A stretch of DNA of 64,000 bases from Chrysomallon squamiferum (lineage: Eukaryota; Animalia; Mollusca). The stretch is taken from the NCBI GenBank assembly GCA_012295275.1, contig CM022672.1, positions 3,348,001-3,412,000 of the forward strand, in the 5' to 3' direction. Below, piece by piece: positions 1-64,000 of this stretch. A model generated the notes under the pieces. The model ran no database searches and was not told the DNA's origin. It saw only the letters and a list, made by a program, of their open reading frames with translations. Within the stretch, counting starts at the first letter, position 1; every line of letters begins with the position of its first letter. Both the position numbers and the translations under genes were made by a program.

Positions 1-79
1 TGGACGTAACAAGGCATTCTCTCTTGATATGTATTTTGAAACAAATTTACAAATGCGTTGTTTACATTTTATTTTTCAG

Positions 80-130
80 GTTGTTCGTGGTAATAGCATT
101 GTTTTATTGGAGGCCCTAGACAGGATATGA
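80..130 (+). CDS. SNRPG: Terminal coding exon of small nuclear ribonucleoprotein G (Sm-G); rest of gene lies left of the window
   Basis: Acceptor ttttcag at 73-79, then VVRGNSIVLLEALDRI* (TGA 128-130), matching the Sm2 motif and C-terminus of SmG (human ...VVIRGNSIIMLEALERV). Confidence 0.9.
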   Translation, partial: VVRGNSIVLLEALDRI

Positions 131-231
131 TTTTTAATTTTCACAGAAAATGTTCTCGTAATTCATTCTCACATGACTGTTTTAAAAGCATTGTTCATTT
201 TCTCATGTACTGTTTTGTAATTTCCTTTGTA

Positions 232-237
232 AATAAA
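232..237 (+). promoter_or_regulatory. Candidate polyadenylation signal of SNRPG
   Basis: AATAAA about 100 nt after the stop, followed by GT-rich sequence (ttgtgttctgcttgtt). Confidence 0.6.
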
Positions 238-1099
238 CATTCTCAATCAACTAAATTGTGTTCTGCTTGTTGTACATAAAATAATAATTATTTAAAAGAC
301 GACATGGTCATACATGTTTTTCATTGACTTTATATTGTACTAAATGGAAAAAATTTCACATCTGTATGATTTTTATTATTTTTATTTGTATATTTATTTA
401 TTTTATTTTTGTATTTTACTTTTTTTTTTTGTATATATATATATATATTCATTCAAAAAATAAAGTAAAATACAAAAAAATATATATGTATGCCTCAACG
501 ATACAAAATATTTATTTAAATAATTTATTATTGTTTTATTATTTTATTTTATTTTTATTAATGAGCATGCATGTAGAAGCCTCTGTGGTACAAAATATAT
601 ATATTAAATAATGGACACCATAAGAACGAAGTTGGTAAAGTAAAATGTTTAATTAAAATAAATGATTAAAACAATTACCCCGATGCAATGCATTTGAAGT
701 GTGTTCATCGTTGTTCCATGGAGTTACCTCCTTAACAATATTCCTAATGTTGCTTGATACCTTGACAGATTCCAAAATGGTGTTAGAAGATGGTTTTCTG
801 TGTTCCTCGTGTTATTAATTTCACAGAGTATTGTTTTCTTGATGTTGATTAGAGTATACTTTTAGTTCCATCATTACAGAGTTTGATTCAGCTGTTTTTT
901 CTCGTTCCAGCCTGTGTTTTGCGACAGGTTTATCGGGTTTATTTTGTATGTAATTTATTTAATTCACAGTATAAATAAATAAATAAAGTACCCCGACTGA
1001 ATTAATTATATGAATAGTATCCATTCGAATTATAATGATAATTAAAAAATAAATACATATTTACGTCACAGGTTTTTAATATGAACATAAATAAGTATG

Positions 1100-1133
<34 letters not shown>

Positions 1134-1723
1134 TATACATTATGTCTTGAAGTTAAAATGTAGAGCACGAAACAAAAAAAAAAAAAACGACAGACAGAAA
1201 ACACATTTCTTTATTAAATGCATGGTGATATCACAAAAGTTTATTCATCATTCATCGTATAGTTTAAAAAAATATTTAAAAATTTCTCTATTCTTACTTG
1301 TGACTCATGAAATAAAGTGGTGCACTATACAGAAAATTTTGATTTAACTCGAGAATAGAAATAAGATCGGGCTAGAGGTCTAGGATTACTGTACCTGCCC
1401 GAGATGTAATAGATAGTTCCACACATTCAGTCCATTCAGTGACTGCGACTGATGGGAAGGTGCACATATACATAGCCGTAAGTACAATGGGGGCAAATAC
1501 CTCATACCGAAATTGAGGATTTTTTTATATTTATTATTTCTTTTTTTTTTTTAGATTTATTTATTGATTTATTTATTTATTATTATTATTATTTAGTACA
1601 ACGATTTTATTTTAAAACTATAAATCTCTATTCCGATAGAAACGATTTCCACTGAATTGCTTCGTTTATATCTACGATTACCGTTTGAAATCTGCCGATA
1701 TCGTTGCGACGAAAGACTTAGGT

Positions 1724-1922
<199 letters not shown>

Positions 1923-2383
1923 AGAGTATAGCATTGTTCACTTTAGAGTGTTATCGTGATATCGAACACTTTCACTTTTAAAAAAAAAATTATTATAATT
2001 TTATTTATATATTTATTACTTTTTTAATTTATTTTTTGTTCTGAGTGTTTTTCCACATTTATACTTTTGTTCGCATGTCTAGCGATGTCAAAAATAAACC
2101 GACGAAGCACTGATGAGTGTTGTAATATAATAAAATGAATGAACAAATACATTTTTGAAATTTTCATATTAACCTTTTACTTTAAAATAATCTATGATAT
2201 TAATTGAGTACTTTCAAACGAACTTCCGCTTTATATTTCTTTGTTATTAATATTATTTTATTCTTTTTTTTTTTTGGGGGGTGGGTGAATACTAAATTTT
2301 CAGATATAATTTTTGCAATTTTGGTAATTCTTCGTTTTGTAACAGTATATATTTATGTAATAATATACATCGTATCTGAAATT

Positions 2384-2417
<34 letters not shown>

Positions 2418-2616
2418 TCAAATAGATATAGATCAAACAGAGTGATTCAAAAGGATATATCAAACAAATTATTACAAATGTTTTTAATTATAACCGAATT
2501 AAAAAGCAAAACAAGACGATAAAGGTTCAAAAAAATAAAAAAATAAAAAATAATAAAACTAATAATAATAATAATAAAAATAATAATAACAATAATAATA
2601 ATAATAAATAAACAAC

Positions 2617-2673
<57 letters not shown>

Positions 2674-3291
2674 TAACAATAACAATAATTCGGCCACTTT
2701 CAGACGAACTGGCACGCTACGTAGTCCTATTTCTTGTGTCGTTAATCTCGAATACGCAGTGAAATCGCCGATGCCTCGACACGAACTGAACAAATTTGTT
2801 TGTCAAGACAGACTTCTGAAGCATCATAAATAAACTGTTAGTTAAAGTAGCTGTAGAAGAACAGGGCATACAAATGAGTGAGCGTTTTGTTTGTCGTCAC
2901 AACGCTTCATTATAGTGACAAAAATAATCATAATAAAAACGTGTTTTTATAACTACACAGCACGAATGAGGAAACATGAAGTCGTTATTCTACGGACTCT
3001 CCTTATTTCAGAAACATGTCATTCATGATTATGAACATTCCAACAAACAGGAATAAATGTATTTTGGGACAGACCTTTGGTTGAATTTTCTTAAACACAT
3101 ATGTATCTTTGCATTGTGTATATGTATGTATATATGAATGTATGTGTATGTATTTGTTTTTCTATCTATGTATGTTTTATGTATGTATATATGCTAGTGT
3201 TAACTGAAGTATGATGAATATGTTTTTTTAATGAATAACATTTTACAAGCACTTCCCATGGTATTAATATCTCCGATGTGGTAAATTTAAG

Positions 3292-4358
3292 TTACTGGTT
3301 GCTAGATCCAACCTGAAAACTCTCGTACTTCCCACTTTTCCTGTTAGATTCCATTTCGTTACTGCTTTCTGGCGAATGTTTTGCTGGCGTCTTAATACAG
3401 AGAAGTTCGTAAAAAGCATGTCTGAAGTTTACATTAAACCAACCGTAAAAGAGGGATTCACGCCCACGGATACCATGGCAACCAGTAAACAAATGGCGTA
3501 CATTAAATTAAAGTTCTTGTTGTGAAATAACAAATAGTCAAAATCGGCCGTAACGTTTAACGCAGTGATCGGCAGCCACGTAACAGAAAACGTCGTAGCT
3601 ACTGCCGTCAGCAAAAGAAGGTTGCGTCGATGTCGTCGGAAGTCTTTGAGAGCCCGTTTATTTTCCGCTTCCGTTACGGGATTGTCAGAAATGCGCATGC
3701 GTAAAAAGTGACAGATGCGACAGTGAAGTGCAGAGATGACGAGGCATGGACTCAGGTACTGCACGATCATGGCGAATGTGGTGTAAATTCCTCTCAGCGT
3801 ATCCGAGGACCAATCCTCCACACAAATGTTGTACAGATTCATGTCTGTCGCGTGGACGATATGCAGGAGAAAGACGGGTAGCGATAACAAGATGGCCGAA
3901 CACCAGATGAAACCGATCGTGAAGTAAATCCTGCGCTTTGTCTTGTCATGCCGTTCCCTCGTTCCGCAGACGATCGACTTGTATCGGTCGTAGGCGATGG
4001 CCACTATCGTGAACGTCGACACGAACACGTTGGCCACTTGTAACGTCGGACCCATCTTGCAGAAAAACGTGCCGAAGGGCCAGTTCTTCAGAGTCAAACG
4101 AATCAACGAAAACGGCATGCAAAACAAGCACATGATGATATCGCAGACCGAGAGATTGAGAATCAACAGATTCCGCGGAGATCTGAGATCGGTGTTCTTG
4201 TAGAGCACGATGCAGACCAAGCTGTTTCCGAACAGACCCAGCACGAGAACGATGCAGTAAGAAAGGACGAGCGCGACCTCGGTCTCCAGGCTAAACCAGT
4301 GGTCGTCCTCTTTCTCCATCCGAACGATGTTTCTGTACGTGGCGTTCACCTCGTCCAT
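3292..4358 (-). CDS. Class A neuropeptide GPCR, NPY/NPF/sNPF-receptor-like, intronless coding region, about 355 aa if a 1-nt frameshift at 3453-3455 is corrected
   Basis: Seven hydrophobic segments with GN (LFGNSLV), TM2 NLSVCD...MPFSL, WPFG..FCK, DRY, ECL2 CVEDW, TM6 WLP, and TM7 NP|LFYGWFNVNFR split between ORFs 3429-4385 and 3292-3492. Likely start ATG 4358 (MDEVNATY, with an N-glycosylation sequon). Confidence 0.88.
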
Positions 4359-5335
4359 CGTAAAGTGCCGAAATGCTTCGATCACGTGTCACTTTTCCGT
4401 TTTATCAATCAGTACGATGTGTAAACTCATCTAAAATAATAATTAAAAAAAAAAAAAAAATTAATAATAATAATAAAAAATTAAATTATAGTACTTCATT
4501 GACTACTAAATATAAGTTAATTCGATAAGGAAATAATCTGGTGTGTGTTTTACGTTCACTAATAAATAAACCATCAAATAAACAGCTAAGAAGTTCGGAC
4601 ATTTCTTGTATCCAGTCCGAGGATCAAAGACCGCGGTGGGTGTTTTCTTGTTTACAGGAAGAAGCATGTTAAAGATTATCTGACAGTAATCCACAGAAGT
4701 AGCCCATGGAAGATCAGCAGAGAGAACGCTAATCTCATAAATATTTTCATTTAAATAAGAAATTATATTCATTTATTCATTCTTGTCATTATATGCGTAT
4801 TTTTATTTCTGAATAGAAAAACTGTCCTTTTAGGGATGAAGTAAAAGCTTATATATGCTTTATAAAATTTTTCCACATTACCATCTCTCTAAAACCATGA
4901 GAAAACATTAACAACAACAAAACAATAATGTTACAAATACAATACACACAGGATAACACATTAACGTGTGACAAGAACGACTTCTACAAACATTTAATTA
5001 CATAAAACAAACATAACAGCAAGAAATCCATTGCAACAAAGCAAACAAAAGTAAATTGAGAAGTCATTTTATACCATTCTGTCATCTGTATTGAATGTCA
5101 GAATGAGAGACCGACTCAGTATTCAAGAAGTACGACAGTGTTAAATCGTCGTTAACAGAAATAACTAAACTTCCAGCAATGTATCTGTTTGTCAGATCAA
5201 GATGAGAACTAGCGATTTTAATGGTTAAGGGCCTGCAGCGATTTGTCAGTAATTTACTCAGTTTATGATTATTTTGTTTTGCAGGGTGAAAAAAAAAAAA
5301 ACCGTAATAGATTACCACAACCACCACCACAACTA

Positions 5336-5423
<88 letters not shown>

Positions 5424-5895
5424 TTTATTTATGTATTTATTTATTTCATTTGATTCGATATGCGGTATACAGTATCAGTTATTATCATTGCCAAATACTG
5501 AAAGAAACGAAAAGCGACCTTACAAACAGAAACAAAACATCGGCGTCGTAGTTTTCTCAGTTTTTGACGTCTACACAGTAAAAATCACAGATTAAAACCC
5601 GCTACACCGCAGAGTCCGGAAACGAAATAACAGAAATTTCCGCTTTAACAAAATCCAAATTACTGTGATAGCGGCTTTCAAAGTGTTCGTCTTGCTCGTT
5701 GCTTTAGAGGCCATGTCAGAACACAACCGAGGCCAAATGTTACAGTCCTAGAATGTTGACGACAGATGAATCTTTGTATCGATTCTTTTGATCTGGATTT
5801 TTTTATGAAAGTTAATTGGCAAACATTTTGTTGTTAACTGTACAAAGATGTCCAGTAATGTATTTATTTGCCAAAGTTGAAAAAGAGAGTATGTC

Positions 5896-6012
<117 letters not shown>

Positions 6013-6529
6013 GTCTCTCTGTTTCATTATCCATTTACCTACCTCTTTTTCTCTCCCTCTTTCATTATCCCTATATCCATCCATCTCTCTCTCTGTTTCT
6101 CTCACACTCACCCTTTCAAAATTTGTTTTGTAATTACACATCGATTTCTGACATCAAATGTATAGTGACTGTCATATAAAGTCAACCCGCAGCATTTTCC
6201 CATTAGCCTGAATGCATCATCATTCATGCTTATCTTGCCGTATACAGGAAAGCATATAGGCTGGATTGGGAAACTGCTCAATGGGTGATTAGAGAAGGAT
6301 TATTTCTGCGACATTTACACCACAGAGCTACAACTGGCTGCATAACTCACAAACATACACACACACACACACACATACACATACACGCACACACACACGG
6401 ATATATACACACACACCAACGCATACACACACACACATATATTTGAAATCATAAACTCACACGTACAAATAAATGTGTAATTAAACATAAAACTGATTTG
6501 TTTTTCTAATGGTCGAGCCTGCCTTTTAC

Positions 6530-7175
6530 TACTGCTACTATAACACCACGACTACCATCACTGTCACTACTTCTAATGATACTACTACCACCACCACCAC
6601 TACTTCTGATGATACTACTGCCACCACCACTACCATCACTGTCACTACTTCTAATGATACTACTACCACCACCACTACCATCACTGTCACTACTTCTAAT
6701 GATACTACTACCACCACCACTACCCACCATGATACCTGCCACCACCACTACCATCATCACTGTCACTACTTCTAATGATACTACTGTCACCATCACTACT
6801 TCTGATGATACTACTGCCACCACCACCACCATCACTGTCACCATGCCACCACCACTACCATCACTGTCACTACTTCTAATGATGATACTACCACCACCAC
6901 TACCATCCACCACCACTACCATCACTGTCACTACTTCTAATGATTCTAATGATACCATCACTGTCACCACCATGACTACCATCACTGTCACTACTTCTAA
7001 TGATACACTGCCACCACGACTACCACCACTACTGCCACCACGACTACCATCACTGTCACTACTTCTGATGATACTACTACCACCACCACTACCATCACTT
7101 TTGCTACTGCTACTGATATTAATACTGATGCTTCTGTTGCTATTACTATTACTACCACTACTACTGCTACTACTA
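6530..7175. repeat. Compound triplet-derived minisatellite, about 45-bp unit CCACCACCACTACCATCACTGTCACTACTTCTAATGATACTACTA
   Basis: The block accatcactgtcactacttctaatgatact recurs roughly 8-10 times with CCA/CTA run variation. Confidence 0.85.
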
Positions 7176-7665
7176 TTACCTATACACAAATGCACATACA
7201 TACATACATACATACATAAATATGTGTGTGTGTGTGTGTATGTCAAGATCAAAACATATTTCGTATTAAATAAAAACAAATTGATGCGTCATTTATTAGT
7301 CATTATAAAGATAAGGCCACATAAAATAATTTGCTTGGTTTTAATCAGAAGTGTTGCTGCAAAATGTCCGCCAGAGAAATTACTTGACGTTAACATTTTC
7401 AGAAAATTATAACCTTCAGGGCTCTTTGTAAATTTATAATTTCGAATTTTCTCTGTTAAAATCTAATCTATTTTTTATTTTATTTTTTCTCCCTGCGTTT
7501 GTGCTTTCTGATAAAAAACGGAAAACCGGGCTAGATCGGGTCAAGATTTGACAGGAACTGGAATGGTTGAAGAATGCCATGCACAGAAGTTTTTAGATCT
7601 AACAAATTTTGATTTTATGTGAACAAAACTCTGCATTCACAAATTTATAATTTATGTATAAAAAT

Positions 7666-7725
<60 letters not shown>

Positions 7726-7859
7726 ACCTAGCTGCTGATTAGAATCAAACTATTTTTAGCAACATAATTATTGAAAAATTATCATTAAATCAGAATGCAA
7801 TAAAATAACAATAGAATATATCGGCATTTCCTAGACGTCAACTGAAATTGAAACTTAAC

Positions 7860-7905
<46 letters not shown>

Positions 7906-9135
7906 TGTGATTATTATATACATTTGTTGTGTTGTTGCTGTTGTTATTGTTTCTATATACAAACATATATATACATATATAAACATATAAACATATATAT
8001 ATATATATATATATACATGAGAGAAAGAGAGTAAATATTTTCATTTAAATAAATTCCAAACAAATATATTTAATATATAAAAAGGAACGAAAAGTAATAC
8101 TTTTATTTGTTGTTGTTGACAAGCTATTAAAAAATACAGCCAAATAAGTTACTTTGAGATAGAAAATAAGTAAGACAAATTTTATTTCTTAAATGTTACA
8201 AATGACTCTAATATTTTCTCTTTTTGATCTTACTTTAATCAATAATGTTTTTAAAAAAAATGCGAAAAATAATAATTAAAAAGACAAATACACAAACAAT
8301 TAACTATATTAAGATAGAAATTTTGAATGTGAAATTCAGTACTACAAAATTATTATAATATTTTACGAGGGATTTTCGAATGGTATTGATAAAAATATGA
8401 AAACACAAAACAAAAATTATTTTAACAAAAGTAAAATAATGCCACAACAATGCGTTAACACCGTCTTCGGCGCTTCTTGCCAAAACAACTTTAAAAAAAC
8501 AACAACAACTTACGTAAAAATGTTAACTCCGAAAAAACATCACCAGTGCTTAATCCAAAACTGGCCACGAGTTACTCCGACGTCAACCGATGGCGAGTCC
8601 GCAACTGTCGGTATCTTCCGCCGAACTGTTGATGACACCCACACAAAACACACGTTCAAGCAGATCGGTCAACAGAAATCTATCAGAAAACTGCTTGCTA
8701 ACGAACAATAGTTATAACGATTTTTATTTTTATTTTTATTTTTATTTTTTTGTTTTTCTTGAGGCTTCTAGGCACTAAATGTGAAAATTATAGGCAGGAA
8801 TATTAAATTTAAAAGAGAGTGCTTAGAAGATTTTTTTTTTCTTAAAAGCTGTTGTTGCGTTATTGTTGTGGTACCTGTTTTTATTACTGTTAGTAGCTGT
8901 AGTGGTGGTAGTGCTAGTAGTAGTGGTAGAGGTAGTGGTAGTAATAGCAGCAGCAGTGTCAGTAGCAATAGTAGTAATAGTAATAATAATAATGGTGGTA
9001 GCCGTAGTAATGGTAATAGTAGTATTAGTAATATTGGTGGTAAATGTGGTAGTAATAGTAATTGCAGGTAACATGGGGCCGAAATGATTTCTGAATATAG
9101 GCTAAATCTTAACTTAAAAATTTATATTAAAAAAG

Positions 9136-9181
<46 letters not shown>

Positions 9182-9288
9182 TAATAATAATAATAAAGAA
9201 TGAAACTGTTCTTAACAGATAGAAGTTAGTATACTTCAAAAACAGCGTCTCACTGACCTCCATTAATTCATTGTTGTTTTTTAGTGCG

Positions 9289-11537
9289 TGTACAGAACAC
9301 GTTTTCGGTGGCAGACTGGGTTTCCTGGTTGTCTCTGTACAGAACACGTTTTCACTGGCAGACTGGGTTTCCTGGTTGTCTCTGTACAGAACATTTTCAC
9401 TGGCATACTGGGTTTCTTGGTTGTCTCTGTACAGAACACGTTTTCACTGGCAGACTGGGTTTCCTGGTTGTCTCTGTACAGAACACGTTTTCACTAGCAG
9501 ACTGGGTTTCCTTGTTGTCTCTGTACAGAACACGTTTTCACTGGCAGACTGGGTTTCCTGGTTGTCTCTGTACAGAACACGTTTTCACTGGCAGACTGGG
9601 TTTCCTGGTTGTCTCTGTACAGAACACGTTTTCACTGGCAGACTGGGTTTCTTCTTTGTCTGTGTACAGAACACGTTTTCACTGGCAGACTGGGTTTCCT
9701 GGTTGTCTCTGTACAGAACACGTTTTCACTGGCAGACTGGGTTTCCTGGTTGTCTCTGTACAGAACACGTTTTCATTGGCAGACTGGGTTTCCTGGTTGT
9801 CTCTGTACAGAACACGTTTTCACTGGCAGACTGGGTTTCCTGATTGTCTCTGTACAGAACACGTTTTCACTGACAGACTGGGTTTCCTGGTTGTCTCTGT
9901 ACAGAACACGTTTTCACTGGCAGACTGGGTTTCCTGGTTGTCTCTGTACAGAACACGTTTTCACTGGCAGACTGGGTTTTCCTGGTTGTCTCTGTACAGA
10001 ACACGTTTTCACTGGCAGACTGGGTTTCCTGATTGTCTCTGTACAGAACACGTTTTCACTGACAGACTGGGTTTCCTGGTTGTCTCTGTACAGAACACGT
10101 TTTCACTGGCAGACTGGGTTTCCTGGTTGTCTCTGTACAGAACACGTTTTCACTGGCAGACTGGGTTTCCTGATTGTCTCTGTACAGAACACGTTTTCAC
10201 TGGCAGACTGGGTTTCCTGGTTGTCTCTGTACAGAACACGTTTTCACTAGCAGACTGGGTTTCCTTGTTGTCTCTGTAAAGAACACGTTTTCACTGGCAG
10301 ACTGGGTTTCCTGGTTGCCTCTGTACAGAACACGTTTTCACTGGCAGACTGGGTTTCCTGGTTGTCTCTGTACAGAACATTTTCACTGGCATACTGGGTT
10401 TCTTGGTTGTCTCTGTACAGAACACGTTTTCACTGGCAGACTGGGTTTCCTGGTTGTCTCTGTACAGAACACGTTTTCACTAGCAGACTGGGTTTCCTTT
10501 GTTGTCTCTGTACAGAACACGTTTTCACTGGCAGACTTTTTTCCTGGTTGTTCTGTACAGAACACGTTTTCACTGGCAGACTGGGTTTCCTGGTTGTCTG
10601 TACAGAACACGTTTTCACTGGCAGACTGGGTTTCTTCTTTGTCTGTATACAGAACACGTTTTCACTGGTGGACTGGGTTTCCTGGTTGTCTCTGTACAGA
10701 ACACGTTTTCACTGGCAGACTGGGTTTCCTGATTGTCTCTGTACAGAACACGTTTTCACTAGCAGACTGGGTTTCTTGGTTGTCTCTGTACAGAACACGT
10801 TTTCACTGGCAGACTGGGTTTCCTGGTTGTCTCTGTACAGAACACGTTTTCACTGGCAGACTGGGTTTCCTGGTTGTCTCTGTACAGAACACGTTTTCAC
10901 TAGCAGACTGGGTTTCCTGGTTGTCTCTGTACAGAACACGTTTTCACTGGCAGACTGGGTTTCTTCTTTGTCTGTGTACAGAACACGTTTTCACTGGCAG
11001 ACTGGGTTTCCTGGTTGTCTCTGTACAGAACACGTTTTCACTGGCAGACTGGGTTTCCTGTTTGTCTCTGTACAGAACACGTTTTCACTGGCAGACTGGG
11101 TTTCCTTGTTGTCTCTGTACAGAACACGTTTTCACTGGCAGACTGGGTTTCCTGGTTGTCTCTGTACAGAACACGTTTTCACTGGCAGACTGGGTTTCCT
11201 GGTTGTCTCTGTACAGAACATTTTCACTGGCATACTGGGTTTCCTGATTGTCTCTGTACAGAACACGTTTTCACTGGCAGACTGGGTTTCCTGGTTGTCT
11301 CTGTACAGAACACGTTTTCACTAGCAGACTGGGTTTCCTTGTTGTCTCTGTAAAGAACACGTTTTCACTGGCAGACTGGGTTTCCTGGTTGCCTCTGTAC
11401 AGAACACGTTTTCACTGGCAGACTGGGTTTCCTGGTTGTCTCTGTACAGAACATTTTCACTGGCATACTGGGTTTCTTGGTTGTCTCTGTACAGAACACG
11501 TTTTCACTGGCAGACTGGGTTTCTTGGTTGTCTCTGT
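9289..11537. repeat. Tandem minisatellite, 47-bp unit GTACAGAACACGTTTTCACTGGCAGACTGGGTTTCCTGGTTGTCTCT, about 48 copies
   Basis: tacagaacac at 9291 and 9338 gives a period of 47. Copies are head-to-tail and near-identical, with no unique spacers. Confidence 0.97.
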
Positions 11538-13751
11538 TGGACATGATAATAAATGAAAATTTGAGTAAACTGACACGAATAACTTACTGAGAGAGGATCA
11601 CGTGAACACAGCAACGCTAAGTGTTATCAATACCTCACTGAAATCATTCCGACAGCTGGCTGATCAGTTTTCATGGTATTCACTTACCTGTGTATGAAAA
11701 GTTGTTTATAAAACATCCACTGTTATTGATCTTTTTTTTTTTTAATTAAAATATTGTTTTAAAAAGAAGAAATTGTAATATTAGAAACGATAGCAACAAA
11801 AGCAACAAAAACAGCATTAATAATAATAATAAACATTAATAGTGAAAATCAATAATAGTTACAGTTGAAAATGATCTAATTAACATTCTCAAAACAGATC
11901 TGTCGGGAAAACAACCCATCAAGAGCCAAACACAAAAAAAAACAACAACAACAAAACAAACAAAAAAAAATTTTTTACTTTTTTATTTTATTTTTATTTT
12001 TTATTGGAAACGGAATCCATTTTGTCTTTCATTAAATGAAGCCATACCATTGTTTGAAATGCTTTCATTATAACCTTACCCGTGCTCTGTGGCAGTGAAG
12101 CAAAGAATACATGTGATTAGAAAAACAGTTGAAAAAAAGAAGATAAGAAATGATGGTAAAGGATTAGAATGACGGACGAATAATAACGTGGACTATTGTT
12201 TTTTTAATAATTAAACATTTACACGAGATTTTGGTTCTTTATCGTTATAATTTATTTTATTTTATTTTATTTTTAATTTTTTTATTTGATTATGTTGTTT
12301 TAAACAAAATAATAATAATAATAATAATAGTAATAATAATAAAATCCACAAAATCAAAAAAAAACAGTTAACGTGAAATAAGAAGATTAAATGACCATAG
12401 AAGAAAAAAAAAAAAACAAAAAAAAACAACAACACAATAATAAATAAATAAATAAATAAACAAATATTTTATCGAAAATCTGTTGAACATCCATGTTTTG
12501 TTTACGATGTTAAAAGAACCGGAAGACGGACAATTAGCCGATGACTGTTCAGCCGGCCTGAAGATCTCTGTGAGATCGAGGCGAAGCTAGACCCTATCCG
12601 TGGCTAATAGAAAAATGATTTCTTGCTGGCTTGCCGCTGATTAGTCTAGAAGCTATTCCTCCCAGGAGAATATGTTTTCTGCTCATCGCGTGTAATTAGC
12701 TGCAACGGCGGAGGCCGAACAGTTCGAATTACTGGTACTCGTTCGGTCATTAAGAAATTGGAAACGGCCAGTTTTACAGTTCATTAAACGAAACGAAAGG
12801 TAGAAAAACAGTGGAAAAAAAAAAAAAAAAAAAGAATTAGAATCCGATCTCTGACCAGAGTTAATATAAACTTCAGTGATGATTGCTTTTTCACTGGTTT
12901 TTTTTTTTTTTTTTTTTCATAACAAATCTTGGGTTTCTTTTCGGAAAATGTTTTATTTAAGTGGAGTAATCAAAGGATTTGTTTACAAAGGAAATAGTAA
13001 ACAGATGCAGTTGGTTAGAAAAAAACGAATGGATAGTTTAACTTAATTACAAGAAATAATAATAATAATAATAATTAAAATAATAATAACAACATCCACT
13101 GTATGTATGCAAAACGACTTTGTCCCATCGCAAGATATCAAAATGTGTTATCAAGTTATTTCTTTATCTTTATTACTTTTAGAGTTCTCTCTCTCTCTCC
13201 CTCTTTTTCTCTCTCTCTTTCTCTCTCTCATCCACCCACCCATACACACACAAAAACTCAAAGAACGAAAACACATATACATAAACAAATAAATATATAA
13301 ACACACATATATGTCTGTCTTTCTACATCTATGTATATATGTATGTATGTATTTATGTATAAAGATTTGTGTATATATACATATATACAGACATACAGAC
13401 AGACACACATACTACCATACATACATATCTACATACATACATACGTACGTACGTACGTACAAAGTTAAGTTAATTAGTAGAAGATTATAATATCTATTCA
13501 TTACAGACGTTAATTCGGTGCATTTGTTAATTGTAACCTGTGTTATTGAGAGAGAAGTAAGAACGTGGCTAGTTAATTAACATACATGTTATCAGCGCGG
13601 TGGTAGGCAGGCAGGCTAACAACAACGTACGTGTGTCTTGACGTACGACGTTGTCTGATGACCGAGTCATATCGTCGTCGTCCGAATGAATTCATACATA
13701 CAGACAGACAGACAGACAGACAGACATATAAATATGTATTTACAGACACAT

Positions 13752-13784
<33 letters not shown>

Positions 13785-14440
13785 TACACACAATTATATA
13801 CACAAACACACAAATACAAATACATACATACATAAGTATAATAAAGAAAAAGTTAATTAAGAAAATAGTGAAAGAAATGCCAGACAAAGGTATTCAAAAA
13901 TAATCCCGTTTAAATAACTTTTTTTAATTTTTTATTTGGACTTAAATTGATTAAGCCCAGAAAAACGTCTTGCCAAATTCTCGATCTCTCCTCGCTTTTG
14001 TACAATTACAATTTTCTCAACTTCCCGTTCTCATCAAAAATGTCCGTTGTTATTATTCCTTAATAAACACATCAAAGCACCAAGGCCAATTCACTGATGC
14101 ATTAGTCGGGATTGGTTGACCGGTAAAGGAATCAGAGATTGTTATAAACACTCGTGTCAGCAAGTAATGATTCACTGACCTGTCACACAGAAAACATTCA
14201 ATACTGCCTGCACGTTCCGTTTTAGGTTCCATTAACTTTTATGCCGAATCAGTCGTTTTGTTGATGATATAACTCACAGAGCAGTGAGACAGATCTCTTA
14301 CGAGTGAAACGTTACAAGTGCAGACCATACGTCTGAAAAAGATTTCACTAATTTTAGCTTCTTCGAGTTGGTTTTCTATCAAATGTTAATGGCTTTTGTT
14401 GGCGTGATTGTTGTTGCTGTTGTTGTTGTTTTGACTTTCT

Positions 14441-14479
<39 letters not shown>

Positions 14480-14860
14480 GTTCTTTTCTTCTTCTTTTCT
14501 ATTTCTTTTTCTTTTCCCCCTTCTGTGTAATCTTTTCTCACCATCAAGAAAAACAAATCGAAAACCAGTTTGTGACATTAATTGACGATCTTTCGTGTGA
14601 TTATATTTATCACACTGTCATCATAAACTTCCATCATCACCTCCACCATTGTCATCAGTATTACTGTTGATAGTATTTTTTACTGGTTTTGTTCTCTTTT
14701 TTGTTCTTTTTTTATTTATTACTGTTATAATAGTTAGTAGCGTACTAGTAGGAGTAATAGAAAATCAGCAGCTGTACATATGATGCTGTGGTTTTGTTAT
14801 AAGGTAGCAGTAGCAGTATTTCTTCATCTTCTTCTTCTTCTTCTTCTTATTATTATTATT

Positions 14861-14892
<32 letters not shown>

Positions 14893-15198
14893 AGCTAACT
14901 TACGCATTTAGAACATGGATATATTTTCATTTTTATTTTATTAAGACAAGGCAGCACATGTATCTGTTTTTGGGAGTTTTTTTTCTTTCTTTCGAACTGT
15001 TTAATTTATACCACACTCTGCTGGTAACGTATCAAATTATGCATTTATTAAGTTTATGATGTAATGCTCATCTAATATTTTTTGTTTAAATTTTTATTTT
15101 GTTTAATATCATTTGATTATTTTTATAAATAGATTATTATTATTATTTTTTTATTCACAGGGATATTTTTTCTTTATTTTGTTAATTTATATAATGTA

Positions 15199-15921
15199 CA
15201 GTATTCCCTCGTTATTCGCGGGGGTTACGTTCTTTACCCCCCCGCGAATAGCGAAAAACCGCGAATATTGGATGCAGTTTTAAAACGTCTATTATGAGAT
15301 TAGATACGGTACTAAATGCTTCCCAAACACTTTCTAAAGACACTCTTACTCATTAATACAGTAATAATGTAGTAATATTGCATGCAGTTATGTATTTCAC
15401 TAATGTAGTAATGATAATGTAAACGCATTTTAATTTTGTACTGAAACAATATTTTAATCAGAAAGAAACGTAAGTACAGGAGGACAGTAACACCGCATAG
15501 CATAATTACCCATACTGTATTACTGTACCGTAAAGTCATTTTCTATGCGTACAACATATGTATTAGAATTGACAGAAAGTGGAACAAATTTAAAGGCAAA
15601 CAGACAGATAAATACAGTACGCATAGTTCAGGTAATAACAATACAATTCAGTAATAATATGCAATTAAAAACATTATTAATACACAGTCACAAAAAATAT
15701 GCACTGTACATACAGTGTATGCATTTATAAAAAAATACGTACTGTATTGCAACAATAATTGAAAAAATTTGATATTGTTTGTGCGGTTTACCGAGCATTT
15801 GTTTTTATGACGTTATGACGCTAGCCTGGTATACCAGCATACGATGCGATAGGGTTAAGAGCCTAACCCGCGAATATGCGGGGCCGCGAATGGGGAACCG
15901 CGAACAGGTGAGGGTATACTG
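15199..15921. mobile_element. Non-autonomous Tc1/mariner-superfamily (pogo/Tigger-like) MITE, about 720 bp
   Basis: Imperfect TIRs: CAGTATTCCCTCGTTATTCGCGG on the left and CAGTATACCCTCACCTGTTCGCGG as reverse complement on the right. TA on both flanks (15197-98, 15922-23). Subterminal CCGCGAA repeats. Confidence 0.85.
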
Positions 15922-16989
15922 TATTATCATAAACACAAATTAATGTCCTTATTTCTTAAACTTCACTGTTTTAATTTATGAATCCAATATTTTTATTTCA
16001 TTTTTGTTTGACAGAACTAGACAGCACATAATCTCTGAATTTTTTTTTTTCGAACATTTTATTTTTTTTACTATTTTATTTACACCAAATGTTACAATAT
16101 ATATATTTTATTTTTTTTGTTTTGACTTGATTTTCGATTTTAACAAAATATTCATAATGATGTCTTTAATTTAAATTGTCAAAAACTATTAATTATATAT
16201 ATATATATTTTCTAACAGAACAATGGAAGAAAAATAATGTATAATAGTAATACAGTCAATCTGTTTTATTTATTATTCCTCTTTCTTTTGTTTGTTTGGT
16301 CCGTCTTGAAATGAAATGTGTTTTTAAGACATGGATACACTTGATGAACCGATTTTTGTTAAACAGAACATAACAAAGAGGTGATTAGCAAGGAAGTAAT
16401 TAACCCCTCGTTCGTTCACCTTTCTGACTTGGCTAGAATAGGTAAGCACGAACAACAGAGTTAGTTTTATTTCTGTATCAGTAATCAAAGAAACAGAATA
16501 AAATAGTTTCTCGTAAATAGCGTTCAGACGGGAGAAAATGTCTGCATTTGAAAAATTGAACGCGTTTTTAGAAATTGGTACAAGATGGAGATGTTTGTAT
16601 ATGTGTGTGTGTGTCTGTGTGTGTGTGTGTGCGTGTGCGTGTGTGTGTGTGTGTGTAATTTAATACATATTAAATTATTTCAAATCTATTCATATTTGAT
16701 ATATTTTGCAAACAAACAGACACATATAGATAAATTTGAGTCCATATGTACACATTTACACACACACACACACACACAGACGTATTTAAAATATCAAATA
16801 TTCATCAAAATTATTATATAAGCAGCACAAATAGAAATACTTCGTGTTATTAAATTGTTTAACAGAATAGTTACAGTAAACTGAAATAAACATTCATTTC
16901 ATATCCAGCCATGGACGAAACAAATCTGACAATTGTTATTGCATTAACACAGAGAAACCCAAGCATATACATGTATACATGTACACAGA

Positions 16990-17190
<201 letters not shown>

Positions 17191-18413
17191 ATACGAGGAG
17201 GATTATTATGAAACTACTGAAGGGCCCCAGACATGACTTTATTCCACACTGCTTCAGAATTTTAATCCATATCTGAAAAGCCGTAGTTAAATTTTTAAAA
17301 CATTTATGGTGATCTGTCACGAAGCAAGGCTGTTGAAGACGATATCAGTGGATACACAGACGTTGTTGTTGCTTGTGACGGGTCCTCACAAGAGTTCACA
17401 CTTCAGGGTCCCACAAAATGTACGTCCACCATTTCAAACGCGCACGCAGACAAACACACACACATACATACATACATACATACATACATGCATGAATACA
17501 TACATACATACATACATACATACACATACACACACACATACATACATACATACATACACACACATACATACATCATACATACATACATACATACAAACAT
17601 ACATATGTAGTTGTGTAAATATGTATGTATTTTCATTATAATTGCAAAAAAAAAAATCCATATAAACGAAAACAAATAAAATCCAGTGTATTCTTACAAC
17701 ATTTTTCTAAATGGAAAAACAAACAAATAAATAAATAAATAAATAAAATAAAATAAAATAAAATAAAAAACAAAAGGGCAAGCTGTCATCACGAAGCAAA
17801 ACTTCACTGATTACAAGGAAAATACTATTTTATTTCTTTTCTTGTTCTTTTTCCATTTTTATTTTTTTTATGATTATTAACCGAATTCTTAAGAGAAATA
17901 CAGATTGATGGTTGTTCGTTCCTTGATTAGAAACGTAATTTTTAAGGACAGTTTATAAACGCGAGACATCAGCTAGCTAGCTATAAAACCTCTCACACGA
18001 ACATTGTACGCAGGGAATGGAAACTGCTCAGTAGCTGGGGTGATGAAAATAAAACAGATCTGCTCAAGTGTGTTGTGTTTGTCTGCTCGTAAAATATTAA
18101 TGACGAGTAAATTCTCTGTAAGCCGCCAGATTACGTTTGTGTTTCTGTTCGAATACTCCGAGCACACAATTAAATCCTCATCTCGCGGAAGAATCCAGTA
18201 GATTAAGAGGGAGAATCTGCATATTGCTATTCACGTCTAAATATAGTTAATAATATCGTTTACAATTCTGTTTGCAAATAATAATAACAATGATGATGAT
18301 GATGATGATAATATAATAATAAAATTAATAATAATAACAGTAATAAAAAATAATAATAAGTTTTGCTACAAACTGTTCCAAATTATTTTATCTATCTATC
18401 TCTGGTATCGTTT

Positions 18414-18562
<149 letters not shown>

Positions 18563-19257
18563 CTTTCTGTCGCTTTCTTTCTCTGTACGGGTGTATGATT
18601 CTCTATCACTAAATGTTTCTGTTAGTCACATCGTTTTCTTTCTTTCTTTCTTTCTTTCTTTCTCTTTTTATCAGTATCTCTCACTAAGGCAAACACATAC
18701 ACATACACACGTACTGACATATATAATTAATAAAAAATCAAAAAAAAAAATAAATCAAACTAAACCAAAATCGAAAAAGACAGAAAGTTTTAAATTTAAA
18801 AAAAAAAAAAAAAAAAAAAGACGAAGAAAGAAGTGCCAATATGGACATCATCTTAAGCATTCCATTTCACCCGTGTGGAGATCGTCAGCACGGCATTTCA
18901 GTTTTAATGAGGAGTCCCTGAATAAAACAACGGTCAAAGCAAAAGAGTTAAACAATTCATCATTCTTCTGTTGCAGTAATTGATTTTAATAATGACCGTT
19001 CTTTGACTGCAAAAGAAAGTCATTCCCATGAATAATAGATTCATCTGTTCCATTCAGTTACGTTAGAGGTGAGTTTATTCTGAACCCGGGTGAATGAAAC
19101 TGATTTAATGCTGCTCTGAACTGCACGACGATCTGTCATGTTCCAGTGAAAGGGAAATTATTACCATGCTGTTTACTCTTGGTAAAACAGATTAATACTC
19201 GTTTAAATGTTTATAGTATTTCTCTTTTCATATAATTGTATTTTCCCACTGATTGGG

Positions 19258-19519
19258 TTTTGAATTGTTGTACTGAAAATACGTTATCGCTTCGAGAAGT
19301 GTATAAATACGATATCTATACTATTTTGATATCTTTACTGTAAAGATAATAATAATAATAATAATTAATTAATGAATAAATAAATAAATATATTCACTGT
19401 TTTGAATTGTTGTACTGAAAATACGTTATCGCTTCGAGAAGTGTATAAATACGATATCTATAGTATTTTGATATCTTTACTGTAATGCGTTTGTTAATGA
19501 ATAAATAAATAAATATATT
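19258..19519. repeat. Local tandem duplication, two copies with period about 142 bp
   Basis: ttttgaattgttgtactgaaaatacgttatcgcttcgagaag...gatatctttactgtaa occurs at about 19258 and 19400, each followed by ttaatgaataaataaataaatatatt. Confidence 0.9.
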
Positions 19520-20225
19520 GTGTACATCTAAGCGGTATGTAGTAGCTGTCTTCGTTGTTCTTTATTATTAATAATAAATATGCCTTAGTAATATGTGTAA
19601 GAACGTTTGTGTTTGAAAATATCTATTTATACAAGTATATATATATATATATATGTACGAGGGTGTGCGTGTTTGTGCATCTGTTTGTTTTTAATGTATG
19701 TGTATATGTGCTATACTATGTTAGTGTAATTCGTATTACTTTCATAAGGACGAGTCACATTTCTTAACACAGAGAGATATTTATAACTTAATTAATAATA
19801 AAAGTGAAAGTATTTCTTTATTACGTTCTAGATCGTCTGAAATAAATAGGTGGGATTTTTTTTTTTTTTTTTTTTTTTCTTTCCTCTCTCTGCCCATCTG
19901 GAATGAAAAAAAAAAAAATAATAATAACCAAAGTTAAAACAAAAACAAAAATGCATTAACAGAAATATACTGGCATTCGCGGCGTCAGATTTCACATTAA
20001 CGTATTTCATATCCATCATTCGCCAAATTAAAATTAATTTAACGTGACAGGAAGCAGGGTCAAGGTCGGTTCCTTATGCGGCGTAATATGCTGGGAGATC
20101 AGTGTTGACAGTGATTAGGATCAGTTTGTCTGTTATTGTATTAATAGGGCTACTTCCTGTTCCTGTATCCTCTCTGAAGACAACCAGAGATAATGTTGTG
20201 TGTTTTCCACCTTTGAAAAAAAATC

Positions 20226-20339
20226 GCTTTAATCACTTTAGCTGCGTTGTTTCCCGAATCATATTTATTCCCCTTGAGACCACACTCAGCAATAGTCATA
20301 TTCATTTTTTTGGATCATGGCTTGGGAATGATTAAAAAT

Positions 20340-20365
<26 letters not shown>
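20226..20365 (+). mobile_element. Dispersed repeat with (TAA)n tail (SINE/LINE 3' end-like), copy 1
   Basis: About 108 bp similar to the reverse complement of 23611-23715. Both copies end ...GGATCATGGCTTGGGA followed by (TAA)n. Confidence 0.65.
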
Positions 20366-20374
<9 letters not shown>

Positions 20375-21185
20375 CTAATACTAATACTACTACTACTATA
20401 ATAATAATAATAATAATAATTAATAAAATATATTGTTGTTGTTGCCCTCTGCCCTCTTTCTTCTCAAGAAAAAAAAACAAAACAAAACCACCGTCTTTGC
20501 TTTCTCAGATTAACTAGTTTCATCGTATCAGTTTTACATTTGATGCAGAAGTAATATCGAACCAACAAAACAGACAGAAATTTCCTTGTGTGTATTTGAT
20601 GTGAATTTGACATTGATCCTCCTGTTCAGTGGTTAAAAACCCTTTTACTATCTTCTGGTTAAGGAACATGATGATATTTAGGATGTTATTAATTTGTCAT
20701 TTGGCGTTTTTTTTTTTTTATCCGTTATTTTTTTTTTTTTTTTTTTTCCCAGTGAATCTCGATTTAAAAAAAAAAAAAAAAAATAGAAAGCAACAAAAAA
20801 ATTGATAATAATTTACAAAGATTTCTTATAATTTATTCATTCATTGTTTTCTGCATTCATATTTATTTTCCATGAAATTAAAGATTTTCTTGTTTTAATT
20901 TTAAACCTATGATGTTTTTATAATGTATTATTATCAGTATTATTATTATTACTATTATTACGTTGTTATTATTATTATTATTACTTCGATTAGAAAAATA
21001 CACATTAAAATATAATCATTTTTAATTTTTTACTCCTATATATATAAAATATATTTTTTATTGTCAAATTTACACACAAATATTGCAATCAGTTAATTGA
21101 CAAACAGCAAATTTAACGAGCTCATTTCATCAAAATAATTGTGTTCTCGATTTATTGTTTAATTTCCCTGTTTCTTTTTTCGGCT

Positions 21186-33095
<11,910 letters not shown>

Positions 33096-34471
33096 GTCGA
33101 ACAGTGAGTGACGAACACGTTCTAAAAGTCTGTTTTATTTCTTTTTAAGAAGTGTATGAAATCACGTGACTACAATTTATTTAATTGTGGCAGCAATATC
33201 CGAGTAAAATAGGTTAAAACAAACAAAAAGTTGAAGAGATTGGATAAGACGAACAACAGTATAGTCAGCGACAAAAGAAACGCAAAGTTAAATTTTGTTT
33301 CTGTAGAGAACAAATCTTAACGCATAGTATATTGCATAAGTTTAATTTATTAGATTTTATTGATGACGTTTATATTGATGCTGTTTGTTTATAATTTCAT
33401 AATCCCTGTTTAAGAAAAATTAGTTATTAAAAAAAAAAAAAAAAAAAAACGAAAAACTACACTATTTTTTCCTTGTAAATATTTTATCATTCCAGAATTC
33501 ATTTATTTTATTTTATTTTATTTATTTATTTTATTTTTTATTTATTTTATTTTTTCATTTCATTGAGTAAACGTGACATTTTTATTAAGTATTAACCTAA
33601 CTTTTTAGTGAACAAACATTGCATTATACGATTTAAAAAAAATAGAAATTCATTTAAGCACCGTTAACAGAATTAGACTTCCTAGCTATCACAATATGTT
33701 TAAATATATTATTGTTGTTGTTGTTTTGTTTTGCATGCCATACCTCTGTCAAAACTATATGATATGCTGTAGTAGTAGTAGTAGTAGATGAACAAGAATT
33801 GGTGTATTCCTTTTTTTTTTTTTCTTAATTTTGTCTTAATGATTATCATAGACAATCTCATTACACAAAATCTATATATATATAGTTCAAAACAGATTTT
33901 GTATAATTATATAATTATCTTTTTAATATTATTTTATTTTTTTTTTTTTTTTTTTTTTTAACGATCAATTTATAACTCTAGGGAAATAAATACTTAATTC
34001 AATCATTATCATCTCCAAGCGCAATTAACAAGGAAATCATTTCAGACTGGTTTTAAAATATGATTTACCCAAATGTTTCATCATCCTAGAGCGAACCAAA
34101 GCTGTAAAATTTATATTTGAACATGTTTCCTAATCCGTGTGTTTACCGTACCATCTAAAAAAAAGTGACCGGAAAAGTCGGCGCATTGATACTCAAGCAG
34201 CCATTTTTGTTTGCACAGGCCAGTTTAAGTCTCCGAGGCATCACGTTTGCCAGACGTTTTGGAAGGTCAATCTGTGAAAAGCAGACTATCTTGCTCTATA
34301 TATATAGTCAGGAATGGGAGAATCAACAAAAGACGTTATAAAGAATGGAAAGCTTTGTGACAACATGCTCAAAGCAGGGTTAAAGATTCCATGTCGTCGT
34401 CGGACGTTTGCAGTAAAAATGTCGTGGTGAAGTACGTCGTATCGCAGACGTGGATGTAGAGTTTTGAAAAA
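33096..34471. promoter_or_regulatory. Shared intergenic, candidate bidirectional promoter region of the two oxidase genes
   Basis: 1376 bp between divergent ATGs. TCACGTGA E-box at 33162-33169 and TATA-like CTATATATATAG near 34296-34307. Confidence 0.55.
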
Positions 34472-44185
<9,714 letters not shown>

Positions 44186-44972
44186 AAAATATATATATAA
44201 AGAAAAACCCAAACCTCTCCACATGACTGTAAAAAATAGAACCATTTGACGTAACCCAGTTAATGTAAAACAATATTCACACTAAATTCCTTATGGTATC
44301 AAACAGTAGTAATAAAATGCAGAATCAGTTTCAAAAAAAAAAAAAAAAAATTTCAGATTAAATTATGCCTATGTCATACCATCTTTTATTTCCCACAAAA
44401 ATTGTAAATATATTTTATAAGATACATATATAAAAATAGAAATTAAAATGTGTTTACGATCATTAATCTAATCGACAAGCCGACTGGGTTTTGAACATTT
44501 GATAGCTTATCCTATATTTACGATATTACTAACCTTATTTATTTTTCTTTGATGGATTGTAATTGAATAGTTTGTCATATAATTATATTTTTCTGTTTCT
44601 TAAGGTGTTTCTTTCTTTTAATTTTAATTTTAATTTTTTTAATTTTTTTTTTAATTAAATAAATTATTTTTGTTTTATGAAATATTTGCTGACTTCATTG
44701 AAATCGTGTATGTTTATAATATATGTACAGTCATTATGTGATTTTATATCTATTTTGTCTGTGTTGAAATTATGATCGGTTCTCTTGTATTTGTCCTTGA
44801 AGCAATAAAAGTTTATTTTCGAAAATATTAATTATTTTTGTATTAATTTAAAAAAAAAAAAAAAAATAAAAACACTTTCAGTGTAAAATTTTACCTATAT
44901 AGTTGTTTCTTATATTTGAACTCAAGTACTTGCTGGTGATATGTTTATATATATAAAATGATTTGAGAGAGT

Positions 44973-45032
<60 letters not shown>

Positions 45033-45147
45033 ATTTATATTAGTGGTTACACAAGAAAATATAATCATTCAAACACTAAATTTATAAAACTGTCTATTTC
45101 CATAATATATATGTATAAATAAATAAATATATATATATATATATATA

Positions 45148-46632
45148 TACTCTCCCAAAAAAGAAACGCAAAATGGTAGATTTCTTAAATACCTATTGTA
45201 AACTGACACATATCGATGCACAAACTATGAATATGATGACATTTGGCGATTCAAACTTTTTGCTTTTATTACAGTCGCCAAAAAGCAGGTAACACAAAAT
45301 AAAGGCAATGATCAGGTTTATTAGCCAAAACGTCCCCGCATGCAAACCACGTTACCAGTGCATTTGCACGTGCGGCACATGAAACTTGAATATGAAGGTT
45401 ATAAAAATGCAAGGTTTTCGAATACTTATATTCTTTATTTTTGTTCTGACCCAACATCAAACAAATGTCACGACTGAGTGAACCGCAACGAAACAACGCC
45501 ATCGGCCGTTTACAAGCTGGCGAATCCTTCTCGGCCATAGCCCTGGTGTTCCATCTATCCCCAGTCACCATCTTGAGATTGTGGTATCAAACAACACGTG
45601 ACCATCCCAGATCAGATAGACCACGTGTAACCAACCACCAGGGCCCAGGACCGCTACATACGGGTACTTCATCTACGGGAAAGAACCACCACGGCAACCT
45701 CTACTGCTTCAGCAATACCAGGTCTGCGTAGAATATCGGCTCAGACAGTGCGCAATTGTTTACGCGAGGCAGGTATTCGAGCCAGACGGCCTGTAAGAAG
45801 AGTGGTTTGGACTCAACAACATCGTCGACTACGACGTCAGTGGTGTCACCTGCACAGAGTCTGGCCTCAGTTACGATGGAGAACTGTCTGGTTTAGTGAC
45901 GAGGCTGGATTTCTGCTTCGTCGAGCTGATGGAAGATGTCGAGTTTACAGACGTCATGGTGAACGTTTTGCTGCAAACTGCATACAGGAAGCGGACAGAT
46001 TTGGCGGTGGTAGTGTGATGGTGTGGGCAGCAATCTCACACACTGTTAGGACCAACCTGGTTCACATCCAAGGCAACTAAACGGCACAGAGATACCGAGA
46101 TGAAATTTTGCAGCCACATGTCGCTCCAATTATGAATAACGGTAACGCTGTATTCCAGCACGACAATGCGAGACCACATACAGCCAGACTCACAACAGCG
46201 TACCTACACAACAATAACATTCAGGTCCTTGCCCTGGCCCTCTAAATCTCCGGATTTGAACCCTATAGAGCATTTATGGGACAATTTGGATAGACTGATG
46301 CAGCATCAACCAAAGCTACAGAATCGTGCTCAGTTGGCATTATTACTACATTCAGAGTGGACCACCATTCCACAAGGTGTAATTCATAATGTCATTACTG
46401 CCATGGGAAGGAGATGTCAGGCAGTTCTGGACTCCCATGGTGGGCACACAAGGTATTGATATTATACTGTTATAACCTTGAACTTTAACCTTTTCAATGT
46501 AATACCGTCAGCATTAATGAATTGCGAAAGTGTGTGTAAAATGTGAACATTTTGCTGCTTTCTTTTGATCCATTAGACAGACATTCCCATTGTCAATAAA
46601 ATCTACCTTTGCGTTTCTTTTTTGTTAGAGTA
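45148..46632 (+). mobile_element. Full-length but decayed Tc1/mariner DNA transposon, about 1.49 kb, inserted in a (TA)n tract
   Basis: TIRs TACTCTCCCAAAAAAGAAACGCAAAATGGTAGATTT (left) and TACTCTAACAAAAAAGAAACGCAAAGGTAGATTT (right, reverse complement). TA repeats on both flanks. Internal transposase remnants. Confidence 0.95.
45465..46459 (+). pseudogene. Tc1-like DD34E transposase pseudogene
   Basis: Paired-like HTH start MSRLSEPQRNNAIGRL, WFSDE, GGGSVMVW, FQHDNARPH, WPSKSPDLNPIEHLW, C-terminal GGHTRY*. Broken by at least two frameshifts and a TAA at 46078-46080. Confidence 0.93.
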
Positions 46633-46916
46633 TATATATATATTTGCATGCACACAGACTTCACTTTTAGGGTAGATAACTCTAAATTGAGAACTCTTCA
46701 GTGGAATTTCTAAATTGTTTAAAATATTTCTATATGTTCACGATGTTCACTTATAACTGGAATTATTATTGTATAAATGTTAAATCGAAATTAAAATAAT
46801 TATAACGCAAACGTTTGATGTTGAATTTATTTCGAGAAATATTTAGGTAGTACAAGCAGCGTTAGAAGTATGAGCGTTGAATACACGCAAACACACACTG
46901 CAATTCCTGTAATAGA

Positions 46917-46972
<56 letters not shown>

Positions 46973-47119
46973 TGACAAAAAACAATAATAATAAACAGAA
47001 GTTAAATGCTAATAAACAAGGAAGAACAACTACAGTCAATTTTCCATTCGTGCTGCAATTAATAATATATTGATTAGGTAGAAAATACGTTATTCCTTCA
47101 GGATATAGTTTGATTTTTG

Positions 47120-47163
<44 letters not shown>

Positions 47164-47337
47164 TACTACTACTACTACTACTAATACTACTACTAATACT
47201 AGAAGTATTATTATTATTATTATTATTATATAATAGTCAAGTGTTGATGTTTGTAATATAATAATCATATGTGCATTCTACCTTACAAAATTATCTAAAG
47301 ACAGAATATCTAGAATGGAAAAAACCCAAAATGGAAT

Positions 47338-47372
<35 letters not shown>

Positions 47373-47464
47373 ATAAACCTAAATATATACTTGATAAATA
47401 AATAATATTCTTAAAATATTTCTGAAATGTGAAAGTATTTCGGCTATAATTACCCTGTATGTCA

Positions 47465-47612
47465 TCATCTGCCGTACCCGAAGAATATTTTTACCAGTCT
47501 GTTTACACACTGCCATTCATTGCCGTTGAAGTGGCCGCTGTTGTCTGCGTCACAGAGGTTGTAGATCTGCATGACCCTTAGTTCCATCGTTTGACGTTTG
47601 TCTTTGGGCTGT
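47465..47612 (-). CDS. Last coding exon of a small secreted EF-hand peptide precursor
   Basis: Acceptor cttatttacttcatgcag, phase 2. Translates (T)QPKDKR-QTMELRVMQIYNLCDADNSGHFNGNEWQCVNRLVKIFFGY-GR* with a tandem TGA TGA. The 12-residue EF loop DADNSGHFNGNE is flanked by two Cys. Confidence 0.8.
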
Positions 47613-49805
47613 CTGCATGAAGTAAATAAGTAAATCAACAAATCAGAGAAGTAGTTAAATGACTTCTGAATGCTCTGTTTATTTTGATTTCGTTAATGTT
47701 TTTTTTTTTTGTTTTTTTGTTTTTTTTTTAAATATTTTTATTATAATTAGATATATATATATATATTGTTATTGTTATTGATTTTACCTCGTGAAATTCG
47801 TAATTTTTGTACATCTTTTTATTATTTTGTTTAATTTTAAAAGTCTATGTATTATTAACGATAGAAAACTGGTATTTGCTAGTGTGAATTAAAATGACTG
47901 TTATTAAAAAAGCTGAAACGTTGCAGATAACGACTTGTTTTCGCTGACGTCACTGATTTATATTATGTATCCCAGTTTGCTGTGCGCCATAGCCATTGAT
48001 TTTTACTTAGTTCATCGCTAAATGACAAATAAAATAAAATAAAATAACTATATTCAAATTTCCTTATCAAACTAGACGACTGTAAGATTTATGATGTCTC
48101 ATGACAGTGAATGGAATTACGAATGCAGCATTAAAATAGTCAGATAATGTTAAAATAAGGTAAATATGATATATATATATACCTTTTTTTTTTTTTTTTT
48201 TTTAATGAAAAAGGTTTTTGTCATCGATTTATAATATTTCTTGATCAATTAATTTTTTAGAGCTATGTTTTTTATTTTGTATGAAAATATACGATATAAA
48301 ATACTCATAATGTGAAATAAATGTATAATACATGAGGCCTGACTGCCAATGTGAGAATATCAGAAGTATCGTAATACAGAACCCGTAGGAACCAAACTGC
48401 AAAGTCTTCTCTAGTACAGAACGTCGAAAAGCCGGTGTCTTGATCTGTATTAATACTTGAGTAAACTCATCAACCATATCATCATCATCATCATTACCGT
48501 CATCGTTATTAAATTATGATCATCATCACTGTAAGAGCCAAATGCTATCATGTTCAGATGTTTGTTAATGCAAAACATTAGGTCAGGTTTTTTTTATATA
48601 TAATCTGTGATGTAAAATAAAAACGCTGACAATGTATTTCCGCGAGCAATCTATTACATATGAAATGGACCGAGAAGTACAGTTACTGTAGCGTATACAA
48701 TGTCTTGACAATAGCATTGTTCTTATTGTTCTTGCAGGGTTTTTTGTTTTGTTTTGTTTTTTTTTTTTTTCCTTTTTTTTTACTTTTTGTTATTGTTTTG
48801 TTTTGTTTTTATCTTTTTAAATTTTTAGTGTTTTTTACTTTTTTTTTTCGCCATTTTTTCTCGTTTTTGTTATTTTTGTGACTACTGCAGTAATTGTGTG
48901 AGACTGAAAGTGGCTTTCCTAAAATAAACTCCGTCTAAAATGTATCTCACTAGAGAAATGATAAAATAATTTTAAAAAAAATATTATTTTTTTAAAGAAT
49001 ATTGTTTTTCATATATTAAAGGCTGCACATGAATTACAGCATTATTTTTCTCTTTTTTTTTCTTCCCTGTATTTACTGATGCACTTGAAAACAAAATTCC
49101 ATTATCCTAAGACACAAACAAAAACAGAAAAGAAAAAAAAAAAAAAAAAAAAAGCACCTTCCAGTAAATTTAAACAAATTTAATTATGGTTTAAGCACGA
49201 CTGTCATGCCTGCAAACACGACGTGTTTTCTGAAGCTAAAAATACCATTAGTGTACTAAAACTGTTGTGACAATTCAGTTTAATCCAATATAACTTCCTT
49301 CCCAACCAGAGTTAATCTCGGCGGATTTCAAATGTCATAGTGAAGAATGCGTGGACGCTGCTACTGGTACCAGTGCGCCTCGTGCGATTTAATCCAACTC
49401 GGAATAGTCTGAAAGTTTCTTATAAACGCGACCTTAAAATGGAAAGAAATTGTAATAGGAAGTGACTTTACAAGGAAGGAAAATCTTATTAGTTCCTTGT
49501 TTAAGAAGGAAGATTTAAAAACTCTTGTGTGTGAATGCTAATGCTATGAAAAAAAAAAAAGCGGGATGTAATTCATTTGTTTAAGAACTGGACAGAGACA
49601 CGGCGGGGTGAATATCACTTCGCTTTGATGAAGATGTTCACTAATTTCCCGTTCCAGAGATAGCCCAATGATTATAAAATACGTACATTACGTTTTAAAT
49701 GTGTGTATGTGTGCATGCATATATGTATCTATGAATATGTTTATGTGCGTATTATGTATATATGAAGAATGTATGTATGGATGTATGGATGTATGGATGT
49801 ATGTA

Positions 49806-49876
<71 letters not shown>

Positions 49877-51050
49877 ATGTATGTATGTATGTATGTATGT
49901 ATGTGTATATGTGTTATGTATTCATGTATGGATGTATATAATTATGTATGTACGTATGTTCCATATTAACATCATCTTGCTATGTTCACTGACCATGACC
50001 TTCGCCTTCAAGATGTGGGACAGCGGATCTGAGTTAGACAATGCGCTTTCGACGTATCAGTTGACTTTCATCTGCCTGTTATCACGACGAACGCTAAGCT
50101 CGTCGTTCATCGCGCGGATTCAAACCGCAGCCACCCTACAACACCTAATTAAAACGTCATTTTGAGGGCCTTGTTTCGGCCAACGCCATTATTTCCTTAG
50201 CGATTAAGGATTTCTCGAAAAGGATTAATTCTTCAAAGTGAGCTAGCTGCACGCTGGCGTGTTTCCGTGATGTCATTAGCGACCCCACGAACAGCGCGGT
50301 CCTGTTAAATCCCGAAAAGTGCAGTCTGTGGTCTACATCACCAGCAGACAAATTCATCGGTTTACGTTTAAGCAGTCATCCCTATATAAGTCAGCTAAGT
50401 GAAATCAAAATATGATTTAATATTAGTATTTGTATAAGCTAATGCTTGAAAGTTTCTCTTAGAAAAAAAAAAAAAAATAAAAAAAATAAATTGAAATAAA
50501 TCCGTAATAATGTTTCAATAACATATCAATCTTAATTTACTTCGATGTAAGAATTAAAGTATTTGTCATTTAATCGATACGGCGTTCTTCGCAAGGAAAT
50601 ATTAATAATATTAAGACAGACGCGTAAAATTCTGTGTAAGTCGAGAGTTTACAAATTCTTTGATCCGGCGAATCACGGAAGTTACTGTTTGGCAATCGCT
50701 AGCTTCCCCCATGACAAATGTGATTGAACAGTTATTATTAGCCATATTATGCTGTACGAGTTGTTGTTGTTGTTGTGTACGAGCAGCAGAAGCTGTGGTA
50801 GTAACAGTAACAGCTGAGGTATTAATGGTTGTTGTTGTTGTAGCAGTAGTAGAAGTAATTTATTTTGATGGTTCATATTTCAAAAAACACATTTCTGATT
50901 CAAGATTACTTAGCTATAAAATTATATCTTCTAATACGGGCTTGACGTTTATGTTACTCTTGTAATTGTGTTTTTATTGTTGTTGCTGTTGATGATTGTG
51001 CTATGTACTACTACTACTACTATTATTAAAATTAGTATTGATATCATCAG

Positions 51051-51099
<49 letters not shown>

Positions 51100-51756
51100 T
51101 TAGTTTTTACCACAATCATTTAACGTTTTTCAATATTTCTAACCTTAGCAACTCCTTAAAATGTACATTAAATTCAAAACAAAATTATTTTTTATTATTA
51201 ATATTAACAACAAATTTATACATTTAATTCCATTTATGTTTAAACAAATTTTGTTGTTGTTGTTGACCGTTCTGGTCATCACATTTTCTTTCCTACGCGT
51301 ACAAAAAAAAAAAAAAAAAAAAAATAAATTCATTTTTCGTGGAGTTTCGGCTTTGTAAACAACAGGTAATTTTAAACAATGTGTGCTACATAACATATTT
51401 TATTGATAAGCCCACACTTTATGTCAAACGTATTACACACTGCGGTGAATTCACTCGCTTGATGAGAGCTGGTCACGCGGGTAACGAGTGTTGCGGCGAC
51501 AAGCATGATTTGCCATTTATCACTGTTTGTCTTTTCTTTGTTCAGCGTGGATATTGGTTCTGTTCTTCTGTGAAGAGTCTGGTTTCATTCCAAGTTACGT
51601 GGTACTGTCAAAACTCATTACACAAATGAATTCGCCCATCCTTATGATTCAGCATAACCTACTCCTACGTAGTTGTATGTTTTCCAGTACGATAGGGAAT
51701 AAAGTTAATATAATTTTTCAGGGATGAATAATTTCTGTTTTTGTATCTGTCAGCAA

Positions 51757-51841
<85 letters not shown>

Positions 51842-52041
51842 GTTTTCTTTTTCTTTAGTTTTACTGTAATAAAGTTGAAGCAGTGGAAAATTAGCTGCAT
51901 AATACACAACATATTGTTACCTGTGAGTATTACCGCAAATACGACAAACTGCAGAACTTAACCACAAACTGCTACACTGCGCAGATTAACACAGACGCAC
52001 GCACAAACACACACACACACACATATACGTATTACACTTAC

Positions 52042-52121
52042 GTAATAATGCTGAAACAATGAGCAGTGACAGCTAGAAGTAGCAGTGTTGTACACAGATG
52101 TCTTGTGATTTTCTGGTTCAT
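52042..52121 (-). CDS. Signal-peptide exon of the small secreted EF-hand peptide precursor
   Basis: Acceptor tttcag (exon starts 52140), ATG with A at -3, MNQKITRHLCTTLLLLAVTAHCFSII, donor AC|GTAAGT in phase 2, matching the 47612 exon. Confidence 0.78.
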
Positions 52122-53315
52122 GTTAGGACGGATCTGGTGCCTGAAACTTAATAAATACAAAGTTTACATTATTATTTTATATTTCTGTTATACAGTCAAT
52201 AACACAGAAACATGTGTAATCACGTAAGCATACGCAGATAATCACATATATTAATATATACATACTTATAAAATTAAGTCTAAAGATAACGAGGAAATTA
52301 TTTGAAATATCCAAATTATAATTATCTACTATATACGTATAAACACACACACATTTTCAGAGAGAGAAAAACCGACCCCAATAATGATGCATTTTCTGTT
52401 TTCAGAATATTTTTTATAGCTTTTTCTTTATATATTATTATTATTATTTTTATTATTTTTATTTATATAAAAATAAATGTAGGTCTATTTAATTGAAACA
52501 ATGGCACTACAGCAGTAATTTACTGATGTTTCGGTTAATCTTAGAAGAAAAACGAACGAAGGAGAAAAACATTATACTAACTCTGAGAAACAAATTCGAC
52601 AATAAATCATTTTAATTGACTAATAGTATCATCTGTCTTTTTCGCCGGATCTGCCCCTACAACATCACACAAATGGATCGATGCACGACGTCCAATTACA
52701 GACTTCATTAGAGTATTAACTGCAGCTCATCGACTGCGGGAGCTTTGAGACAGAACAGTCCGTTTTTCTGCTGCCGGATTTTATTATACCGCAAGAGTTT
52801 TCTTTATAGCAACACTTCGCTTACAACAATCAACCCGATTAATACCAGTTAAGAGGAAATAAAAGCTGTATTAACACCCCCGACCTATTTTCGGATCGCT
52901 GTTCTATTTCCGGCCTCGATTACTTTATGTTATCTCCAAGGAACACATTAATATAAAACCAGTTACGTGATAGAAAAAAAAAAAAAAAAATTAAAGAACT
53001 AAAAAGAATTGTCATAAAATGATCTATCGTTTACTGACAGCGGGGGAGGACAGAAATTATAGACGCGAAAAATTGATGGGTATTTTTTTTTGGTTTGTTT
53101 TGTTTTTTTATTTTGGTCTATCTCCGATCCCATTCCATATCCTCGCTAGCAAAGTCTCGATCTAATAGTTTTAAAGTTTATTTAACAATGTCTTATTTTG
53201 TAATCGTGTAGTTACGATACATGTTTAGGAAGATTACTGATTAATATATTAAACATGCAGTTAAATAAACTGTAAAAATAAATAACAATATTTCGGCGCA
53301 AGCAGATATTTAAAA

Positions 53316-53593
53316 CAGGCACGGGCAAACTTTTTCGAGAAGCGGGTCACGTGAGACTTGGCTCATCCTCAGGCGGGCCCAAATTCTAATTTAGGCGATT
53401 TTGTGTTTTTAACTTAGAGTTTATTGTAAGAAATTTTTCATTTTCATTTACTTCAAGATCTGTTATAATAAAAAAAAAAAAAAAAATTACATGTGTTTTA
53501 GTATATTAGTACATACAAAATAGACTCATTTTATGAAATTTGAATTAACGTTATTTTCCTTGTGAAATTAGGGCCGCAGTTTGCCCATGACTG
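53316..53593. mobile_element. Non-autonomous hAT-type MITE, 278 bp
   Basis: TIRs CAGGCACGGGCAAAC and CAGTCATGGGCAAAC (13/15 match). Perfect 8-bp TSD ATTTAAAA at 53308-53315 and 53594-53601. Confidence 0.9.
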
Positions 53594-53723
53594 ATTTAAA
53601 ACGTAAACTCTCTCTCTCTTATTCAGACATTTTATGATTAAGACATTTTAAGAGCTTCTCTTTCATTATGACGTCTTCACCATCATCATTGTAATCACCA
53701 TCATCATCATCATCATCATTATG

Positions 53724-53757
<34 letters not shown>

Positions 53758-53922
53758 ACATAGTTTTTTAATTATATGTCAGCTGGATACAAATACCGGT
53801 TGGTATTTTAGCAAATAAAAGAATTTAAAAAATCTTGTTTAAAAAAAAAAAAAAAAAAATAATAATAATAATAAATCGTAATAATAAAATAAAATGTTTT
53901 TAAAAATGAAAAAAAGAAAATG

Positions 53923-53967
<45 letters not shown>

Positions 53968-55374
53968 TAAATATATTATAGCGTTTTTTTAGAATTAATT
54001 CTATAAAAAAAAGAAAGAATAGTCTATTATTAATTTTTTTATTGTTCTTTTTAATGTTTTGTTTTGTTTTCTCTTCTTTCTTTTTCTACGTCTTCGTTTT
54101 TCTTTCTTTCTTTCGCCAGACAGACATTTGCAGAATTCACGACATATTAATACTGACGAATGATTGTAATGCCAAAAATATAAGTAATGTAGTTGCAAAA
54201 ATAAACTGAAAAACTTTAATTCACGAATAACATATCTTTTATTCTATTATTTTCATTTTTTTTAATTATTATTATTACTGTTGTTGTTGTTTATTTATGT
54301 ATGTATGTATGTATGTATGTATGTATTATTTGTTATTTAGTATAATTTTGGTTATTAATTTCATTATTTTATTATATAGATTTTTTTACCTTTTTTTTAT
54401 TTTATTTTACTTTTTATTTTTTTATTTTTTTTTTTTTTTTTTTTTGTTGTCGATGAATAATTAAATTGTGACATTTACGGGGGCGGGAATGTTGTTGCCA
54501 ATCGTTTAATTATTAACAATCGTGAAACTATTTCTTTTCTTTCTATTTAATTTTTCTTTTTTCTTTTTCTATTTTTTTCACTTAGATTTCACTTTGCTCA
54601 GTATTGTCTCGCTAATAGTTTAACATAAAAGCGGTGAAGTCAGCAGATTCCTAAATGGATTGATACTGAGGCTTCAGTGAAAATAATTCTACAGTTTATT
54701 GTCACTGATTGCAAATTGCAAACAAGCAACTTACTGTGTTTGTGTTCTTGCGTGTATACTTGAGTATGTATGTTCATGTGTGTGTATATTAGTGTCTGTG
54801 TTTACCTGTGTTTATGTTAATGTGTGTGTGTGTGTGCTAGTATATATGAATATATATCTTTGAAAGTGTATTTCGTTTGTTTATATATATATATAATGTG
54901 TGTGTAGTGGTCCGCGCATCCCTATATGTTGTGTCAGTGTGTGTGTGTTGTGTGTATGTGTCTGTTTATGTGTATGTATGTGTGTGTGTGTTTATGTATG
55001 TGTGTATGTGTCTGTTCATATATGTGTGTTTGTGTGTGTGTGTGTGTTTACTTACCAAACGTTATGTCTCAGTCGAACGAACTGAAATTCAAATTTATGC
55101 CAATAGTCGAGAAGAAAGATGCATAGATCACGTGACTTGTAATTCTGAAAGATAAATAAATAAGTTTATAAATAAATAAATAGTAATTAAATTTTTTTAT
55201 ATCTGTTTTGGAATAATAATTCTTGAAAAAAAAAGAAGAAAGAGTAAAAAAGAACAGCACTGATATAAACTGCGGTAACGATACCTAAACGTTTTATCTT
55301 TCATACCATCATTAAAAATCACATCATAAATAGTGCTTGTCATATAGTTATTGTCAGTATAAAATGATTTTTAC

Positions 55375-55489
<115 letters not shown>

Positions 55490-55702
55490 GTGTTTGTGAC
55501 ATGCATACGAACAGCATATAAAAAAGAAATAGGATACGACAAACATACAAAGAGAAACAGAGACACACAGAAACACATACACACGCGCGCACACCCTTCA
55601 TACCAATTACATAATATACATTATTCATATATATAAGCAATGGTAACAAATTCAAACATTTATTTTCTACAAATTAAACATTAACAGAATAATAATAGTA
55701 GT

Positions 55703-55736
<34 letters not shown>

Positions 55737-55792
55737 TATTTCATAACGGTAGTAGTAGTAGATTGACAAATGAGAAAATATTAAAAACTTAC

Positions 55793-55890
55793 CTTATTTG
55801 TTTAACGATCCATCAGCTAAAGCTTTCCAACACAGATAGTCAATCTGAGTATGTTACGGAACTTTGTTAGTGCCTGTTTGCTGCCCACTC
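55793..55890 (-). other. Candidate non-coding first exon of the EF-hand peptide gene
   Basis: Consensus donor AAG|GTAAGT at 55793/55792 on the same strand, upstream of the 52140 acceptor. The 5' boundary is a guess. Confidence 0.4.
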
Positions 55891-55905
55891 TTATTTTTTA
55901 AAAAC

Positions 55906-55942
<37 letters not shown>

Positions 55943-57109
55943 CCTTCAAATAGCAAACCCTGACGATGCTGATATAATTATTATAATTTTTTTTTTTTTT
56001 TTCTCCTAATGCACCTAGATATTACAGCGTCGTCAATCTCAAATTAATTAGTACTCCGTAGTTTGGAAAGGGTAACAAAAAAAAAATATTAACGTTAGCC
56101 GTGTCGCCTTATCAACAGTAACTAATAATTGTTCCGTTAGTCTTCCCTGGTGATTGGCTGACAAAAGCGAACACTTGTGATGTAATAAGCTCTGTTATTA
56201 TTACTGTTATTACTGCTGCTATTACAAAAGAAAAGAAATATAAATATGCAAGGGTTTGTAGTAAGAAGAAATGGAGATGCGAAACGGATGTCCGAATGAA
56301 ATCCGTTTTCGTTTCACGTTCCGATAATTTTAATGGGACAATGACCCGGCGCGTGGGTGTTATTGATAAAATTGTAAGTTTTATTTCAGTGGCCTTCTGG
56401 CAAGGCGGCGATGGGACATTCGTCTGAACAGAGATAAAATGAGCGATTAAAGAATTCTTTGGTTCAAAATTATCTATTTGAAGTTACGAAGGGAACGGAG
56501 GCGGTAGTTAGAAGAGCTATTTTTAGACAACAAAAATTGCAAATCTTTTATCATTTCGAAACGAAAACAAATTCAAAAGAAAAAAGATTTACGAGGTTTT
56601 ATTAAGTTCTTTTAATTCTTTCCTTTTCTTTCTTTTGCCAGTCTTGTTCCTTTTTTTTTTTTTTTCTTTTTTTAAATAAAGATGGGATTTTTTAGTTTTT
56701 GTTATTTTAAAAGTAAAATACCAATTTACGAGAAGAAAAGAATAATAACATGGTTTACGCTGCGATGTTTTATTTCTGCTTTGCTCTAAGTACATAAAAC
56801 GTTGATATGGTGTGAGATCAAACACGATATGTCGGAGATCAGCCAGATAATGCTGAGGTTTGTGTAGATAACCACCAATTTAGCATTCCTCTTCAAAACA
56901 TTTCTTGTCTCATTTTAACCGTCTGGCGTTACGGAAAACTTCTAAGAACCTTTTTCTTTATCTTCTTTTTTCTACTTTTTTGTCTTCTTCTTCATCTCTG
57001 TTTCATGTACAGATTCAGTGGAAGAAATATGAACGAATGGGGAATGTTTTGTTAAGGGTGTTGTGATCGGGGATCAGTTGTGTGTGTGTGTGTTTGTGTG
57101 TGTGCGTGC

Positions 57110-57146
<37 letters not shown>

Positions 57147-58609
57147 GTTATTATTATTATTATTATTATTATACTCGTGAAAGAAAGAGAGAGAGAATAT
57201 TATGTTTTCATATTTACAAGAGTTTATAAGAGAAATTTAATACAATCGCTGAAAATCACTTACAAATCCACGGTAGGTCGTTGTGCCAAGATACCAAATA
57301 TCTACGAAAGACGCAGCACCAAAATTTTGCTCTTTGTCCCTTCACATATATTATCGAGGATAACACGTTCCTGACAAACATTCCCGTACGTTATAACGAG
57401 GTTTATATACCGAACATGTAGATTTATACAGAGAACAGAGAGTCAGACAAGCAATTAAATATATAGATAAAAATCAATGTTTGTGTTAAGTGTGTTATTC
57501 TGTTTCTGAAAAGTCTCTGCTGGTTATAATTGCACGATGAAGATTTACGCAGCGAGACTGGTACTTTGGAAACAGGTGACACACTAAGTGTGTTTCAGAC
57601 AACCTTACGACTGCTCCTGTGGGAGTGAACGAGTTGTTCTGTCACCTCTAGCATCCGTGTTGCGTTTGTTAAAAAGGGCAAGACAGAAATAACCGGCCAG
57701 GATGTTTAACATTAAAAATGCATTGAAAGTATTCTGCATGAATGAATGCGCAGCGAGTTGTTTGCTGTCCAAGAAACCGACACAAGAACTGAAAGTTCGG
57801 GGATCAGTTCCTGATAGCGGTACCCAGTCGGAATCAATTCACTGTTCTTTAACCAAAAGTAATTTAATTGACAGAAGACTTTCAAACCATCGATCTATCT
57901 AATCGAATTAATTCAGATAATTTGATGACGTTGGTCACTAAATGATGAAGTAATATACTAAATGAATCTTAATAAGACAAAAAGAATTAAAATCTTGTGA
58001 AGATATGAATTCGATCATTATTTCCGTATTATGTAAGATGTACGTCATGTAACCGTACAAAATATTTCGAATGTGCATTAAACAAAATATTTCTTCCTTT
58101 GTTCAAGACTGAGGTACGACAGATCGGAAGATCAACTGTCCTCGATGAACTAGTTACAGGCCAATGCACCAAGGTATATGTTTTTCTGTCTATAGAAAGA
58201 TACATATAAAATATATAATTATTTGTTGCAAAAGGGAAAACAGTTTTTCTACTTCGTTATCTCTGTAATCCTTATCTAGTCATATTTATCACTCAGCAAG
58301 GCTCTATATTTGTTCATGGGTTTTAAATGTGTTGAGTTTTATCGTTAAATTTAACAGTGTTCCTTCTACAGAATATTTTAGAAAATACATTCACTCAGTT
58401 TCGGGATCAACATTTATGGTTAAGGCTATTTTTACTGTTATTATCATGTTGGATTTAGGTTTACGATCGTGTTTTTGTTATTATTTATACTATGAATCAG
58501 TTTTTTAGCGTTAGTATGAGGATTAGATTTGGGTTAGATTAAGTTATTTCAAATTATATTTTATGATTAGACTCAAGTAGCTGCTGTTATGCACTGAAAC
58601 AGGAGCTTA

Positions 58610-59335
58610 CGGGGTCACAGAATGTGTTATTTTATTACTGAGTTTTGTTTTATCACTAACGATTCACTGAATTTTCTAGTACTAGTTATTTCTAGAATGT
58701 GTTTTATTTGTTGTTCTTTTACCAGTGATTACGTGAACGTACTAAATCACTGATTCAAAGACTGTTGTATTGTCAACGATTCACACAATGATCGATTTCT
58801 GGTCATTTAAAAAATATTCTGCTGCCAGTGATTATTCGTTAACTACTTCTGATTTACTGAAGGTGTTTTATTACTAGTCATTCATAGAATGTGTCTTCCA
58901 TTAGTAATGACTCCCAGAATGTGTTCTGTTCCTAGTGATCTAGGGAATTTGTTGTTTGATATATAGAATATGTTCTGGCTTCTGATATTATTATAATTTT
59001 TTCAATTACTAACGATTCCCTGAAGGTACTGTGTTTCTGACAATGCATAAAATATATTCTAGTAGTAGTTATTTACAAAATGTACTCCAGTACTGGTTTC
59101 CTTTACTTGTGATTCAATTGTTTATTAATAGTGGTTCAATGAAATGTTCTACTGCTAGTGATTCATAGAATGCTATATGGCTTTCGATTCATAAGACTGA
59201 TATATTACCTGAGATTCATAGAATATGTTGAGTTATTACTAGTAATAGTTAGCAGTAACATGTAAAATGTGTTCGGTTACAAGGCATCATAAAACAGAAC
59301 TAGTTATTCACAGAATGTATTCTACTGCCGGTTAT
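58610..59335. repeat. Highly decayed tandem repeat, unit about 26-30 bp, consensus near ACTAGTGATTCAYAGAATGTGTTCT
   Basis: agaatgtgtt/agaatatgtt and tagtgattc cores recur at about 58620, 58695, 58886, 58916, 58965, 59166, 59220 and 59312. Confidence 0.6.
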
Positions 59336-60391
59336 AAAAGTAAGGTAACCAACAACACAAACTCCATAATTAACACTCAGTTTATTTGTCATAAATTTGC
59401 TAACAATTATTATTGCTCAATTCTGCTAACTAATCTTGTATTAAAAATTTAAAACTTTATCAAGTGACTTTATTTAACAAAAAATTTAAAGCAATTCACC
59501 GTGATTAGAAATACGTACGTAATTTGTGTCTACGGATGTACAAAGTATAAACTATTATGTTAATTTCTGGTGATATTTTTCACATGTAAAATTAAAGATA
59601 TAAATAAACTGGTACACGATCAGTTAATAACTACAAATAAACTTTAAAAAAATAATCAGTCTCGTAGATTTGTTCATGTTCGTTTATGGACATAATTTTG
59701 TAGTTTTGTTAATAAGATTAATACTCTTCAAATAACAATGTGTAAATATAATGACAAAAAAAAAAAAAGTAATTAAACAAAAAAAAATTAAAAATCAACA
59801 CATACACAAACGTAAAATGTTCTATACAAAAGAGTGGGTATGTAGAAAATAGTACTAATAAATATACTCACTGAACTCCACAACAGAAAATGGAATTAAG
59901 GGACATAACTCAAACATCTTTAGCAAACGATCTAAACACGCACACCTATTTGTTTTTATTTATAACACAGCAAAATCATACTCGTATAAACTATATCAAG
60001 CTATTTTTATTTTTATTTCTATGTATTATTAATTCTATAAAAAAAAATAAACCACAAAAGGTTGTACAGAAAGCTTATGCAATTTAATAAAACAACGCAA
60101 TTTAATGTGGACGTCTATAAAATAAAATTCTAAAAAAGATGCTAGCACAAAAATATTTCAAGAGGCTTTAAGGCTATGCTAGACTTTTTTGCATCCAAAC
60201 TGAGAAGATTAAAACAAAATAATAATAGTAATTAATATGTTCACAATAAACTGAAATAAAAAAAAAAAAAAAAAAAGGAACAAAATAAAACTTTTATACT
60301 GTGTTGTCTTTGCTCTGCAACTGTTCATATATTATACTGAATTATTTGGAGGCACTTCAACCAGTTTTATAATTCTTATAATTCTTATAAT

Positions 60392-60427
<36 letters not shown>

Positions 60428-60881
60428 CACAGAAACAAATATGGCTATGTGACAGATAGAAACCTGATATCACAACAGCCTAAAATATAAATACTATATA
60501 ATAAAAATTAATTCAAGAATTCAGTTTCTAACAATGTCAAATGACATTCAGACTGTCATGTTTTCAGTTAATAATATTTTGACACACTCTAAAAGGTTTA
60601 ATTTATTTATTTATATACCGATTAATTTTTTCTGTTTCTTTAGTATTATTTCTTTTTAATTAATTTCATTATTATTATTGATATTTTTTTTGTTAGTACT
60701 CTTTGTATTTAAGTATTTTTCAAAGGATGTTTTTAAAGTAAATTAAATTTGATATCATATATAGAAAGAAAGAAACAGACACACAGACTGCCAATGACAG
60801 TTAATTAAGTTCATAATATTTCTCTGTGAAACAATTAAAATCAATTACAATATCAGGATTACATTCATTTTATATTATTGA

Positions 60882-60948
<67 letters not shown>

Positions 60949-61423
60949 TGCAGAGTAACATTGATCATTTTAGATTAATCTTTTTTTTTATTTATTTGTT
61001 TGTTTGATTATTGTTTCCTTCATTTTTGTTTTAATATGACAATCACCAATACAGTCATTTATATTATTGTAATAGAATACATTAAATAACAATAAATATA
61101 ATAAAAGTACAAATATGTCACACCAACTAAGGCATTAAGTGCATAATATGTAGTATAGAGTAATACAATATTATTACATATAGTAAAAACGTTTTTCAGT
61201 TTAACAAATACTACTAATAATAATAAAATAAAGACCAAATGTATCAATAAGCAATGCATTGTATTAGCTGGACTGTTAAAACGTGTGGATATAAACAGAC
61301 ATTATCACATATTTGTAAACAAATAAAACTAGATAAAGATTTGCATAATTCCTAACTACTTGTGAATAGATACATACAGTTAGTGCTATAGTGCTACACC
61401 CACAGATACTGAAAGTATTACAC

Positions 61424-61496
<73 letters not shown>

Positions 61497-64000
61497 CAGA
61501 CACATTAAATTAACAAAATCAAATGCTATAAATGATAATGATTCATTTCAAAGTCTAAGGTAATAAACGTATTGTAATTATGACAAGTGTAATGGTGTAT
61601 ATCAAAAATAAAGAGATCACAATCAAAACATTTCAACACAGTAAACAAAAACTGATAATACAGGTTTCTAATCTGTTTTTCTTTTTTGCCAGCCAGTAAT
61701 TTTCTTTATAATGAAACTCTTTCTTTTCTATTTTTTTCTATTTTCTTTTTTCTAAATTTATTTCACTTCTTTTTTCTTTGCCAACCGATACTTTTTAAAA
61801 TTTATTAAAGACATACATAGCATTTTATAAGTTATAATCTACAAAATGATAATGCCCCTCTTCATCTTTTTTTGAAAAACTGGATTGATCTATCCTTTAT
61901 TTATGAACATATCAGATGTGTCCCTAATGTTTGGCAACCAGTGTTGTTTTCTTTATAAAGAAATTTGTTTCATTTTATGAATAAAATCAACAATATTATT
62001 ATTACTGCTACTAATGTTGCTATTATGATTGTTATTATTATTACTACTACTACTACAACTACTATTATTATTACTGTTGTTGCTGCTGCTGCTGCTGTTG
62101 TTGTTGTTATTGTTAGTGATGTTCAAATTACTTATCAGTTAGAATATAATAGCTTTTGCAATTCAAACTTACATCATTTTCCTTTCTCATGAAAATATAA
62201 TTCCTGTTGGTCTCATCTTAAAAAGAAACACACACAAAAAAAGATGTACACAAACAGCAAACATATATTTAATAATAAATAACAATTTTGTCACAAGTGC
62301 CAAATATTGCAAAAAAAAGAACAAAGCTACATAAACTCAATTAATCTACAAGTGAATGCTGCCTTTTGTGAGTTTTTATTGTATATTACATTTATCTACT
62401 AGTGAGTCTCACCAAACTGAATACTTGAAAAATCTAACAAACATCAAAATACTATCTTCTCTTATGTCTCATGATTTTTATGTATCTATATCTCAGTAAG
62501 ATATCAAAATACCAAACCATTTAACCGGCTTTCCAGAAATCTGGCTATTTTTCAAAATGGCTACTTCTGAATTAGGCACACACTTTCTGTTATGCCAGTT
62601 CCCATTATAATTGCTGTGTACAGGTGACCTCTCATAATTGTTTTTATTTTAATTTTAGTTTGTTCAATTTACTCCTATTTCATTTTTATCACATTTTAAA
62701 AGACTGGCTGAAATGCAGCTTGCTAGTGAAAAGCATATTCCATTAGACGTATTTTAGAAGTAATTTCAAAATAATCAGAAAGACCTTATTTTAGAAGTGT
62801 ATTAAATTGTATCTGTTAAATACAGTTTTATTCTTTATTTTTCTTGGTTTATTTTATATTTTAAGTAAAGATTTAACCTTTATCCCAAAATCCAACAGAC
62901 AAGGAAATCTGCACAACCCTAGGTGACACAACTGCCAGATAAATGATTCAGTAACTGTATTTGTAACATTATAATTCAGTTTGTATCAGTACAATATGAA
63001 ATACACTCCACACAAAACAAACAATTAAAGACTTGTTATTTTTAGTAAACAAAACTGCTTCATTGAAACTGTGACCCCAAAATCAGAAAATGAGTCACAA
63101 ATCACCAGTGCCAGATTCAAAATATAACACAAGGAAACAATTTTTAAAAATATTTTCAGACTAAATCATCCGTACTAAAGACAGAATTTAGTTATTACTA
63201 CATGTCACTGAAATATAAAACAGTAAAAGAATTTTGCATCACTTCCAAGTTATAATTATGGAAGGCAACTCATTTCTAATAACCATAATTCAGTATTCAA
63301 AGAAAATATTTGTATGAAAAGTGTATATTTGAAAAATCAGTATTTTTTTTTAACTTTTGGGTCATAAAGAGTATTCAGATGTAATTACATGACACAAGTA
63401 GAGGTGTCAGGTCACAAAATAGTTGTTAGGATGAAAAAGAAAACAGGAACATCTCTAATAAGAATGAGTAACAATATTATGGCTGTAATGCTTGAGTAAT
63501 GATACTATTATATTAATCTGAATGAATGACAGTGAGTTACTGTTTTTTAGGCATATTCCTCCATTTTTACTTCTAGATTACTTTTAGTGAGCAGCAAATA
63601 GTAAAAAGGTTTCACTGTCACAATATGATGAATTTAAAAAGAACCTCCAGTGGATTGTACATTCTGATCCATACAATACAAAGCCAGGATATTGTTTACT
63701 TCTACTATGTTCAAATATTTGCCTCTAAATGGTTTTATCCACCTCATTGATGAAGGAATAAAAAAACAGGCAATTCTTAATGTCTTGTAAGTATATTACA
63801 TAAATATGTTGGTAATTTAAATAAATTACCATAAATAATTATCACTGAGGAGACAAGTAATTATATATATTCCATAATATTATTAACTAGTGATTAGACT
63901 ATGAAATACACTTGTACCTGTAGAAGGATCAAGCGGGTTATTTTGAATCATGTAATGAAGGAGCCTGGGTCATCTCAACAAGACATAATAGTTTTTGTTA

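Follow-up and report, generated by a model that had tools for sequence, protein, structure and literature searches.

A two-exon gene of a small family conserved in molluscs probably lies on the minus strand of the window (the whole stretch of 64,000 nucleotides that was analyzed). Secretion is predicted for its product of 75 residues, as is cleavage to a 40-residue peptide that consists of a single EF-hand. The gene itself is very likely real and, by sequence comparison, would represent a conserved and previously undescribed family of small secreted EF-hand peptides, for which calcium binding, processing and function are predicted properties. To our knowledge, nearly all described EF-hands belong to pairs, either in intracellular sensors and buffers or in larger extracellular matrix proteins. 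The EF-hand encoded here is a lone one, framed by marks of hormone type: a predicted leader, a Lys-Arg and two Cys that are invariant and, in most members, a Gly-basic end. If a hormone role is true, no peptide messenger made from an EF-hand would have preceded this one.

Gene structure and coding signal

The two short exons, which the initial annotation had joined in phase 2 into 75 aa, were joined again by coordinates (Table 1). The resulting 228 nt encode 75 residues identical to the protein proposed before, and this part of the annotation was reproduced exactly. The single-exon translations are P0002 (26 aa, exon 1) and P0001 (48 aa, exon 2); ORF-based tracks miss two-exon genes of such size. 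Genomic-DNA reads from four runs gave contigs that span the border of exon 2 and the intron (47381-47689), and the variants listed near exon 2 (47419, 47422, 47424 and an insertion at 47393) all lie 3′ of the stop. ARAGORN found no tRNA in positions 47000-53000, and the intron contained neither a second EF loop nor a PRXG[KR] motif. The TATAAA upstream of exon 1 is a possible core promoter, though a weak one in AT-rich surroundings.

Table 1. Features of the gene on the minus strand, with positions in the window.
Feature	Position	Detail
TATAAA box-like hexamer	52176..52181 (-)	script scan; first base 60 nt 5′ of ATG
Exon 1 coding part	52121..52042 (-)	80 nt, A of ATG at 52121; ends ..ATTATTAC
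Exon 1 product	52042..52121 (-)	ATG, then MNQKITRHLCTTLLLLAVTAHCFSII + 2 nt of Thr codon
Predicted signal peptide	52056..52121 (-)	22 aa; n-region K4 + R7, h-region LCTTLLLLAVTA, c-region A-H-C before F
Splice donor GTAAGT	52041-52036 (-)	phase 2
Intron	47613..52041 (-)	4429 nt; microsatellites; tRNA-like patch rich in GC/CpG
Pyrimidine-rich tract and CAG acceptor	47613..47640 (-)	TGTTGATTTACTTATTTACTTCATGCAG; bases before exon 2, TTACTTATTTACTTCATGCAG
Exon 2 coding part and stop	47465..47612 (-)	(T)QPKDKRQTMELRVMQIYNLCDADNSGHFNGNEWQCVNRLVKIFFGYGR*; TGA at 47467-47465
Lys-Arg dibasic, predicted convertase site	47594..47599 (-)	invariant in 4/4 aligned; present in Antalis
Predicted mature 40-aa peptide	47474..47593 (-)	Q7..Y46 of P0001; inferred from KR and C-terminal Gly-Arg
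Cys20, loop position -1	47552..47554 (-)	invariant
EF-hand loop DADNSGHFNGNE	47516..47551 (-)	D1, D3, S5, G6, F8, E12
Cys35, 3 residues past loop E12	47507..47509 (-)	invariant
C-terminal Gly-Arg, predicted amidation signal	47468..47473 (-)	would give ..FFGY-NH2
TATAAA, possible variant poly(A) signal	47370..47375 (-)	90 nt past stop

Exon 2 looks coding. It is a local peak of GC and CpG (GC 0.47, 7 CpG; flanks 0.12-0.33), and a codon model trained on 1647 codons from the GPCR and copper-oxidase ORFs of the same window gave log-odds of +15.2 bits in frame and of -15.7 and -22.8 bits off frame. A relaxed EF-loop pattern, run through six frames of the 64 kb, matched only the loop site and one stop-flanked site, and its mean in 100 block shuffles was 0.16 matches. 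Exon 1, with a codon score that is not positive (-7.8 bits), was putatively assigned by layout, phase and rarity only. When both strands of the window were scanned for an ATG with a signal-peptide-like stretch and a GTRAG donor, exon 1 and a microsatellite artefact at 6424 were returned, exon 1 being the sole non-repeat signal-like ATG exon with such a donor in the window. This heuristic, devised post hoc, gave means of 0.37 in 60 shuffles and 0.1 in the right phase. The window holds six upstream ORFs with phase-compatible GTRAG donors, exon 1 among them.

Relatives in molluscs

A phmmer search over 1,835,955,588 proteins (E ≤ 0.001) gave six matches, three of them true relatives: P0125 from Bulinus truncatus (KAH9496895.1, 71 aa, E 2.6e-5, 50% identity), P0126 from Patella caerulea (KAK6174303.1, 79 aa, E 1.5e-4) and P0127, an ORF of a 1108-nt contig (146 aa, E 2.7e-4). 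P0123, P0124 and P0128, repeat proteins aligned only over a short CD.D..G-like stretch, were rejected. BLASTP of P0001 against the Patella protein showed 19/41 identical residues (E 4e-15), the Bulinus and Patella proteins matched each other at E 6e-15, and tblastn with all three relatives gave matches on exon 2 only (E 3e-11 to 4e-9). The database members are annotated as 'hypothetical protein' or automatically as 'EF-hand domain-containing protein'.

At least one transcriptome-derived member, antalisEntalis.118322 of Antalis entalis (75 aa), is present in supplement file 2 of PMC6425005, which is presumably its Dataset S1. It is laid out as a leader, ..GKR and an EF peptide with both Cys, and is unannotated there. 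This published neuropeptidome data set comes from transcriptomes passed through a SignalP 4.0 filter. The new PXRX family reported in PMC6425005 carries four Cys together with a P[FM]R[WY] motif, and is therefore not the same as the window family.

Twelve columns are invariant among the window peptide, P0125, P0126 and P0127 (K5, R6, L11, Q15, Y17, C20, D21, D23, G26, F28, E32 and C35, numbered as in P0001), and loop position 5 is S or N in all four. Compared by eye, Antalis keeps K5, R6, C20, D21, G26, F28, E32 and C35, with D, N, D, G, F and E at loop positions 1, 3, 5, 6, 8 and 12. A layout of leader, short spacer, KR and EF peptide of about 40 aa is common to Patella (79 aa) and Antalis (75 aa). 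Conservation in mollusc relatives had been proposed as a test for four marks. The test was largely passed: KR, both Cys and the loop ligands are kept in all relatives. GR is absent from Antalis.

These relatives bear on whether exon 2 could instead end a larger gene, of multi-EF-hand or SPARC-like type, with its other exons past 64000 or missed. EF-hands are usually paired, the window covers just 12 kb upstream, and a TTTCAG acceptor-like site with an in-frame open stretch adjoins the exon 1 ATG directly on its 5′ side, so the 5′ end of exon 1 is not fixed. However, each complete relative has a start and a stop of its own and a length within 71-79 aa, a second EF loop is missing from the window, the Pfam and PDB searches gave neither a SPARC nor a Kazal signal, and a word search for longer proteins gave none. 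We regard a larger gene as highly improbable; the relatives are small complete proteins, in agreement with the initial annotation, in which exon 2 was not the tail of a larger one.

A silent relic or chance ORF that is not expressed in Chrysomallon squamiferum also seems very unlikely, if not to the same degree. Such a relic would accord with the lack of a canonical AATAAA in the first 630 nt past the stop, the nearest in a script scan being at 46831-46826, 634 nt beyond it. But the TATAAA past the stop could take that place, the frame and splice sites are intact, the codon bias is frame-specific and 12/12 family-invariant residues are kept.

Word-based protein searches among 5.8 billion clusters, at near and longer lengths, returned nothing. 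The C. squamiferum proteome seems to be outside that collection, because the best match of a neighboring gene was at 77% identity (Gigantopelta aegis). Metagenome scans with a protein pattern and an exact 49-mer were likewise empty. No paper was found with strings of the peptide and its relatives, and the family motif was absent from the supplements of PMC8557429 and PMC5455113, including a study of Biomphalaria ganglia. Keyword searches of the literature led only to pleurin/HCS2 and to EF-hand proteins of no relevance, such as a salivary one of 214 aa in Raphitoma. The family was described nowhere in the literature searched; the initial annotation, too, had not recognised the peptide as any named neuropeptide family.

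Predicted leader, processing marks and EF-hand

The predicted leader of the window protein has a top 10-residue Kyte-Doolittle mean of 2.61, compared with 2.88 in the Patella protein, and TLLLL is present in both; it also passes a crude von Heijne-type -3/-1 rule. The Patella and Antalis relatives start with similar hydrophobic leaders. The leader of the Bulinus model is not credible (hydrophobic maximum 1.16), and BLASTP of exon 1 against the Patella N-terminus showed no similarity at E ≤ 100.

Exon 2 might be real and its 5′ partner wrong. Translation would then start at the in-frame exon-2 ATG (AAACGATGG) and yield a cytosolic EF-hand micropeptide of 40 aa, or the first exon would be a different one. 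Exon 1 has neither coding-type codon usage nor similarity to P0126, the internal ATG is flanked by A (-3) and G (+4), and the P0125 model is without a signal peptide, all of which would suit such an arrangement. On the other hand, K5 and R6 upstream of the internal Met are invariant and the Met is Arg in P0127, hydrophobic leaders begin the Patella and Antalis proteins, and the other five of the six upstream phase-compatible donor ORFs are neither coding- nor signal-like. A wrong partner is thus improbable in our estimate, and secretion with processing at KR is fairly likely for the 75-residue product.

In the proposed maturation, the 22-residue leader would be removed co-translationally and a convertase of the PC1/3 or PC2 type would cut after Lys-Arg, freeing QTMELRVMQIYNLCDADNSGHFNGNEWQCVNRLVKIFFGYGR. 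Carboxypeptidase E and PAM would likely convert ..Y-G-R to ..Tyr-NH2. A C-terminal Gly-basic end is present in 3/4 complete members (GR in the window, ..TGR in P0125 and ..FFGRK in P0126); Antalis ends in ..LLFK with no Gly-basic end, and P0127 reads on beyond that point. The N-terminal Gln may cyclise, but the pyroGlu of the initial annotation found no counterpart among the relatives, which carry S, S, G and S at that position.

The fit to a canonical EF loop was borne out: DADNSGHFNGNE agrees with it, and D1, D3, G6, F8 and E12 are invariant in 4/4. The Phe at loop position 8, found in every member, presumably falls outside the classical PROSITE set. Over the same stretch, Pfam gave EH at E 0.011, EF-hand_1 (PF00036) at E 0.038 and EF-hand_6 (PF13405) at E 0.054, with scores under the gathering cut-offs (EF-hand_1, 14.0 vs 25.4 bits; EF-hand_6, 13.7 vs 25). 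No Pfam family was found for P0125, P0126 or P0127 at E ≤ 0.1. A phmmer search of the PDB at E ≤ 10 gave 15 matches (best NCS-1 at 7.7e-4, then CDPK at 2.1e-3), and the family profile at E ≤ 1 gave 28, 26 of them EF-hand proteins (best secretagogin at 6.2e-4); these full-sequence E-values sum several repeats, the single domain matches being individually weak. Among the 15 phmmer matches, 14 are what we take to be EF-hand or EH proteins. The top ESM Atlas clusters scored 0.95 and were EF-hand families.

The AF2 model of the exon-2 peptide has a helix at 3-20, a loop and a helix at 30-44 (pLDDT 72). Foldseek found nothing in the PDB at E ≤ 0.001, its top rows being small Tims, which are disulfide-stapled helical hairpins, at E > 1. 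A homodimer prediction with two Ca2+ scored 0.01 and counts neither for nor against dimerization. Neither the 75 aa nor the window as a whole has more than one loop, and the chain contains no paired second EF-hand. The EF-hand resemblance, as read from the sequence, appears real but modest, and Ca2+ binding by the peptide is rather probable.

The peptide would fold as helix-loop-helix around one Ca2+, with D1, D3, S5, the backbone O of position 7 and a bidentate E12 as ligands, and the invariant Cys at -1 and +3 are likely disulfide-bonded, which would staple the loop at its base. Because single EF-hands usually associate with a second one, the peptide would be expected to function either as a homodimer or on a partner molecule. 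With Ca2+ at millimolar levels outside the cell, the ion would serve as a structural cofactor.

Comparison with known EF-hand proteins and possible role

The second EF-hand of SPARC/BM-40 is extracellular, with disulfide-bonded Cys that bracket the loop and Glu-Trp after it. The window peptide, predicted to be an extracellular EF-hand with two Cys around the loop and Glu-Trp, is similar by analogy and not by membership. SPARC differs in having an EF-hand pair in a domain of about 150 aa beside a follistatin-like module, and in spacing its Cys one residue further apart. The SPARC resemblance put forward in the initial annotation was not recovered by searching, with no SPARC chain among the 15 or 28 PDB matches and no SPARC_Ca_bdg Pfam match at E ≤ 10.

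Nucleobindin-2 is a secreted EF-hand-containing precursor from which prohormone convertases release a signaling peptide, nesfatin-1, as is predicted in outline for the window protein. However, it is large, has two EF-hands and carries the active nesfatin-1 fragment outside its EF-hand part; no sequence match between it and the window peptide was found. NCS-1, secretagogin, CDPK and aequorin are the best matches to the loop and flanking helices, at a weak E of about 1e-3. Unlike the window peptide as predicted, these cytosolic sensors have four to six EF-hands and are without signal peptide, Cys staple and processing sites.

Pleurin/HCS2, which Bogdanov et al. reportedly described in 1998 as a neuropeptide precursor of gastropods, resembles the window protein, as predicted, in being a mollusc secretory precursor that has a signal peptide, is processed at dibasic sites and carries one EF-hand at its C-terminal end. 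Deroceras pleurin1/2, given in the supplement of PMC7749107, are 176-179 aa long and contain ..YPR[IV]-amide in three copies. Their EF region, as given there and compared by eye, is without the flanking Cys pair, the adjoining KR and the Gly-basic end of the window peptide. PRXG[KR] had 0 matches in six frames of the window and, by eye, none in P0125, P0126 or P0127. Identity with pleurin/HCS2 was rejected: beyond the generic loop no similarity was seen by eye, and the PRX-amide is absent.

The same secreted peptide could instead serve Ca2+ handling, as a binder in secretory granules or in the ER/Golgi, or, in biomineralisation, as a peptide of the shell or scale matrix. Secretory-pathway EF-hand proteins are known, the pleurin/HCS2 precursor has a C-terminal EF-hand without an assigned role, and members of the window family are so far from shell-bearing molluscs only (limpet, pulmonate freshwater snail, tusk shell). 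The Atlas leads for P0126 were MCFD2-like and mollusc 'EF-hand domain-containing' proteins at 0.79-0.86, but Atlas scores below 0.9 are leads only, and all P0126 scores fall below that value. Furthermore, the dibasic directly before the domain and the Gly-basic end (3/4) are processing marks of peptide hormones and not of matrix or resident proteins, and the sequences carry neither a retention signal nor acidic or repetitive stretches of matrix type. Ca2+ handling is therefore unlikely, in our view.

As a secreted product, the peptide would most likely serve in signaling, as a neuropeptide or hormone, and a signaling role is put forward tentatively on the basis of its sequence. A more specific form is somewhat more doubtful, namely an undescribed peptide-signal family of an age that lets gastropods and scaphopods have it in common. 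Its sole product would be a single EF-hand of 40 residues, amidated and stapled by a disulfide, that acts as a hormone or neuropeptide and has its active fold, and perhaps its dimerization, set by extracellular or granule Ca2+. If the peptide is made, its 40 residues could be synthesised chemically as a model for a fold that depends on Ca2+, and orphan mollusc receptors would gain a new candidate ligand.

Gene structure and coding signal

The candidate gene comprises two minus-strand exons, whose coordinates had been placed exactly in the initial annotation. The junction is in phase 2, and joining the exons by coordinate reproduced the proposed product of 75 residues, with 26 aa from the exon 1 translation (P0002) and 48 aa from that of exon 2 (P0001). 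A TATAAA lies 60 nt upstream of the exon 1 ATG, a second one 90 nt past the stop, and the first AATAAA 634 nt past the stop.

Features of the window
Feature	Position	Strand	Basis or description
Rhodopsin-family GPCR	3432-4388	minus	intronless 319-codon ORF, 7tm_1 E 2.9e-46
Long minisatellite	9200-11350	plus	unit ..QTGFPGCLCTEHVFTGRLGFLVVSVQNTFSLADWVSWLSLYRTRFHW.. recurs in open frames of all three phases
Hephaestin/ceruloplasmin-like multicopper oxidases, head to head	21600-31500; 35500-44200	minus; plus	exon-sized ORF pieces, HCH..DH..GM motifs
Tc1/mariner-type element	45122-46676		HTH_Tnp_Tc3_2 match E 4.4e-9
Exon 2	47612 to TGA at 47467-47465	minus	sequence
Acceptor, pyrimidine tract + CAG	directly before 47612	minus	sequence
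Intron, 4429 nt	between 52042 and 47612	minus	sequence
GC-/CpG-rich patch in the intron	50100-50450	minus	tRNA T-arm-like GGTTTGAATCC
Splice donor GTAAGT	directly after 52042	minus	sequence
Exon 1 ORF, 80 nt	to 52042	minus	sequence, last bases ..ATTATTAC
Exon 1 start ATG	52121	minus	sequence

Base composition peaks sharply in exon 2, with GC 0.47 and 7 CpG against GC of 0.12-0.33 in the adjoining 100-nt bins. A codon log-odds model, for which 1647 codons of GPCR and oxidase ORFs from the window served as training set, gave the proposed frame of exon 2 +15.2 bits and the remaining two frames -15.7 and -22.8. A relaxed EF-loop pattern matched the six frames of the window twice, at exon 2 and at a stop-flanked site at 18982; in 100 shuffles that kept the composition, there were 0.16 matches on average. 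Exon 1 is the weaker case and was given -7.8 bits by the same model. Upstream of exon 2, a 16.4-kb stretch has only six ORFs of at least 15 codons that end at a phase-compatible GTRAG donor. ATG-started, signal-peptide-like ORFs with a GTRAG donor occur only twice in the window, both strands taken together, as exon 1 and as a (TG)n artefact, and in shuffles at a mean of 0.37 per window (0.1 for phase 2), a scan that is indicative only because its rule was devised with the candidate already known.

Relatives and conservation

Word-indexed protein searches with the window peptide returned no relatives. An exhaustive HMMER search, run over 1.84 billion representative proteins, gave six proteins at E<=0.001, three of which are true relatives; the other three were dropped as repeat proteins aligned over a short Asp-rich stretch. 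The database relatives bear automatic names only: P0125 (71 aa, Bulinus truncatus, 'hypothetical protein'), P0126 (79 aa, Patella caerulea, 'hypothetical protein', in UniRef 'EF-hand domain-containing protein') and P0127, a 146-aa ORF of a 1108-nt contig. In pairwise BLASTP, the window product aligns with its Patella relative at 19/41 identical residues (E 4e-15), and the Bulinus and Patella proteins match at E 6e-15. When the three relatives were searched back against the window by tblastn, exon 2 was the sole target for all of them. Exon 2 could also be read as the tail of a larger protein, a case that the initial annotation had held against its own proposal. This reading was rejected because the relatives are whole proteins of 71-79 aa and the window has no second EF loop.

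A fifth member comes from the study of De Oliveira et al. 2019 (PMC6425005), which describes transcriptome-derived predicted secreted prohormone-like sequences filtered with SignalP 4.0. Among the sequences listed in the accessible part of its supplement file 2, presumably Dataset S1 of that study, is antalisEntalis.118322 (75 aa, Antalis entalis, Scaphopoda), with a hydrophobic leader, ..QGKR and then SMTDLAFMQIYDMCDRNRDGIFQASEYQCANDVANLLFK. This entry is RNA-derived, so that at least one mollusc transcribes a member of the family. Five members are known, from the window, Bulinus, Patella, the P0127 contig and Antalis.

Alignment of the window product with the three database relatives showed 12 invariant columns (K5, R6, L11, Q15, Y17, C20, D21, D23, G26, F28, E32 and C35), which take in the dibasic site, both Cys and all canonical loop positions. 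The Antalis entry, as listed, keeps KR, both Cys and loop D, N, D, G, F and E. The features proposed for the peptide were therefore retained in the relatives as regards KR, both Cys and the loop ligands, and in part as regards the Gly-basic end: it is present in the window (..FFGYGR*), Bulinus (..LFTGR*) and Patella (..FFGRK*), the C-terminal Gly is absent from the Antalis entry, and the P0127 frame continues beyond this point. The spacer of the Antalis entry ends in ..MKMRQGKR, an ending that the window, Patella and Bulinus products do not have; the Antalis spacer itself could therefore yield an amidated peptide (..MRQ-NH2).

The full-length window product is laid out like its Patella relative: a TLLLL-containing leader of some 22 aa comes first, a short spacer and KR follow, and the EF peptide comes last. 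The two leaders show no significant mutual similarity. The N-termini of P0125 (..FCCR|LIRN..) and P0127 (..LLFSYR|LYPS..) resemble a translated pyrimidine tract followed by YAG, which makes it probable that the Bulinus model, like the contig ORF, is unspliced and lacks the true signal-peptide exon. The window's own read-through into exon 2 (..LFTSCR|QPKD..) has the same intron-end look, and the tblastn alignment of P0125 also reaches upstream of the exon 2 acceptor. We infer that both models are unspliced or mis-modelled, with an intron that would lie at about the same place as in the window.

EF-hand assignment, novelty and proposed role

On one shared stretch, the window peptide matched the Pfam families EH (E 0.011), EF-hand_1 (0.038) and EF-hand_6 (0.054), all below the curated cut-offs, and the three database relatives matched no Pfam family at E<=0.1. 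With PDB E-values being sums over several individually weak repeats, phmmer gave 15 PDB matches at E<=10 (top NCS-1, 7.7e-4, then a CDPK, 2.1e-3), and the family profile gave 28 at E<=1, 26 of them EF-hand proteins (top secretagogin, 6.2e-4). Fourteen of the 15 phmmer matches are EF-hand or EH proteins. An Atlas feature search pointed to EF-hand clusters (score 0.95). AlphaFold2 with the four-sequence alignment gave helix 3-20, a 9-residue loop and helix 30-44 (pLDDT 72), and a Foldseek search against PDB gave nothing significant. We read the peptide as a divergent yet genuine EF-hand under selection, with a complete predicted ligand set, and Phe at loop position 8 with Cys at -1 and +3 as the marks of the family. 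The Cys-bracketed loop of SPARC is an analogy to the window peptide. The SPARC likeness drawn initially found no backing in the Pfam and PDB searches, and identity with SPARC was rejected.

Among mollusc neuropeptide precursors, a C-terminal EF-hand is to our knowledge known from pleurin/HCS2 alone. HCS2, for which Bogdanov 1998 is cited, is identified with pleurin in PMC8398477. Pleurin (Deroceras, PMC7749107 supplement) carries YPR[IV]-amide copies, and its EF region, in contrast to the window peptide, is without Cys, KR and a Gly-basic end. No PRXG[KR] motif was found in any frame of the window, and identity with pleurin/HCS2 was rejected on both counts. No description of the family was found in the mollusc-specific families section of PMC6425005 or in the PMC8557429 and PMC5455113 supplements. 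Sequence-string and keyword text searches gave none either, and the initial annotation had recognised no named neuropeptide family; one may stand in subscription papers or in supplementary data beyond those searched. We rate a prohormone-type precursor with a lone EF-hand as its payload as the probable novelty.

Gene anatomy, coding signal, conservation and EF-hand likeness are the established parts of the mechanism; the steps of processing and binding are inferred from what is established about prohormones and about EF-hand chemistry. The leader would be removed from the 75-aa precursor, a convertase would cleave C-terminal to KR, and carboxypeptidase E and PAM would produce a ..Tyr-NH2 end, with Gln7 possibly converted to pyroglutamate. 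One Ca2+ is predicted to be held by D1, D3, S5, the backbone carbonyl of position 7 and E12. Granules and body fluid, being rich in Ca2+, would keep this site occupied, and the ion would thus have a structural part as cofactor. The invariant Cys may form a disulfide, as an intrachain staple or an interchain link, and EF-hand pairing could be achieved by homodimerisation of the peptide. Tentatively, a secreted signalling peptide is put forward as the likeliest role, with a Ca2+-handling or matrix role as the main alternative.

Surroundings of the gene

The window is animal DNA with 23-42% GC per 2-kb bin and many microsatellites. Besides two hephaestin-like multicopper-oxidase genes, it carries an ORF for a rhodopsin-type GPCR and an element of the Tc1/mariner type. 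The GPCR has motifs that look neuropeptide-receptor-like by eye and lies 43 kb away from the peptide gene; as a receptor for the peptide it is an arbitrary nearby candidate. The best identities of the neighbouring oxidase are 77% to Gigantopelta aegis and 58% to a Haliotis protein; these values indicate that the source organism is probably a gastropod and that the searched protein collection lacks its annotated proteins. At its end, the plus-strand oxidase copy has a long tail rich in Ser, Thr and Asn (about 43400-44185). The GC-rich patch in the peptide-gene intron holds a 72-codon ORF with a fair codon score (rank 44/790), and ARAGORN found no tRNA in it; the patch may be a SINE or a tRNA-derived repeat. 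The copy number of the Tc1/mariner-type element is very high, with a summed contig depth of 20,000-50,000 in the genomic DNA sequencing run X1 versus about 100 in the flanks.
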